Under the pieces are notes generated by a model. The model had not been told where the DNA came from. It saw only the letters and a list, made by a program, of their open reading frames with translations, and made no database searches. From positions 3,170 through 67,169 of the forward strand of contig JAKSTC010000001.1 of the NCBI GenBank assembly GCA_024402765.1: a DNA stretch of 64,000 bases, read 5' to 3'. The position numbers and the translations under genes are program-made. Positions 1 to 64,000 of this stretch are shown here, piece by piece (within the stretch, counting starts at the first letter, position 1; each line of letters opens with the position of its first letter). The stretch is from Alphaproteobacteria bacterium. GTDB lineage: Bacteria; Pseudomonadota; Alphaproteobacteria; Rs-D84.

Positions 1-676
1 TAATATACACACTCGCCACGATTGGCATCTCTTTGACTTTCGGTGTTTCTTTTTGAACAATAGATGCGAGTGTTAAAACATCGTTCCAATTTTTTAATGG
101 CGATGGCAAATGTTTGACCGAAACTTTTTCCTGTATACCAATCATTTTTTTTCGCGCCAAATCTAAAACTGCCAAACGCGAAGTTCCACGTGCGACACGA
201 TATGTATCAGGGAAAATATCACCATCATGCAAATTACAAACTGGTGCAGTGTTTGTTTTTTCACATTCTATATTTCCTGACAATTCTGGCATTTGTTGTA
301 ATAATTTTTTTGTTTGTATTATTGTCATACCCTCTGGTATTAAAACTGTTGTTGTTGCGATATCACCGGTTGCCAACATTTTAGCAATGCGCCATGGGCT
401 TGCCCTGTGTGGAATATCATATGCACCCGCCTGAACACGATTACCATTTAACCACACAGCCATTTTAAACGAAGAGACGGAATCGAAAACACCTGCATCA
501 TGTAGGTCGTTTGCGACACTGCCCACCGACGCACCTGGTAATACATTATACGAAAAAGTCCGATGCGATGAAAAGATATACCCCCCACCCCACACCAAGA
601 AAACCAATACAATCAGTGCCAACAAAATCAGCGCTTTGAAATATTTTTTTACTAATCTTTTTAATCTTCGCGACAT
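1..676 (-). CDS. mltG: Endolytic murein transglycosylase MltG/YceG family, N-terminal part (C-terminus lies beyond the window start)
   Basis: Minus-strand ATG at 674-676. Own translation MSRRLKRLVKKYFKALILLALIVLVFLVW... shows an N-terminal TM segment followed by YceG-like motifs (FPDTYR, LASIVQKET, VASV). Not in the ORF track because it runs off the window edge. Confidence 0.75.
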   Translation of the reverse strand, partial: MSRRLKRLVKKYFKALILLALIVLVFLVWGGGYIFSSHRTFSYNVLPGASVGSVANDLHDAGVFDSVSSFKMAVWLNGNRVQAGAYDIPHRASPWRIAKMLATGDIATTTVLIPEGMTIIQTKKLLQQMPELSGNIECEKTNTAPVCNLHDGDIFPDTYRVARGTSRLAVLDLARKKMIGIQEKVSVKHLPSPLKNWNDVLTLASIVQKETPKVKEMPIVASVYI

Positions 677-773
677 AGCGCAAATTATTACAGATAATTT
701 TTACGATTGCAAATAGTTACATTATATATTAATCTTTTTCTAAGAGAGAGTGTTATAAACAAAGGTATTCAGT

Positions 774-1559
774 ATGTCGCACACAATAACACTTAATGGA
801 AAAATTATACAAGACATCCGTCACAACATAGGATATCCATCACATGAAAAATCAAAATACGAACGCGAAAGAGTAAGGTTTTCACACTGTCTATTTTTAA
901 CCCAGGATAAAAATATTTTGACTTATCAAACTGCAACCCCTTATACAATTGTGCGTATTTCTGAACCGACAGATATAAAAATTCCATATCCTTTGGCAAT
1001 AAATCTGGAACCTGTTCTTATTGAAAACTCTCCATCTATAAATTTAGAAATTCCTGATTGCACCTTTGCAACACTGCAAACATTTAATAACACCGACCGC
1101 CCAGAATACATAAAAACAAATGACTTGAAAACAAATGTTGTTATGTTGGGAAATTACAAAACAAATCTGGAATATCTGAACGATATGCAAGAGAAAACAA
1201 ATTACATGAATTATTTAATGAATTGCAAAATTGACTATGATACAAAAGACAACGCAAAACAATACGATTGGGACAAAGTACACCTATGCAATTTAGCCGA
1301 CACATTGCACCTGGATTATACAAAACCATATTATATTAAATACCCTCTTTCACAACAAACAGAACTTGATAAATATGCTATGTCCAAAATATTACAACAG
1401 GTTTCTAAATTCGGATATTTGTATCGCACTGTGCACGATGAAGATTACGCAGAAAAAACATTAAAGATTCCCGTTGCTATATTTGCAAAAAACATTTGTT
1501 TGCGACAAATGACAGCATTAATAATTGGTCGCATAAAACAAAACGAACATACAAAATAA
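774..1559 (+). CDS. Hypothetical protein (261 aa), no recognisable domain
   Basis: Long ORF with no signal peptide, followed by a hairpin terminator. No family recognised. Confidence 0.4.
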   Translation: MSHTITLNGKIIQDIRHNIGYPSHEKSKYERERVRFSHCLFLTQDKNILTYQTATPYTIVRISEPTDIKIPYPLAINLEPVLIENSPSINLEIPDCTFATLQTFNNTDRPEYIKTNDLKTNVVMLGNYKTNLEYLNDMQEKTNYMNYLMNCKIDYDTKDNAKQYDWDKVHLCNLADTLHLDYTKPYYIKYPLSQQTELDKYAMSKILQQVSKFGYLYRTVHDEDYAEKTLKIPVAIFAKNICLRQMTALIIGRIKQNEHTK

Positions 1560-1561
1560 AA

Positions 1562-1588
1562 AAACGCCATAACGGCGTTTTTTTAATA
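1562..1588. terminator. Bidirectional rho-independent terminator (aacgcc-ataac-ggcgtt plus T-run)
   Basis: GC stem-loop flanked by an A-run and a T-run, lying between convergent genes. Confidence 0.6.
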
Positions 1589-2038
1589 TCTTTTTTTATT
1601 TTTAGATTTATACCACTTTTGCATTACATCAACCGCAGATGGCATTTCAATATGTGTCATCTTTATTGGGCATTTGCCATTAAACATTCGTGCATCACGA
1701 AAGCCAATTTTATCTGCATCATATTGATCGGCGGCAAAGAAAACCTTTTTTATATTTGACCATTTTATCGCCGCATTACACATTGGACATGGTTCACACG
1801 ATGTATATAAAACACAACCCGATAAATCAAAGGTTCCTAACTTTTTACACGCGCGCCGAATCGCATTTACCTCTGCATGTGCGGTTGAATCATTTGACGA
1901 AACAACCGTATTATATGCGCGCGCAATTACAATTCCATCCTTTACAACGACCGCACCAAATGGTGACGACCCCTGCGCCACAGATTTCGCACTTTCATTC
2001 ACCGCCATTTGCAAAAATTTTATATCATCTTGTTTCAT
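1583..2038 (-). CDS. CMP/dCMP-type zinc deaminase (TadA / guanine deaminase family)
   Basis: HAEVNAI...CEPCPMC zinc-binding motifs. Start taken at the internal MKQDDIKFLQ, because the N-terminal 29 aa of the listed ORF overlap a hairpin repeat and look spurious. Confidence 0.65.
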   Translation of the reverse strand: MKQDDIKFLQMAVNESAKSVAQGSSPFGAVVVKDGIVIARAYNTVVSSNDSTAHAEVNAIRRACKKLGTFDLSGCVLYTSCEPCPMCNAAIKWSNIKKVFFAADQYDADKIGFRDARMFNGKCPIKMTHIEMPSAVDVMQKWYKSKNKKRY

Positions 2039-2085
2039 TTTTTCCCTCACACTTTTCAGGACAATTATATCATAAAAAAGACAAA

Positions 2086-2125
2086 AATAAAACCGGCATA
2101 AATGCCGGCTTAATTTTTTTTCCAA
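2086..2125. repeat. Hairpin repeat copy 1: caaaaataaaaccggcataaaTgccggc plus T-run
   Basis: Near-identical ~30-nt copy at 2283-2317. Stem ccggcat/atgccgg. Confidence 0.5.
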
Positions 2126-2130
2126 TCACA

Positions 2131-2240
2131 AAGGAACAAAAACAAGATTCCCTCGGCACTATGTGCCTGCGGGGCAACCGTAACGATTTTGCTTCATTTT
2201 ATTCGCAAAATCTACTTGTTGTCGAACCATGTCATTGTTT
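2131..2240. repeat. Dispersed structured element (attccctcggcac...cctgcggggcaaccgtaacgattt...gttgtcgaacc) fused to a 10-nt tRNA-Pro 3' fragment (aacaagattc)
   Basis: About 80% identical over the ccctcgg...gtcgaacc core to the units at 61161-61491. In both places the element begins right after a copy of the adjacent tRNA's T-loop 'gattc'. Confidence 0.55.
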
Positions 2241-2282
2241 CACAATGAACATATGTATCAAATCTGAATGCTACATCCGACC

Positions 2283-2317
2283 AAAAATAAAACCGGCATA
2301 AAAGCCGGTTTGATTTT
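2283..2317 (-). terminator. Rho-independent terminator downstream of tRNA-Pro (hairpin repeat copy 2)
   Basis: aaccggc-tttta-gccggtt followed by a T-run on the minus strand, immediately 3' of the tRNA. Confidence 0.55.
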
Positions 2318-2394
<77 letters not shown>

Positions 2395-2440
2395 CTAACT
2401 TATGCCCTATTCTAACAACATAATATAAAAACACAAATAT

Positions 2441-3703
2441 TTATTTTTCGCGGTTAAATACACGTTTAAATATAATAGATGCGTTAGTTCCACCAAAACC
2501 AAATGAATTACTTAACACAACATCAACCTTACGTTTTTTTGCCTTGTGTGGAACCAAATCAAAATTACCAACTTCATCAATTGGGTCATCCAAATTGATT
2601 GTTGGTGGAACAATGTTATCACATATTGCCAATATACTAAATATTGCTTCTATCGCACCGGCAGCCCCCAACAAATGTCCCGTCATAGATTTTGTTGATG
2701 ACATACATGCGCCTGTTTTTCCAAACATTTTTTTGACTGCAACCATTTCACCAACGTCACCCAAACCTGTGGACGTTCCATGTGCATTTATATAATCAAC
2801 ATCCGCTGGTTTCAACTTTGCGCTTTTTAATGCGGCCGCCATCGCACGCGCACCACCAACACCATTTGGTGCCGGTGCGGTTATATGATACGCATCCGCG
2901 GACAGGCCGTAACCTGCAACCTCTGCATATATTTTTGCACCACGTTTAACAGCATGTTCATATTCTTCAAGGACCAAGATACCCGCCCCCTCACTCAACA
3001 CAAACCCATCCCTGTTTTTATCCCATGGGCGCGAAGCATGCACCGGGTCATCATTACGCGTTGATAATGCACGCATCGCAGCAAAGCCCGCAAGTCCAAC
3101 CGGGACAACCGCCCCCTCTGTTCCGCCACAAACCATAATATCGGCTTCACGATTCTTGATAAATTGTGCTGCTTCTGCAATAGAATGACTACCCGTTGCA
3201 CACGCTGTCGCCACAGAAATATTTGGACCCTGCAAACCATATTTAATAGATGTATAACCTGCTGTCATATTCACAATCGCCTTGGTTACAAAAAATGGGC
3301 TCACAAAACGTGGACCATTTTTATCCAATTCCAGTGCAATATCACTTATAGAGCCCAATCCGCCAACCCCACTGCCGATTGAAACACCAATACGCCGTTT
3401 ATCACCATCATAATCAATTAAGTTTGCATCACGCATTGCTTCATCAACCGCAACCAAACCATAGATTATTGACTTATCCATTTTTCTTTGTTCACGCGGG
3501 TCAATCACCAAATCCGGATTAAAATCACCATCCTTGTCGCCACGCACAGGCACACCTGCAATTTGTGAAGCAAAGTTAGATGCGTCAAACAAATCAATTT
3601 TACGAATTCCAGATTTACCAGAAATAATATTTTTCCATGCATATTCAACACCCGTTCCCACAGGCGAAACAATTCCCATACCGGTTACTACAACCCTTCT
3701 CAT
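2441..3703 (-). CDS. fabF: 3-oxoacyl-ACP synthase II
   Basis: 420 aa with a typical KAS-II N-terminus (MRRVVVTGMGIVSPVG), an active-site Cys region, and C-terminal GHLLGAAGAIEA / SNSFGFGGTNA. Confidence 0.9.
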   Translation of the reverse strand: MRRVVVTGMGIVSPVGTGVEYAWKNIISGKSGIRKIDLFDASNFASQIAGVPVRGDKDGDFNPDLVIDPREQRKMDKSIIYGLVAVDEAMRDANLIDYDGDKRRIGVSIGSGVGGLGSISDIALELDKNGPRFVSPFFVTKAIVNMTAGYTSIKYGLQGPNISVATACATGSHSIAEAAQFIKNREADIMVCGGTEGAVVPVGLAGFAAMRALSTRNDDPVHASRPWDKNRDGFVLSEGAGILVLEEYEHAVKRGAKIYAEVAGYGLSADAYHITAPAPNGVGGARAMAAALKSAKLKPADVDYINAHGTSTGLGDVGEMVAVKKMFGKTGACMSSTKSMTGHLLGAAGAIEAIFSILAICDNIVPPTINLDDPIDEVGNFDLVPHKAKKRKVDVVLSNSFGFGGTNASIIFKRVFNREK

Positions 3704-3815
3704 AATAAATCCTTTTTATTAATATTCTGGGTCTATAATACCTTGTTTTACAGAAAAAATACAGAAAAAAATCCGTTGTCAGGTGACAACGGATAAAAAC
3801 TTATACAGAACAAAA

Positions 3816-4049
3816 TTATTTTGTGTGTTCATCAATATATTTAACAGCATCGCCAACAGTTTCTAATTTTGCTGCTTCTTCATCAGGAATCGTAATATTG
3901 AATTGCTTTTCAACTTCCATAACGAATTCAACAACATCCAAAGAATCTGCCCCTAAATCATTTACAAATGCAGCACTTTCAACAATCTTTTCATCTGCAA
4001 CACCCAATTTGTCCGCTACAATTTTCTTTACTTTTTCTAAAGTTGTCAT
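3816..4049 (-). CDS. acpP: Acyl carrier protein
   Basis: 77 aa with the DLGADSLD phosphopantetheine-attachment motif. Confidence 0.92.
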   Translation of the reverse strand: MTTLEKVKKIVADKLGVADEKIVESAAFVNDLGADSLDVVEFVMEVEKQFNITIPDEEAAKLETVGDAVKYIDEHTK

Positions 4050-4188
4050 TTTCTATCCTTTGTTTTGGTTAAACTTTTGCCCCATGATACCAACGGGAGT
4101 CAATATACAACAAAATATCATTTTATAACTATGGTGTCAAGGATTTATAACAAATTATAACAAAAACACACTAAAAACAATATATTAA

Positions 4189-5199
4189 CTAAGCCAGCAA
4201 ACTATCCAATAAATCGTTCATATTGTCCCTAATATCTTCACGATCCGCCGCCCAAACCAACCTACGCATAACAAACTTATGCACATCATCCATTGTTAAA
4301 TTTGGAATATGCGCACGTTTTACAACGCGTGCCCACGCAACACGCGGATCTGCCAAATGATTTTTACAACGACTCACAAAAATCCAATCACTATTTTCCT
4401 GGGGCAAATCTTGCAATAATACAGCAGTTCTATCAGACAACGGCCAATCTTTCCACATATAATGATTAAAATCTAAATCAGCCCAACACATAGAAAAAAT
4501 TTTTGATTTAGGTAAAAAGCTATACACCAACATTAAAAACGCGGCACGCACGATGAGATTTTCCTCCATATTAATTGCGTCAACCAGCGCACGCAAACCA
4601 TATTCTGTCAAAGGAGATGTCCGATATTTTTTTTCAATGCGTTTTAATTGTATCGCAGGATTTTTTTTGACGTATCCCATTTCAACGGCATATTTAAAAA
4701 TACTATTTAATAATTCCTGCATACGACCAGCGATTGTTTGTCCTTCTATATTTGCAATAACACTTTCTAAATCATCAACTTTAATTTCATCAACAAATTT
4801 ATCAAACAAATCTTTCAAATGCAGCTCTATAGAACGAACCAATTTAACTTCTGAATCTTCACTGCGACGAACACAGTTTTTAATATACAGGCCAACAAAT
4901 TCTTTAAATTTAATTTTCTTACGCCGCACAGGAACTTTTTTCAATGCGTTTTCCAATAACGCTGGCACCGCAGCACGCGCCATTTCAATATCAACCGTTG
5001 GATAGTTTCCTATGATAATTCGTTTATCATTACCATGCACCCTTTTACGAACAAAGAATGTTTTGACCCCACGTGATGTAACATACATACGCAGACGCGG
5101 TTCTGATAAATCTTGGACAACATCAAACCCCTTTGCTGGTGTGGGCAAATTATCTAAAATATACGAATTAAAGAAAAATTGATGTGCCATTTTATTCAC
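4189..5199 (-). CDS. P4-type integrase-like protein (Arm/DUF4102-like N-terminal domain), catalytic region apparently degenerate
   Basis: N-terminus [43 protein letters not shown] resembles the P4-integrase Arm domain. The C-terminal half has a tyrosine-recombinase-like layout, but no obvious HxxR box II and no terminal catalytic Tyr. The start overlaps the lepA stop by 8 nt. Confidence 0.5.
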
Positions 5200-7033
5200 C
5201 TACTTTTAATGCGTTAATAAATGCGCTTTGTGGAATTTCGACATTACCGAATGTGCGCATACGTTTTTTTCCTTCTTTTTGTTTTTCCAACAGTTTGCGT
5301 TTACGTGTGATATCACCACCATAACATTTTGCAGTAACATCCTTACGATACGCAGCAATCGTTTCACGCGCGATAATTTTTCCACCAATCGCCGCCTGGA
5401 GTGGAATTTTAAACTGGTGCCGTGGAATTAAGTCTTTCAATCTTTCAACAATTTGACGACCGCGCGATTCTGCAACAGATCGATGACAAATAAAAGACAA
5501 CGGTTCAACATTTTCTTCATTAACCAGAATCGAAACCTTTACCAAATCAGACACTTCGTATCCACATACCGAATAATCAAATGATGCATAACCCGAAGAT
5601 ATAGATTTCACCCTGTCGTAAAAATCAAACACAACCTCTGCCAACGGCAGGCGATATGTCAACACTGCGCGATTTCCAACATAGGAAATATTTTCCTGGA
5701 CCCCGCGCCGTTGTGAACACAATTCCATCAAGCCGCCCATATATTTATCAGGCATCATAATTGTTGCGCGCACCCATGGTTCTTCGATTGATTCTATTTT
5801 TGTGGGGTCTGGCATATCTGCAGGATTTTCCAAATCCATCATATCGCCCCCGCGCAGATGAATTTTATACAGCACACTCGGCACCGTATTAATCAGGTTC
5901 AAATTAAATTCGCGGGTCAGGCGTTCGCTAATAATCTCCATATGCAACAAACCCAAAAATCCACAACGCAAACCAAACCCCAATGCCGAAGATTTTTCAG
6001 TTACAAACATAAAAGACGCATCATTCAACGCCAACTTTTCTGCACTTTCGCGCAGGTTTGGATAATCGTCCGCAGACACTGGGAAAAACGAAGAAAACAC
6101 GACCGGCACAGACGGCTTAAAACCCGGTAACGCCGCGCCACCGGATTTAGAATCAACGATTGTGTCCCCAACCTTGCAATCGTGAATTGTTTTCATACCC
6201 GTAATAATAAATCCGATTTCGCCTGTTTCCAAACTATCGACATTAACCATTTTCGGTGTAAAATAGCCAATTTTTTCAACCGTATATTCTGCGCCTGTCG
6301 CAACAAATTTTATTTTTTGTCCGCGCGACAATTTACCATCAACGACACGCACCAAAACAACAACACCCAAATAAGAATCATACCATGAATCAACCAGCAA
6401 CGCGCGTGTTGGCGCATTTTCATCACCATTTGGCGCCGGCAATTTATGAACGATTTCTTCCAACAATTCTGGGACACCTGCGCCGGTTTTTCCCGACACA
6501 GTTAATGCATCGTTTGCATCCAGTCCGATAACATCTGCTATTTGTTCGCGGGTGGCGGCGACATCACTGGACGGCAAATCAATTTTATTCAATACCGGCA
6601 ACATTTCCAAATTATTATCCAACGCCAAATAAGCATTCGCCAGCGTCTGCGCCTGGACCCCCTGGGTTGCATCGACCAAAACAATCGCGCCCTCGCACGC
6701 CGCCAAACTGCGCGACACTTCGTATGAAAAGTCTACATGCCCCGGTGTATCCATCAAATTAAGTTGATATTCTTGCCCATCTTTGGCGCGATAGTTTAAA
6801 CGCACCGTTTGTGCCTTTATCGTAATTCCGCGTTCGCGTTCAATATCCATTGAATCAAGCACCTGGGCCTTCATTTCCCGCGCCTGCAGTCCACCCGTAA
6901 ATTCAATCAACCGGTCTGACAGGGTTGATTTACCATGATCGATATGCGCAACAATAGAAAAATTTCGGATATTTTTTTGATTCACCTTTATACCTTTTGC
7001 GGCAATGATACACCCGTATAAGGCATCACGCAA
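5192..7033 (-). CDS. lepA: Elongation factor 4 (LepA)
   Basis: [18 protein letters not shown]1 motif and full EF4 architecture. The true start may be the GTG 16 codons downstream (VNQKNIRNF). Confidence 0.9.
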
Positions 7034-7041
7034 CCAAAAAA

Positions 7042-7623
7042 TTAAACCATCGCAACGATTCCAATACCGACCAGCGCGGCAAGAATTGCACCAATCGTTA
7101 TTGGCCAGAAATATTTTTTAACAATGTTATTTGCACGTTCTTGAAAAAAATAAAGCAATGTCCCGACAATTGCAAAACGGCCGGTTCTGAAAATAGCAGA
7201 CACAGCAACAAACAAAATTATAGGATAATTCAAAAACCCCAAACAAATGCCGAGCAATTTATAAGGAATTGGTGTAAATGCAGTTGCAACGATAATAAGC
7301 ACACCCCATTTATCAACCAATGCGCGTACCTGTTCCAAATAAGTGATGGCATCCATAGATGCAAATTGTTGAATCAACCACGCGCCCACAGAATCAAACA
7401 ACCACACACCGATTGCGTATGCAATTATACCCCCAACGATTGAACCCAACGCCGCTGCGAGTGTGATAGGCACCGCACGTTTTTTATTTGCGACAATTGC
7501 GGGTGTCATAAACACTTCGGGTGGAATGAACAAGAATACAGATTCAAACACAGTCATCACAAAGACGACCCACCAATACCACCGCGCTTCGGCTTTGGAC
7601 AACAAGTATTCAGACAATTTCAT
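7042..7623 (-). CDS. DedA/YqaA family membrane protein
   Basis: 193 aa, multi-TM, with a DedA-like loop ([11 protein letters not shown]). Confidence 0.6.
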
Positions 7624-7700
7624 TAAATTCCTTTTATAATTTTCTTGATTGTAAAGTAATATCTATTAAATTACAATACAGAAAAACCAAAGGGTAAAAA

Positions 7701-8048
7701 ATGCCAACAAAACCAAGAAATACGAATCGTGGCGAACGCATCGCGTCCAAGGTGCAAACGATAGTATCAGAAATTTTACGGGAAAAATATAGCGAAGATA
7801 AAATCTTATCGGGTGTATCACTGTCAGGTTCCGATTCGCGCGGCGGCTTGCAATTTGTGCGCCTGTATTATTATACGCATACGGGAAAGTCTGACACGAT
7901 TCAGAAAAGGCTTGATGAAGTTACGAAAACGATTCGTTTTGAATTGGCATCGCGTATGGATCAGAAATATGTTCCAGAAATCAAGTTCACATACGATGAC
8001 ACATTGGACCGCGCGAATCGTATTGATGAATTATTGAAAAATTTGTAA
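7701..8048 (+). CDS. rbfA: Ribosome-binding factor A
   Basis: 115 aa with an RbfA-like profile (RIASKVQTIVSEIL...VSLSGSDSRGGLQFVRLYY). Confidence 0.7.
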   Translation: MPTKPRNTNRGERIASKVQTIVSEILREKYSEDKILSGVSLSGSDSRGGLQFVRLYYYTHTGKSDTIQKRLDEVTKTIRFELASRMDQKYVPEIKFTYDDTLDRANRIDELLKNL

Positions 8049-8054
8049 TTTACT

Positions 8055-8200
8055 TTTTGTCATTGCGTGTTATTTCGCACTTAGTCCCCCTTTGTCATTG
8101 CGAGGGAGTGTAACGACCGTGGCAATCCAGTCAATATGTCATAATCATTATTACTGGATTGCTTCGCTATGCTCGCAATGACAAAAGAGAGTAAGTTCAC
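8055..8200. repeat. MITE-like palindromic element(s) with inverted repeats tttgtcattgcgag / ctcgcaatgacaaa
   Basis: Inverted repeats at 8088-8101 and 8173-8186. Related sequence (actggattgcttcgct..gctcgcaatgacaaa) recurs at 59045-59085. Confidence 0.6.
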
Positions 8201-8262
8201 AATGATAAAACTATAAAAACAAAAGGTGCCGATTGGCACCTGTGGTAATACATTGATATGTT

Positions 8263-8991
8263 TTAGAAATTATACCGCAAACCGAAAGACAACGAATTAG
8301 ACAGCATAAAACCATTTTCAACTTTTGATGTGACAACCGTTCCATCACCAGGGCGCCAAACGCGCTCATGCGACGTTCCTGTAATTCCAGCCAAACGATA
8401 GCGAATATCAAAAGTCATATTATCATTTAACTGTGTGCTATACCCAAACATTACACCGCCCATAAATCCGAAACCAAACTTATTCCTGTTGCTTTCAACA
8501 AAATCAGTCCCCGCAGCATCTATTGTAATAATTGGCATTGCGGCACCGACACCAGCCCCAACATACAGACCGTTAATAAAATTGTAATAACCATTCACAG
8601 TTGCGTATGGGATTTGCACAGCATATTCGCCACCGCTATCTTTATCTGTCATACGGCCGAGATATCCCGCCTCAACATCTGCGCGCCAATTTGAATCAAA
8701 CCATTTACCAACAGATAAATTGCCACCAAACACAGGTTTAAAAGAATAATTTTCTGTTGTTTCATCTCCATATGGATAGCCATCTAAACTCGCAGAAGCA
8801 GTAGCCTTAAAATTCCAAAATGCCAATTCTGCGCGTAATGTCATATACCAATCACTGACTGGTTTATCTGCGTAATCATAAGTAACGACATAACCGCCAT
8901 CATTTGCATTTGATTTAACCATAGTTGGTGCGGCGATTGCCCCAGACGATAAAACCACAGCACCCGCGATAACAGAAACTAATTTTTTCAT
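8263..8991 (-). CDS. Outer-membrane beta-barrel protein (OmpA-like / Omp25 family)
   Basis: Signal peptide, alternating amphipathic strands, C-terminal ...GLRYNF ending in Phe. Confidence 0.6.
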   Translation of the reverse strand: MKKLVSVIAGAVVLSSGAIAAPTMVKSNANDGGYVVTYDYADKPVSDWYMTLRAELAFWNFKATASASLDGYPYGDETTENYSFKPVFGGNLSVGKWFDSNWRADVEAGYLGRMTDKDSGGEYAVQIPYATVNGYYNFINGLYVGAGVGAAMPIITIDAAGTDFVESNRNKFGFGFMGGVMFGYSTQLNDNMTFDIRYRLAGITGTSHERVWRPGDGTVVTSKVENGFMLSNSLSFGLRYNF

Positions 8992-9057
8992 TTTTTCCCC
9001 TTTATTTTGCTGTGAATATTATACCACTTTTCAGATATAAAAACAAATACTAAAGAC

Positions 9058-9092
9058 AAAAAAATCGTGCAGGTCATAGCACGATTTTCAGA
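9058..9092 (-). terminator. Rho-independent terminator
   Basis: aaatcgtgc-n8-gcacgattt followed by a T-run on the minus strand, downstream of the 9107 gene. Confidence 0.5.
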
Positions 9093-9106
9093 AACTTTTT
9101 TTAATA

Positions 9107-9625
9107 TTACTCAAGCCATATATTGGCAAGAGTTGACGAACTGGAACCACCACTGCGAACTTGCGAAATAGCAGTATTAGTTATCGTTGTTCCACTAATC
9201 GATATCCCCGTTCCTGCTGTATAGGTTGTATTGGTATCGGTATCAATATCATTTGCCCAAGCAACGGAACCATCAGATTGTTTTTTCAAAACCTGACCGG
9301 CACTACCGCCACTTGGATCTGTAATCTTTGTCCTAATTGCACTGGCAACCGCCTTACCACTCATACCACTGGAACTGGTTGCATCATAAGCATCAGTAAC
9401 CGTTGGTATTGTCAATGTAACATTTCCATTAAGTGGGGCAACATCATTAACTTTCGTTACTGTACCAGCATTTTTTGTAAAACCCCAACCACTTACAGTC
9501 TGTTCTGTAACAGCCGCGGGTATATTCAAAGAATTAACAACATCATCCACATATTTTGTCGACGCGATATCCGCAAAAGCGAAACCAGGAATAAATACCA
9601 AAGGCAAGATAAATATTTTTTTCAT
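9107..9625 (-). CDS. Secreted protein, phage-tail-fibre-like family (N-terminal IASTKYVDD motif)
   Basis: Start taken at MKKIFILPLVFIPGFAFA (signal peptide). T/S/G-rich. Shares its N-terminal motif with six other ORFs in the window. Confidence 0.55.
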   Translation of the reverse strand: MKKIFILPLVFIPGFAFADIASTKYVDDVVNSLNIPAAVTEQTVSGWGFTKNAGTVTKVNDVAPLNGNVTLTIPTVTDAYDATSSSGMSGKAVASAIRTKITDPSGGSAGQVLKKQSDGSVAWANDIDTDTNTTYTAGTGISISGTTITNTAISQVRSGGSSSSTLANIWLE

Positions 9626-9642
9626 ATTTATAATCCACTTAT

Positions 9643-9990
9643 TTAATTTGCAGTTGTACGCGTAATAAGTTCCCACTTTAATGTTATTTGATTATTATCA
9701 TCCTTGGTCGCGGTCAAAACATATGTTCCATCAGTGCCATCTGCCACCGCAGACAAATCCAAATTAGCCGTAGTTATCCCAGTTGTTGAATCTTTAACAA
9801 TCTTTATATTACTACTATTGGATAACTTATCCTGTTTTTTATTATCCAACGAATCGTATGCCAATTCGACATAGGTCCCCGTTGCCAATGTTGGCAAAGA
9901 CGCAGTTGGTGCCGGATCCGCCGCACGCGCAGAACCCACGAACATAGCCGCCGCCAAACATAAAACAGAAAAACCAGTTATATGTTTCAT
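9643..9990 (-). CDS. Small secreted protein of the same family (ATGTYVELAYDSLDNKKQDKL)
   Basis: Start at MKHITGFSVLCLAAAMFVGSARA (signal peptide), followed by the shared xYV...K.DK motif. Confidence 0.5.
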   Translation of the reverse strand: MKHITGFSVLCLAAAMFVGSARAADPAPTASLPTLATGTYVELAYDSLDNKKQDKLSNSSNIKIVKDSTTGITTANLDLSAVADGTDGTYVLTATKDDNNQITLKWELITRTTAN

Positions 9991-10066
9991 AAAACCCTTC
10001 CCATCGTGTCCACTATAATATGATAATAAATTTATCAATCACAGTGCAAGTGAAAATTTTATTTTT

Positions 10067-10100
10067 CCGACATCCGTGGGTGGGAACCCCCACCCACGGA
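10067..10100. terminator. Perfect 12-bp palindrome (tccgtgggtggg-aaccc-ccacccacgga), likely terminator of the 10113 gene
   Basis: Hairpin immediately 3' of the minus-strand gene. Confidence 0.5.
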
Positions 10101-10112
10101 TATCTGTTTTAG

Positions 10113-11243
10113 TTAAATACTAGATGGTACGTCCAAAGTACCGGAATTAAATGCGTTAATTATGCTAATTTTAACAGCTTTACCATCATAACCAACATAA
10201 CACAAATCACCCTCAGCTTCACCACATTCTAAATCTTCAGCATTTGCCTTTGCATCCAATGCAGCTGTCAAGCCAGCAATCTTGCTCTGTTCGATTGCTG
10301 CAGAACCTGATATATCTGCATTTACGATTGCACCACTTGTAATATCACCGGCTTCAACCTTATTTTTTGCTGCCAAATCACCTAAATCCGCTGAATCTGC
10401 TTTCTTTGCCAATTCTGTATTCATGTCAGTTGTGGTTGTGTAATTTGTCAAATCAGCAACATTTTTGTTGATATAACCAGCATCATTAGTAAAGGTGCTA
10501 ACATTAGTTGGTTTACCACTCAAATCACTATACGCACCACTTGTTGCGACAGCTGCTAAACCACTAACATAATCAGCAGACAATTTGTGTGTACTATCAA
10601 TCGTAGCCTGTTTACCTTCCAATGCTGTATCAACTTCAAGCGCTGAATATGTTTCTGCCTTTAAATATGTATCTGTCTTATCTGCTTTGCCAGATTCCAA
10701 CGCATCAATGTCAGCTTCTGCAGCAGTCAAACGAGTATTCAAACCACTTTCTACGCCTGTTGCACGTGTTACTTCAGCATCAATAGCTTCGGTATTATCT
10801 TCAACAGTTGCTGCCAAAGTTGTCAAAGAACCTGTTGCGCCACTAATCTCGTCAATAGCACTCTCGATTGCACTAGCAACCTCTTCTTGAGTATAAGTTT
10901 CTTCTTTTGTATAAACATCAGCACTATCCGCCTTTTCAGCAATAGTTTCAGCATAACCATCATAAGTGCTAACCTTATCCGATGTGATGCCGGAATTTAC
11001 TGCCGCCAGTTGGGCTGTGTTCAAAGCAGCCTGTTTTGCATCCCATGCGTCTTGTTTTGCCTTTGTAACGTGCAAATCTGTGTTGCTTGCGTGAGTTGTG
11101 ATAGCCTGAGCATTTGTGTTATACGCAGTATCGACGTATGTTTTTGTGGTCAAAGAACCCGCATCTGCAGTTGCAGCGTATGCGCCACCAGCCATTAATA
11201 TAGAAGCCATAAAGCCACTAAATACAATATTTCTTATTTTCAT
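10113..11243 (-). CDS. Secreted phage-tail-fibre-repeat protein
   Basis: Start at MKIRNIVFSGFMASILMAGGAYA (signal peptide, aaggaaaa SD). Repeats of the form DVYTKEETYTQEEV / KTDTYLKAETYSALEVD and ...SGAYSDLSGKPT resemble phage tail-fibre repeats. The K-rich N-terminal extension of the listed ORF is an A-rich intergenic artefact. Confidence 0.6.
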   Translation of the reverse strand: MKIRNIVFSGFMASILMAGGAYAATADAGSLTTKTYVDTAYNTNAQAITTHASNTDLHVTKAKQDAWDAKQAALNTAQLAAVNSGITSDKVSTYDGYAETIAEKADSADVYTKEETYTQEEVASAIESAIDEISGATGSLTTLAATVEDNTEAIDAEVTRATGVESGLNTRLTAAEADIDALESGKADKTDTYLKAETYSALEVDTALEGKQATIDSTHKLSADYVSGLAAVATSGAYSDLSGKPTNVSTFTNDAGYINKNVADLTNYTTTTDMNTELAKKADSADLGDLAAKNKVEAGDITSGAIVNADISGSAAIEQSKIAGLTAALDAKANAEDLECGEAEGDLCYVGYDGKAVKISIINAFNSGTLDVPSSI

Positions 11244-11358
11244 TTTTTTTCCTTTCTTTCGTTTGTTTGTTTTTTTGTTTATTTTTTTGTTTTTTCTTCG
11301 GTTTTTATTTACTTTCTTTTCTTCACTCTTTTTTTCAGTTTTTTTCAATTAAATCTTT

Positions 11359-12882
11359 TTACCAATTTTTATTGGTTATCGCCAAATCATACGGTACCGC
11401 TGTATTACCAACAATCAGACAATACTTATTATCGTCGCATGTCAAAGCATCCAATTCTGTCTTGGTCGCATAGGTGTCTGTAATAACATTACCAGATGCA
11501 TCCTGTGTTGCCTTGGTTGCGTTTGTTGCATTCGTGGCGTTTGTTGCATTTGTGGCGTTTGTTGCATTTGTGGCACTATCTGCACTTGTTGCTTTTGCAA
11601 CTTTTGTAGTTCCATCAACAATGTCTTCAATTGCTGCTGCATTGGTCGCAATTTGTGTTTTTTCTGATGCTGTAACAAACTTGTTCGTAGCAGATGTATC
11701 ATCAACCAAATCAGCACCCAACTTGCTATCAGTTGTAATTGCGTTCTGTTTGTTTGTCCATGCAGTTTTCTGAGACGATGTCACATGGATATCATTATTT
11801 GCAACGTGTGCATCATATCCATCAATCTTTGTCTTGGTCGCACCAGAATTCGCCGCCGCCAGTTGGGCTTCGGACAAATTAGCCTGTTTTGTGTTGCTTA
11901 AGCCTTGAATATCTTCTGTATGCTGATTTAAAGTCGTATTATACGCATCATATTTGCCAACTTTTTCTTCTGTGATACCAGAATTAGCTGCTGCCAATTG
12001 TTCGGTTGTCAAATTAGCCTGTTTACCATCCTCTAACGCCGCAATAGCGCTTGCGTTTGATGCAATTGCAGCCGTATTCGATGCAATAGCACTAACGTCG
12101 TCTTCTGTGATACCAGAATTCACCGCAGCCAGTTGATCTGTGTTCAAAGCAGCCTGTTTGTTATCCAACAATCCATCAACTTCTGTTTTTGTATAAACAT
12201 CGGTTGCATTAGCTTTGTTATTATTTAAGTTTGTGATATTTGTTTCGGCTGCGGTCATTCTTGCCTTCAAACCAGTATTCGCAGCATTAATGTCAGTATT
12301 TAAGCCTTCAATATCTTCCTCTAATGCGTCAGCAACAGCCTGTAAACCAGATATAGCCCCTCTAATATCCGCGTGAGCCTCTGGTGCCATATCATGATCA
12401 GAGATTTCAAGTGTAATAGCAGCTGTAACATCATCAGCACTTTGGAAATCAGCAACCGTAGTTTCCAATGTGTCCAACCTATCATCCAAATCCCCTATCG
12501 CAGCCTCAGCAGCAGAAGACTCGCCCTCTATATATGCCACAACATTCGCCTTACCCGATGGCAAAGTACCAACCAAGCCAGCCGCCGTACCTTTTGTTTC
12601 GTATGTATCCGCAGCATCCGCAGATTTCAAATATGTAGTGTTAATTGCATTACCATCGGCATCACCTGTTGCCTTGGCTGCAATCGTTGTTCCATTTGTG
12701 ATATTTGTAACCGCGGTACCAACCTTTGATGCCGCATCCGCAGCTGCCTGGCTAATCGCATAGTTAACACCCTGAATCACATACTGATCTGTTGCCAATG
12801 TTGGAGTGTCCGCAGCATATGCCGCACCAGCCATCAAAATGGATGCCATAAATCCACTAAATGCAATGTTTTTTACTTTCAT
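11359..12882 (-). CDS. Secreted phage-tail-fibre-repeat protein (paralog), with an (ATN)n tract
   Basis: Signal MKVKNIAFSGFMASILMAGAAYA. Repeated LAAVNSGITEDDV / LAAANSGITEEKV modules shared with the 10113 gene. C-terminal Cys pair. Confidence 0.6.
   Translation of the reverse strand: MKVKNIAFSGFMASILMAGAAYAADTPTLATDQYVIQGVNYAISQAAADAASKVGTAVTNITNGTTIAAKATGDADGNAINTTYLKSADAADTYETKGTAAGLVGTLPSGKANVVAYIEGESSAAEAAIGDLDDRLDTLETTVADFQSADDVTAAITLEISDHDMAPEAHADIRGAISGLQAVADALEEDIEGLNTDINAANTGLKARMTAAETNITNLNNNKANATDVYTKTEVDGLLDNKQAALNTDQLAAVNSGITEDDVSAIASNTAAIASNASAIAALEDGKQANLTTEQLAAANSGITEEKVGKYDAYNTTLNQHTEDIQGLSNTKQANLSEAQLAAANSGATKTKIDGYDAHVANNDIHVTSSQKTAWTNKQNAITTDSKLGADLVDDTSATNKFVTASEKTQIATNAAAIEDIVDGTTKVAKATSADSATNATNATNATNATNATNATKATQDASGNVITDTYATKTELDALTCDDNKYCLIVGNTAVPYDLAITNKNW
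11506..11590. repeat. Tandem 9/18-nt coding repeat (gcgtttgttgcattYgtg)n encoding ATNATNATN...
   Basis: Four to five near-perfect 18-nt copies. The unit is a multiple of 3, so length changes stay in frame. Confidence 0.7.
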
Positions 12883-12927
12883 TTTTTCCTTCCTTTCGTT
12901 TGTGCAGCTATCTGCTGTTTATTGTTA

Positions 12928-13863
12928 TTATTCTACATCCAGTTTATCTGGGTCAAATGCCCCATCATATACTGAAAAATCTGCAACATCTGTAATTTTG
13001 GTGTTCAGCTCATCAATTTTGCCACTAATCTCATCAATGGTATCATTAATAACCGTAACCCCAGATGATTTATTAAAGGCATCAGTAAACTTTGAATCAA
13101 ACTCTGACGATTTTAAATAACCACCCAAATCTGTTGTTTTCGCATAACCACTAAGTTCAATTTCACCTAATTCGACCGCCCCAGCAATTATATCCGCAAT
13201 ATTATCCGAAGTTACAAAATCACTCATGTCTGGAATATCAGACGACAACGCATAACCCGCCAATGGTGTTGTTGCCAAAGATTTATCTAATTCTTCACGC
13301 AATTTATCTTTTCTAAGATATATCTCATCTATTTCATCTTCTGTAATATAATCATCTATGAGCTGTTGTTTAGTAGCCCAATCGTCAATATCCGCCAATA
13401 AAGATTCTAAAGATTCTAATGCTTCCGCTGTCGTCTCGTCTGATAATTTAAGGTCAGCGATATCTTGCTTTAACAATTCAAACTTTTCTTCAACCTTTGC
13501 TTCAAATTCAGGAAGATTTATCGCCCCAGCCGTTGATGTCGATGTCGAAACCTTGTTGGAAACAACACCAGAACCAGATAAATACTTACCAATTGACATA
13601 CGTGTCCCAGTCCCAGCATTCCCAGATACAGTTCCCGTTGATCCAGATGTCGATGGGGATGTTGTCGCAGATGTTGTTGTCTTGGATACCTTTACCGCAG
13701 GAACGGCACGAACAGATCCCGCACGCGTCGCAGTACCCGACCCAACCGATGTTACACCATTATATGTCCCCGCACCACCCAATGTGCGAACAGACGATGC
13801 AGCAAAACCCAATGTTGGTAATGCCAATATTCCAGACATAATAATAGGTAAAAACTTATTCAA
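12928..13863 (-). CDS. Secreted Ser/Thr-rich acidic protein
   Basis: Signal peptide MNKFLPIIMSGILALPTLGFAASS, then a long S/T/G-rich low-complexity region and an acidic C-terminal half. Confidence 0.5.
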   Translation of the reverse strand: MNKFLPIIMSGILALPTLGFAASSVRTLGGAGTYNGVTSVGSGTATRAGSVRAVPAVKVSKTTTSATTSPSTSGSTGTVSGNAGTGTRMSIGKYLSGSGVVSNKVSTSTSTAGAINLPEFEAKVEEKFELLKQDIADLKLSDETTAEALESLESLLADIDDWATKQQLIDDYITEDEIDEIYLRKDKLREELDKSLATTPLAGYALSSDIPDMSDFVTSDNIADIIAGAVELGEIELSGYAKTTDLGGYLKSSEFDSKFTDAFNKSSGVTVINDTIDEISGKIDELNTKITDVADFSVYDGAFDPDKLDVE

Positions 13864-14084
13864 GTGAAACTCCTATTCTCTCGCGTAATAGTGTATCATA
13901 TTTTGACCATTAAACCAAACGGAAAAAATATTTTTCAATTTTTTTTGTTTTTCGCGCAAGCCTATAAAATCCTAAGGTCCACAAACTTTATAAAAAAAAT
14001 CAAATGTTTTTTTCGAATCGAAAATGGTATTTTTTTTCATACTTTTTTCGACACTAAAAAAGAAAAAAGGACACATTTTTATCA

Positions 14085-14200
14085 CCCTTTGTCATTACGC
14101 GTTATTGCTCTCTTTTGTCATTGCGGTCCCGATTTTCATCGGGATGACAAACAAGGTCCGCAATAAAAGAAAACGCCACAGCATAACACTTTAACTTTTT
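14085..14200. repeat. Palindromic repeat cluster (ttgtcattgcggtcccgat-tttc-atcgggatgacaa)
   Basis: Nested inverted repeats sharing the gtcattgcg / cgcaatgac theme. Confidence 0.5.
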
Positions 14201-14386
14201 GTCATTCCGGCGCAGGCTAAGTAATTCATAGACATTTTTATTTTACAAAATTTATTGCAAATAAATTTTGTCATTGCGGACTTGGTCCGCAATAGGGTCT
14301 AGGAAATTAATACCGAATACTCGTAATAAAAACGAATACTGCACCCCAGGTCTTAAAGACCCTGTTCCGGCCTGCGCCGGAATGAC
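14201..14386. mobile_element. MITE with perfect 17-bp terminal inverted repeats (gtcattccggcgcaggc ... gcctgcgccggaatgac)
   Basis: TIRs at 14201-14217 and 14370-14386. Internal hairpins (attgcggac-ttg-gtccgcaat, aggtcttaaagacct). A near-identical interior recurs at 58866-58965. Confidence 0.7.
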
Positions 14387-14471
14387 AAAAAATGAAAAAC
14401 AATACACACAACAACAAAAAATGCCTTTACGATTACTTGACCCATTTATTTTTTTTTACTATGCTGAGGGT

Positions 14472-15254
14472 ATGGAAGAAAAGACCGCAATCTCTTTTGC
14501 AAACGTTGCCGCAGGATACGATGATGTTAACGAAGTATTAACCGATGTTTCGTTTAATATTCGCTCGGGTGCTTTCTATTTTTTGTCTGGCCCATCGGGC
14601 GCGGGGAAAACAACATTGTTGCGCCTGATATACCAACTGCACCGTCCAATGCGCGGACAAATAAAATTGTTTGGGGTTTCAACGGGCGCACTAACCCGAA
14701 ACAAAATCGCAGAATTGCGCCATAAAATGGCGATTGTGTTCCAGGAATATTCCCTGATATCGCACTTTTCGGTGTTTGACAATATCGCCCTGCCCCTGCG
14801 CGTGCGCGGCATGGACGAAGATAAAATTACAAAATTGGTATCCAAGGTACTTGATTGGGTGGGACTTTCTAAATATGCTGACGCGAATCCAAAATCACTG
14901 TCGGGCGGTCAACAACAACGTGTTTCTGTGGCACGTGCCATTATTGTTCAGCCGTCTATATTATTAGCAGACGAACCAACGGGAAATTTGGACGATGAAA
15001 ACGCTTCACGTTTGATGGAACTGTTTATTCAAATGAATAAAATGTTTGGGACCACTATTGTTCTGGCCACACATAGTAAAAAATTAATGGAAACTTATAA
15101 ATTTCCTGTGATTCAGATTGATAATCATCATGTCAGTTTTAGCGAAAGCAAACAAGAGGCAGAACCCGCAAAGAAAATATGGAAGGGTCCAAAACCACAA
15201 AACTATTTTTCTGAATTATCTAAACAATTTGACGATATTGGAAATATAAAATGA
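14472..15254 (+). CDS. ftsE: Cell-division ABC transporter ATP-binding protein FtsE
   Basis: Walker A GPSGAGKTT, ABC signature LSGGQQQR, Walker B LLADEPT. Start taken at MEEKTAISF with a gaggg SD. The upstream 68 codons of the listed ORF are read through the MITE. Confidence 0.8.
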   Translation: MEEKTAISFANVAAGYDDVNEVLTDVSFNIRSGAFYFLSGPSGAGKTTLLRLIYQLHRPMRGQIKLFGVSTGALTRNKIAELRHKMAIVFQEYSLISHFSVFDNIALPLRVRGMDEDKITKLVSKVLDWVGLSKYADANPKSLSGGQQQRVSVARAIIVQPSILLADEPTGNLDDENASRLMELFIQMNKMFGTTIVLATHSKKLMETYKFPVIQIDNHHVSFSESKQEAEPAKKIWKGPKPQNYFSELSKQFDDIGNIK

Positions 15255-16090
15255 AAAAAAGACCTGTTGTTTTTTCACTGGTGCGCGAACAGTCATTATT
15301 TATGACGACAATTATGGCGGTGCTGACTTTCTTGGCAACTGTGGCTTTGGGAATCGCACTCGCCATCGGAACGGGCGCAATTCGTTGGAACAATCAATGG
15401 GATTTGTATGCGACGGTCCAGGTGTCTGATAGCACAAAAATCAATTCGGTTGAAAAAATACTGAACGAAAATAAAAGCAAATTGGAATCTGTGCGTAAAA
15501 TATCTGAATCTGAAATGATAGAACTGATGAAATCTTGGGTTGATGATGAAAGCGCATTAAAAAATTACCTGCCGACTATGTGGGAAATCAAATTCAAAAA
15601 CGATTCGGATTTAAAATCTATCCAACAACAAATCGATAAAAACGGACAATTCCTTACACATGCCAGCGCACTTAAAAAACCAATATCAACGGGTTGGCGT
15701 CTGGTTGCCGTATGCGGACTAATGCTTATCATAATGATATCTGCAATCGGAACATGCATATTATATATTACAAAAAATACCGCTATGTTGCACCGGCGCG
15801 AACTTGAAATACTTAATCAAATCGGCGCAAACGATTCGTTTGTATCACGCCAAATGCAAATCATTGTTGGGAAAATATCCACAATTGCGGCATCTATTGG
15901 TTTTGTTTGTGCGTTGCCGATTTTATGGTTGATTTTATCTGTGGCACGCGCATCCAGAACGGGTTTAATGGCAATGATTACACTTAACTGCTTTGATTGG
16001 GGATTATTGATTTTGCTTCCTATCGCTATCATTATTTTCGCAATCATGGTTACAAAAAAAACAACTATACATATTCTTGAAAATCAATAA
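15251..16090 (+). CDS. ftsX: Cell-division permease FtsX
   Basis: Overlaps the ftsE stop. Four predicted TM segments with a periplasmic loop after TM1. Confidence 0.65.
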   Translation: MKKRPVVFSLVREQSLFMTTIMAVLTFLATVALGIALAIGTGAIRWNNQWDLYATVQVSDSTKINSVEKILNENKSKLESVRKISESEMIELMKSWVDDESALKNYLPTMWEIKFKNDSDLKSIQQQIDKNGQFLTHASALKKPISTGWRLVAVCGLMLIIMISAIGTCILYITKNTAMLHRRELEILNQIGANDSFVSRQMQIIVGKISTIAASIGFVCALPILWLILSVARASRTGLMAMITLNCFDWGLLILLPIAIIIFAIMVTKKTTIHILENQ

Positions 16091-16593
16091 TGAAATTATT
16101 AACACCGTCTTTATTATTGTTGGGTATATTCGTGTTTGGCGGATTAGTATTCAAACTATCTGCACCAACGCAATGCGATGAAATTCGCCCCCACGATTCT
16201 GTATTCGTCCTAACAGGCGACATTCGCAGAATTCCGTTTGCTATGCGCAAAACACGCGAATACCCAAATACAAACCTGTATATTATTGGTGTTGGCACAA
16301 CATATTATACCGCACCAAATATAACAATAGAATCCAAATCAAAATCAACATACCAAAATGCATTGGCAATAAAAAATATTACGACCGAACAAAACCTTAA
16401 TAGGATCGTCATTATTACAACCGAAGAACACATGAACCGGGCGCAATACCTGTTAAAGCACGAAATGCCAAATATTCAGATAATAACATGTCCTGCACCA
16501 CTACATGGTATGCCAGTTGCAAAACGTGTTAAACGTTGGACAATTGAATATATTAAGTATATTGTTACATTATTCGGAATCAAAGAGGGGTAA
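16090..16593 (+). CDS. DUF218 (YdcF/SanA/ElyC) family protein
   Basis: N-terminal TM segment. Motifs SVFVLTGD, IIGVG, VIITTEEHMNRAQ. Confidence 0.5.
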   Translation: MKLLTPSLLLLGIFVFGGLVFKLSAPTQCDEIRPHDSVFVLTGDIRRIPFAMRKTREYPNTNLYIIGVGTTYYTAPNITIESKSKSTYQNALAIKNITTEQNLNRIVIITTEEHMNRAQYLLKHEMPNIQIITCPAPLHGMPVAKRVKRWTIEYIKYIVTLFGIKEG

Positions 16594-16594
16594 A

Positions 16595-17302
16595 ATGTTA
16601 AGAACTTTTATTTTTAAGTTGTGCTTTTATTTAATATTTATTTTGTGGGCACCAATTATTACATTGGCATTGATATCAAAAAAACTAACAAGGATAATCG
16701 CTGTAAGTATGGCGACCCAGATTTTATTCTTTGCGCGTATTACTGTTGGGGTGAATTATAGGGTACACTATCCTGCAACAGAAGAAAACGGTATTTCTAT
16801 TTTACCAAATGGGAACATCCGCAGTGATGGCAAATCTATCATCGCCGCTAAACATATGTCTGTAATGGAGGTAATTATACTCACCAAAATAGTTCGCAAC
16901 TTTACATTTATTATAAAACGCGAATTGATGTGGATACCAATTTATGGTTGGGTATTTGGACGGTTAGGTTTAATACCTGTAAACCGTTCCCGCGGCAAAA
17001 CAAATATGAATAAATTACTGACCGTAACAGCGAAAAAGATAATGGATGGTTATACTTTAATTGTATTTCCCGAAGGAACCAGAACCAAACCAGGCAGTCA
17101 TCCTGTATTAAAACGCGGTCTGTTATTTATCGCGCACGAACTTAAATTACCTATTCAGCCTGTTGGCACAGATACGGGAATATATTGGCCTCGACGTGGT
17201 AAAATGCGTTCTGGAACAGCGAACGTGTATTTTGAACCGTTATTACCCTCAACTGCAACATTGGAAGAAATTGGAGAAGCAATCAATCGCCACGGTGCAT
17301 AA
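16595..17302 (+). CDS. plsC: 1-acyl-sn-glycerol-3-phosphate acyltransferase
   Basis: Start at MLRTF (agagggg SD). Acyltransferase motifs AAKHMSVME (HxxxxD-like) and FPEGTR. Confidence 0.7.
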   Translation: MLRTFIFKLCFYLIFILWAPIITLALISKKLTRIIAVSMATQILFFARITVGVNYRVHYPATEENGISILPNGNIRSDGKSIIAAKHMSVMEVIILTKIVRNFTFIIKRELMWIPIYGWVFGRLGLIPVNRSRGKTNMNKLLTVTAKKIMDGYTLIVFPEGTRTKPGSHPVLKRGLLFIAHELKLPIQPVGTDTGIYWPRRGKMRSGTANVYFEPLLPSTATLEEIGEAINRHGA

Positions 17303-17308
17303 TAAATA

Positions 17309-17725
17309 TCACTTTTTATTACACCAGCTCTGACGTTTGCCACCATTATATTTCCGTCCTACTCGTTCTGAAATCAAAACGTTACCAACATTACGCCCTG
17401 CTGTATCATAAACATTGGCGTCAATACGTCCCAGATATTTATCGTCTTTGATATCAGACAATTCTACAATAGTGCCCACAGGGATAATTTCACCCAGGCG
17501 CTGTTTTGCATATTGTGCCTGACGCACTTCTGATTCACACTCGCCATGAATCTCTGGTGTATCAACATTACGTAAACGCACACGCACAGAAATCTCAGTA
17601 TCCGAGTCCGCCAACATAACCTGGGCTGCAAAGGTATCCCCATCAACAATATATCCAACACGCGCTGGCACCGCAAACGCAGGCACCGAAATGAACAAAC
17701 ATGATACAAACGCATATCTTTTCAT
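17309..17725 (-). CDS. Secreted thermonuclease (SNase-like) family protein
   Basis: Signal peptide. DGDTF...VRLRNVDTPE motif characteristic of staphylococcal-nuclease homologues. Confidence 0.65.
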   Translation of the reverse strand: MKRYAFVSCLFISVPAFAVPARVGYIVDGDTFAAQVMLADSDTEISVRVRLRNVDTPEIHGECESEVRQAQYAKQRLGEIIPVGTIVELSDIKDDKYLGRIDANVYDTAGRNVGNVLISERVGRKYNGGKRQSWCNKK

Positions 17726-17727
17726 AT

Positions 17728-19047
17728 TTACTGTAATCGTGGCGACCAGGTTGGATCAACACCATTTATATCGTCTGGTAATTCAATTTCGTAAATATTC
17801 TGACCGGTAATATCCACGCTGCGAATATGGCTAATGCGTTCAATATCATCTTCGGCTTTTTCTGTCTCATAATACACTAATCTGCGCGAGCCCGGCGCCC
17901 AAGACGGAGCTTCCATATACCAACCGCCCGCCAAGATTTTTTCATTACGGCCATTTGGCGACATAATTCCGATGTAAAAAGTATCGTCTGCAATCTTGGT
18001 AAAGGCAATAAATTGACCATCAGGCGACCACGCCGGCGTTGCATACCGCCCCGCCCCATAAGTAATTCTGTTTTCAACACCTGTTTCCAAATCCAGAACG
18101 TGAATTTGTTGACGCCCCGATCTATCAGAATTAAATGCCATTTTTTTGCCGTCTGGGGAATAAGACGGACTGGTATTAATAGAATCACCAAATGTCAACT
18201 GACGCAATTCTTTGCTATTAATATTGTATTCATATATATGTGTAATTCCATCTTTGACCAAAGACAACGCAATCTTTGACCCGTCGGGTGAAAAACGTGG
18301 TGCAAAACTCATTCCACCAAATTGCCCCAAGCGTCTTTGCTCACCGGTATCTAAATCAAGTGTCCACACCATTGGGTCGTCATTATAATAAGACAAAAAC
18401 ACAATAGTATCCATATTTGGTGAAAAATGTGGCGACATAACAAATGTTTTTTCATCAGACAAATACCGCATTCCATAACCATCTTGGTCCATAATCGCCA
18501 TACGTTTGATGCGTTTTGTAATGGGACCTGTTTCAGCAATAAATACTATCTGGGTATCAAAATAGCCAACTTCGCCAGTCAGACGTTCATAAATAGCATC
18601 CGACATAATATGCCCCAACCTGCGCACAGATTTTTTTGAGGCAACCAAACTTTGTGCTTCTATCTGTTCTTTGCCGTCAACATCCCAAACATAAAAATCA
18701 ACCTTGTACTGTTTATCATTTGTTAAGTCCATCTTTGCCTGAACCAAGACCTGAGTTTTTATTGCGTTCCACAATTTAAAGTTAGGCATTTCATTCATTT
18801 TTACATGTTCTGGCAACGCATTATGCGAAACAATGTGAAACAAACCTGTTGTTTTTAAATCGTTTTCAACAACCGCCCGCACTGTATCTGCGTCTTTGGC
18901 CACGACCCCGGGTCCCATTTCAAACTTTTGAACGGCAATCGATATTGGCTTTACCCCACCAGCAACGATATCAACCTTTAATTCTGCATTAGCAGAAAAC
19001 ACAGCACATACAACCAATGTGCAAAACACGATAATTTTTTTCAACAT
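17728..19047 (-). CDS. tolB: Tol-Pal system beta-propeller protein TolB
   Basis: 439 aa with signal peptide, a TolB N-domain and repeated beta-propeller blades (SPDG..IAF). Confidence 0.85.
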   Translation of the reverse strand: MLKKIIVFCTLVVCAVFSANAELKVDIVAGGVKPISIAVQKFEMGPGVVAKDADTVRAVVENDLKTTGLFHIVSHNALPEHVKMNEMPNFKLWNAIKTQVLVQAKMDLTNDKQYKVDFYVWDVDGKEQIEAQSLVASKKSVRRLGHIMSDAIYERLTGEVGYFDTQIVFIAETGPITKRIKRMAIMDQDGYGMRYLSDEKTFVMSPHFSPNMDTIVFLSYYNDDPMVWTLDLDTGEQRRLGQFGGMSFAPRFSPDGSKIALSLVKDGITHIYEYNINSKELRQLTFGDSINTSPSYSPDGKKMAFNSDRSGRQQIHVLDLETGVENRITYGAGRYATPAWSPDGQFIAFTKIADDTFYIGIMSPNGRNEKILAGGWYMEAPSWAPGSRRLVYYETEKAEDDIERISHIRSVDITGQNIYEIELPDDINGVDPTWSPRLQ

Positions 19048-19168
19048 ATAAAAATCCTTTCCCTTTACCCACTATATTATATACACAAAATAAAAAAAGC
19101 AAGCCCCCTATACACACCACAACACAACCGCCCACACACCAAACAACACAAGGTTATACACAAATGTA

Positions 19169-19196
19169 TTGACAAGTGTAAATACAATGATATAGT
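19169..19196 (+). promoter_or_regulatory. Near-consensus sigma70-type promoter (TTGACA-16 nt-TATAGT)
   Basis: -35 at 19169-19174 and -10 at 19191-19196, about 45 nt upstream of the RHH gene start. Confidence 0.5.
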
Positions 19197-19242
19197 CACT
19201 AGTAAACACAGTTGTGTTGAACAAAGTATAGAGGTTTGTATT

Positions 19243-19464
19243 ATGCCAAATGTAATGCAACAACTGTTCGTTATGAACATAGAATCTCTGTTAAAAGAGT
19301 ATGCGGCCTATCGCGCCTTTAATAAATCTGACTGTGTTATAAATATGCGTATTCCACATCAAATTCTGGACAAAATAAAGGAACTAGCCGAGACACAGCA
19401 TGTTCCATATCAATCTTTAATATCATCTGTGTTATATTCACTTGCTAATACTGAAAATCAATAA
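19243..19464 (+). CDS. Ribbon-helix-helix (CopG/BrnA-like) antitoxin-like DNA-binding protein
   Basis: 73 aa. VINMRIPHQILDKIKELAETQHVPYQSLISSVL fits a beta-alpha-alpha RHH fold. Confidence 0.45.
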   Translation: MPNVMQQLFVMNIESLLKEYAAYRAFNKSDCVINMRIPHQILDKIKELAETQHVPYQSLISSVLYSLANTENQ

Positions 19465-19484
19465 ACAAAAAAGGACTGACAATT

Positions 19485-20288
19485 ATGGACACAAAACAAT
19501 CCCAATTTATAAATAACCAGTTAGAAAGATATAACCTGTTACAATCAACAAAACAGTATCCAGAACTCTCTTTATTTGACGAATTTCCAACCGAACCAAC
19601 CTATTTTTGGTCAATTCCTAAATTGTCAGCACATTATACAACATTTAAAAAAATCGCACAGAGACAAACATCCGAAATCAACAAGGTTATAAAAAAACCA
19701 AACCACACACATATCAGCGATGGCAAAATCAGCCCATACGGTTGTTTTCGTGTTTTTGAACAAATACCAAAAACATTTCTGGAACAATCTTACTTTATAA
19801 CGCCAAACAATACCGATTTTGATGCCGTTTTACAAAATGCTTTTAAATTATCCAGACTAGATTTACGTGAACAAATAAAGCACACAAATAATGTTATTAA
19901 TGGATTAACCAAGACTTTTAAAACCAACCATCGTTTATTGTGGTCTACAATTCAAAAGGCACTATATGCGACAACCGAATTAGACTATATAAAACAACTA
20001 TCCAATGTTAATACCAAAAAGTCTAGTTTTAATTATATGGGATACACATCTTTATTTTACCTAAATAAAGAATTGGAAAACCTTATTGCAACCGCAGACA
20101 CACTCAAACGATTTGATTTGTTAACACTTGCAACTGCGGCGGGGGCAAACACACGCGCCAAAATAATTGAATTTGGCACAAGCCCTGGGCGCGACATTCA
20201 AAAAAAATCCATTGGCGAAACCAGTGCCGAAATAAATAAGTTAAAACGCGAATTTAAGAAAAATTTTGGTCAACAATATATAAAATAA
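19485..20288 (+). CDS. Hypothetical protein (267 aa), possibly co-transcribed with the RHH gene
   Basis: Starts 20 nt after the RHH gene and is followed by a strong terminator. No recognisable domain. Confidence 0.4.
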   Translation: MDTKQSQFINNQLERYNLLQSTKQYPELSLFDEFPTEPTYFWSIPKLSAHYTTFKKIAQRQTSEINKVIKKPNHTHISDGKISPYGCFRVFEQIPKTFLEQSYFITPNNTDFDAVLQNAFKLSRLDLREQIKHTNNVINGLTKTFKTNHRLLWSTIQKALYATTELDYIKQLSNVNTKKSSFNYMGYTSLFYLNKELENLIATADTLKRFDLLTLATAAGANTRAKIIEFGTSPGRDIQKKSIGETSAEINKLKREFKKNFGQQYIK

Positions 20289-20315
20289 AAAACGCCCATT
20301 TGGGCGTTTTTTATA
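20289..20315. terminator. Rho-independent terminator (aacgcccatttgggcgtt plus T-run)
   Basis: Perfect 7-bp GC stem with T-run. The identical hairpin recurs at 29985 and 39268. Confidence 0.7.
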
Positions 20316-20327
20316 ATTTGTTTTTGA

Positions 20328-20699
20328 TTACCAACCTGTTGTCAATTGTTCTGCAGCACAACCAAACGCACCACCTTCACCAGCCATGCTCATCACCGCA
20401 GACAAAATTACACCAATCATAAACAACAACAAGAAACCAACCAACATGCTTGTTCCTTTGCTTTTAATATCACCAATCAAAGAAGCACTATCCTTTTGTG
20501 GTTTTGATATATATTCCCATGCCCATGTCGCAATAAAGAAACCCGCACCAACAAATGCCAATATCCGCAAGATTTTAAATATGCCCTGCAATTTTGCAAT
20601 CAAATCACACAAACCCTGCATATCACCTGCAGCGAACGCAGGGACCGCAATCAACATAGCAACAAATGCAAAACCAAATTTATTAAATACTTTTTTCAT
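20328..20699 (-). CDS. TrbC/VirB2-like pilin-family small membrane protein (tentative)
   Basis: Start at MKKVFNKF (aaggag SD). Signal peptide plus two hydrophobic helices in about 100 aa, which is the VirB2 layout. Confidence 0.4.
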   Translation of the reverse strand: MKKVFNKFGFAFVAMLIAVPAFAAGDMQGLCDLIAKLQGIFKILRILAFVGAGFFIATWAWEYISKPQKDSASLIGDIKSKGTSMLVGFLLLFMIGVILSAVMSMAGEGGAFGCAAEQLTTGW

Positions 20700-20821
20700 T
20701 AAAAACTCCTTTTCTTTTCTATTAATCTTATCATATTTCCAAAGATTATTCAAATACATTTTTTCCATATCATAATTATACATAAATATGATATAATATT
20801 GACCTGAGAGAGAGTTTATCC

Positions 20822-21769
20822 ATGAATTACACAGATTTGGGTTTGGTCAATACACAAAAAATGTTTGATAACGCCATTAAGCATGGCTATGCAATTCCTG
20901 CATTTAATGTTTACAATATGGAAACCATTTCTGCGGTTATGACTGCGGCAAATTATTGCCACAGCCCATTAATTATTGCCATATCTGAATCTGCCCTGAA
21001 ATACATGGGGGGCGATATGTTAATTGGTATGATAAAATCATACAAACTAAACCCTGGACAAAATATCGCCCTGCACCTGGATCATGGTTCATCTGTGGAT
21101 GCTTGTATTCATGCAATCAAACTTGGCTTTTCTTCCGTAATGATAGATTGCAGTAAATTACCATTTGATGAAAATGTAGAAAACACAAAACGCGTCTTGG
21201 ACTTTGCAAAAAAATACGATGTATCCACCGAATCAGAAATCGGCATTTTATTCGGCACCGAAGATGAAAATACAAATTCTGTTCTGTCTGAATTTACAGA
21301 CCCAGAAATCGCACAACAATTCGTTAATGCCACAAATACAGATTCGCTGGCAATCGCAATCGGGACCAGTCATGGTGTTTATAAACCACAAACCGAAAAT
21401 GGCAAATTGCGTTTTGATATTTTAGCAGATATCCAAGGTCGCCTGCCCGACACCCCGCTTGTTTTACATGGTGCATCAACTGTCCCACAACACTTGGTTA
21501 AAGCCATAAACAAATTTGGTGGTGATATTACACAATCAAATGGTATTGATGCAAAACAGTTATCAATCGCTGCGACTCAAACAAATATTTGTAAAATAAA
21601 TATGGATACAGATTTGCGTTTGTCTTTTACCGCGGGCGTGCGACAATATTTATCCGAACACCCAGCGGATATGAATCCACGCACCTATTTATCAACGGGA
21701 CGCGATGCAGTTTGCAACAATTGCCTGTATGCGATTCGGGAAATTATGCATTCAGACGACAAAATATAA
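20822..21769 (+). CDS. fba: Class II fructose-bisphosphate aldolase
   Basis: 315 aa with LHLDHG and HGASTVPQ motifs. Confidence 0.8.
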   Translation: MNYTDLGLVNTQKMFDNAIKHGYAIPAFNVYNMETISAVMTAANYCHSPLIIAISESALKYMGGDMLIGMIKSYKLNPGQNIALHLDHGSSVDACIHAIKLGFSSVMIDCSKLPFDENVENTKRVLDFAKKYDVSTESEIGILFGTEDENTNSVLSEFTDPEIAQQFVNATNTDSLAIAIGTSHGVYKPQTENGKLRFDILADIQGRLPDTPLVLHGASTVPQHLVKAINKFGGDITQSNGIDAKQLSIAATQTNICKINMDTDLRLSFTAGVRQYLSEHPADMNPRTYLSTGRDAVCNNCLYAIREIMHSDDKI

Positions 21770-21868
21770 AATAAATTAGAATGCCACAAATACGCGGGAT
21801 AGAAATGGCGAAGTGTACATATAGATACATTAGTCCATTGCTATCCCGCGCAGATGGGGTATTATAAT

Positions 21869-22438
21869 TTATTTTGCGCGTTCTACATATTCTAATGTTT
21901 CCGTATTAACAACAATCTTTTCGCCCTGTTCAACGAATACAGGAACCTGAACACGAACACCATTATCCAAAATAGCAGGTTTACCGCCACTGCCCGTTGC
22001 GGTTTGACCCTTTAACGCTGGTTCTGTTTCTTCGACAGTTGCGATTACAGTTTTTGGCAAAGTGATTGATACTGGGTGCCCCTCTACAAAATTCGCCTTG
22101 ACCCCCATTTCAGGTGCCAAGAATTTCATTTGTTCGCCCAACGAATCAACAGGCATTGTAAATTGTTCATAATCAGATAAGTTCATAAAGAACGCATCTG
22201 TGCCATCAGAATACAAATATTGACAATCAAAATCTTCAACCATCAATTTTTCAACGCGGTCTTCGGCACGCCAACGGTCGCCACCCTTGTTCCCGGAATC
22301 AATATCACGCAAATCAGCCTGAACAAAAGCACCACCCTTACCCGGCTTAACCTTGGTAATAGATGTTACAGAATAACGTTTTCCATTGTGGGAAATAACC
22401 CAACCCACGCGCATATCATTTGCAATATAAGATGCCAT
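21869..22438 (-). CDS. efp: Elongation factor P
   Basis: 189 aa with the KPGKGGAFV loop motif. Confidence 0.9.
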   Translation of the reverse strand: MASYIANDMRVGWVISHNGKRYSVTSITKVKPGKGGAFVQADLRDIDSGNKGGDRWRAEDRVEKLMVEDFDCQYLYSDGTDAFFMNLSDYEQFTMPVDSLGEQMKFLAPEMGVKANFVEGHPVSITLPKTVIATVEETEPALKGQTATGSGGKPAILDNGVRVQVPVFVEQGEKIVVNTETLEYVERAK

Positions 22439-22506
22439 AATAATACCCCTTGGTTTTTAATTTGACTTTGTTAAGAATATAATAAAGTTCGCGCCAACGC
22501 AACCTT

Positions 22507-23049
22507 TTATTGCACATTCTTTTGATATTCTTTATAACGTTCAATAGATTCCAATATACATTTATCAGCCGCAGCCCTATCACCCCAACCCATAACTTGG
22601 GACCAAGAATTTGGTTGTAAATCTTTATAATGCAAAAAGAAATATTCTATTTTAGAACGCAAAATTTCCGGCAATTCTTCTATAAACGATATATTTGTGT
22701 AATAAGGATCAATTTTGTCACGCGGCACACAAATAATTTTTTCATCGCCCCCCGCCTGATCTTTCATAAACAACAACCCAATTGGACGCACCTCTATTAA
22801 AACACCTGGACGCAAAGGCGCATTACACACAACGATGCAATCCAGCGGATCGCCATCATCCCCCAATGTTCCAGGGAAATAACCATAATTTGCAGGATAC
22901 TCCATTGGCGTATGCAAAATTCTATCCACCCTTAATAATCCTGTTTCTTTATCTATTTCGTATTTAACAACACCTTTTTCTGGTATTTCTATAATAGCAT
23001 TCATTTTCTTTGGCGGTTCTATACCCGGTTTTATATCAGCAATTGACAT
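22507..23049 (-). CDS. ppa: Inorganic pyrophosphatase
   Basis: 180 aa with DGDPLD and family I PPase motifs. Confidence 0.85.
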   Translation of the reverse strand: MSIADIKPGIEPPKKMNAIIEIPEKGVVKYEIDKETGLLRVDRILHTPMEYPANYGYFPGTLGDDGDPLDCIVVCNAPLRPGVLIEVRPIGLLFMKDQAGGDEKIICVPRDKIDPYYTNISFIEELPEILRSKIEYFFLHYKDLQPNSWSQVMGWGDRAAADKCILESIERYKEYQKNVQ

Positions 23050-23117
23050 TTTATTTCCCTTTTTATTATTATAAGAGGCTTACTTTATAACATAAAAAAA
23101 AGTTTTCAACCACTGTT

Positions 23118-23150
23118 TATAAAAAAAACCGCCATTTGGCGGTTTTTTAT
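23118..23150. terminator. Rho-independent terminator (aaccgccatttggcggtt plus T-run)
   Basis: Hairpin with T-run between ppa and dnaN. Confidence 0.6.
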
Positions 23151-23152
23151 TT

Positions 23153-24271
23153 TTACATACGCATCGGCATTAATACAAACAAAGAATCAGTATTTTTATC
23201 CGTTGATTGTATTGTTGTTGGCGATAATGGATCCTGCATTTCCATCTGGAACTTATCACCTTCTACCTGGCCTGCGACATCCAACAAGAATTTTACATTA
23301 AACACAACAGTAAACGTGTTATCGCCATTGTATTCAATATCCAGTTCCTGGGTTGCGGTTCCGGCATCTGGGCTGGACGCGTTAATAACCAACTTATTCA
23401 TTGAAAATGTTAATTGAACAGATTTTGTTTTATCAATACTCGCAACAGAAACCAAATCGACTGCATCAATAAACTGTTTTCTATCTAATATAGCAATTTT
23501 GTCATTGCCCTTTGGAATAACAACACGATAATTTGGATATTGTGCATCAACCAATTTACCAGTCAAAGTGGCGCCACCAATAACAAAACGTGCCTTGGTA
23601 TCAGACAATTCAATTGCAACATCATCAACATTTGCATCTTCCAACAATTTTGACAATTCACCAATCACCCGACGTGGTAATATAACAGATGGCATTTCAG
23701 TACTATCATTTGGCGCAACCATAGAACACAACGCCAAACGTTGTGCATCAGTTGCAACCGCAGTTAACATTTTTTGTTTTCCTTCATCCGCAATATGGAA
23801 ATAAATACCACCCAAATGATAACGCACATCATCAGTTGGAATCGCAAATTTTGTTTGATTAATCAGGTGTGCCAAATCGCCGGTTGTCATTTGAAATTTT
23901 GTTGTTAAATTACTACCCGCCATTGCTGGGAAATTTTCCGCTGGCAAAGTTGGCAAACGAAAAACCGCACGACCACTGGATACAATTAATTGGTCACCAG
24001 ATTGTTTAAAGGTAATTTCCACATCTTCTGGCAATTTACGAACTATATCGTATAACATCTGCACCGGCACAGTTGTCTTACCACCCAATGTAATATCAGC
24101 TGCGACATGTTCCACCAATTCCAAATCAACGTTTGTAGCAGACAGAACCAAATCTTCTGCCACTTCCAGTTTTACATTCATCAAAATCGGCAACGTTGCA
24201 CGTTTTTCCACGATAGATTGCATATGTCCCAGCGCACGAATTAACACCTGACGAAATACCGAAAATTCCAT
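23153..24271 (-). CDS. dnaN: DNA polymerase III beta sliding clamp
   Basis: 372 aa with a three-domain clamp profile (MEFSVFRQVL...). Confidence 0.8.
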   Translation of the reverse strand: MEFSVFRQVLIRALGHMQSIVEKRATLPILMNVKLEVAEDLVLSATNVDLELVEHVAADITLGGKTTVPVQMLYDIVRKLPEDVEITFKQSGDQLIVSSGRAVFRLPTLPAENFPAMAGSNLTTKFQMTTGDLAHLINQTKFAIPTDDVRYHLGGIYFHIADEGKQKMLTAVATDAQRLALCSMVAPNDSTEMPSVILPRRVIGELSKLLEDANVDDVAIELSDTKARFVIGGATLTGKLVDAQYPNYRVVIPKGNDKIAILDRKQFIDAVDLVSVASIDKTKSVQLTFSMNKLVINASSPDAGTATQELDIEYNGDNTFTVVFNVKFLLDVAGQVEGDKFQMEMQDPLSPTTIQSTDKNTDSLFVLMPMRM

Positions 24272-24330
24272 TTTTTTACTCCTATTTTGTGTATTTCCTA
24301 TAACCTTGTCATGCCTAGTCTATCAAAAAA

Positions 24331-24343
24331 CACCGATTCGGTG
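24331..24343. promoter_or_regulatory. Perfect 13-bp palindrome caccga-t-tcggtg upstream of dnaN
   Basis: Lies 60 nt upstream of the dnaN start. A related gaatcggtgcaagac occurs at 41761-41775. Confidence 0.3.
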
Positions 24344-24380
24344 CAAGACCAAAAGCAAAAAACAATAAAAAATATCTTAA

Positions 24381-26429
24381 CTACCTTATAACAACAGAAT
24401 TTACAAGTTCTTCCAATGGCATTTCCAACCATTCTGGGTCATCTTTGAGTATAGATGTGCCATCTTTCAGCGCTGTTTCCGCAGGATTATTATCCGTCAG
24501 CCAATTTCCAATAAAATCACTCGCCAACCAACCGCCTAAAATACTTAATCCACCAGTAAATGGTGCCATCAATAATCCGAAACCTGTTGCTGTTGCAACA
24601 CGACCTGCAATTGCAGTTCCACTAATAGAAATGTCAGGTTCCGCCAAATTGCCAGAAATTCTTACAGCATTTGTTATTGCACCCGTCAAAGATATTTTCA
24701 ACCCACTAACCGGTGTTGTCACCAATGTCAAATCTATTGTTTCCCTACCTAAATCAACATTACCAGCCATACGTAAATTAATAATTTCTGTTTCTATGGC
24801 GACACCACGTTCTGTTTCAATTAAGCCATTACGTAATTTTAAATTTATTCCGACATTATTTATAGTCATTGTGTTATATTTTTTTTCTTTGGTCAGCATA
24901 TCACTTACGCCATGATGTAAAGTCGTAAGCACGTCTGCCCCATACATATATTCAACCAAAGATTCATGCGCATAACCTTCTGTTATAGAATATGCCTTGA
25001 CCGCACCTGTTATGGTCTGCATAACCTCTGACATATTTGCACCACTTGCATCAAAATAACCTAACAAGTTCAAATCTAAATCAGATACCATATCCTTATA
25101 ACGCAACTCTGTCATTAGTTGTCCTAAATCTATACTTTGACCATCTATTCCAGCACGAATGAACATCTTACCATCGTTATCTATATTTACATCTGCACCA
25201 ATATTAATATCACCATTTGCAAATTTTACTTTTGTATCCACACGTCCATTTCCTGCATTTAATGTTATTTTCGTATTTATATTTTGAATATCGATGTCAC
25301 GATAAACTACCAAATGTTTTATATTTGCAGTTACATTTATATTATATTGCCTTACTTCTTTTCCAAATAAATACATATCTTGGAAAACATTTAATTCGCG
25401 TCCAACTATTTCTTGGCTACCATACAAATCCGGATATAATGCTAATAAATTAAGTTTATTTGATTTAATATTTAATTTTATACCATTTGTTTTCCAATCA
25501 TATACACCTGAAATACTTATATCATTGTGCAAAGCGTTAATGTTTAATTTATCAAAACTAATTTTAGTATTGTCTAATTTACCAGTAACATCTAAATTAA
25601 TTTTTGGCAAATTAATTTTATTATTACCCGATATAAATTTTAATATTTCGTTATCTGGGACATCGCCTTTTATTGTAAAATCTACAAGATTTTTTGTATT
25701 TCCATCCAAGTTAAAGTTGCCAATCAGTGCTCGACCTTGTGTAGAAATTGCAAGCTGTACTGGATATAAATTATATTCTTTATCATATGCACCAAAAGAC
25801 AAAACAAAAGGAGTTATTTTATTTGTTAACTTTATCCAGCCCTCATACTCTGGTCCTGTATTTTTATTATAATATTTAAACCCAACACCTTTTAATTTGA
25901 AATGCGTATCAACAAAATTAACATTTACATTGTATAATTCTACTCCACCCAATCCTAAATCTTTAAATACATACTTTTCTTGTTTTTTTACAACGGTTGT
26001 ATCAGTCGTTGTTTGTTCTTTTGGGTTCAAGACGGGTAAAGAATATTCGCCTTTATTATTTTTTTCTATATAAACCACAGGTGTGTTAACAACAAGCTTT
26101 TCAATTATTAAATTTTTATTAAACACAGATAACAAATTTAAAGTAACTGTTATATTGTCTGCTTCAAATGCATATTTATGTTTTGCCCAATCTGAATTAT
26201 GAACACGAACTTTGTTTATAGCAATTTTTGGTCGCAGTGATAGTCGCAAATTAACATCACCACCAATTTCCACAGGCGCACCCATCACATTTTCAATCGC
26301 ATTTACAACAGTGTTTTTTACAGAATCAATATTTAATTTCGAAATTGCCACAACAGATGCAATAACCGCACACAAAAACAAAATCACAAAAATACGAATC
26401 ACAATAAAAAATTTTTTTCGTCTTCTCAT
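24381..26429 (-). CDS. AsmA-family protein
   Basis: 682 aa with an N-terminal TM anchor and long beta-rich repetitive periplasmic region typical of AsmA/TamB-like proteins. Confidence 0.5.
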   Translation of the reverse strand: MRRRKKFFIVIRIFVILFLCAVIASVVAISKLNIDSVKNTVVNAIENVMGAPVEIGGDVNLRLSLRPKIAINKVRVHNSDWAKHKYAFEADNITVTLNLLSVFNKNLIIEKLVVNTPVVYIEKNNKGEYSLPVLNPKEQTTTDTTVVKKQEKYVFKDLGLGGVELYNVNVNFVDTHFKLKGVGFKYYNKNTGPEYEGWIKLTNKITPFVLSFGAYDKEYNLYPVQLAISTQGRALIGNFNLDGNTKNLVDFTIKGDVPDNEILKFISGNNKINLPKINLDVTGKLDNTKISFDKLNINALHNDISISGVYDWKTNGIKLNIKSNKLNLLALYPDLYGSQEIVGRELNVFQDMYLFGKEVRQYNINVTANIKHLVVYRDIDIQNINTKITLNAGNGRVDTKVKFANGDINIGADVNIDNDGKMFIRAGIDGQSIDLGQLMTELRYKDMVSDLDLNLLGYFDASGANMSEVMQTITGAVKAYSITEGYAHESLVEYMYGADVLTTLHHGVSDMLTKEKKYNTMTINNVGINLKLRNGLIETERGVAIETEIINLRMAGNVDLGRETIDLTLVTTPVSGLKISLTGAITNAVRISGNLAEPDISISGTAIAGRVATATGFGLLMAPFTGGLSILGGWLASDFIGNWLTDNNPAETALKDGTSILKDDPEWLEMPLEELVNSVVIR

Positions 26430-26441
26430 AAAATCGCTTCT

Positions 26442-27416
26442 TTATTCTGGCAAATTAAATTCAAGGAATTTCATAACAGGTCGCATAAATTCTGGAACCT
26501 GGGCACGCAGGGTTATTATTTTTCCTGTCTTTGGGTGTTGCAAAGTTATTTTATACGCAAACAAAAATAAATTATTAGTCATCAACACAGAATCCAACCC
26601 GCATGCAATAGGTTTATCATAACCATACAAATCATCACCAACAATTGGTGCATTTAAACTATACGCACTATGCAAACGCAATTGATGTGTGCGACCCGTA
26701 TGTGGTGAAAATAAAACCCACGACAAACAACCACCCGCTTCATTTAAAACTTTATATTCTGTAATTGCACGTTGCGGTCGCTGACCAACACCATCATTAA
26801 CACGTTCAGGTGTATCAAAAACCTTTCCTTTTATCATGTAATTGTCAATGATTCCATGTGATGGTGTAACATTACCATTTAACAAAGCCACATATTCTTT
26901 GCGTGCAGTTTTATTTTGAAATTGTGCAGATAACGATTGTGCAGCACGCTGATTTTTTGCAACGACCAATACGCCACTTGTTTCCTTATCCAAACGATGA
27001 ACCAGTGCAATTTTTGCGTATGGAAATAATGCAGCCGCCATTTTATCAATTGACTTTCTGATACCTGTTCCACCCTGAACCGCCAAACCTGCCGGTTTAT
27101 TAAAAACAACAATATCATCATCATCATGAATTATACATTTGCGCAAAACCTCTAAATCAGATAGCGAAAACCTTTCACCACTTTCCGTCTTACGCGAAAC
27201 CGTCGCCGTATAGCCTGATATGGTTGGTGGAATACGAACAACATCACCAGTATGTAAAATTTTATCCGCCTGAACCCGACCAGAATTCACACGAATTTGT
27301 CCACCCCGACACAAACGATATAAATCTTTATTTGGCATTGATGGGAAATGCCGTGCGAACCAGCGCATCAAGCGAATACCGTCTTCTATTTCGCAAACTT
27401 TTAGCATTTCAGCCAT
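26442..27416 (-). CDS. rluD: RluA-family 23S rRNA pseudouridine synthase (RluD/RluC-like) with S4 domain
   Basis: N-terminal S4 domain. Catalytic HRLDKETSGVLVVAKN motif. Confidence 0.75.
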   Translation of the reverse strand: MAEMLKVCEIEDGIRLMRWFARHFPSMPNKDLYRLCRGGQIRVNSGRVQADKILHTGDVVRIPPTISGYTATVSRKTESGERFSLSDLEVLRKCIIHDDDDIVVFNKPAGLAVQGGTGIRKSIDKMAAALFPYAKIALVHRLDKETSGVLVVAKNQRAAQSLSAQFQNKTARKEYVALLNGNVTPSHGIIDNYMIKGKVFDTPERVNDGVGQRPQRAITEYKVLNEAGGCLSWVLFSPHTGRTHQLRLHSAYSLNAPIVGDDLYGYDKPIACGLDSVLMTNNLFLFAYKITLQHPKTGKIITLRAQVPEFMRPVMKFLEFNLPE

Positions 27417-27428
27417 ATTACAAAAACC

Positions 27429-27866
27429 TTATTCGCCATACACAATACTGACCGTATTGGTATTCCCGGGCATATTGCAATCACCCTTGGCACCATCAAT
27501 CGATTCTGTCCAGGCTTTGGTTGTTAATGTTTTACAGTCTGATTCTGATAATCCATCAATTGTAACAACGAATTGACGCGAATTGGATGGATTTACAGAC
27601 AAAGTATAATTCCCACCATATGGGTTTTTATTTTTTATACCCAATGCGGTAAAGATTGTGGCATTATCAATATTGGAAAAATCATCGTATTCACCCAATA
27701 ATTGGCGCACGCCAACAACCATCTGTAAAACATCATCGTTTACAGTACTTTGTTTTTGCATACGCATTGCAGATGAAATCATACCGATTGCCCCAACGGT
27801 AATAACACCCATAATTGCGAGTACACCCAACATTTCAATCATAGAACGACCTGATTCTTGTTTCAT
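27429..27866 (-). CDS. Type IV pilin / pseudopilin (prepilin-type N-terminal methylation domain)
   Basis: G|RSMIEMLGVLAIMGVI class III signal with Glu at +5. 145 aa. Confidence 0.6.
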   Translation of the reverse strand: MKQESGRSMIEMLGVLAIMGVITVGAIGMISSAMRMQKQSTVNDDVLQMVVGVRQLLGEYDDFSNIDNATIFTALGIKNKNPYGGNYTLSVNPSNSRQFVVTIDGLSESDCKTLTTKAWTESIDGAKGDCNMPGNTNTVSIVYGE

Positions 27867-27916
27867 TTTTTCACCTCTATTTGCTATTTTATAATTTATA
27901 TTATATCATATTTATT

Positions 27917-29344
27917 ATGAATATTCAATTTTCTGATTTGATTTCTAATGCCCCACAATCCCCCGGTGTCTATAAAATGTTCGGGGTGGACGACACATTG
28001 TTATATGTAGGCAAGGCAAAAAACCTGTCAAACCGCCTGAAACAGTATGTTGACATTTCAAAACTTGAATTACACAAACAGGTTATGCGCACATTGGTTG
28101 CGCGTATAGAATGGGAAATCGTTCCCACAGAATCAGACGCATTGGTTCGCGAACAAGAATTAATCAAAACACAAAAACCAAAATATAACATTATGCTGAC
28201 TGATGGAAAAATGTATCCAATGTTGGCACTAACGAATTCTGAATTTCCACGTCTATTAAAATTTCGTGGTAAAATTTCACAACGGCGCGATGTCTTTGGA
28301 CCATATCCATCTGTATCTGCATTGAATGAAACGATTAAGACAATTCAACGCGTTTGCGGTCTGCGGACTTGTACCGATACATTTATGAAAAATCGTTCAC
28401 GACCATGCCTGCTGTATCAAATTGGTCGTTGCAGTGCGCCATGTTGCATTGAACAAAAAAACTATTCTGAAAATGTTCAACTGGCCCGACGGATTTTAAC
28501 CGGCGACAGTGAACCAATAATCTCAGATTTATCAAAACAGATGCAGGTGTTTTCTGATGCGATGGATTTTGAAAATGCTGCAATTTGCCGTGACAAAATA
28601 TCTGCACTAACACAAACCGCAACACGTGGTCGCACAAACAACGCACCAACACACACGGCAAATATAGATTGGAATAAATATGTAACCGAACTGGAACAAT
28701 GGGCGGGCGTTAAAATTGAACGCGTGGGCGTTTTTGATAATTCGCACCTATTTGGTCAAAACTCTGTTGGGGCGATGATTGTATTTGGACACGACGGTTT
28801 TATAAAGTCAGACTATCGACATTTCAAATTAAAAAATCGTTCTGTCGCTGGGAATGATATTGGTATGATGGCTGAATTTGTATCACGCGCAACACAGCGC
28901 GGTCCAAAACTTAGTTTGATTATTGTTGATGGCGGACCCGCCCAATGGAATATCGCACACAAAACCGCACCAAATATTCCAATACTTGGCGTGGCTAAGG
29001 GTGTTGTCCGAAATGGTGATGAACATTTTATAATGCCTGATGGATCTGAAAACTTTGATTTACCCAAGGATTCAGGATTATTTTTACTGTTGCGTACCGT
29101 CCGTGACGAAGCACACAGGTTCGTAATTACATATCACCGCACAACGCGCGCAAAACAAATGACTGCATCTGTTTTGGACGAAATAGACGGAATTGGTGCA
29201 AAAAGAAAACAGGCATTACTGCAACACTTTGGTTCGGTATATAAAATTTCTGATGCGACATTGGACGCATTATTACACGTCCCCGGTTTGGGAAAATCTG
29301 CCGCAAAAAAAATATATGCATATTTCCATTCAGAAATGATATAA
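27917..29344 (+). CDS. uvrC: Excinuclease ABC subunit C (compact form)
   Basis: GIY-YIG (PGVYKMFG...LLYVGKAKNL), Cys-rich region, UVR motif, RNaseH-like endonuclease domain and C-terminal HhH. Start taken at MNIQFSDL. Confidence 0.75.
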   Translation: MNIQFSDLISNAPQSPGVYKMFGVDDTLLYVGKAKNLSNRLKQYVDISKLELHKQVMRTLVARIEWEIVPTESDALVREQELIKTQKPKYNIMLTDGKMYPMLALTNSEFPRLLKFRGKISQRRDVFGPYPSVSALNETIKTIQRVCGLRTCTDTFMKNRSRPCLLYQIGRCSAPCCIEQKNYSENVQLARRILTGDSEPIISDLSKQMQVFSDAMDFENAAICRDKISALTQTATRGRTNNAPTHTANIDWNKYVTELEQWAGVKIERVGVFDNSHLFGQNSVGAMIVFGHDGFIKSDYRHFKLKNRSVAGNDIGMMAEFVSRATQRGPKLSLIIVDGGPAQWNIAHKTAPNIPILGVAKGVVRNGDEHFIMPDGSENFDLPKDSGLFLLLRTVRDEAHRFVITYHRTTRAKQMTASVLDEIDGIGAKRKQALLQHFGSVYKISDATLDALLHVPGLGKSAAKKIYAYFHSEMI

Positions 29345-29379
29345 TCAGATTATTCATAAATAAAAAAAGGAGTTTTATT

Positions 29380-29979
29380 ATGAAATTTTTTGTAAACTTT
29401 TTATCAGCATTTCGTATCGCTGCATCTTTTGCAATTATACCAACATTAATGTTTCAATGGTATTGGGTATCTTTCTTTTTGTTTTTACTGGGTGCCCTAT
29501 CCGATTGGTTTGACGGTTTTCTGGCGCGCAAATATAATGTCTGCACAAAATTGGGCGGTGTAATGGATCACATTGGCGACAAATTAATTGTTGTAAATAC
29601 TTTGATTATGTTAACCGTAATGATGCCAGTATGGTTTGTAATTGTTCCTGTGATAATAATGATTGCGCGCGAATTGTATATCAGTGGTCTGCGTGAATTC
29701 TTAGGAACACAAAAAATCGAAATGCCTGTTCCAAAGTATCGCTTTTCAATGGGTAAAATCAAAACGACATTTCAAATGATAACAATTACTGCATTTTTAT
29801 TGATGTTTGCTTTGGCACATGCAATCACGCCAGACACAATATCAAAAACATCTTTAATAGCGATGAATGTATTGTCCCAAATGGGTATATTCGGCATATG
29901 GTTTTCTTTGGTTGCGTCCCTGTGGTCGGCCAGCCAATATACAGTTACATTCATAGAAAAATTGAAAAAGATAAAATAA
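29380..29979 (+). CDS. pgsA: CDP-diacylglycerol--glycerol-3-phosphate 3-phosphatidyltransferase
   Basis: CDP-alcohol phosphatidyltransferase motif DWFDGFLAR...G...D..GD. Confidence 0.75.
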   Translation: MKFFVNFLSAFRIAASFAIIPTLMFQWYWVSFFLFLLGALSDWFDGFLARKYNVCTKLGGVMDHIGDKLIVVNTLIMLTVMMPVWFVIVPVIIMIARELYISGLREFLGTQKIEMPVPKYRFSMGKIKTTFQMITITAFLLMFALAHAITPDTISKTSLIAMNVLSQMGIFGIWFSLVASLWSASQYTVTFIEKLKKIK

Positions 29980-29982
29980 AAA

Positions 29983-30005
29983 GAACGCCCATTTGGGCGT
30001 TTTTT
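29983..30005. terminator. Bidirectional terminator (aacgcccatttgggcgtt), copy 2
   Basis: Identical hairpin to the one at 20290, lying between pgsA and dnaJ. Confidence 0.6.
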
Positions 30006-31154
30006 TTAAAACCAACCCTTCTTTGCAGGTTTTGTATCGGCAAATTCAGATAGTATTTTTTTCTGTTTATCGGTCAGTTTTGTTGGCACCCGCATGGCGA
30101 CTTCGATATATAAATCACCATATGAACCAACCCTACGCGCATTTGGCATACCATGAGAGCGCACACGCAGACGGTCGCCAACCTGGGTCCCGGACGATAC
30201 ATTTACAGATAATTTTTTGGAATCTATCGTTTCAATTTCTATTTCGCCCCCCAGCGCAAGTGTTGTAAACGGCACATCCACGCGCATAATCAAATCATTA
30301 CCGTCGCGTTCAAAACGTTTATTTGGGCGAACACGCACATCGATATAGAAATCGCCTGACGGCGCCCCGTTTTGTCCGGCCTCACCCTGACCCGACAGGC
30401 GCAGACGCGTTCCATCTTCGACACCTGCTGGAATCTTTACTTCCAATGTGCGTTGTTTATTAATCGTGCCCGACCCATCACATTTTGAACACTTTTTATC
30501 AATTTTATGTCCCAACCCATTACATTCTGGGCATGGCATTTCAACCGCGAAAAATCCCTGGCGTCCTTGGACAACACCCGCGCCATGACAACGCGGACAA
30601 ACAGGGGCCTCTTTACCATCGCTTGTTCCAAAACCATGGCATTTATCACACTCTACATTACTGGAAAAATTAACAGTATGGATTGTGCCAAAGTAAGCAT
30701 CTTTTAAATCAATCGTTACAGAATCAAGCAAATCGCGACCGCGTTGCTGGCGCGCGCGTCCGCCGCCCATATCAGCACCAAAGCCACCAAAACCGAAACC
30801 GCGCATTGCCTCACGCAAAATATCTTCCATGCCGGCACCGCCACCCATATCAAAATGGAAACCACCCGCCCCACCAAATGGATTGCCGCCGCCAAAGCCC
30901 GCACTTGCACCATTGCCGGCACCAAACGCAGCATCACCAAAACGGTCGTATGCCGCACGTTTTTGTGGGTCTTTTAGTATATCAAAGGCGTTATTGACTT
31001 CCTTGAACTTTTCTTCGGCATCTTTATCACCCGGATTTCTGTCGGGATGATATTTCATAACCAATTTATGATAGGCCTTTTTAATTTCGTCATCATTCGC
31101 GTTTTTTGCCACACCTAAAACTTCATAGGGATTTTTATTCATATCCATATCCAT
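30006..31154 (-). CDS. dnaJ: Chaperone DnaJ
   Basis: J domain with HPD, Gly-rich linker, four CxxCxGxG zinc-finger repeats. Confidence 0.9.
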   Translation of the reverse strand: MDMDMNKNPYEVLGVAKNANDDEIKKAYHKLVMKYHPDRNPGDKDAEEKFKEVNNAFDILKDPQKRAAYDRFGDAAFGAGNGASAGFGGGNPFGGAGGFHFDMGGGAGMEDILREAMRGFGFGGFGADMGGGRARQQRGRDLLDSVTIDLKDAYFGTIHTVNFSSNVECDKCHGFGTSDGKEAPVCPRCHGAGVVQGRQGFFAVEMPCPECNGLGHKIDKKCSKCDGSGTINKQRTLEVKIPAGVEDGTRLRLSGQGEAGQNGAPSGDFYIDVRVRPNKRFERDGNDLIMRVDVPFTTLALGGEIEIETIDSKKLSVNVSSGTQVGDRLRVRSHGMPNARRVGSYGDLYIEVAMRVPTKLTDKQKKILSEFADTKPAKKGWF

Positions 31155-31248
31155 TTAATTTCGTTGGTATATATATAAGACTATTATAACAAAAATCAAG
31201 GGCGACAATAAATCAGACTTGCAAAAAATTTCAGAATGTTCTAAAAAT

Positions 31249-33237
31249 ATGGATACTATGACAGAAAAAAACACAAATTCTTATGACGCGTCCGATATCC
31301 AGGTGCTTGAGGGGCTTGAACCCGTTCGTCTGCGTCCGGGTATGTATATTGGCGGAACTGACGAAAAGGCGTGGCACCACCTGCCTGTGGAAATTTTGGA
31401 TAATTCTATTGATGAAGCGGTTGCTGGTTTTGCCAAAAAGATAGATGTTAATTTAATCGACGCCAAAACAATTGAAATTACCGATGATGGTCGTGGTATT
31501 CCTGTTGATGAACATCCGAAATACCCGGGTAAGTCCGCGTTAGAGGTTATTTTGACAACCCTGCATTCTGGCGGAAAATTTAATAACAATGTTTATAAAA
31601 CCAGTGGTGGTCTGCATGGCGTGGGCAGTGCGGTTGTGAACGCCCTATCAAGTGAAATGATTGTTACCATTTCGCGCGATGGTTATGAATGGCACCAAAC
31701 TTTTTCGCGGGGCTTAACAACCAGTCCGATAACGCGCGGCAACCCAACCAAGAATCATGGAACGAAAATTCGTTTTACCCTGGATGATGAAATTTTTGGT
31801 GCATCTGCGGTATTTAAACCGATAAAGATTTATCGTATGGCGCGTGCCAAATCATTTTTGTCACGCGGAATCCGGGTTGAATGGACATGTAATCCAGAAT
31901 TATTAACCGAAGACATGAACATCCCTGCACAAAAAACATTTTATTATCCAAATGGTGTTGCAGATTTCTTGTCTGAAAAAACCGATTCAAAACCGCGTAT
32001 TTTTCCACGTATTTTCAGTGGGTCTGTTGATTTTCCTGATGACACTGGTCGCGTTGAATGGGCATTGACATTTTTAACCGATGAAAACGGTGCGGCATCT
32101 GATGATGGATTTTTCTCGTCATACTGTAACACGATTTCAACAATTGACGGCGGCACACACGAAAGTGGTTTTAAGTCCGCAATTACCAAGGGGATAAAGG
32201 CATACGGTGAAAAAACGAACAACAAATCTGCGGCAAACATAATTTCCGAAGATGTATTTGATTCTGCGGCGGCTATTGTTTCTGTATTTTATAAAACGCC
32301 ACAATTCTTGGGCCAGACCAAGGAAAAGTTATCAAATCCCGAAATTGCCCGCTATACTGAAAATGCCCTGCGTGATCCATGGGAAATGTTTTTGGCGTCT
32401 GACCCAAAAACCGCAAATGCATTGTTGGAATTTGTAAGCAACCTGGCAAATGCGCGTATTAAAACCAAACAGGTCAAAGATATTGCACGCAAAACCCCAA
32501 CAAAACGAATTCGTATGCCATCAAAATTGGCAGATTGTTCTAAACACGGTATAGAAGGAACAGAGTTGTTTATTGTTGAGGGGGAATCAGCAGGTGGAAC
32601 CGCAAAACAGGCACGCGACCGCGCGACTCAGGCGATTATGCCCCTGCGTGGTAAGGTGTTAAATGTTCTGTCAAATTCTGACGAACGCTTTAGTGAGAAT
32701 CGCGAATTAAATGATTTGATTGATATTATTGGTGCCGGCACAGCCAAAGATTGGGACGACAGCAAATTGCGTTATGAAAAAATTATCGTTATGACTGATG
32801 CTGATGTTGACGGTTCGCATATTGCATCATTGCTGATGGCATTTTTCTATCAGTATATGCCCCAGTTAATTTATGGTGGCCACCTGTATTTATCATGCCC
32901 GCCGTTGTATAAATTAACATGTGGGACCGAATCAATTTATGTTGATACCGATGAAGAACTGGAAGAATTAACCAATGGAAAATACAAAAATAAAAAGGTA
33001 GAAATTTCACGGTTTAAGGGTTTGGGTGAAATGATGCCGAATCAGTTAAAGGAAACAACCATGTCGCCCAAGACGCGCCGGCTGATTCGTGTTGATTTAC
33101 CCCCACGCACCGACGATGGATTTGAAGACACTGAAAAAACACGTACTATCGTAAATGAATTGATGGGTAAAAAACCAGAGTTTAGATTTAAGTTCATCAC
33201 TGAACACGCCCAATTTGTGAAAGATTTGTTTGTATAA
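31249..33237 (+). CDS. parE: Type IIA topoisomerase B subunit, most likely topoisomerase IV ParE (about 660 aa)
   Basis: GHKL ATPase and TOPRIM motifs (EGESAGG, PLRGKVLN). Its length is short for GyrB. Confidence 0.65.
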   Translation: MDTMTEKNTNSYDASDIQVLEGLEPVRLRPGMYIGGTDEKAWHHLPVEILDNSIDEAVAGFAKKIDVNLIDAKTIEITDDGRGIPVDEHPKYPGKSALEVILTTLHSGGKFNNNVYKTSGGLHGVGSAVVNALSSEMIVTISRDGYEWHQTFSRGLTTSPITRGNPTKNHGTKIRFTLDDEIFGASAVFKPIKIYRMARAKSFLSRGIRVEWTCNPELLTEDMNIPAQKTFYYPNGVADFLSEKTDSKPRIFPRIFSGSVDFPDDTGRVEWALTFLTDENGAASDDGFFSSYCNTISTIDGGTHESGFKSAITKGIKAYGEKTNNKSAANIISEDVFDSAAAIVSVFYKTPQFLGQTKEKLSNPEIARYTENALRDPWEMFLASDPKTANALLEFVSNLANARIKTKQVKDIARKTPTKRIRMPSKLADCSKHGIEGTELFIVEGESAGGTAKQARDRATQAIMPLRGKVLNVLSNSDERFSENRELNDLIDIIGAGTAKDWDDSKLRYEKIIVMTDADVDGSHIASLLMAFFYQYMPQLIYGGHLYLSCPPLYKLTCGTESIYVDTDEELEELTNGKYKNKKVEISRFKGLGEMMPNQLKETTMSPKTRRLIRVDLPPRTDDGFEDTEKTRTIVNELMGKKPEFRFKFITEHAQFVKDLFV

Positions 33238-33239
33238 AA

Positions 33240-33265
33240 AAATGCCCGAACGGGCATTTTTTATA
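33240..33265. terminator. Bidirectional terminator (atgcccgaacgggcat plus T-run)
   Basis: Hairpin between the convergent parE and 33266 genes. Confidence 0.6.
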
Positions 33266-34645
33266 TTATTGTAATCCGACCTGGAACTCATCGCCCCATG
33301 TTGCGACACTTTGACCACCAATCGAACATTTCAAATCTTCAAATCCATCTTCGACTTGATTCTTTTTGATAACGGTACTAGTTACAACACCACCAACGGT
33401 TCCCAACACTACACCTGCAATAGAATCAGATGCCAAACGCGCAGTATTAAACTTACCCTCTTCATCTTTCCATTCTGATGCCTTTTTTGCATATTTAGAT
33501 TCTAAAACTTTGATATCCTCATAAACTTTATCAATTTCTGCATTTTCGTATTGTGTGGAATCAATCTCAGGGTCAACGACAGGTGCAGTACCACCGTCTT
33601 TCTCAGGTTCAACGCCAGGTGCAGTACCACCGTCTTTTTCTTTACAATACGGCGTGTCTACACCACTATAAACAAACTCACCACCATTGTTACATACACA
33701 TTTGTTACTTTGCCATTTTGCAACACTTGACGGCACATCACAACATGCCTTACCCTCTGAGGTTGAACGTGACGCTTTACAAGTTGCCACAGGCACAGGA
33801 TCTGGAGTAACATTCCCATCTTTCTTACTACACGTCCCTGCACTGCCATCATACTTATAATCACTTTCACAAGCTTGCGCTTTACATACTAATTTTTGTC
33901 CATCTTCACATATAGCTTTGTAAGAAGTCCCATGTTCATCAGTTACTTTAACACTTTTGTTCTTACAATCTTCTTTAGAATAAGAGCCGTTCCCCATGTT
34001 ACCGACAGGTATATTTTCTCCCCACGGTGACTTACACACCTTAGGTTCAGTGGTAACACCACACTCGCTTAATTCAACCTCTTCCCATCTATCGTCATAA
34101 AACCCTGCCTTAGCAATACACTTATAACACTTTTGTTTATTAATTGTTTGACCCTTAAACACATGACCTGCCGGCATAAGTTGTTTTGTATTATCTGAAC
34201 AATATTGATTATCGCATTCCCATACTTCACCCCGTAAATCCTTATAAACCCTATCAGAAAATAAATTTATACCCCTATTAATATCTTCCCACGCTTCTAC
34301 TGAATACAAAAATTCATTATCTTTTGGTCCCTGAGCCGCTGTACGAGTATAGCTAACTGCGTGAATTCCACACCCTGTTCCAACATAATCATCAATGGCT
34401 TTTTCAACAACCGCAACAGGGGCCCATAATGGAGCAGTAGCATCAACTGCCACATAACCCGCCCCTTTTGCCACCACACCAGCAGCAACAACACCAGCCC
34501 CAGCCACAGTACCAACTGCAGTACCAACCCCAGAACCAATTGTAGAACCAACATTCTGCGCACCTTGAATAATTTTTTTAGATTCTATCCCCAGCGCATT
34601 TCCTGCAACAATCAATCCAATTAATACAAATAAAAATTTTTTCAT
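33266..34645 (-). CDS. Secreted cysteine-rich protein with internal tandem repeat (EKDGGTAPGVEP x2)
   Basis: Signal peptide, about 30 Cys residues, and two 36-nt direct repeats at 33565-33640. Confidence 0.5.
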   Translation of the reverse strand: MKKFLFVLIGLIVAGNALGIESKKIIQGAQNVGSTIGSGVGTAVGTVAGAGVVAAGVVAKGAGYVAVDATAPLWAPVAVVEKAIDDYVGTGCGIHAVSYTRTAAQGPKDNEFLYSVEAWEDINRGINLFSDRVYKDLRGEVWECDNQYCSDNTKQLMPAGHVFKGQTINKQKCYKCIAKAGFYDDRWEEVELSECGVTTEPKVCKSPWGENIPVGNMGNGSYSKEDCKNKSVKVTDEHGTSYKAICEDGQKLVCKAQACESDYKYDGSAGTCSKKDGNVTPDPVPVATCKASRSTSEGKACCDVPSSVAKWQSNKCVCNNGGEFVYSGVDTPYCKEKDGGTAPGVEPEKDGGTAPVVDPEIDSTQYENAEIDKVYEDIKVLESKYAKKASEWKDEEGKFNTARLASDSIAGVVLGTVGGVVTSTVIKKNQVEDGFEDLKCSIGGQSVATWGDEFQVGLQ

Positions 34646-34726
34646 AAAAAATCTCCTACATTATTTCTATGATATTTTATCACAAAAAACACTTTCTTCC
34701 AACAGTAAAAAACATTTATGAAAAAT

Positions 34727-35992
34727 TTATTTGCATTCAGATATCAATTGGCTTATTTGGGCATTTAAAACCAAATCAGACATTTTCTGTTTTTCAATCT
34801 GGCGAATTGCATACAAAACCGATGCATGATCACGACCACCAACATATTGACCAATTTCCGCCAACGATAATTGCGTAACATTTTTCAAAACAACCATCAT
34901 TATCTGGCGTGCGAATACCAATGCACGTGAACGACCGTTTCCACAAATTGCATCGTATGAAACACCCAACTTTTCACACATAGATTTAATCATAGAAATT
35001 GGTGTTTTGCTTTTCTGTAACATATCTGATAATAAACGTTGTGCAACATTTAAATCAACATCACAACCCATTAATTCAGAATATGTTTTGATTTTATTAA
35101 CCACCCCAGAAATCATATGACCATCGCCCGCGATATGATTCGCAATTTCATCAGCAACCGCATTTGACACACCACCACGAACCAACATTGTGCGTTTAAC
35201 AAATGCGTTTGGTGCAACAACATCCGCAACCAGGCCCGATGCCAATAATGATTGTGCGCGTCTGTCAAAGCCTGACAAATTGTTTGGTGCACAATTCGCA
35301 GTCAAAACGATATTTTTACCCGCACTGCGCAAATCCATAACCAACTGTAAAAATTCTTCGGTGGATGCGCGTTTACCGGACAAACCCTGAACATCGTCCA
35401 AAATAAACGTATCACAGTTGCGACAGAAATCTTTGAACGCAAAGATTGTATGATTTTGCAAACTGCGTGTGAATTCTGCAACAAATTGCGCGCCCGTCAT
35501 CATAACAACGCGTGACACAGATGAACGGATGCATTCCGCCAACAATGTTTTACCACATCCAGATGCACCATAAATAAACAGCGGGGAAAAAGTTACAGAC
35601 CCCGCCGCTATCTTTTTACATGCCGAAACGACAAACGCATTCTCGTCACATGTTACGAACGAATCGAACGCAACAGAATTTTCAAGCGTTGGCACCGGCG
35701 CATACGATTGAACATTATTATCATTTGCAATTGGGGTCGCTTTAACACCATGAACAACAACATTTAATTTCAAACCATATTCTGCACAAATATTTTTTAT
35801 CATTGCACCATATACAGAATTTATATAGTCCGCAGAAAACTGATTTTGTGCAACCAATGTCAAAACATTTTCAGAAATATTAAAATCCAAAGAAGAAATC
35901 CAAGAAGTATATTCAGCAGAACTAATTTTAGCGGCAATGGCCCCCTTGATTGTTTGAACGTCAATCGTTTGTGTTTTTGCCATCGCTTGCAT
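34727..35992 (-). CDS. dnaA: Chromosomal replication initiator DnaA
   Basis: AAA+ Walker A GASGCGKTLL, box FILDDVQ, and C-terminal DNA-binding RDHASVLYA. Confidence 0.8.
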   Translation of the reverse strand: MQAMAKTQTIDVQTIKGAIAAKISSAEYTSWISSLDFNISENVLTLVAQNQFSADYINSVYGAMIKNICAEYGLKLNVVVHGVKATPIANDNNVQSYAPVPTLENSVAFDSFVTCDENAFVVSACKKIAAGSVTFSPLFIYGASGCGKTLLAECIRSSVSRVVMMTGAQFVAEFTRSLQNHTIFAFKDFCRNCDTFILDDVQGLSGKRASTEEFLQLVMDLRSAGKNIVLTANCAPNNLSGFDRRAQSLLASGLVADVVAPNAFVKRTMLVRGGVSNAVADEIANHIAGDGHMISGVVNKIKTYSELMGCDVDLNVAQRLLSDMLQKSKTPISMIKSMCEKLGVSYDAICGNGRSRALVFARQIMMVVLKNVTQLSLAEIGQYVGGRDHASVLYAIRQIEKQKMSDLVLNAQISQLISECK

Positions 35993-36293
35993 TTCTTTTC
36001 TCCTTTCCTTCCTGTGTAAAGAGTTAGCCTGTGCAAGAGTATAAAAACCACCCTTACATAAACGCTAAATTTTACCTATCGATAAAATTAAGTGTTTATG
36101 TTGTTTTTCTACATTCACTCTCGCTGTTTGTGTATCACTTAATTACTGTTCCGATACGACAAATAATTTAGAAAATTTATTCACGTTTGCAACTAAATCT
36201 TAATCAAAATTTAAACATTTATTTTTTGACAAGATTTCATTTTTTGCCTTATTTTTCGCGGTTTGTATATACATTGTATTGACAACACATTAA

Positions 36294-37316
36294 CTATACA
36301 CGAACATATCCACCATTGTCTTTTCGCACCAAACCGCGTAATTCCAAGACTATTAAAATTTGTTTAATTTCCGAAACAGTTTTTTTGACAATTTGTGCCA
36401 ATACAGATTCGGACACCGGAATCATTCCTAATGCATCTAAAATTGCATTTTCCGATTCGTTTCCTTGCACTTTTTTTCTTATATTATTTTTTGTATTCGG
36501 TGCTTCAAAAAAGTCTGATAGCCCACAACATATTTTTGCATCACCCGATGCAATCAATGAATTTGGTCCAATACTGCGCGCATCCGACGGATGTGATGGT
36601 ATTGCATATACTGGACGATCATAGTTAAGCGCGAATCGCGCCGTTGCCATACTGCCTGATTTCATATCAGCCTCACCCAATATTAATGATTCGCAGATTC
36701 CTGCAACCCAATGATTGCGTTGAATAAAATTCGTTGTTTTTGGAATGTATCCAACGGGCATCTCACTAATAACCACACCACGTTCCAAAATTTCATAATA
36801 TAACTTTTCATTTTCCAACGGCCAAACATAGTCAACACCGCCCGCCAATACTGCAATCGTATTCGCATTTCCATCTGAACGCAACGCCCCCATATGCGCC
36901 GCAGTATCTGTTCCGATCGCCATGCCGGACGCAACTGCAAAACCATTATCAACAAAACCATTTGCCATATCCGCAACAAAGCCCATACCCGCCGCCGTTG
37001 CGTGCCGTGTTCCCACCATCGAAACGATTCGTTTTTTCAGTGTTTCTATATTTCCACGCGCACTTATTACCGGTGGATGATTTTTTATCAGCCGCAAATT
37101 TACCGGATACAATTCATCATCATCACATACATAATGTATATTTAATTCATTTGCCCTATCCATTTCACGCTTAATACTGTCGCGCAATTCGTCCGATGGA
37201 TTTAACGCATCAACCGCCGATTCTAACCCATTAAACTTTTTAATCAGCTCATTAAATTTAACAGGTCCAATTCCTGGGCTTCGCAACAACAATAATTTAT
37301 TAAGCAAATCATTCAT
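36294..37316 (-). CDS. dprA: DNA processing protein DprA (Smf)
   Basis: Rossmann-like DprA core (MVGTRHATAAG...TIAVLAGGVD) and C-terminal winged-helix region. Confidence 0.8.
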   Translation of the reverse strand: MNDLLNKLLLLRSPGIGPVKFNELIKKFNGLESAVDALNPSDELRDSIKREMDRANELNIHYVCDDDELYPVNLRLIKNHPPVISARGNIETLKKRIVSMVGTRHATAAGMGFVADMANGFVDNGFAVASGMAIGTDTAAHMGALRSDGNANTIAVLAGGVDYVWPLENEKLYYEILERGVVISEMPVGYIPKTTNFIQRNHWVAGICESLILGEADMKSGSMATARFALNYDRPVYAIPSHPSDARSIGPNSLIASGDAKICCGLSDFFEAPNTKNNIRKKVQGNESENAILDALGMIPVSESVLAQIVKKTVSEIKQILIVLELRGLVRKDNGGYVRV

Positions 37317-37396
37317 AATTCACAGTATAGAAATTATTCTTTTGGGTTTTCCATAAAAAAATCGCCCAACGGGCGATTTCTAACTAGGAACGAAAC

Positions 37397-38233
37397 TTAC
37401 TCTGCAGTTGCAAATTTTTCTGCGAGTTTATAATAATCACTCGTACACGGTGCCGGTTTTTCGCCAGTCATACTGTCACAACCTTTCTTTAACTGTTGTA
37501 GTTTATTTATAATAGTTTGATACTCCTCATTAGATTTTATACCCAATGCTTTAACCTGGGAATACAATAAATCAACACCATCTAAATTTTTCTGTCCCTC
37601 TAAACCAGACAACTTTTCATTTTTTGCCAATAACCTATTACCGAACAATTCCATCGCACCAACACCAATACCGGCACCACCAACCGCGCCACCAATTGTT
37701 CCCCATACGCGCGCCGACTTTTTGGCATCTAATATACGCGCCCGCATGGTATCTGCATTTGCCCACGAACCACATGTTATTGTTTTACCCCATTCAAAAT
37801 ACTTTGATGGAACATCCGACACAGAAATACGCGAATCGTCAGATTTCAAATCAACCTTTACAAAACAAACATTGTTTTCAGGATTATCTGTATCCTCTAC
37901 CATTGTTGCATAATTTGATGTATCGCTATACTTTGATGCCCAAACAAACGTGTTACCAACACCAATATTGTTATTAAGACATGCTGTGCGTTCTTTTTCA
38001 CGCATATCTTTTGGAACCGGCATTACAGATTCCGCCTGGGTAATTGGATTAATACCTGTAACAGATGGATTCATGGGTACAGCGCTACTGGCACTCATAA
38101 TAGAAGTACCCTGCATACGCACAGACCCCGTCATTTGACGTGCCGCATTTTGCACCGCACGACCACGATATTCTGCCCCAAATGCAGGCAACGCAACCAA
38201 ACAACCAATTAATAGATATACAATCTTTTTCAT
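37397..38233 (-). CDS. Secreted hypothetical protein
   Basis: Signal peptide MKKIVYLLIGCLVALPAFGA. No recognisable domain. Confidence 0.4.
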   Translation of the reverse strand: MKKIVYLLIGCLVALPAFGAEYRGRAVQNAARQMTGSVRMQGTSIMSASSAVPMNPSVTGINPITQAESVMPVPKDMREKERTACLNNNIGVGNTFVWASKYSDTSNYATMVEDTDNPENNVCFVKVDLKSDDSRISVSDVPSKYFEWGKTITCGSWANADTMRARILDAKKSARVWGTIGGAVGGAGIGVGAMELFGNRLLAKNEKLSGLEGQKNLDGVDLLYSQVKALGIKSNEEYQTIINKLQQLKKGCDSMTGEKPAPCTSDYYKLAEKFATAE

Positions 38234-38323
38234 TTATCCCCCCATTAACTTTGTTGTATATTATACCACAAATTGCATTAAAAACCAAGCAAATAAAAAA
38301 TGCACCGTTTGGTGCACCTTTAT

Positions 38324-38911
38324 TTATTTTTTCCAACGCCAGTCTATTTTGGACTCCGTTCCATTAATTAAACGCTTTATATTTTGATAATGACGCCACA
38401 GACATAACAAAGATATCGCCAAAAACGCAAAACCAATGGATGCCCCCAGCATAAATCCCAAAAGTGGTAAAATACAAAACACAACAACCGCACCCAGAGA
38501 AGAAAAACCAGAGAATAAGGCAACCAACAACCATTCAATACCACATATTATAAATGCCAATGGGCTAACCGCCAATACCGCACCAAACAAAGATGAAATA
38601 CCCTTGCCCCCCTTAAAACCCAACCACACAGGGTAACAATGACCAATAACCGCAACAAAACCACACCACGCAGCAAAACCATCACCACCGATTGTGCGCC
38701 CAATCCACACAGCAACAATCGCTTTTAACATATCCAACAACCATGTTAACCCGGCCAAACGCAATCCACCAACACGCATAACATTTGTTGCACCAATATT
38801 CCCAGAGCCAACTTTTCGAATATCACCCTTGCCTGCCAATCTTGTTAACAACAATCCCATCGGTACAGAGCCCAAGAGATACGCAGCAATTAAGCCTAAA
38901 ATATACATCAT
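38324..38911 (-). CDS. plsY: Glycerol-3-phosphate acyltransferase PlsY
   Basis: GSGNIGATN motif in a multi-TM protein. Confidence 0.85.
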   Translation of the reverse strand: MMYILGLIAAYLLGSVPMGLLLTRLAGKGDIRKVGSGNIGATNVMRVGGLRLAGLTWLLDMLKAIVAVWIGRTIGGDGFAAWCGFVAVIGHCYPVWLGFKGGKGISSLFGAVLAVSPLAFIICGIEWLLVALFSGFSSLGAVVVFCILPLLGFMLGASIGFAFLAISLLCLWRHYQNIKRLINGTESKIDWRWKK

Positions 38912-38984
38912 ATTATTTTTCCTTGATTTTATGTTTCTTTGCTATAGAATACCAGAAAGCAATAAAAAATAAAAGGAAAATAAA

Positions 38985-39245
38985 TTGGCAAATCATAAGT
39001 CATCTGACAAAAGAATTTTGGTCACAATCAAAAAGAATGCTATCAACACAGCGCGTCGCAGTGTTGTTAAAACAGAAACCAAAAAGGCATTAAATGCTAT
39101 CGCTTCTGGCGATAAAGCGGCTGCAACTGTTGCAGTTCGTAATGCAGAAAGCAAGATTATGAAATCTGCTGGTAAAATTATGCCAAAAAAACGTGCATCT
39201 CGCAAGGTTTCTCGTTTGGCAAAGCAAGCAGCAAAGATTGCTTAA
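38985..39245 (+). CDS. rpsT: 30S ribosomal protein S20
   Basis: 86 aa, basic, with the MANHKSSDKR N-terminus typical of S20. Confidence 0.85.
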   Translation: MANHKSSDKRILVTIKKNAINTARRSVVKTETKKALNAIASGDKAAATVAVRNAESKIMKSAGKIMPKKRASRKVSRLAKQAAKIA

Positions 39246-39261
39246 ATAAAAATTTTCTTTC

Positions 39262-39292
39262 GTTTGTAAAAACCGCCCATTTGGGCGGTTCT
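39262..39292. terminator. Rho-independent terminator (aaccgcccatttgggcggtt)
   Basis: Hairpin with T-rich tail after rpsT. Confidence 0.6.
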
Positions 39293-39316
39293 TGTTTGTA
39301 ACTAAAATTCAGCACA

Positions 39317-40867
39317 TTAATTTAATGGTGCACCCCAGTGTTGCTGAATCGAACGTTCTGAATCCATCGGGCTTATCAAAACCTGTGGTGTCAAGATAAC
39401 AACCAACACATCACGTTCCGATTCGGATTCACGCGAACCACCCAATGCCATAAAGTCTGCATCACCTAAACCATACCGTGTATCGTTATTCTTTTGTTTT
39501 TCAAACCCAGACACAACCAACATCTGGCCAGATTCCATAATAACTTCTTGCATAAAACTACGTTCTTCAACTTCTGGTAATTGCAACTGAACCGCACCAA
39601 TTGTTTGTGTTGACATCTTTATCAATTCACGAACAGACATTCTGAATAACAATAAAATCTTACCATTTTCCAAAACATTCGGTAACAACTGCATTGAAAA
39701 ACCGGTTTCCAAATCTGCCTGGTCAACGGTTGACGACTCGACCGTTGTAAAGTTACGCGATTCGAAACGTTTAATATAACCCGTAGTCGTTGTGTTATTA
39801 ACAGGCGCAACACGATTGTTACGTGTTGTAACACCAACATTTGTAACCAATGACACCTTGCCCTGCTTTGCCAATGCCTTAATTAATGCAGAACTGCCCG
39901 CGACATGTTCCAGCGACCCCGTTGCATCCTCTAACACTGCAACATTTAATGATGTGGCACCCGCAGACGCCATATTGTTACCCGGTGTCGAAGCAATAGA
40001 TAATCCAGATGCGGCATTAATAGCAGCCGTCAAATTCAAACCAAACCCAGAATTATTAGCAATAGAAACCTGTAACACCTTTACATCAATTGTCACAAGT
40101 TGTGACAAACGTTTGTTTTGTTTTTCAATATATTCACCAATACGTGCCAATATAGATGGCGATGCCGTAACGGTAATTGTTCCTAAACTGCGCGACACAG
40201 TAAAGTTAGCATTATCAGAACGGCCAATTATTGCAGAAATCGCATTTTCTATCTCTGTCCATTCCTTTAATGTAGATTCCAACGACACTTGATTATTGTC
40301 GTCTGTTTGAACTGCTGTTTGATATGAAATATCTGTACCCAACGCATACAGGGTAAATGTCCGCGTTTCTGTTTCATAAAAAACAATCGTATTCTTATCA
40401 TAATACCACAATAAATCTAAATCTGTGGCAACCTGAGACAACAGACCAGACAATTTACCAGTATATGCAATATTCATCGTCTTTTTTAATTTTTCTGTAT
40501 TAACCTGACTATCAATCTTAACCGGTATTCCTGTTACACTATTGATATTATTCGCCAACACCTGAATTGTTACCGGACTATCCATCAATATGGTAACACC
40601 AGTGTCCGTTTCAAATTGAGATGGCAGACTATTACGATGTTCCAAAACCGTAGATTTGTTTCCCAACCAAACCCCTTCGGACATAGAAACCGTATCACCA
40701 CTGGCAACCTTAGCACGTGGATTTTTTGCCATTTCGAACGCATCGTATGCATTAACAAAATCTTGATCTACGGTTGATGCCACCCGCGCAGAATTACGCG
40801 TAGCACAACCATTAAGTCCGCCACATACCGCCAAACATACAACAAATAATTTTAAGACATTTCTCAT
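39317..40867 (-). CDS. Secretin-family outer-membrane lipoprotein (type IVb pilus PilN/TcpC/BfpB-like)
   Basis: Lipobox LNGC. C-terminal secretin domain motifs (VTIDVKVLQVS..., ETGFSMQLLPNVLENGKILLLFRMSVRE). Confidence 0.55.
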   Translation of the reverse strand: MRNVLKLFVVCLAVCGGLNGCATRNSARVASTVDQDFVNAYDAFEMAKNPRAKVASGDTVSMSEGVWLGNKSTVLEHRNSLPSQFETDTGVTILMDSPVTIQVLANNINSVTGIPVKIDSQVNTEKLKKTMNIAYTGKLSGLLSQVATDLDLLWYYDKNTIVFYETETRTFTLYALGTDISYQTAVQTDDNNQVSLESTLKEWTEIENAISAIIGRSDNANFTVSRSLGTITVTASPSILARIGEYIEKQNKRLSQLVTIDVKVLQVSIANNSGFGLNLTAAINAASGLSIASTPGNNMASAGATSLNVAVLEDATGSLEHVAGSSALIKALAKQGKVSLVTNVGVTTRNNRVAPVNNTTTTGYIKRFESRNFTTVESSTVDQADLETGFSMQLLPNVLENGKILLLFRMSVRELIKMSTQTIGAVQLQLPEVEERSFMQEVIMESGQMLVVSGFEKQKNNDTRYGLGDADFMALGGSRESESERDVLVVILTPQVLISPMDSERSIQQHWGAPLN

Positions 40868-40893
40868 TTTAATCTCCTACTGGGGTTAAAAGA

Positions 40894-41718
40894 TTATTCT
40901 TCTGATGTTGAAATAACCAGAACACGATTACCCTTATAAAACTTTGCATACGGAATTGGTGTCGCACGACCAAAATTACGAACCAAAGCAGATGCAACAT
41001 CCACAAAGCGTCCCTTAAACACTGCGCTTGCCTCTATCGGATATTCACGGGCGGTTGTCCAAACCAAATCCCAACCTTCCTTGTCGCACCACGCCTGCAA
41101 TACTTCGCGTAATGTTTGTCCATTTGCAACAACCCATGAACGAACCTGGTCACCCAAAAGCATACCATCCTGGGGTTCAGATGATGCATTAACACCTATC
41201 TCGTTTTCACTAGGAACCTCTTCGGAAATACCAGCCTGTGCCAAATAAGAACCCCTATTACAATTTTTACGACCACTGCGTGACATTGCCAAAACCGCAC
41301 CACCATCATCTTCTAAAACCTCACGCTTTAACAAAGGCATTTCATATCCAAACGCACATTCATCATCAAAGCCAACCGGAATCTGATTTCCGTGCAACAT
41401 ATTTGCCCCCCCAGACCAACCAGCAAAATCACCATGCATTGGAATATCAAAACTATTTTCGACGATTAAATCTGCGCCATCTTTGGACACAATACGAATA
41501 TTATCACTGTTCGTACAACCCTTGTCCCCACACATGACATCAACGTCCGCGTCTGATCCCGCAATTGGCCAAGCCGGTACAAAAGCATTCGATTCTTGAA
41601 CCTGTTGTCCAGAATCAACAAAAACCTCAGACGTGACAACCTCTGGTAAATAGCCATCAGCAAAGCAATAACCCGCCGCTGTCAAAGACATTGCGATAAT
41701 AAATATTTTACGGAACAT
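40894..41718 (-). CDS. TcpQ/PilL-like pilus biogenesis protein
   Basis: Signal peptide. C-terminal GQTLREVLQAWCDKEGWDLVWTTAREYPIEASAVFKGRFVDVASALV...YKGNRVLVIS matches the TcpQ C-terminal domain pattern. Lies directly upstream of the secretin gene. Confidence 0.5.
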   Translation of the reverse strand: MFRKIFIIAMSLTAAGYCFADGYLPEVVTSEVFVDSGQQVQESNAFVPAWPIAGSDADVDVMCGDKGCTNSDNIRIVSKDGADLIVENSFDIPMHGDFAGWSGGANMLHGNQIPVGFDDECAFGYEMPLLKREVLEDDGGAVLAMSRSGRKNCNRGSYLAQAGISEEVPSENEIGVNASSEPQDGMLLGDQVRSWVVANGQTLREVLQAWCDKEGWDLVWTTAREYPIEASAVFKGRFVDVASALVRNFGRATPIPYAKFYKGNRVLVISTSEE

Positions 41719-41863
41719 TTTTCTTCCTTTCTCATTTTTTTGTTATTATAACAATTTGCTCGAATCGGTGCAAGACTTAAAATTATTAAAAAGTAAATTA
41801 CGGCGAATCGGTATTTTTGTGTTATACTTAACCCATAAACAAATACAATTAAGGAAGCAAAAA

Positions 41864-42403
41864 ATGGAAAACATAATTATAATTGGTGGTTTGTCTTTTA
41901 TTATTTTGGCAATGATTGGAATATTTATACTAATATCTCAGAATAATCGTCGCATACAAAACATAAACAAAACCTTAGAGTTTCAATATAATCTTATTGT
42001 AAAGGTCCAATCCATATTGAAAACAAAATCTGCAACAAATGCTTTTGCAGAAAACGCCGAAATAATTTATCAAGATTTATTAAATAGTCTTATACCAATT
42101 ATGGCAGAATTAAATGTTATGCCCCGCCAAACAAATGAACATGCATTATGGCGTTCTTTGGGTGGAATAATTGACGAATATGCAAAAAATCCTTTTGTGT
42201 TGGAAAAACTAAGACGCGCTATAAAATTAAATCCTGAAATAGCACACTGTGTTGATAATTATATGACTCGTTCTGATAAATTATTAACATATTTAACTGC
42301 CACAGACCCGAACGGTATTTTAACAACGACATTTACAGACGGTTTGCTTGGACAATCATTAACATTTTTTGCGCAAGCAAAACAACTGGCGACCCAAGAG
42401 TAG
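41864..42403 (+). CDS. Hypothetical membrane-anchored protein (179 aa)
   Basis: Start at MENIIIIGGLSFIILAMIGIFILI (aaggaag SD), which forms a single N-terminal TM segment. Confidence 0.4.
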   Translation: MENIIIIGGLSFIILAMIGIFILISQNNRRIQNINKTLEFQYNLIVKVQSILKTKSATNAFAENAEIIYQDLLNSLIPIMAELNVMPRQTNEHALWRSLGGIIDEYAKNPFVLEKLRRAIKLNPEIAHCVDNYMTRSDKLLTYLTATDPNGILTTTFTDGLLGQSLTFFAQAKQLATQE

Positions 42404-42406
42404 TTA

Positions 42407-43738
42407 ATGAAAACATTACGCGACAATCTTATCAAAAAAATATCCAAAACTAGAAACGAACCAGATTGGTTGTTGCAATGGCGTCTTGACGCATTTCATC
42501 ATTGGGAAAAATTATCTGAACCACATTGGGCAGAAATAAAATATTCCCCAATAGATTATGACAAACTAAACTATTACAACGAACAGCCTAAAATTGACAA
42601 TTCGGAATTACTTGATACATATAAAAAGATGGGCTTGCCAGAAAGCGAGCAACACGCCCTGTTGGGAATGGCAACAGATACAGTCATAGACAGCTCATCT
42701 GTTCATACGTCTTATACCCAAGAACTAAAAAAGTTGGGAATTATATTTTTACCTTTTTCAGAAGCTGTCAAACAACATCCTGATTTGGTAAAAAAATATT
42801 TAGGAAGTGTCGTACCATACACCGACAACTTTTTTGCCGCATTAAATTCTGCGGTGTTTTCTGATGGAACATTCGTTTATATTCCGCCACACACCACCTG
42901 CCCTATTGATTTAGCGAGTTATTTCCGAATTGAAACCGCAAAGATTGGTCAATTTGAACGGACTTTGATAATTGCTGATACCGGCGCAACATTAACATAT
43001 ATGGAAGGATGCAGCGCCCCACGTCGCCCAAATCATCAATTACACAGTGGGGTTGTTGAAATAGTTGTATGTGATGATGCATATGTTAAATATTCAACCG
43101 TTCAAAATTGGTATGCTGGAAAATTAAACAACGATAAAGAACAAACAAACGGCATATTAAACTTTGTTACAAAACGTGGTAAATGTATGAATAACGCACG
43201 TCTTGATTGGACACAAATAGAAGTTGGATCTGCAATGACATGGAAATATCCATCTACGATTTTGCTTGGAAATCATGCGTATAGCGATTTTTATTCTCTG
43301 ACCATTACGCGCGATGGACAACAGTCTGATACCGGAACAAAAATGATTCACATTGGCGATAATACAACATCAAATATTTTATCATACGGTGTTGCACTTG
43401 ATTATTCACATCAGACATTTCGCAGTCTGGTCAGTTTTAATGGACACAACTGTACAAATGCATCAAAATGCGATTCTAAAATAATCGGCAGTAATGCAAA
43501 TATAAATACAATACCAACAATCGTTCATACCAATAATACAAATCATCAATCACACGAAGCCACCACAGGTGCTATTGATGTGGAAACATTACATTATCTT
43601 GAGCTATGTGGTATTGATACAGATACTGCCATAGCATTAATAATTGGTGCAAACGCTGAACCAATTATTTCAAGACTACCAATGGAATTTTTGGTTGAAT
43701 CAAAACAACTTATACAAATGGCAATATCAAAGGAATAA
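42407..43738 (+). CDS. sufB: Fe-S cluster assembly protein SufB
   Basis: Conserved SufB core (TLIIADTGATLTYMEGCSAP...). Confidence 0.7.
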   Translation: MKTLRDNLIKKISKTRNEPDWLLQWRLDAFHHWEKLSEPHWAEIKYSPIDYDKLNYYNEQPKIDNSELLDTYKKMGLPESEQHALLGMATDTVIDSSSVHTSYTQELKKLGIIFLPFSEAVKQHPDLVKKYLGSVVPYTDNFFAALNSAVFSDGTFVYIPPHTTCPIDLASYFRIETAKIGQFERTLIIADTGATLTYMEGCSAPRRPNHQLHSGVVEIVVCDDAYVKYSTVQNWYAGKLNNDKEQTNGILNFVTKRGKCMNNARLDWTQIEVGSAMTWKYPSTILLGNHAYSDFYSLTITRDGQQSDTGTKMIHIGDNTTSNILSYGVALDYSHQTFRSLVSFNGHNCTNASKCDSKIIGSNANINTIPTIVHTNNTNHQSHEATTGAIDVETLHYLELCGIDTDTAIALIIGANAEPIISRLPMEFLVESKQLIQMAISKE

Positions 43739-43741
43739 ATA

Positions 43742-44413
43742 ATGTTAGACATAACAAACTTATCTGTTAGATTCGGTAATAAAGAATTATTACACAATAT
43801 AACTTTGCATGTTGCAGATGGCGCACGCCATTTATTGGCGGGTCACAATGGATCGGGCAAATCAACTTTGGTTGCTACGATTTCTGGAACCCCAGATTAT
43901 ACAATCACATCTGGAAAAATAATGTTTAATGGCACCGACATAACAAACGAAAGTGCAACATTTCGCGCCCTAAACGGTTTATTTGTTGGCACGCAAAATG
44001 TGCCAGAAATCCCAGGCTTAACAATAATCAGTTTATTAAAACATTCTTGTTCTGCGATTGCCCACTTTACAACAGGTAAAGATTTATCTATGGCGGAATT
44101 TTTAGAAAAGCTTGAACAAGCAAGAACACAACTAAACATACCACGCGAATGGCTAAACCGATCTGTAAACGTTGGTTTTTCTGGTGGTGAAAGAAAACGC
44201 ATAATGTTATTACGTTTATTATTATCCAACCCAAAAATGGCTATCTTGGACGAACCCGATTCTGGTGCCGACATTAAAACCCAAAAACTGATTGCGGACA
44301 CAATACAACAAATGAAGGACACAACATTTTTATTTATTAGTCATCAACCAAACTTTACAGATATGATTGCACCTGATACAATAACAACAATATCAGAAGG
44401 CAAGATAATATAA
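43742..44413 (+). CDS. sufC: Fe-S cluster assembly ATPase SufC
   Basis: ABC ATPase with GHNGSGKSTL and FSGGERKR, directly following sufB. Confidence 0.7.
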   Translation: MLDITNLSVRFGNKELLHNITLHVADGARHLLAGHNGSGKSTLVATISGTPDYTITSGKIMFNGTDITNESATFRALNGLFVGTQNVPEIPGLTIISLLKHSCSAIAHFTTGKDLSMAEFLEKLEQARTQLNIPREWLNRSVNVGFSGGERKRIMLLRLLLSNPKMAILDEPDSGADIKTQKLIADTIQQMKDTTFLFISHQPNFTDMIAPDTITTISEGKII

Positions 44414-44436
44414 GCAACAACCAAAAGGACATAACT

Positions 44437-45477
44437 ATGAACAGTATTTTAGTATTTATATTATTGATTGGTATCTTATTGATTGGACGTCCAATATTGA
44501 TTCCATTTTTTATAGCTGTCTTTTTATGGTATTTAATAAATGCGATTGCATCATACTATCGTAAAATTCTCCCCTTTAAGAACCCAAACGATTGTAAGCA
44601 TTGTTGTCTATATTGTTCATTTAATGTTATTGCTACCGTACTATCCATTGCGACAATCGGTGCAATTTGTGTTTTATTTGTGACCCAGGTAAAACCAATG
44701 TTTTCAGAATTAACATCTATGTTGCCTGATATTCAAAATCGTTTAATTGGTTTTGGAGATTACCTTTCTAAATCTTTTGGAATAACATTTGATGCCAGTT
44801 TATTACCAAATATAACAGGGGCCGCAACCAAGATAGGTTCATCACTCGCAAACATTGCAACGTCTATCGGTATGATATTAATATACATGCTATTCTTATT
44901 TTTCGAACAAGGAACATTCAGAAACAAAATTTTCAACATGTTTTCTAATCCTGCGAAATCACGCAAATTAAATTTTATTTTAAATAGCATTGATAAAAAC
45001 ATGAAGAAATATTTATTTATGAAAACCCTAATATCTGCTGCCACGGGTATATGTGGTTATATATGGTTACGGGCACTGGGCCTGGAATTTGCAGGCATCT
45101 GGGCATTTATGTTGTTTATATTAAATTACATACCAACAATCGGCTCTATTATTGCATGTGGTATGCCAATCGTATACGCATTGATTGCTGGGGGTGGATT
45201 ACCGGTTGCTATACCTGTTGCGATTGGGTTAATCGGCATACAAATAATATTTGGAAATATTCTGGATCCGAAATTAACTGGAAAAACATTAAACCTATCG
45301 ACACTTGCAATTTTATTAAACCTGGTATTTTGGGGATTAATTTGGGGAATTGCTGGAATGTTTTTCAGTGTTCCTATTTTGGTTGCAATCTATATTACAG
45401 TCGCACAATTTGACTCAACACGTTGGATTGCAGTATTATTATCAGCAGATGGAAACATCCCAGATAAATCTGAATAA
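44437..45477 (+). CDS. AI-2E (PerM/YhhT) family transporter
   Basis: Eight predicted TM segments and a C-terminal FFSVPILVAIY motif region. Confidence 0.6.
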   Translation: MNSILVFILLIGILLIGRPILIPFFIAVFLWYLINAIASYYRKILPFKNPNDCKHCCLYCSFNVIATVLSIATIGAICVLFVTQVKPMFSELTSMLPDIQNRLIGFGDYLSKSFGITFDASLLPNITGAATKIGSSLANIATSIGMILIYMLFLFFEQGTFRNKIFNMFSNPAKSRKLNFILNSIDKNMKKYLFMKTLISAATGICGYIWLRALGLEFAGIWAFMLFILNYIPTIGSIIACGMPIVYALIAGGGLPVAIPVAIGLIGIQIIFGNILDPKLTGKTLNLSTLAILLNLVFWGLIWGIAGMFFSVPILVAIYITVAQFDSTRWIAVLLSADGNIPDKSE

Positions 45478-45484
45478 ATTTCTT

Positions 45485-45515
45485 CTATACGCATAAAAAC
45501 CGGCATTTGCCGGTT
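45485..45515. terminator. Bidirectional terminator (aaaccggcatttgccggttt)
   Basis: Hairpin between convergent genes. Confidence 0.6.
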
Positions 45516-45516
45516 T

Positions 45517-45957
45517 TTATAAAATTCTATTCATCAAGGAAATTGCATTTTCTAAAATAAGACGCGCAGATTCAGAATCTAATTTTTTCTTTATATCACT
45601 TTGACGAAGCCGTCCCATTGTTTCCTGGGCAGATATAGAAGACAATGTTTCATCAATAAAACAAATTGGTACATTTACAATTTGCGATAAACCTTGTGCA
45701 AAATCACGTACTGCTTTTGTTGTATCTGATTCAGAGCCATCCGTACGAAGTGGCAATCCTAAAATAATTCCAACAATTTTTTCATCTGATACAATTTTGA
45801 CAATTTCCTGTAAAGCATCATCGCAAGTAATCACTGGACGTGTAAATACCATTTGACGTGTTTCGTCAGAAACTGCCACACCTACGCGACGAGCCCCCCA
45901 ATCGATACCGATTATACGTCCTTGTTTTGGAAAAGCCTTGAAATCTGGCAAAATCAT
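45517..45957 (-). CDS. ruvX: Putative pre-16S rRNA nuclease / Holliday-junction resolvase-like RuvX (YqgF)
   Basis: IIGIDWGARRVGVAVSD N-terminus typical of YqgF. Confidence 0.8.
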   Translation of the reverse strand: MILPDFKAFPKQGRIIGIDWGARRVGVAVSDETRQMVFTRPVITCDDALQEIVKIVSDEKIVGIILGLPLRTDGSESDTTKAVRDFAQGLSQIVNVPICFIDETLSSISAQETMGRLRQSDIKKKLDSESARLILENAISLMNRIL

Positions 45958-45988
45958 AGTATAATTCCTTTACTCTTAAATAATAGGA

Positions 45989-46288
45989 TTGAAAATGGCA
46001 TTTAGCAAGCAACAATTACATAAATTCGCAGATCTTATCAAAATTGATATTTCGGACGAAAAACTGGACCAAATGAACATTGATTCTGTTATCGATTGGT
46101 TGGATAAATTGCAACAAATTGATACAACAGGTATTGAACCAATGTTAAGTCCCTCTGAACATAAACTGCCCCTGCGCGAAGATGTTGTAACCGAACCAAA
46201 CATGCGCACTGAAATTATGGCAAACGATCCGGATACCGCTGGTGTATCACGTGGATACTTTGCTGTTCCAAAGGTTATGGATGAATAA
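45989..46288 (+). CDS. gatC: Glu/Asp-tRNA amidotransferase subunit C
   Basis: 99 aa with GatC-like profile and a ...TEPNMRTE C-terminal motif. Confidence 0.7.
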   Translation: MKMAFSKQQLHKFADLIKIDISDEKLDQMNIDSVIDWLDKLQQIDTTGIEPMLSPSEHKLPLREDVVTEPNMRTEIMANDPDTAGVSRGYFAVPKVMDE

Positions 46289-46303
46289 TACAGGGGATAT
46301 GCT

Positions 46304-46696
46304 ATGACAACAGCAAAATATGATTTGTATTTATCAAACCCGACCTTTGACATCATTCATAATTGTGAGTTAATATCTGCAGCCAAAGCCCAAAGGTATC
46401 TCCAAGAACTTAGCAATTGGCACTCTATTCCGCATAATTCTTGTTTGTACAGTTTATCTGCACATCTTGTTTCTCACAATAGTAAAAAATTTTCTTTAAC
46501 TCATAATTCACGTTTAACCCCAGAAATTAGTGAAACAAACTACGGGGCGCTAGGATTAAGAATAAACCTAAAAACATGCAAAAAATGTCCAACGGAAAAA
46601 TGTTTCATAAATATTTGCTCTGGCGAATGCTCTGATGACTTTGTCCGTAAAATTATCGGAAAAAAATTATTCGCTGAAAAGTATCAAAAAAAATAG
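46304..46696 (+). CDS. Hypothetical Cys-containing protein (130 aa) inserted between gatC and gatA
   Basis: ORF filling the gatC-gatA gap. Contains CKKCPTEKC and CSGEC motifs. No family recognised. Confidence 0.4.
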   Translation: MTTAKYDLYLSNPTFDIIHNCELISAAKAQRYLQELSNWHSIPHNSCLYSLSAHLVSHNSKKFSLTHNSRLTPEISETNYGALGLRINLKTCKKCPTEKCFINICSGECSDDFVRKIIGKKLFAEKYQKK

Positions 46697-46706
46697 GAAA
46701 AACGAT

Positions 46707-48176
46707 ATGATTGATTTAACAATTACCGAAGCATTACAAAAATTAAAATCGCGTGAAATTTCCGCAACCGAATTAACGAGCGCATATTTGGACCGCATTG
46801 ACAAATATGGTGCTGATTTAAATTGCTATATCACAACAACACCTGAACGCGCATTATCTGACGCGATGGCGGCGGACGAACGTTACGCAAATGGAACGGC
46901 AAAATTATTAGACGGTATGCCGATCGCAATGAAGGATTTATTTGCGACACGTGGTATTCGCACAACGGCTGCATCCCGTATGCTTGAAAACTTTGTTCCA
47001 CAATATGAATCAACCGTATCACAAAAATTCATTGATGCAGGAACTGTTTTATTAGGCAAGGCGAATTTGGATGAATTTGCAATGGGCACATTTTCCAAAA
47101 CATCTTACTTTGGCGCACCTGTTAATCCATGGCAAATGGAAAAACGATTAACGGCTGGCGGTTCTTCGGGTGGCTCAACATCTGCGGTGGCAGCTGGCTT
47201 AGCTATTGCCGCAACTGGAACCGATACTGGGGGTTCCATTCGTTTTCCATCTGCGGTAACGGGTTTAGTCGGTCTAAAACCAACATACGGCCTATGTTCC
47301 CGTTGGGGTTGTGTTGCATTTGCGTCATCTTTAGATACCCCGGGACCAATTGCACGTACTGCCGATGATGTTGCATTAATGTTAACCGCGATGGCGGGAC
47401 ATGATGATAAGGATTCGACCAGCGCACCAAACGCACATTTTGAATCAGATGGTAATTTACAACCAATCTTGGGTGATGGCAAAACATTAAAGGTTGGTAT
47501 TATCAAAGAACTTGCAAATGTTGATGTATCCCCAGACATGAAACAATTATTTGAAAAACGAATTGCCGACCTTAAATCAATCGGTGCAGAAATTGTTGAG
47601 GTTTCAATTCCAAACATCCTGGATGCATTGGCGGCATATTATATAATTGCCCCAGCAGAGGCATCTTCGAACCTGGCACGTTATGACGGCATGCGTTATG
47701 GCCTGCGGGTTGATGGGGACGGTCCATACGATACATACAAAAAGACACGTGCTGCGGGTTTCGGGGATGAAGTGCAACGCCGTATGATTATTGGAACGGC
47801 GGTATTATCCAGCGAATCGTATGATGTCTATTTCATGCAGGCTGCACGTGTTCGCCGTATGATTGCGGATAGTTTTAATGCTGCATTTGAACAATGTGAT
47901 TTAATTGTATGTCCATCCAGTGCAGGCACCGCAATGCCACTTAGTTCTGATTTAACACCATTGGAATATTACGCATTGGATTTATTTACAGTTGCAATGA
48001 ATTTAGCGGGTATTCCTGCGGCAAGTGTTCCATGTGGTTTGGCATCAAACGGTCTGCCCCTGGGGATGCAGGTTGTTGGAAAACGTTTTGATGATATGCG
48101 TGTTCTGCAATTGGCAAAACATATTCAGCAATTCGCAAATGTTGATAACCGTCCGACAAAAATTATGGGAAAGTAA
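46707..48176 (+). CDS. gatA: Glu/Asp-tRNA amidotransferase subunit A
   Basis: Amidase signature (GGSSGGS...) with the Ser-cisSer-Lys triad region. Start at MIDLTITEAL (aggaaa SD). Confidence 0.85.
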   Translation: MIDLTITEALQKLKSREISATELTSAYLDRIDKYGADLNCYITTTPERALSDAMAADERYANGTAKLLDGMPIAMKDLFATRGIRTTAASRMLENFVPQYESTVSQKFIDAGTVLLGKANLDEFAMGTFSKTSYFGAPVNPWQMEKRLTAGGSSGGSTSAVAAGLAIAATGTDTGGSIRFPSAVTGLVGLKPTYGLCSRWGCVAFASSLDTPGPIARTADDVALMLTAMAGHDDKDSTSAPNAHFESDGNLQPILGDGKTLKVGIIKELANVDVSPDMKQLFEKRIADLKSIGAEIVEVSIPNILDALAAYYIIAPAEASSNLARYDGMRYGLRVDGDGPYDTYKKTRAAGFGDEVQRRMIIGTAVLSSESYDVYFMQAARVRRMIADSFNAAFEQCDLIVCPSSAGTAMPLSSDLTPLEYYALDLFTVAMNLAGIPAASVPCGLASNGLPLGMQVVGKRFDDMRVLQLAKHIQQFANVDNRPTKIMGK

Positions 48177-48224
48177 AATTTAAGGTGAATTGGAATAAAG
48201 GGAAAATGGTTATGGTAAAAAAAA

Positions 48225-48300
48225 TGGTGGCTAGGAGAGGAATCGAACCACTGACACAGGGATTTTCAGTCCCTTGCTCTACCAACTGAGCTACCTAGCC
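48225..48300 (-). tRNA. tRNA-Phe (anticodon GAA)
   Basis: Manual fold: GGCTAGG acceptor, anticodon loop CTGAAAA, T-loop TTCGATT, encoded CCA. Confidence 0.8.
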
Positions 48301-48356
48301 AACTGCGAAACGCATAATAAGGTATAAAAAACAAAAATGCAAGGAAAATCTATATT

Positions 48357-49052
48357 ATGAAAAAGTTGTTTAAATTTTATATAGATGAAAAAAACGAATA
48401 CAATGACTTATTCGGTATGATTACTGGCGATACAGATATTACAAATTCAGTTAATCGTGCGGCACAATATGCTATACCTTTAAATATCGCACAAGACAAA
48501 ACGGGCACATTATTAAAACAATTTCTACACGACAAATACAAAACATATAGCCAAGAATTAAAGCAAGCCTTATGTTTCCATAAGTCTTACATATCAAAAA
48601 ACAATAAACACATATACCAACAATTGAAACTCGCATTTAATCATGACATTCCTCAATATTCTGTCCGGCTAAACATGCAAATCGCAGGCATGTCCGACTG
48701 GTATGGCACAGACATTAGCATATATGCTTTTGATTATGTATCAAAATGGAAAGAAAACAATATGTTATTATCACTAATTTGGGAAACGGCTTTATCACAG
48801 ACGTTTATTGATATTCGTAAAAAATATACAAAGAAACAAATATGTGATAAAAAAGTGTGGGCAATATCTGAACTTACTGCAATCGCAATATGGAAAAAAT
48901 ATTTTTCAGAATATGATTGGAATTCTGTAAACGTTGGATACCCAGAGTTAATAAAACATCAAACTAAAATTTCTAAACTATATGAAACCGGTAATGGGTT
49001 TGATACATATTTAGATAATGCAGTAAAATTATTTAAACAAATAAAACTATAA
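48357..49052 (+). CDS. Hypothetical protein (231 aa) next to tRNA-Phe, within the gat cluster
   Basis: Clean ORF with no recognisable domain. Confidence 0.4.
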   Translation: MKKLFKFYIDEKNEYNDLFGMITGDTDITNSVNRAAQYAIPLNIAQDKTGTLLKQFLHDKYKTYSQELKQALCFHKSYISKNNKHIYQQLKLAFNHDIPQYSVRLNMQIAGMSDWYGTDISIYAFDYVSKWKENNMLLSLIWETALSQTFIDIRKKYTKKQICDKKVWAISELTAIAIWKKYFSEYDWNSVNVGYPELIKHQTKISKLYETGNGFDTYLDNAVKLFKQIKL

Positions 49053-49067
49053 ATAAAGGGCAAAGAA

Positions 49068-50591
49068 ATGTATACGATTAAGGGAAAAACATGTGATTGG
49101 GAAGTTGTTATCGGACTCGAAACACATATAGAGGTTTTATCAAAGTCAAAGATTTTCAGTGGTGCATCTGCTGACTATAACCCGACTATTGCCCCCAATA
49201 CCCAGGCATGTATGGTTGATGTCGCAATGCCGGGAATGTTGCCTGTATTAAATAAATATTGTGTTGAACAGGCGATTAAATTCGGTCTGGGTATAAACGC
49301 AAAAATTTCAAATCATTCTAAATTTGCCCGTAAACAGTATTTTTACCCTGACCTGCCCCAGGGATATCAGATTTCACAACCTGCCGAAGAACCACCTGTG
49401 GTTGGTCGTGGTTGGATTGAAATTATGGGCGATGATGGAAAACAAAAAAAGATATTAATTGAACGCGCACATTTGGAACAGGATGCCGGTAAATTAAAAC
49501 ACGACATGCATCCAACAAAATCTTTTGCCGATTATAATAGAACTGGCGTTGCATTATTGGAAATCGTTACATTTTTGGATGTCAAAAATCCTGAAAATAA
49601 TTCTTATATTACATCCCCCGATGAAGCAGAAAGATATCTGCGTGAAATTCGTGAAATTGCGCGTGCGCTTGGTGTATCCAAGGCGAATATGGAAGAAGGC
49701 TCCATGCGTGCAGACGTTAATGTTTCTGTTCGTCCTGTGGGTGATACAAAATTCCGCACCAGAACAGAAACAAAAAACATGGTGTCATTTAAATTTATTA
49801 AAACAGCTATTGAATACGAGGCACGCCGCCAAATAGAAATCTATGAAAATGGTGGCACAGTGTCCCAGGATACAATGCGTTATAGTCAAGAAGACGGCAC
49901 AACGTCCGTCTTACGTTCCAAAGAAGACGCATTGGATTATCGTTATTTCCCTGATCCTGATTTATTAGAATTAGAAATAAGTGACGACGAAATTGAACGT
50001 GTTCGTAAAACAATGCCGGAATTGCCATCTGCCACACGTGCTAGATACATAAATGACTTGGGACTCGCCGAATATGATGCGGCACGTTTAACCGAAACAA
50101 CTGATATTTCACATTGGTTTGATACGGCGGTTGGTGATAAAAAGCAACGCGCAAAACCAATTGCAAACTGGATGATAAGTGAATTATTTGCCCATCCTGA
50201 AAATTGGGATGTAACAAATACTATCCAGGTTGCCGAAGATGGCGCACCACGTATAATTACACCATCTGATTTAGCGCTCTTGGTTGATATGATTTCTGAA
50301 AATCAAATTAACGGGAAACAAGCCAAAGAAATATTTATAAAAATGTTGGATGGCGAATCGGGTACCCCCCAGGAAATTGCAGATAAATTTGGTATGAAAC
50401 AAATGACCGATACTGGTGCAATTGAAAAAATCGTTGATAATGTTATTGCTGCGAACCAACCTCAGGTTGAGCAATATAAATCTGGCAAAGTTGGCTTGCT
50501 CGGCTTCTTTGTGGGGAATGTAATGAAGTTAAGCGGTGGCACAGCAAACCCAGCGGTTGTAAACGAAATAATTAGAAAAAAATTAGCATAA
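49068..50591 (+). CDS. gatB: Glu/Asp-tRNA amidotransferase subunit B
   Basis: WEVVIGLETH N-terminal motif, GatB core and C-terminal YqeY-like domain. Confidence 0.85.
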   Translation: MYTIKGKTCDWEVVIGLETHIEVLSKSKIFSGASADYNPTIAPNTQACMVDVAMPGMLPVLNKYCVEQAIKFGLGINAKISNHSKFARKQYFYPDLPQGYQISQPAEEPPVVGRGWIEIMGDDGKQKKILIERAHLEQDAGKLKHDMHPTKSFADYNRTGVALLEIVTFLDVKNPENNSYITSPDEAERYLREIREIARALGVSKANMEEGSMRADVNVSVRPVGDTKFRTRTETKNMVSFKFIKTAIEYEARRQIEIYENGGTVSQDTMRYSQEDGTTSVLRSKEDALDYRYFPDPDLLELEISDDEIERVRKTMPELPSATRARYINDLGLAEYDAARLTETTDISHWFDTAVGDKKQRAKPIANWMISELFAHPENWDVTNTIQVAEDGAPRIITPSDLALLVDMISENQINGKQAKEIFIKMLDGESGTPQEIADKFGMKQMTDTGAIEKIVDNVIAANQPQVEQYKSGKVGLLGFFVGNVMKLSGGTANPAVVNEIIRKKLA

Positions 50592-50604
50592 AAAAGGACA
50601 GAAC

Positions 50605-50790
50605 ATGAAAATCATGACAATTATCAAAGACGACCACATAACCGGGGTAGAATATGGCATGGTCGAAATCAAAGAAGTCAATAAACAAGTATATTCGTAC
50701 CCAGCAAACCCAAAGGTAACATCAAAAAATCAAATTAAATCTACTACGAATCATTGCATTAGATCGGTTAAAAAAAGCAAAACACGATAA
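50605..50790 (+). CDS. Small hypothetical protein (61 aa)
   Basis: ORF only. Confidence 0.25.
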   Translation: MKIMTIIKDDHITGVEYGMVEIKEVNKQVYSYPANPKVTSKNQIKSTTNHCIRSVKKSKTR

Positions 50791-50796
50791 AAACAA

Positions 50797-51150
50797 ATGA
50801 CACACAAAATAATCGTTATTGGTCACAACATAGATCCAGATGAACAATTGCGTGTAATGCTAAAAACATTACATGCTTTAGGTTGTGATATAGAACATCC
50901 AACGATTGAATCTGCCGCACAAGTTTTGCGTGATGAGTATGACATAGAAGTATCTATAAAAAAGCCACTAACGATTCAAGAATTTTCGCTATCTAAAATG
51001 GACGAATTGGCAAAACATATAGCTTTGATATCCGCTGAAATTAAGCAGGCACAAAAACAAGAGCAAAAATGCTTTTCACATAATCAACAAAAATATTACA
51101 ATCGCATGCAAAACATTCGTATAAAAGCATTTAAATCAAGGCACAGATAA
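50797..51150 (+). CDS. Hypothetical protein (117 aa)
   Basis: ORF lying between gatB and miaB. Confidence 0.35.
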   Translation: MTHKIIVIGHNIDPDEQLRVMLKTLHALGCDIEHPTIESAAQVLRDEYDIEVSIKKPLTIQEFSLSKMDELAKHIALISAEIKQAQKQEQKCFSHNQQKYYNRMQNIRIKAFKSRHR

Positions 51151-51153
51151 TTA

Positions 51154-52461
51154 ATGACAAAGCCACAAAAATTCTTTATCCAAACTTTTGGATGTCAAAT
51201 GAATGTTTATGACGGTTGGCGAATCGCTGCTATGTTAAAACACCATGGTTTAACAGAAACAGCTTCTATACCTGATGCTGATATAATTATTCTTAATACC
51301 TGTGCGGTGCGTGAAAAGGCAACGAACAAGGTTTATTCTGCCCTGGGGCGCATACGTCAGGCAAAAAAGCCATCTGCCCTATTCGGTATTGTTGGTTGTG
51401 TTGCACGTGAATCAGGGGCAGATGCATTTAAGCGAATTCCCGAATTAAATTTTGTCCTTGGACCACAGAGTTATCATAAATTGCCCCAGATTTTATCTGA
51501 TCCGGACACTAAATTATTTAACATTGATTTGGGCGGTCTGGAAAAATTTGATAGCCTGCCCCAAATGGAAAAATCACCATTGGTATCATATATTCCAATT
51601 CAAGAAGGGTGTAATCATTGTTGCACATACTGCATTGTTCCATACACACGTGGTCGTGAAATTTCGCGCGATTTTAATCGCGTTATGGCCGACACAATTC
51701 ATGCCGCAAAAACTGGCGCGGTTGAAATATGCTTTTTGGGTCAAAATGTAAATGGATATAAATATACAGATGAAAATGGTAAAACATACCGTTTGTCTGA
51801 TTTAATACGCGAGACAGCAAAAATCCCAGAAATCATGCGTATACGCTTTACATCCAGTTATCCCACAGAAATGACAGATGACTTGATTGATATGTTTAGA
51901 ACAGAACAAAAATTACTACCATTTCTAAATATGCCAATTCAAAGTGGTTCACCAAATGTGTTAAAAAGGATGAACCGTCCGTATGATTTAGAACAATACT
52001 TAACTATTGTTAATAAATTACGTGCTGCGCGTCCAGACATTCAAATATCAAGTGATTTTATTGTTGGATTCCCTGGCGAATCTGATTCTGATTTTGAACA
52101 AACAATGCAAATTGCGAACACAATAAAATATATTAATTCATATTCTTTTAAGTATTCACCCCGCCCACATACCGCGGCAGCATTAATGCCAGACCAAGTT
52201 CCAGAAAACATTAAAAGTGAACGTCTATTAAAACTTGATTCCAACCTAAATGAAATCCAACGCGCATTTAATTTATCTTGTGTTGATAAAACATTAACTT
52301 GTTTATATGAAGGTATTGATAAGACAAGCAAACATCTGATATACCGCACACCATATATGCAACAATGTATTGTTGAATTCATCGAAAACGCGCCAACCAT
52401 GGCAAATATAAAAATCACATCCGCAAACAAGGCATGTCTGCGTGGTGAATTTGTTGATTAA
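51154..52461 (+). CDS. miaB: tRNA-i6A37 methylthiotransferase MiaB
   Basis: FGCQMNVYDG N-terminal MTTase motif and radical-SAM CxxxCxxC (EGCNHCCTYC). About 435 aa. Confidence 0.8.
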   Translation: MTKPQKFFIQTFGCQMNVYDGWRIAAMLKHHGLTETASIPDADIIILNTCAVREKATNKVYSALGRIRQAKKPSALFGIVGCVARESGADAFKRIPELNFVLGPQSYHKLPQILSDPDTKLFNIDLGGLEKFDSLPQMEKSPLVSYIPIQEGCNHCCTYCIVPYTRGREISRDFNRVMADTIHAAKTGAVEICFLGQNVNGYKYTDENGKTYRLSDLIRETAKIPEIMRIRFTSSYPTEMTDDLIDMFRTEQKLLPFLNMPIQSGSPNVLKRMNRPYDLEQYLTIVNKLRAARPDIQISSDFIVGFPGESDSDFEQTMQIANTIKYINSYSFKYSPRPHTAAALMPDQVPENIKSERLLKLDSNLNEIQRAFNLSCVDKTLTCLYEGIDKTSKHLIYRTPYMQQCIVEFIENAPTMANIKITSANKACLRGEFVD

Positions 52462-53996
52462 AAGACCATTTGTAAATTAATTGATGCCTTACCCGACAGG
52501 CCTAATTCCGTTTGTATTACCCCCAACGAAATATTACCACCTGCGCCATCTACCTCTGACCAGGCATCAAAATTAAACGCTGCATCAATATTTCCAAATG
52601 TATTTACACCTGCGCGCAAATTATAGCTATATTTCATACTATCCAAAACAAAAGAATAACCACCATCAAATGCACCACGTGCAAAGAAATCATTTTTATT
52701 ATTTTGTAATATGTGCAACCTTTCCATACCAACATTAACAAATGGCGCAACATACCAGCCGTCATTTCCAATATTAAAATGCTTTCCCAAATCAACAAAA
52801 CCATACAAACTATTTCCTGTTGGATTATGTGTAATCTCATTACCATTTAACAACGGTCCCGTATCAAAAGAATCAATATTACCACCCAAACCACCACGTA
52901 CAAAAACAATATCACCAACATAGTCTATACGCATGTTTCCGCCGTATACACCAGAATCATATTTATTTAATCCATCATCAAAATGTATTTTATAACCATA
53001 TCCAGATGCACCGACATATAAATTATCAGTAACACTATATTTTGCCGCCAGCCGGCCACCAATTGTATTACCGTGATTTGAAAAAATATATATTGGCTCA
53101 GCCGATATTCCAACCCCAATTCGATTTGCAGAACCAGATGTCATTTCAAGCATATTTATTTCATGCACAGACCGCATTAATAATTCTGGATTTAACCGAA
53201 CAGATTTATTTAATATATCCATAACACGATTCATATCATTTTCTGAATCTAACTTACTTATTAAATCATTATCAGAACCCGTTTCGCGCAAATAATTTAG
53301 AAACATACCACGGGAATCTCTAAACACATGTTTATAATTTATCGTCCGCGCACGCGTTAAATACACATTATTACCAACCAAACTAGCCGTAACCGCATAT
53401 AACGGATTATTCGTATCAGATTCAAAATGTAATTTATTATATTCTGCATTATTAACATTATATAATACAGGATTGCCATTTGTTTTAAAGTCACTTGATA
53501 CAACAATCCAAACATCGCCATTAACTTTAATAGATGTATTTTGCAATTTAGTTGCATTATAACCACCAGAAATTGTTAATTCTGTTGCCTGTCCGACACT
53601 AGCTAAGTTCAATTCTTTTACAGAATACATTTTATCTGCAATCTGATTCAGAGAAAACGCACCACCAATAAATGTTGCATCAAACAGCCCATTCCCACTA
53701 ACATTTAAATGTGTAATATCCGCAGGATTTTCAACAACCTGGGTTAACCCGCCACCAGCAGCAACATTTATTTCACCACTGATGGTTCCACTATTTTGGA
53801 TAGACGCAAATACCCCACTTACAACATCAAAGTAAGGAACATTTATAACACGAGTATTAACATAAGTATTTCCTTCTAAATTACAATTACCAGTTGCACA
53901 GTTGGTATTAATATAGGCAGTCAAATCTGTTGAAGCAAATACATCACAGGATATAAAAGTAACTATGCAATAAAAACAAATATTTTTAATCTTCAT
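52458..53996 (-). CDS. Autotransporter-like outer-membrane protein
   Basis: Start at MKIKNICFYCIVTFISCDVFA. N/G/S-rich passenger and a C-terminal beta-barrel ending ...NLQMVF. Confidence 0.5.
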   Translation of the reverse strand: MKIKNICFYCIVTFISCDVFASTDLTAYINTNCATGNCNLEGNTYVNTRVINVPYFDVVSGVFASIQNSGTISGEINVAAGGGLTQVVENPADITHLNVSGNGLFDATFIGGAFSLNQIADKMYSVKELNLASVGQATELTISGGYNATKLQNTSIKVNGDVWIVVSSDFKTNGNPVLYNVNNAEYNKLHFESDTNNPLYAVTASLVGNNVYLTRARTINYKHVFRDSRGMFLNYLRETGSDNDLISKLDSENDMNRVMDILNKSVRLNPELLMRSVHEINMLEMTSGSANRIGVGISAEPIYIFSNHGNTIGGRLAAKYSVTDNLYVGASGYGYKIHFDDGLNKYDSGVYGGNMRIDYVGDIVFVRGGLGGNIDSFDTGPLLNGNEITHNPTGNSLYGFVDLGKHFNIGNDGWYVAPFVNVGMERLHILQNNKNDFFARGAFDGGYSFVLDSMKYSYNLRAGVNTFGNIDAAFNFDAWSEVDGAGGNISLGVIQTELGLSGKASINLQMVF

Positions 53997-54152
53997 AGAA
54001 TCAACATTAGCACACAAGAAAATATTCTTAAAGCACAAAATGAATAAAATCATAGGCATCCATACCTGTATAAATTTCTAAAAACCTTTGATAAAATCAT
54101 CATTGTTGACATGAAAAACACACATAAACAACACAACAAAGGAGAAAAACAA

Positions 54153-54752
54153 ATGAAAAAACTTATTATTCCTACACTTGCAGCAATAATAGCCTGCCCT
54201 GCATTTGCAGATTATTCAAACAGCACCAGCACATGGCAACCATGGGGTTGGGATATGTATGTCGGTTTGCATGGTGGCTTAAGTTATACAAACTTAAACT
54301 ACTCTTTCAATAACAACAAAGAAAGTATTGGCGACCTGGCATGGCAGGGACACGCTGCATTAGGTTTGGAATTGTGCAAAACATTACGTACAGAACTTGA
54401 ATGGTCTATATTTAGCAAAACAAAAGACACCAAAGACTTTGGTGATGCTGGCAGTTACGAAGTTTCAACAAAATTACAAACATTGTTGATGAACTTTTAT
54501 ATGGAATTCGGCGATTGGAAAATCGTTCGTCCATTCGTTGGTGTCGGTGCCGGTGTAGGTTTTGCAAAAATAGATGCTAAAAACCCAGCACCATCATTTG
54601 ATAAAACAAAGTTTTCTGCAATGGGCACATTAGGTATAACATTTGATATGGAACGTTTTGCAATTGATATCGCTGGACGTTATAACTATGTAGATATTGC
54701 ATCAGGCTTGCATAACTTTGGTGGTGATATTGGTATCAGATTTATGTTCTAA
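54153..54752 (+). CDS. Outer-membrane beta-barrel protein (OmpA-like, paralog of the 8263 gene)
   Basis: Start at MKKLIIPTLAAIIACPAFA (aaggagaaa SD). Ends ...IGIRFMF. Confidence 0.55.
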   Translation: MKKLIIPTLAAIIACPAFADYSNSTSTWQPWGWDMYVGLHGGLSYTNLNYSFNNNKESIGDLAWQGHAALGLELCKTLRTELEWSIFSKTKDTKDFGDAGSYEVSTKLQTLLMNFYMEFGDWKIVRPFVGVGAGVGFAKIDAKNPAPSFDKTKFSAMGTLGITFDMERFAIDIAGRYNYVDIASGLHNFGGDIGIRFMF

Positions 54753-54805
54753 TAGCACGCATCTCATCAAAGCCCAAGATAAAATCTTGGGCTTTTTAAT
54801 AAGTA

Positions 54806-54836
54806 TAAAAAAACCGCTTTCGCGGTTTATTATTTT
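54806..54836. terminator. Bidirectional terminator (aaccgctttcgcggtt)
   Basis: Hairpin with flanking A and T runs. Confidence 0.55.
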
Positions 54837-55186
54837 AATCTTACCAAAGCCAATTTATTTAACAATCCTGATTCCATATCTGTCAATAAAGACACCAAAC
54901 CTTCATTTAGTTCTTGTGTTTCAAGTGCACGTTCAATATAAGAAATAATATCTTCACACATTTTTATCAAATCATCTTTTATATATTTTGGATTCAAAAT
55001 ATCAGACTTAAATATTCTTTTATTGTCTTCTGCCATAAAATATCTTTCTGCAATGGCATCAGCCCAATCATCAACCTGTTCCGTCAATCTGTCAAACAAC
55101 AAATGCATTGCATAGTTATTAGTAGACCAATGATGAATTTTACAAGAATATTTAAACGCTATTAAACGTTGCATTAATTCGTACAT
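54830..55186 (-). CDS. Short Dps/ferritin-like protein (tentative)
   Basis: KIHHWSTNNYAMHLLFDRLTEQVDDWADAIAERY resembles the Dps helix A-B signature (hHWnv.G..F..lH....e......D.iAER), but at 118 aa it is shorter than canonical Dps. Confidence 0.35.
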   Translation of the reverse strand: MYELMQRLIAFKYSCKIHHWSTNNYAMHLLFDRLTEQVDDWADAIAERYFMAEDNKRIFKSDILNPKYIKDDLIKMCEDIISYIERALETQELNEGLVSLLTDMESGLLNKLALVRLK

Positions 55187-55374
55187 ATTTTTCTCCTTTA
55201 TTTATGCAAAATATATTTTATCACCTAAGCCATATCAACATTATAGGACAGATTTCCAAAGAACTTGCTATATGCAGGATTTTATGCGTATACAGGAATT
55301 CAAACCTGCAGAATTTTAATAATGCATAATATATAATAGAATTTGTAACCTCAAACAACAAAAGGAGAAACAAA

Positions 55375-55893
55375 ATGAAAAAAACAACTATTAACTGCGT
55401 CAGCGCATTAAGTGCTGTGGCTTTATTATCTGGGTGCACAACTTTGTGCAGTAGCAAACCAAATGCCATAGAACATCATCATCATAAAAACAAAGCACCT
55501 GTAGTATTTTACCAAACATACGAAGGCGCAGACATTAACAAAGTATCTGCAAAAATGTACACACACAGTTCCCAAGGCGGAGAATCAAAAATGGGATACA
55601 TTAAATTCCACGAAACAGACAGTGGTTTGAAAATGGTCGTAAATTTACAAGACTTGCGTCCAAACAAAACATATAAAGTAAAGATTCATCAATGCCATTC
55701 TTGCAACGGTGCCAATCTGTGTTGTGATAAAGATGCTATGAATATTGACTTGCCACATTTGACACACTCACACGATGGTAAATTGGAAACATCTTATATT
55801 ATTCGTGGTCTAACTGCAACACAACTGAAAAACGCGAAAATCTGTCTTGAACGCGATGGCGGGTACAAGGCCGCATGGGGAACATTAAATTAA
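55375..55893 (+). CDS. Lipoprotein, possibly Cu/Zn-SOD-like fold (tentative)
   Basis: Lipobox LLSGC. His-rich (HHHHKNK). GYIKFHE...KVKIHQCHSCNG loosely recalls the SodC beta-sandwich region. Confidence 0.25.
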   Translation: MKKTTINCVSALSAVALLSGCTTLCSSKPNAIEHHHHKNKAPVVFYQTYEGADINKVSAKMYTHSSQGGESKMGYIKFHETDSGLKMVVNLQDLRPNKTYKVKIHQCHSCNGANLCCDKDAMNIDLPHLTHSHDGKLETSYIIRGLTATQLKNAKICLERDGGYKAAWGTLN

Positions 55894-55965
55894 TCCATCC
55901 CCTTTAAGTAAACACCCAGCCAATTGGCTGGGTATTGTTTATAAAAAACAAACAAAAAAAGAAAA

Positions 55966-56538
55966 TTATTCTTTATCTAAAATTTCATCTATCCAACGAT
56001 TAATTCCACGCTGGCGACCACCACCCCAACTGGACCAGCCATCTGTATACACGATACAACCGGCACAATATTTTGCGACATCATTAAAACTGTTTCCACT
56101 GCCACCACCGGCATGTGAAACAAAAGGATATACATGTTTACCAGACAAATTATTATTTTGCAAAAATGCCTGAACTGGCAGTGATAAACCATTTGCCCAC
56201 ACTGGCGAACCGATAAATATCACATCATAATTTTGTAAATTTTTGGGACCCGCATTAATCTTGGGCAGCCTACCCGCATCTATATCTGATTGAATAAGTT
56301 TTTTGCGTTCACCAGAATCTGTGGGGTATTCGGCAACAGTTTTGATTTCAAACACATCAGCACCCGTATAGGATACGATTGCGTCTGCAACCTCTGCCGT
56401 ATTGCCAGTCAAAGAATAATACACAACTAAAATTTGTTGTTGTGAATCAGTATCTGTTGACATAGCGTGTGCGGTTATTGCTATCGCCGAAGTCAAACAA
56501 AATGCAGAACATAAAATTTTTATAAAATTTCTTTTCAT
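55966..56538 (-). CDS. Secreted flavodoxin-like protein
   Basis: Signal peptide followed by ILVVYYSLTGNTAEVA flavodoxin FMN-binding start. Confidence 0.55.
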   Translation of the reverse strand: MKRNFIKILCSAFCLTSAIAITAHAMSTDTDSQQQILVVYYSLTGNTAEVADAIVSYTGADVFEIKTVAEYPTDSGERKKLIQSDIDAGRLPKINAGPKNLQNYDVIFIGSPVWANGLSLPVQAFLQNNNLSGKHVYPFVSHAGGGSGNSFNDVAKYCAGCIVYTDGWSSWGGGRQRGINRWIDEILDKE

Positions 56539-56601
56539 GCTTTTGCCCCCCACACAAGTATAATACCATGTAAGAGTCTTAATCACCATAGGGGGCTTTT
56601 C

Positions 56602-57876
56602 CTAGCGAAAATTATCATTCCACAATGCACGCATATCTTCATTTAATTCTGCGCCCTGGGTAATAATAGATATAGGCCCATTAAAATACCCGCGTGAGTT
56701 TTTCACAATATCATCGGGCGTAATACTGCGTCCCAATTTTATAAATCCGTAATAATCATACAATTCATTAAAGTCTATATAGAAACTTATCAACGTTCTG
56801 CTGCGACTATTTGCAGACTCTAACCAATCCGCATTAAACAAACGTTTTTCCGAACGCAGACGCAACAAATCATCATCTGTAAATGTTGGATTGTTATAGA
56901 ATTCAAAACTGTTTTTCGCGATCAATTCCATTGCTTTGGCAATATTATCTGTTGATGTTTCTGTGGCAAAACCACTCCACGCTTGTTTTTCATTACCTAT
57001 ATTTGTTCCACCGAAATCATAAACTAAACCATTTTCATATCTTAAAACACGATACAATTTTCTTACTAAAAACGCTTCGAAATAATTTATACACTTTTGT
57101 TCATACTTTTTTTCAAGTGATTGTTTATACAAATCAGGATAATAAATTCTTAACTTTACATTTTCCTTATCTGGCAACAAATTATGTGCGACATCTGGTG
57201 TATACACAATTTTGGAATTTTCAAACACATCAAAAGACGGCAATGCCCCAAGATTTTTTTCCAAACAATTTAACAAATCTTGTTCATCTATTATCTTACC
57301 AGAAATACCAACAATGCAGTTTTTTGCCGACAAACGACGACCTATCCAATCCAACATTTGATCACGCGTAAAGGACATTATATTTTCAACATTACCCAAT
57401 GTCCGATACGATGGTATCGCCCCACCGAATAATCTATGCGAAACGAAATATCCCAACTGTTCCTCTGGGTCATCCATTGCACGACGCAATTCATCAATGA
57501 TAACACTGCGTTCTGTATCTATTTTTTCAGGTAAAAACGAAGAGTGAAAAATCTGTTCACCAAAAACCTCTATCAATGAATTTACATTTTCAGGCAGGAT
57601 TTTTCCCCGCAAAACCAAAACGCTCGACCCTGTTCCGGCATTCATCATACCGCCGTTAATTTCCATAAAATCATCAATAGATTTTTTTGTTGGGAAACGT
57701 GCTGTCCCCCTGCACATCATATGTTCACAAAAATGGGTTAAGCCGTATTCGTTTGGTGCCTCATCCCGACCACCTGTTCTAAAACAGACTTTGACAGTTG
57801 TCGTTTCAATGTCCATCGGATCTAAAATAACAGTTACGCCATTACGCAGTTTATATATTTTCGGGTTATATTGCAT
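56602..57876 (-). CDS. M16-family zinc peptidase (insulinase-like)
   Basis: Inverted zinc motif HFCEH with the downstream Glu region. 424 aa. Confidence 0.7.
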   Translation of the reverse strand: MQYNPKIYKLRNGVTVILDPMDIETTTVKVCFRTGGRDEAPNEYGLTHFCEHMMCRGTARFPTKKSIDDFMEINGGMMNAGTGSSVLVLRGKILPENVNSLIEVFGEQIFHSSFLPEKIDTERSVIIDELRRAMDDPEEQLGYFVSHRLFGGAIPSYRTLGNVENIMSFTRDQMLDWIGRRLSAKNCIVGISGKIIDEQDLLNCLEKNLGALPSFDVFENSKIVYTPDVAHNLLPDKENVKLRIYYPDLYKQSLEKKYEQKCINYFEAFLVRKLYRVLRYENGLVYDFGGTNIGNEKQAWSGFATETSTDNIAKAMELIAKNSFEFYNNPTFTDDDLLRLRSEKRLFNADWLESANSRSRTLISFYIDFNELYDYYGFIKLGRSITPDDIVKNSRGYFNGPISIITQGAELNEDMRALWNDNFR

Positions 57877-57962
57877 ATTTATAATCTTTTCTTATCACAA
57901 TAATTTTTATGAAAAAAAGCCCAATTGTCAAACACAAACGATGTCTTAGGGGCAAGAAAAAA

Positions 57963-57997
57963 TTCCTAATTATAAAAAACCGGCACTTAAAAAGTAC
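57963..57997 (-). terminator. Rho-independent terminator after the 58025 gene
   Basis: aaccggtac-n7-gtgccggtt followed by a T-run on the minus strand. Confidence 0.5.
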
Positions 57998-58024
57998 CGG
58001 TTAAATGAGACAAATTTTTATATA

Positions 58025-58252
58025 TTAAAATTCAGCATATTTTGCGAATTCTGAAAAACTCGTATTCGTAGAATTCAAGATTTTAGAAATGCTATATGTT
58101 GTTGGCCATCTTTCCTGACCATATGTTGAAAATCGTTTTGATTTGTTAAATGTCGTTGCGTCCAAACCAGACATTCTGGCCAATCCAGAAACGGAATAGC
58201 CTTTTGCCTTGGCCAAAGAATCAATTGCGCCCCAAATTTGTGAATGGTTCAT
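58025..58252 (-). CDS. Small XRE-family HTH DNA-binding protein (copy 1 of tandem pair)
   Basis: 75 aa. ...SVSGLARMSGLDATTFNKSKR fits an HTH_3 pattern. About 75% identical to the 58447 ORF. Confidence 0.5.
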   Translation of the reverse strand: MNHSQIWGAIDSLAKAKGYSVSGLARMSGLDATTFNKSKRFSTYGQERWPTTYSISKILNSTNTSFSEFAKYAEF

Positions 58253-58384
58253 TTTACTTCTCCCTTGGTTGTATTGTTAAACCACGCCATGATTATGTTC
58301 CGAATCGCAGGATTAAATCACTAGGAAAAAAGGTAAAATAAGACAATAGTCTTAAAAAACACTAAGAAAATATTCATACAAAAA

Positions 58385-58415
58385 AACAGTGCCCTTATCT
58401 TAGGCACCGTTTTGA
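58385..58415 (-). terminator. Rho-independent terminator after the 58447 gene
   Basis: Hairpin gtgcc-n9-ggcac with a T7 run on the minus strand. Confidence 0.45.
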
Positions 58416-58446
58416 AACTTTTTTAGACTGCAACACAAAAACGAAC

Positions 58447-58674
58447 TTATTCTTGAATATACTTAGCGAACTCTGAAAATGTAGTATTAGTGGCATTCAG
58501 AATTTTTGACAAACTCTGTGTCGAAGGCCACCTTTCCTGACCGTATTCGGTCATTCTTTTTGATTTGTTAAATGTCGTAGGGTTTAATCCAGACATCTTA
58601 GCCAAACCAGAGGCAGTCGTTCCCTTTGCTTTCGCAAAAGAATCTATCGCCCCCCACATTTGAAGGTGATTCAT
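58447..58674 (-). CDS. Small XRE-family HTH DNA-binding protein (copy 2)
   Basis: Paralog of the 58025 gene, with its own terminator. Confidence 0.5.
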   Translation of the reverse strand: MNHLQMWGAIDSFAKAKGTTASGLAKMSGLNPTTFNKSKRMTEYGQERWPSTQSLSKILNATNTTFSEFAKYIQE

Positions 58675-58789
58675 GGCAACGCTCCTTTCTATTGGTTAGT
58701 CCATATAATAATTTTGATTGAAACGGGCAAAAATTTCAACAGAAAAATAATAAGAAAAAAAGCCTATTTTTTTACAACAAAAAACACCA

Positions 58790-59105
58790 CCCAACACAGT
58801 GTTTTTATGCTGAATTATGCGGTTTTTCATTTTTGTCATTACGCGTTTTATCGCTATTCCTCACTTTTGTCATTGCGGACTTGGTCCGCAATAGGGTCTA
58901 TGAAATTAATAACGAATATTCACAATAAAAAACAAACTCTGCGATACAGGTCTTAAAGACCCTGTTCTGGTTCCGATATACATCGGAATGACAAAAAACG
59001 CCAGAATGACAAAATTTATTTGAAATAAATTTTGTAAAAATTATAACTGGATTGCTTCGCTGCGCTCGCAATGACAAAGGGAAAAAACGAATCGAATGAC
59101 ACAAA
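58790..59105. repeat. Cluster of MITE-like palindromic repeats (copies of the 14.2-kb and 8.1-kb element families)
   Basis: 58866-58965 nearly identical to 14270-14365. 59045-59085 matches 8150-8186. Multiple aatgacaaa / ttgtcatt termini. Confidence 0.65.
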
Positions 59106-59118
59106 GGTGCAACAAAAT

Positions 59119-60084
59119 TTATTCAACCTCTGGGCCGGCAATAAATGAACCAGTGCCTGAATTCGTAAAGAATGTTTTCGTCACAGTATCATACATACCA
59201 ATTACACCATCACTATTGCGTTTCGCAGGGATAAGCGACATTGAATTATCTATTTTCAAATAAGCAATTCTTGTGCCATTTATAGATTGATAATCTGAAC
59301 TCTGCACAGCAAACACCCCAAAACTTGAGAAACTTGTTTCAGGCCCTCTTTTTATATCTTTTGTGGATACTCCATCACTTAAAGAAGTTCCATTTAGTGT
59401 TATTGTTCGCCAACCTGGTATAACACCATTAAAATACACAATACTACTACCAGTCCATAAACCATCATAAGAGCTCTGTGCATGAGCAAACAAAGAAAGC
59501 CTAGCACCACCTTGTTCTTGTCCATAATATGCTCCAAAAATAGCTTTAGAATTATCTATTTCACCAGGTATATAGTATTTAACTTCAAAATCACTTTCAG
59601 ATGATAGGACGTTAGCTAATCTAACAACAATTCTTGCTTTTCCATCCGTTTCAATATATTCTAACTGGGTATATTCTGCGGGCAGGATACTGGTCGCATA
59701 TCGCTCAAACACATATTCGTTCGTTGTGGCGTTCCATATCATCATATGTTTACCACTTGTCGGTAATGTCCCCAGGTTTAATTTCGTTATATCTATCATC
59801 CCTGCCAAATCTGCATTCGTTACCGCACCATCCGCCAAATGTATCGTTTCTATTGAATTATCCGCAAATAAATCTGTCCCAACCGTCGTTGCAACCACAT
59901 TCCCAGAATTATCCGTCTGTAATACCATATTTTGTGCATAATTGGCATTGTTTGCCTTTTTATCTATTTTTGCCTGAATATTATCACGCATTTCATTTAC
60001 ATATTCACTGGATGCAATATTCGCAACACAGGGTGATATAATTATAAATAAAAACGATATTACACTAAACAGATATCTAAACAT
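59119..60084 (-). CDS. Secreted phage-tail-fibre-like protein (N-terminal IASSEYVNE...KIDKK motif)
   Basis: Signal peptide. Shares its N-terminal motif and a ...ITKLNLGTLPTSGKHMMIWNATTNEYVFE block with the 60114 gene (...INKLNLPTKCASGSCMLIYNADTGNFVWE). Confidence 0.55.
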   Translation of the reverse strand: MFRYLFSVISFLFIIISPCVANIASSEYVNEMRDNIQAKIDKKANNANYAQNMVLQTDNSGNVVATTVGTDLFADNSIETIHLADGAVTNADLAGMIDITKLNLGTLPTSGKHMMIWNATTNEYVFERYATSILPAEYTQLEYIETDGKARIVVRLANVLSSESDFEVKYYIPGEIDNSKAIFGAYYGQEQGGARLSLFAHAQSSYDGLWTGSSIVYFNGVIPGWRTITLNGTSLSDGVSTKDIKRGPETSFSSFGVFAVQSSDYQSINGTRIAYLKIDNSMSLIPAKRNSDGVIGMYDTVTKTFFTNSGTGSFIAGPEVE

Positions 60085-60113
60085 ATTTTATCCCCCCAAA
60101 AAAATCACATAAC

Positions 60114-60548
60114 CTAATTACCACTAACGCCACCTGTTGGCGCAGAATCGCCATTACGACCAATATTTTCCCATACAAAATTGCCAGTATCCGCATTGTA
60201 TATCAGCATGCATGACCCGGATGCACATTTTGTTGGTAAATTCAATTTATTTATTCCAACGCCATTCGCTATTTTAGTGTTTGTGACATTTGCATCTTTT
60301 ATCTTATCAGAACTGACCGCGTTATTCGCAATCATCCCCGATGCAATTTGACCCGTCTGCACCGCACCATTTGTGCCGGTCGTCACCAGTGCCTTGTTTG
60401 TCCCAGATGTAAATTTATTATCCAATTTTCCAGAAATATTATCATTCAACCCCTGTTCAACCTGACCCACGTATGCTGTGGACGCAATACCCGCAAATGA
60501 TGGCGTTGCAATTAATGCCAACATAACAATAGTTATAATGCCCTTCAT
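60114..60548 (-). CDS. Secreted phage-tail-fibre-like protein (short paralog)
   Basis: Signal MKGIITIVMLALIATPSFAGIASTAYVGQVEQ. Same family. Confidence 0.55.
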   Translation of the reverse strand: MKGIITIVMLALIATPSFAGIASTAYVGQVEQGLNDNISGKLDNKFTSGTNKALVTTGTNGAVQTGQIASGMIANNAVSSDKIKDANVTNTKIANGVGINKLNLPTKCASGSCMLIYNADTGNFVWENIGRNGDSAPTGGVSGN

Positions 60549-60807
60549 ATTCCCCTTCCTTTTTTTATATAAAAAACCACCGATTTATGTCGAGTGGTTG
60601 GAGGTTAGTAACTATCATATCTAGAAAATAGTGCCGCTTATTCAATTTATTCGCGCGCCCTCCAACCCATTTGTTGGAGTTTTTTATACTAGATATACCG
60701 GGTTACTACACCCCATCATGACAATTCATCACGACAGAATTACTATAAAACATTTTGTAAATATATGTCCAGAATATTTTAATCGCGACAAGACGCGCAG
60801 GGATTCC

Positions 60808-61047
60808 CTAAAAATGCTTTTTTATAAATTCACGCCCACACTGTGATTTTAAATATATCTCAAACTTTTTTGCTTTTTGTTCATCATCAAAAGCAAAATA
60901 ATTTTTTATACGCCAAGGACGATATTTATCTGTATGCCCAACATGTTCATAATTATGCTGTTTTAACCGTCTTTTCAAATCATCGGTATAGCCGATATAA
61001 AACTTATCTGGAAAATTTACACTTTGTAAAATATAAACATAAAACAT
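60808..61047 (-). CDS. GIY-YIG nuclease family protein (79 aa)
   Basis: FYVYILQS...FYIGYTDDLKRRLKQHN is a canonical GIY-YIG motif. Confidence 0.75.
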   Translation of the reverse strand: MFYVYILQSVNFPDKFYIGYTDDLKRRLKQHNYEHVGHTDKYRPWRIKNYFAFDDEQKAKKFEIYLKSQCGREFIKKHF

Positions 61048-61160
61048 TTTTCGCCCGTCTGCGCTGCACTTCGTTTGCTCCGTCGCGGCATCCGTTTCGC
61101 GTGATTAAAATCACATCGCCCCGTCCCGATTAATCGCGACGGAGCGAAGCGAAGACGGAT

Positions 61161-61491
61161 GGTGGACGCGCAGGGATTCCCTCGGGCACTAATAGCCCTG
61201 CGGGGCAACCGTAACGATTTGATTGCACTACGTTTATCAAATCTACTCGTTGTCGAACCTTAGGGTTCTCATCCGCTTCGTCCGGCACAAATAAAAAATG
61301 CCACTCTCGTGACATTTTTTATTTGTGGTGGACGCGCAGGGATTCCCTCGGGCACTAATAGCCCTGCGGGGCAACCGTAACGATTTGATTGCACTACGTT
61401 TATCAAATCTACTCGTTGTCGAACCTTAGGGTTCTCATCCGCTTCGTCCGGCACAAATAAAAAATGCCACTCTCGTGACATTTTTTATTTG
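61161..61491. repeat. Two tandem ~165-bp units, each beginning with a 21-nt copy of the tRNA-Lys 3' end (tggtggacgcgcagggattc) followed by a structured element and a hairpin/T-run
   Basis: Units 61161-61326 and 61327-61491 are near-identical. A third partial copy (gacgcgcagggattccct) lies at 60792-60809. The listed ORFs 61130..61315 and 61269..61481 are repeat artefacts with identical translations. Confidence 0.8.
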
Positions 61492-61567
61492 TGGTGGACG
61501 CGCAGGGATTCGAACCCTGGACCCACTGATTAAGAGTCAGTTGCTCTACCAACTGAGCTACGCATCC
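61492..61567 (-). tRNA. tRNA-Lys (anticodon CTT)
   Basis: Manual fold: GGATGCG acceptor, anticodon loop CTCTTAA, T-arm CAGGG-TTCGAAT-CCCTG, encoded CCA. Confidence 0.8.
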
Positions 61568-61617
61568 AGAACTGTGTGCAGTATTATAAAATAATTTCCT
61601 ATAAAATCAAGTTTTTA

Positions 61618-62679
61618 CTATTTTTTAAGGTAAGACTGTGGGTTATAGGCCTTGGTTCCCTTGCGAACCTCAAAATGTAACTGGGGGCCATCAACCTTGC
61701 CCGTTGTTCCAACGGTACCAATTTGCTGACCAACCGTTACCTTTGCCCCACGTTTTACCAACATCTTATCCATATGGGCATAAACCGTCATCCAACCACC
61801 ACTATGTTGCAAGATTATCAGGTTCCCCATACCCTTTACTTCGTTCCCAGCATATGCGACAACACCATTTTCCGCGGCCGACACCGCCGTTCCCCGTTTT
61901 GCAGATATGTTTATACCATCATTAAACAAACCGTTTGATTTCGCACCATATTCAGAAACCACTTTGCCACGCACCGGCCATGAAAACTTTGACGAAGAAC
62001 GCGCACTAATTGTCGGCAATTTTTTTGTCGGATCCGAAGATATTTTTTCAGGCACCTTTTTAATCGCAGACGATGCAACGGTATTTTGTTGTGATACAGT
62101 TGCCTTTTCCGTCTGGGCCACCACCGATTCGTTTTTAATAGCCCCCGACGCATTATCAGGTACACGAATTTGCTGACCCACCGACAATGCAAATGGCGCA
62201 TCTAAATTATTCATTACCGCCAAATCATTTACTGGCACAGAATATTTACGCGACAAAGAATACAATGTATCACCCGCCCCAACCGTTACAATTTTTGTAG
62301 CAGTCCGATTCGATTTAGCACTTGTTGTTATATTGGTGTTTTCTTCAAACACACCACCATACATTGGCACAACCAAATAATCGTCTGTTTTGCTTTCTGA
62401 TCTTTGTTCCGGCATAACATAATCATCAACACTGCCATACATAACATTAGCATTCGTATCATATGAACCATAGATATTACTTGATTCATAAACACCATAA
62501 TCAGAAACCGCAGAATTATATATTTCCGGCTGGGCATCTGGATCCGCCAACAATGCAGGATACCGTTCAGAAATAAAATCACCCACCGAATCAGGCAATG
62601 ATATTATTTTAGGTTGCAAATCACACCCCGCGAGCAACGGTAAAATTCCCATTAAAAATATAGACGTTATTTTTTTCAC
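61618..62679 (-). CDS. nlpD: LysM-domain M23 peptidase lipoprotein (NlpD-like)
   Basis: Lipobox LLAGC, LysM (YTVGAGDTLYSLSRKY) and M23 motifs (HMDKMLV...GTTG...GPQLHFEVR). Confidence 0.75.
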   Translation of the reverse strand: MKKITSIFLMGILPLLAGCDLQPKIISLPDSVGDFISERYPALLADPDAQPEIYNSAVSDYGVYESSNIYGSYDTNANVMYGSVDDYVMPEQRSESKTDDYLVVPMYGGVFEENTNITTSAKSNRTATKIVTVGAGDTLYSLSRKYSVPVNDLAVMNNLDAPFALSVGQQIRVPDNASGAIKNESVVAQTEKATVSQQNTVASSAIKKVPEKISSDPTKKLPTISARSSSKFSWPVRGKVVSEYGAKSNGLFNDGINISAKRGTAVSAAENGVVAYAGNEVKGMGNLIILQHSGGWMTVYAHMDKMLVKRGAKVTVGQQIGTVGTTGKVDGPQLHFEVRKGTKAYNPQSYLKK

Positions 62680-62706
62680 GCGTCTATTATATCACAAAAA
62701 AAGACA

Positions 62707-63411
62707 TTAATCACGCATAAACAGTAAACTTAATTCAAACAATCCCCACATCGGCAACGCCAATAAAATTTGTGAAACAACATCAGGTGGTGTTAATACC
62801 GCCGCCGCAATAACAATGATAACGATTGCATAGCGTCTGAAACCAACAACACTTGCGCGCGGCAGGACACCAATTCGGTTAAGCAGAACCATAGCCAATG
62901 GTAACTGAAACGCAATTCCAAAAACCTTTAACATACCAATTGCAAAAGACAGATAATCACGCATTGCTGGTAAAAATAATACCGGCACAGATAAACCCTG
63001 ATTTAATTCAATAAAAAACTTAAACACAAACGGGAACAAAATATAGAAAGCAAACCCTGCCCCCAACACAAACAAAATTGGCGACAAAATTAATACAGGC
63101 CAAATAAAATGTTTTTCTTTTTCTTTTAAACCCGGCGCCACAAACGCCCAAATATGCCACAGCAACGCAGGAATTGTTACAACCAACGAAACAACAAATG
63201 CCAACGACAGACGAATCATTAAACCATCTGTGATTCCACTATACAGCAACACACCATCCGACCAAACCCGTAACAATGGTGCAACCATAACATCTTGCAA
63301 ATATGGCGCGACATACCACCCCACAACAAAGGCACAACAAAAAATCAACAGCGTCCACAAAAAACGGCGTCTAAGTTCTGAAAAATGTTGCATCAGTGTC
63401 ATCTTTTTCAT
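62707..63411 (-). CDS. tatC: Sec-independent protein translocase TatC
   Basis: Six TM segments with TatC signature regions (HFSELRRR, ...LTPPDVVSQ). Confidence 0.8.
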   Translation of the reverse strand: MKKMTLMQHFSELRRRFLWTLLIFCCAFVVGWYVAPYLQDVMVAPLLRVWSDGVLLYSGITDGLMIRLSLAFVVSLVVTIPALLWHIWAFVAPGLKEKEKHFIWPVLILSPILFVLGAGFAFYILFPFVFKFFIELNQGLSVPVLFLPAMRDYLSFAIGMLKVFGIAFQLPLAMVLLNRIGVLPRASVVGFRRYAIVIIVIAAAVLTPPDVVSQILLALPMWGLFELSLLFMRD

Positions 63412-63686
63412 TTTGATTTTTTCGCCCTTTTGCGTTTTGTTGCATTAACTGAAAAATCAGACAAAATATCATCTGTGGTTGTATGAATCAAATCGTCAAT
63501 TGGTTTTTGCAAATCAATCTGTTCCTGAATCTGTTCCGAAGCATCAGTTATTTTCCAAATCAAATTACGAATAAATTTTACGATACGCGCCAAGAATTTT
63601 GCGACATCAGGCCAATATCGCGCAGGTATAACAAATATCGCGACCAAGACAATTACAAAAAATTCATACCAACTTATACCAAACAT
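63408..63686 (-). CDS. tatB: TatA/TatB family translocase component (probably TatB)
   Basis: MFGISWYEFFVIVLVAIFVIPARYWP: N-terminal TM plus amphipathic helix. Overlaps the tatC start. Confidence 0.65.
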   Translation of the reverse strand: MFGISWYEFFVIVLVAIFVIPARYWPDVAKFLARIVKFIRNLIWKITDASEQIQEQIDLQKPIDDLIHTTTDDILSDFSVNATKRKRAKKSK

Positions 63687-63688
63687 TT

Positions 63689-64000
63689 TTAATCATAAAA
63701 GTCATCACCGCCACTGGTATTAACAACCTTGTGTCGTTGAATTTGAAAATAGTTTTTATCAAAATCTGTTTTTTTCTTTAGGTCGGAAAACACAACATCC
63801 GTTTTTGCCCCCGTTGCATCAACAACCGTCCAAGAATTTAATTTCACAGGATTTTTATTAAACACAACCGTCATATTCCCAAGTCCCATTTGATCACGCA
63901 AAAACATCTTTAATGAAAAAGTATTTTTTGCATCATTGGTTTCAGAAACAACAATATCTGCATTTTGCAAATCTATATTTTTACGAACCAAAATCCCGGC
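63689..64000 (-). CDS. Partial CDS (C-terminal part; N-terminus beyond window end), possibly LolA-like
   Basis: The frame stays open to the window edge and the listed start is a TTG. No confident family. Confidence 0.25.
   Translation of the reverse strand, partial: AGILVRKNIDLQNADIVVSETNDAKNTFSLKMFLRDQMGLGNMTVVFNKNPVKLNSWTVVDATGAKTDVVFSDLKKKTDFDKNYFQIQRHKVVNTSGGDDFYD

Follow-up and report, generated by a model that had tools for sequence, protein, structure and literature searches.

The structure-specific GIY-YIG nucleases Slx1, At-HIGLE and UPF0213 (YhbQ, COG2827) are, among described systems, the closest to the protein encoded at the tRNA-Lys locus presented here; they provide its best matches in both sequence and fold and share its conserved catalytic Tyr, Tyr, Arg, His and Glu residues. 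By comparison with these enzymes, the protein here is just 79 aa long, has neither a RING/zinc finger nor an Slx4-type partner, and is encoded in physical linkage with tRNA genes and a structured leader. The locus resembles free-standing GIY-YIG homing endonucleases (T4 Seg proteins, for example SegB in a phage tRNA cluster, and I-TevI) in having the nuclease as sole cargo, in its variable presence at a conserved site and in its association with tRNAs; however, the setting here is chromosomal, the nuclease has no DNA-binding domain or linker, and a partly duplicated tRNA, a conserved leader RNA and satellites devoid of ORFs go with it. In tRNA islands and CIME-type accretion, which depend on tyrosine integrases with a T-loop sublocation, direct repeats running from T-loop to CCA, an intact tRNA at one end and older elements further out are likewise seen, but the elements described here have no recombinase, are 100 to 1000 times smaller, occur at 22 isoacceptors and include a mirror form that duplicates the 5' side. 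Repeats of the MITE, REP and Rickettsia-palindromic-element kinds are also ORF-less, hairpin-rich, multicopy modules (75-170 nt) with a presumed autonomous partner; what sets the present modules apart is strict insertion at GTTCG/A of the T-arm (the slash marks the junction), tRNA-derived direct and inverted flanks, and the lack of a transposase. Penelope-like retroelements, finally, use a GIY-YIG nuclease for insertion and leave variable, fairly long target duplications, but there the nuclease is combined with a reverse transcriptase, which is missing here, and the present host is bacterial.

The locus lies in a window of 64,000 nt, the whole stretch of DNA that was analysed. On its minus strand, a tRNA-Lys(CTT) gene is followed by two 166-bp units, a leader, a GIY-YIG gene and a partial copy of the tRNA end. 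The features, in the direction of transcription, are:

61583-61610, minus strand: putative promoter TTGATT-16-TATAAT upstream of tRNA-Lys, with 10 of 12 consensus matches (consensus scan only)
61492-61567, minus strand: complete tRNA-Lys(CTT), CCA encoded (ARAGORN and Rfam tRNA, 74.7 bits)
61326-61491, minus strand: unit 1, 166 bp (TRF and repeat search)
61454-61491, minus strand: terminator-type hairpin of unit 1
61419-61453, minus strand: diverged inverted copy of the tRNA 3' end plus GGTTCGA, unit 1
61346-61418, minus strand: X-core of unit 1, two hairpins
61326-61345, minus strand: copy of tRNA nt 57-76, unit 1
61160-61325, minus strand: unit 2, 166 bp (TRF and repeat search), sub-parts as in unit 1, shifted by 166 nt
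61180-61252, minus strand: X-core of unit 2
61160-61179, minus strand: tRNA-end copy of unit 2
61048-61159, minus strand: structured leader of the GIY-YIG gene, 112 nt, starting directly after CCA (TCCGTCTTCGC...)
60808-61047, minus strand: GIY-YIG nuclease gene, 79 aa, Slx1/UPF0213 type (Pfam PF01541)
60792-60809, minus strand: partial tRNA-Lys 3' end GGGAATCCCTGCGCGTC, about nt 57-71, overlapping the GIY-YIG stop codon
60776-60791, minus strand: probable leader remnant GTCGCGATTAA, identical to 61130-61140, just after the tRNA fragment

In the consensus scan, the match at 61583-61610 is the sole promoter-like sequence placed to drive the stretch from tRNA to GIY-YIG gene, the remaining minus-strand matches lying within or downstream of the GIY-YIG ORF. 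The T-loop of tRNA-Lys(CTT) reads GGTTCG/AATCC, and the 15-mer GACGCGCAGGGATTC occurs four times in the window (60792, 61165, 61331 and 61497), by comparison with a chance expectation of about 0.02 occurrences; none of 100 shuffles reached four. The original prediction described two near-identical units of about 165 bp immediately 3' of the tRNA, each with named hairpins, and a shorter copy of the tRNA fragment overlapping the nuclease stop codon; the units are indeed in tandem and 100% identical over 166 bp, the hairpins are present, and the short copy lies at 60792-60809. The tRNA-end copy at the end of each unit had been given as 21 nt and is in fact 20 nt long (TGGTGGACGCGCAGGGATTC, tRNA nt 57-76). 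The fourth, partial copy carries extra bases, CCCT, that agree with the unit version of the repeat and differ from the tRNA itself; this copy marks the right-hand T-loop junction of the nuclease cassette. Just beyond it, GTCGCGATTAA is probably the remnant of an older leader, although an 11-nt match is weak evidence alone; the order of tRNA fragment followed by leader start is also found in L005, L023, L029, L034 and L044. ORF and Pfam searches of the window array and of the fetched loci revealed no recombinase or transposase ORF in or beside an array, in keeping with the earlier proposal of an integrase-less element with the GIY-YIG gene as its sole coding cargo.

The number of units varies within the species or among close relatives: none in L003, one in L001 and L002, and two in the window, the differences being clean indels of 164-166 nt bounded by the repeat. 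The identical tandem pair probably arose recently, when the 20-bp repeats underwent unequal crossover or slippage. That the assembler created the pair from a locus with only one unit is hardly credible: the genome in question is indeed metagenome-assembled, its two units are identical throughout and L002, the closest assembly, is single-unit, but short-read assemblers are more prone to collapse perfect repeats than to expand them, the junctions keep the register of the 20-bp repeat, and independent assemblies vary (zero or one unit) with clean boundaries. Were this so, copy number alone would change. The element had been predicted to have re-inserted or duplicated; re-insertion of the nuclease element does not hold, as the units are a separate, ORF-less module; for the perfectly identical pair, unequal crossover or slippage is the simplest route.

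The 79-aa ORF matches the Pfam GIY-YIG family PF01541 with 50.5 bits (E = 2.7e-13, cut-off 22.6), as its original annotation implied. Residues Y3, Y5, Y17, G19, R27, H31 and E63 are invariant among 27 sequences, and the predicted structure (pLDDT 94.5) is nearest to the folds of Slx1, HIGLE and UPF0213, the top sequence and fold matches being 1zg2, 7wme, 7cq2 and 6seh with query-normalised TM-scores of at most 0.74 and about 34% identity. Based on the invariant catalytic residues, the predicted fold and a dN/dS of about 0.05, the nuclease looks active. The protein consists of the catalytic domain alone: the C-terminal RING/zinc finger of Slx1 is absent, as are the linker and DNA-binding domain of I-TevI/Seg-type enzymes (TIGR01453 scored 15.7 bits against a cut-off of 56), and PDB sequence and fold searches gave no match to I-TevI. 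The nuclease is thus Slx1/UPF0213-like and not I-TevI-like, and its earlier description as homing-type has to be given up, the bare catalytic domain being nearest Slx1, HIGLE and UPF0213. We know of no sequence-specific homing member in the structure-specific GIY-YIG branch. For a selfish nuclease, constraint of this order (dN/dS 0.05) is unusually strong, and both this value and a fold of the structure-specific branch count against a mobile-element reading. Stand-alone small GIY-YIG proteins (UPF0213/COG2827) are abundant, with 6,814 clusters (50% identity) at E <=1e-10; for the small bacterial members, no function was found in the open-access literature, nor within that literature any paper linking their genes to tRNA 3' ends.

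Such a link is evident in a set of 80 genome loci, mostly from metagenome-assembled genomes, that were picked by nuclease similarity. In 64 of the 80, at 22 isoacceptors, the nuclease gene comes after a tRNA gene, and two arrangements occur. In type I (57/80), the leader starts at CCA+1, either directly (51 loci) or with an intervening unit (six); in type II, the mirror form (7/80), a truncated tRNA copy lies upstream and the complete tRNA downstream. The tRNA's own nt 58-73 recur downstream in 18 of 65 loci, with agreement at 13 or more of the 16 positions, compared with 18 of 4006 cross-tRNA controls. These downstream copies begin at A58, and in about 70% of cassettes none is detectable. The recurring junction, GTTCG/A, separates nt 57 from nt 58 of the T-loop and supports the T-loop as the target, as originally proposed. 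On the other side, the partial tRNA copies of type II stop at GTTCG/ of the T-loop in L041, L043, L045 and L074, and in L064, L069 and L082 at GTTCG/ within the tRNA-Pro(CGG) anticodon loop, where GTTCG likewise occurs. In the protein tree, tRNA identities are intermingled; some genomes hold multiple cassette copies, and the homologues of Cloacimonadota do not adjoin tRNAs. Neither terminal inverted repeats bounding the cassette nor any ORF other than the 79-aa nuclease was found.

With a probability of roughly 0.55, the locus is an array built up by accretion of small elements, probably selfish, which insert at the tRNA T-loop GTTCG/A (nt 57/58). The best reading of the family, made from sequence comparison, would be that of an integrase-less, T-loop-targeting element with non-coding satellites; the family is apparently widespread and undescribed, and probably selfish. 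Its coding member would be a cassette of about 370 nt, made of the 112-nt structured RNA leader and the 79-aa Slx1/UPF0213-type nuclease gene, presumably without a promoter of its own and transcribed by readthrough from the tRNA promoter. The non-coding members would be the units (X-core type here), two-hairpin modules of 75-100 nt that share the T-loop insertion point. Every arrangement seen retains one complete tRNA gene, and each element is therefore flanked by a partial tRNA copy. For a type-I cassette this flank would be nt 58-76 downstream, for a unit nt 58-76 plus the terminator, and for type II the 5' part of the tRNA, ending in GTTCG, upstream of the cassette. The duplicated flank measures 19 nt (nt 58-76) in type-I cassettes, about 50 nt in units and about 37-95 nt in type II; as its length varies, no single staggered-cut mechanism covers all forms, and a universal fixed 19-nt staggered cut is contradicted by the unit repeats that include the terminator and by the 5'-side duplications of type II. 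Fresh insertions would land beside the intact tRNA, and older elements would be pushed outward and decay there.

Comparison of related loci bears on how mobile the cassette may be. Among orthologous TatC-NlpD-tRNA-Lys loci, the cassette is present in the window, in L001-L003 and in L005, and the nuclease gene is absent from L204, L208 and L209; an exact TatC protein look-up for sister strains returned the source assembly alone. In Thalassospira, L061 has a truncated cassette and L065 none, but the two had to be rejected as a clean occupied/empty pair, the 231-nt truncated cassette replacing 97 nt, and no clean pair was found for the cassette itself among the loci compared. Between two different species, L005 (tRNA-Lys CTT) and L006 (tRNA-Lys TTT), a 373-nt cassette is 100% identical, the identity beginning at the tRNA end. 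Between the window and L005, the nuclease proteins are 90% identical, with a dS of 1.04 for the nuclease gene and 1.37 for TatC. Since the former is comparable to the latter, purifying selection explains the 90% identity, recent horizontal transfer is rejected as its cause, and the cassette here looks old and vertically inherited. What had been called an integrative or homing element is thus upheld as regards the tRNA-linked family, the presence/absence variation and the identical 373-nt cassette, and fails as regards a homing-type nuclease and units that are re-insertions.

The strength of purifying selection (dN/dS ~0.05) and a dS resembling that of flanking genes would also be expected of a host function, namely a housekeeping or repair GIY-YIG nuclease routinely co-transcribed with tRNAs, the tRNA copies being by-products of template switching at the terminator and T-arm palindromes (tandem-inversion-duplication type). 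The fold of the Slx1/HIGLE/UPF0213 kind agrees with this, as does the discussion of small COG2827 genes as repair genes in Caulobacter (PMC1839093); units moreover exist without a nuclease, have the terminator within their repeat, and contain the segment nt 49-76 plus terminator in direct, then inverted, then again direct orientation. We nevertheless regard a host function as unlikely, given the numerous paralogues per genome at 22 isoacceptors, the identical 373-nt cassette at two tRNA genes of two species, the truncated or decayed copies and leader remnants, the reuse of the GTTCG/ junction in a look-alike anticodon loop, the X and V cores common to unrelated tRNAs, and the lack of the nuclease gene at orthologous sites of related species.

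Repeats of this kind could instead be attL/attR blocks of tRNA-integrating islands, or of integrase-less CIME-type derivatives, that accreted in tandem and were mobilised in trans. The accretion order here fits such a tandem model, and blocks of identity running from T-loop to CCA, sometimes into the trailer, are reportedly the classical signature of integrases with a T-loop sublocation. Integrase systems, however, are normally specific to one tRNA, whereas a single homologous family is found here at 22 different tRNAs, each time with the matching tRNA end. With an integrase absent in or beside every array examined, elements of merely ~110-370 nt, a type II form that duplicates the 5' side and one lineage that uses the GTTCG of an anticodon loop, an origin as integrase relics appears quite improbable; a recombinase may still act in trans.

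The leader is a conserved structure in its own right. It carries an invariant CGGATG motif and can adopt two mutually exclusive folds, each with covariation support: fold B, 92% paired with 36 compensatory cells, and fold A, 86% paired with 19, were each matched by none of 500 shuffles. Conserved G-U pairs indicate that the leader would act as sense-strand RNA. The Shine-Dalgarno region, which is weak, is covered by helix P1, and the alternative helix bridges the junction between CCA and leader, so that the two folds may gate translation. Searches of Rfam 15 gave no match to leader or units and returned tRNAs only (E <=1 for the window region, <=0.1 for six other loci); a known ribozyme, riboswitch or tmRNA was rejected, with no match in Rfam or ARAGORN.

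The units, which have no ORF, are structured cores inserted at the T-loop point of the tRNA, between its own GGGTTCG(A) and A58; in L012, the flank of the unit reproduces an atypical T-arm exactly over 12 nt. A single unit of the tRNA-Lys array folds at -62 kcal/mol (z = -5.7), compensatory changes affect 10 of 24 predicted pairs of the X-core, and each unit closes into a stem finishing in ...ACCA. Units are also found at tRNAs without a nuclease gene (tRNA-Pro of the window, L208, L209, L204 and others), where the flanking repeat takes in the terminator too. The example in the window comprises:

2318-2394, minus strand: tRNA-Pro(CGG), the second unit-bearing tRNA of the window
2082-2317, minus strand: unit at tRNA-Pro, nuclease gene absent
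2281-2317, minus strand: terminator hairpin of this unit
2222-2280, minus strand: inverted copy of the tRNA-Pro 3' end plus spacer
2151-2221, minus strand: X-core
2141-2150, minus strand: truncated T-loop-side copy GAATCTTGTT
2082-2120, minus strand: second terminator copy

Homologous cores of two types, X and V, are common to unrelated tRNAs; a given tRNA has different core types in different species, and a given core type occurs at different tRNAs. The 16-nt X-core pattern ACGGTTKCCCCGCAGG was too short for the metagenome collection in which it was sought: of the 120 loci retrieved, only L140 and L158 are real, and the other 118 matched by chance. One candidate for the segment after the terminator, a degenerate 5' half of the unit's own tRNA (a pseudo-tRNA with the core in its T-loop), was rejected: alignment scores against the own and other tRNAs did not discriminate, and an inverted 3'-end copy fits better in tRNA-Ala of L015 (CTGATCGGAC), in tRNA-Pro (TGGTCGGA) and in tRNA-Lys, where GGACG has C instead of T. 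This inverted copy within the units is left unaccounted for by the T-loop-insertion model.

The ACCA-ending stem and hairpin covariation, together with the terminator that each unit supplies directly after the tRNA, raise the question as to whether units, rather than being mobile DNA, have a function as tRNA-like RNA modules (signals for processing or punctuation, or ACCA-ending small RNA genes) by which the tRNA is insulated against the nuclease mRNA. Units are indeed common, being present at 7 of 26 tRNAs with no nuclease gene downstream. This role is nonetheless highly improbable, as neither ARAGORN nor the Rfam tRNA model finds a tRNA/tmRNA cloverleaf in the units (solely the three genuine tRNAs are reported), copy number ranges from 0 to 2 between near-identical strains, core types swap between tRNAs and species, truncated copies exist (for example at tRNA-Pro of the window) and no promoter was detected.

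Within the preferred reading of an accretion array of T-loop-inserting elements, the nuclease would nick or cut the DNA of tRNA genes at the T-loop or close to it, the substrate perhaps being branched or extruded as a hairpin; this cut would drive insertion or homing, and unit cores would be mobilised in trans. The shared GTTCG/A junction lends indirect support to the idea that cassette-free alleles would be cleaved close to where insertion takes place. Carried to its full extent, the scheme would define a new class of bacterial mobile element, in which a bare Slx1-like nuclease, the sole protein, recognises the near-universal T-arm and cuts at GTTCG/A (possibly in extruded-hairpin or branched DNA), repair regenerates the tRNA, the element rides on tRNA transcription, the two-state leader, through its alternative helix across CCA and leader, couples nuclease synthesis to tRNA 3' processing, and cores are mobilised in trans. 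We put this complete scheme forward tentatively, as a possibility that is open to considerable doubt.

Small stand-alone GIY-YIG proteins have, to our knowledge, no established role. One large branch of them is now tied to a leader RNA that is structured and conserved and, within tRNA genes, to the T-loop and 3' end, and this precise genomic address points to a concrete, testable function for the small GIY-YIG family. Software for the detection of genomic islands can mistake these arrays for integrase att sites. If the elements are mobile, they would represent a nuclease of minimal size that colonises essential, universally conserved genes without destroying them, and that is both compact and provided with a defined, near-universal target; their mobility would also account for the partial tRNA copies and structured spacers beside tRNA genes in the reduced genomes of gut alphaproteobacteria.

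The locus in the window is best read as a stacked array in which a tRNA gene is followed by two units (ORF-less structured modules), a cassette made of a structured leader and a GIY-YIG nuclease gene, a tRNA fragment and an older remnant; a second unit-bearing tRNA lies near the other end of the window. The original prediction described this locus correctly save for small details: the tandem repeats of the tRNA 3' end are present, and their length, put at 21 nt, is 20 nt.

61567-61492, minus strand: tRNA-Lys(CTT)
61491-61326, minus strand: unit 1, 166 bp, directly after tRNA-Lys
61325-61160, minus strand: unit 2, 166 bp, 100% identical to unit 1
61159-61048, minus strand: leader, 112 nt, starting directly after the last CCA and leading into the GIY-YIG ORF
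61047-60808, minus strand: GIY-YIG ORF, 79 aa (Pfam PF01541, E = 2.7e-13)
overlapping the GIY-YIG stop codon, minus strand: partial, fourth tRNA-end copy, GGGAATCCCTGCGCGTC
60776-60791, minus strand: probable leader remnant after the tRNA fragment
2394-2318, minus strand: tRNA-Pro(CGG), unit-bearing, no nuclease gene
2221-2151, minus strand: X-core at tRNA-Pro, the same core as in the tRNA-Lys units

Four parts make up each tRNA-Lys unit: a terminator-type hairpin with its A- and T-runs, a segment of 35 nt, a core of 73 nt with two hairpins, and a copy of the final 20 nt of the tRNA (GAATCCCTGCGCGTCCACCA). Chance alone would give the 15-mer common to all four tRNA-end copies about 0.02 times. 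The exact nuclease protein is found on three further contigs with readable DNA (loci L001-L003), where the number of units varies: L003 has none, its leader directly following CCA, L001 and L002 have one each, and L002 belongs to the same species as the window (NlpD 96%, TatC 99% identical). In the alignment the units differ as clean indels of 164-166 nt with the 20-bp repeat at their boundaries. Because the window's two units match each other fully and the one unit of each relative has diverged from them (94% and 90% identity), the simplest origin of the pair would be one recent event between the repeats, either unequal crossover or slippage, and not two insertions. When the unit terminator hairpin of the window (61454-61491) is set against that of L002 (4689-4725), the A/T-rich flanks are alike and the stem-loop is wholly different (TGTCACGAGAGTGGCA vs GACCGCGAAGGCGGT); the top of the hairpin looks as if it had been swapped.

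Two secreted-looking proteins of 321 aa (59119-60084) and 144 aa (60114-60548) are encoded beside the cassette on the minus strand and have a common N-terminal region (31-34% identity); the larger is hypervariable among strains (50-57% identity vs 93-99% for flanking genes). Just past the array lie two adjacent paralogous Cro/C1-type HTH genes of 75 aa each (58025-58252 and 58447-58674, minus strand; 74% identical, judged from the L002 copies), a pair found in L002 and absent from L001.

The units are a component separate from the nuclease cassette. At the orthologous TatC-NlpD-tRNA-Lys loci of related species (L208, L209 and L204) the unit is present and there is no nuclease gene; the layout runs from the tRNA through a terminator, a body of ~110 nt and nt 58-76 to a second terminator copy, with a direct repeat of ~50 nt around the unit. 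Of the 26 tRNAs in the fetched loci that have no nuclease gene downstream, 7 bear a unit (tRNA-Cys, Met, Pro and Lys). In the window, the tRNA-Pro array (2082-2394, minus strand) comprises a terminator, an inverted copy of the tRNA-Pro 3' end, the X-core, a truncated T-loop-side copy (GAATCTTGTT) and a second terminator near-identical to the first, and nothing comparable was found at tRNA-Phe (48225-48300). There are at least three core types (X, Y and V); a given type can sit at several tRNAs (Lys, Pro and Gly for X; Lys and Gly for V), and one tRNA bears different types in different species. The X-core consensus fold has 24 pairs with compensatory changes in 10 (7 sequences). Behind its terminator each unit also has the tRNA 3' end in inverted, diverged form; base pairing of this copy with the direct one folds the unit into a closed stem. 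The overall layout is thus direct-inverted-direct copies of the segment nt 49-76 plus terminator, for which a template switch (tandem inversion duplication) is one possibility. The nuclease ORF of L005 and that of L006 are likewise followed by the X-core's 3' half, and the end of the window cassette looks like a deletion derivative of this arrangement.

The genome scan returned 454 relatives of the nuclease, and the best 80 loci, chosen by nuclease similarity and mostly from MAGs, were fetched. Hosts are mostly gut or rumen Alphaproteobacteria ('Ca. Enterousia', Rickettsiales-like MAGs), together with Thalassospira and some other phyla. In 51 of the 80 loci a same-strand tRNA precedes a leader that begins at CCA+1 (TCCGTC, TCCGCC, TCCGCT or CCCGTC), and in six more a unit lies in between; seven show the mirror architecture (type II, a truncated tRNA copy upstream and the complete tRNA downstream), nine have some other tRNA nearby, five have no tRNA and two are at a contig edge. 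In all, 22 isoacceptors are involved, several copies may occur in one genome (e.g., L012, L026, L031 and L043 in RUG13256), and tRNA identity is only partly mirrored by the nuclease protein tree. The nuclease consists of the catalytic domain alone and belongs to the structure-specific branch of GIY-YIG proteins: its GIY, YIG, Arg, His and Glu catalytic positions are invariant, its AlphaFold model is confident (pLDDT 94.5), and its nearest neighbors in sequence and fold are UPF0213 BH0048, the Arabidopsis HIGLE catalytic domain and Slx1, with I-TevI and UvrC absent from both sets of matches. The wider family is very large. Homologous 79-aa genes in Cloacimonadota (L067, L070 and L081; tandem pairs in L067 and L070) have no tRNA within 700 nt, and the tRNA link is therefore lineage-specific and not universal to the protein family.

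In type I, where the complete tRNA lies upstream, 18 of 65 loci have a copy of the tRNA's own nt 58-73 past the end of the ORF (at least 13/16 matches), against 18 of 4006 cross-tRNA controls at the same threshold. These copies begin at A58 and often extend to CCA; what comes next is the original terminator in L022 and L028, and the beginning of an older leader in L034, L044, L023, L029 and L005. In type II loci, the leader is preceded by a truncated copy and the ORF followed by the complete tRNA; the copy ends at ...GGTTCG/ (nt 57; slashes mark junctions) in L041, L043, L045 and L074, and at ...CTACGTTCG/ in L064, L069 and L082, within the tRNA-Pro(CGG) anticodon loop, where the pentamer of the T-loop junction also happens to occur. 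Unit cores, in turn, are bounded by the tRNA's own GGGTTCG(A) on one side and A58 on the other:

L012: CAGGGGTCCGAA/core/AATCCC, identical to an atypical T-arm over 12 nt
L027: GAGGGTTCGA/core/AATCC
window: GGTTCGA/core/AATCC
L209: AGGGTTCG/core/AGTCC

The three insert classes therefore share the point GTTCG/A, between tRNA nt 57 and 58, and this shared point makes the best case for an insertion site specified by sequence or structure.

Aligned leaders (19, from tRNAs for 11 amino acids) support two folds that cannot coexist. Fold B (92% paired, 36 compensatory cells) is reached by 0/500 shuffles and lies far above slid controls; it combines P2 with P1 (UCCGYCU with AGRCGGR), in which the bases immediately following CCA pair with the weak Shine-Dalgarno region ~10 nt before AUG. 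Fold A (86% paired, 19 compensatory cells; 0/500 shuffles), the minimum-free-energy fold of the window leader, joins the invariant ACGGAUG to (CA/)UCCGU across the tRNA/leader junction and adds UUCGC with GCGAA and P2'. Conserved G-U pairs argue for a structure of the sense-strand RNA. No promoter-like site was found between tRNA and ORF, and the leader has no Rfam match. We infer that it may act as a cis-regulatory switch coupling translation of the nuclease to the state of the precursor tRNA. Several leaders (among L011, L014, L015, L018 and L021) have a tandem-duplicated 3' module (...ACGGATGYCGCGACGGAG-hairpin-AGACGGAC repeated), and L002 (4950-4990) has a 30-nt insertion or duplication ahead of the start codon.

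L005 (tRNA-Lys CTT) and L006 (tRNA-Lys TTT), from different GTDB species, share 373 nt at 100% identity (leader, ORF and 21 further nt) starting at the tRNA's TCCACCA, which indicates recent transfer between two tRNA genes. Between the window and L005, at the same syntenic site, the nuclease has dS = 1.04 and dN = 0.055, and TatC dS = 1.37 and dN = 0.228; the window cassette is therefore old and its nuclease under very strong purifying selection. Decayed leader remnants occur behind downstream tRNA fragments. Both Thalassospira loci (L061, and L065 from T. lucentensis Mv1, a culturable carrier with a complete genome) hold tRNA-Gln, cassette and a second tRNA-Gln, after which L061 has a truncated, decayed second cassette (leader plus 43 codons; L061 3453-3683 vs L065 3453-3549) that is absent in L065.

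The best-supported interpretation is an integrase-less family of small elements inserting at the tRNA T-loop. Such elements would persist only at sites where the complete tRNA is restored, with the GIY-YIG cassette as the putative autonomous member and the hairpin cores as satellites. Less likely alternatives are a host gene together with palindrome-driven rearrangements, an integrase acting in trans, and units that serve as functional tRNA-like RNA modules. Insertion might proceed through a staggered cut, through repair synthesis, by Campbell-type recombination involving a captured tRNA fragment, or by template switching; repeat lengths vary, and one simple insertion scheme thus does not fit all forms. 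Downstream tRNA-end copies are sometimes unlike the adjacent functional tRNA in the acceptor stem (L028 3238-3260, with GTCATCCGCC in the copy vs GTCGCCCGCC in the tRNA; L005 3300-3320; L204 6285-6305). These differences may be either old alleles that have been preserved or sequence from a donor, and they could serve to date or trace insertions.
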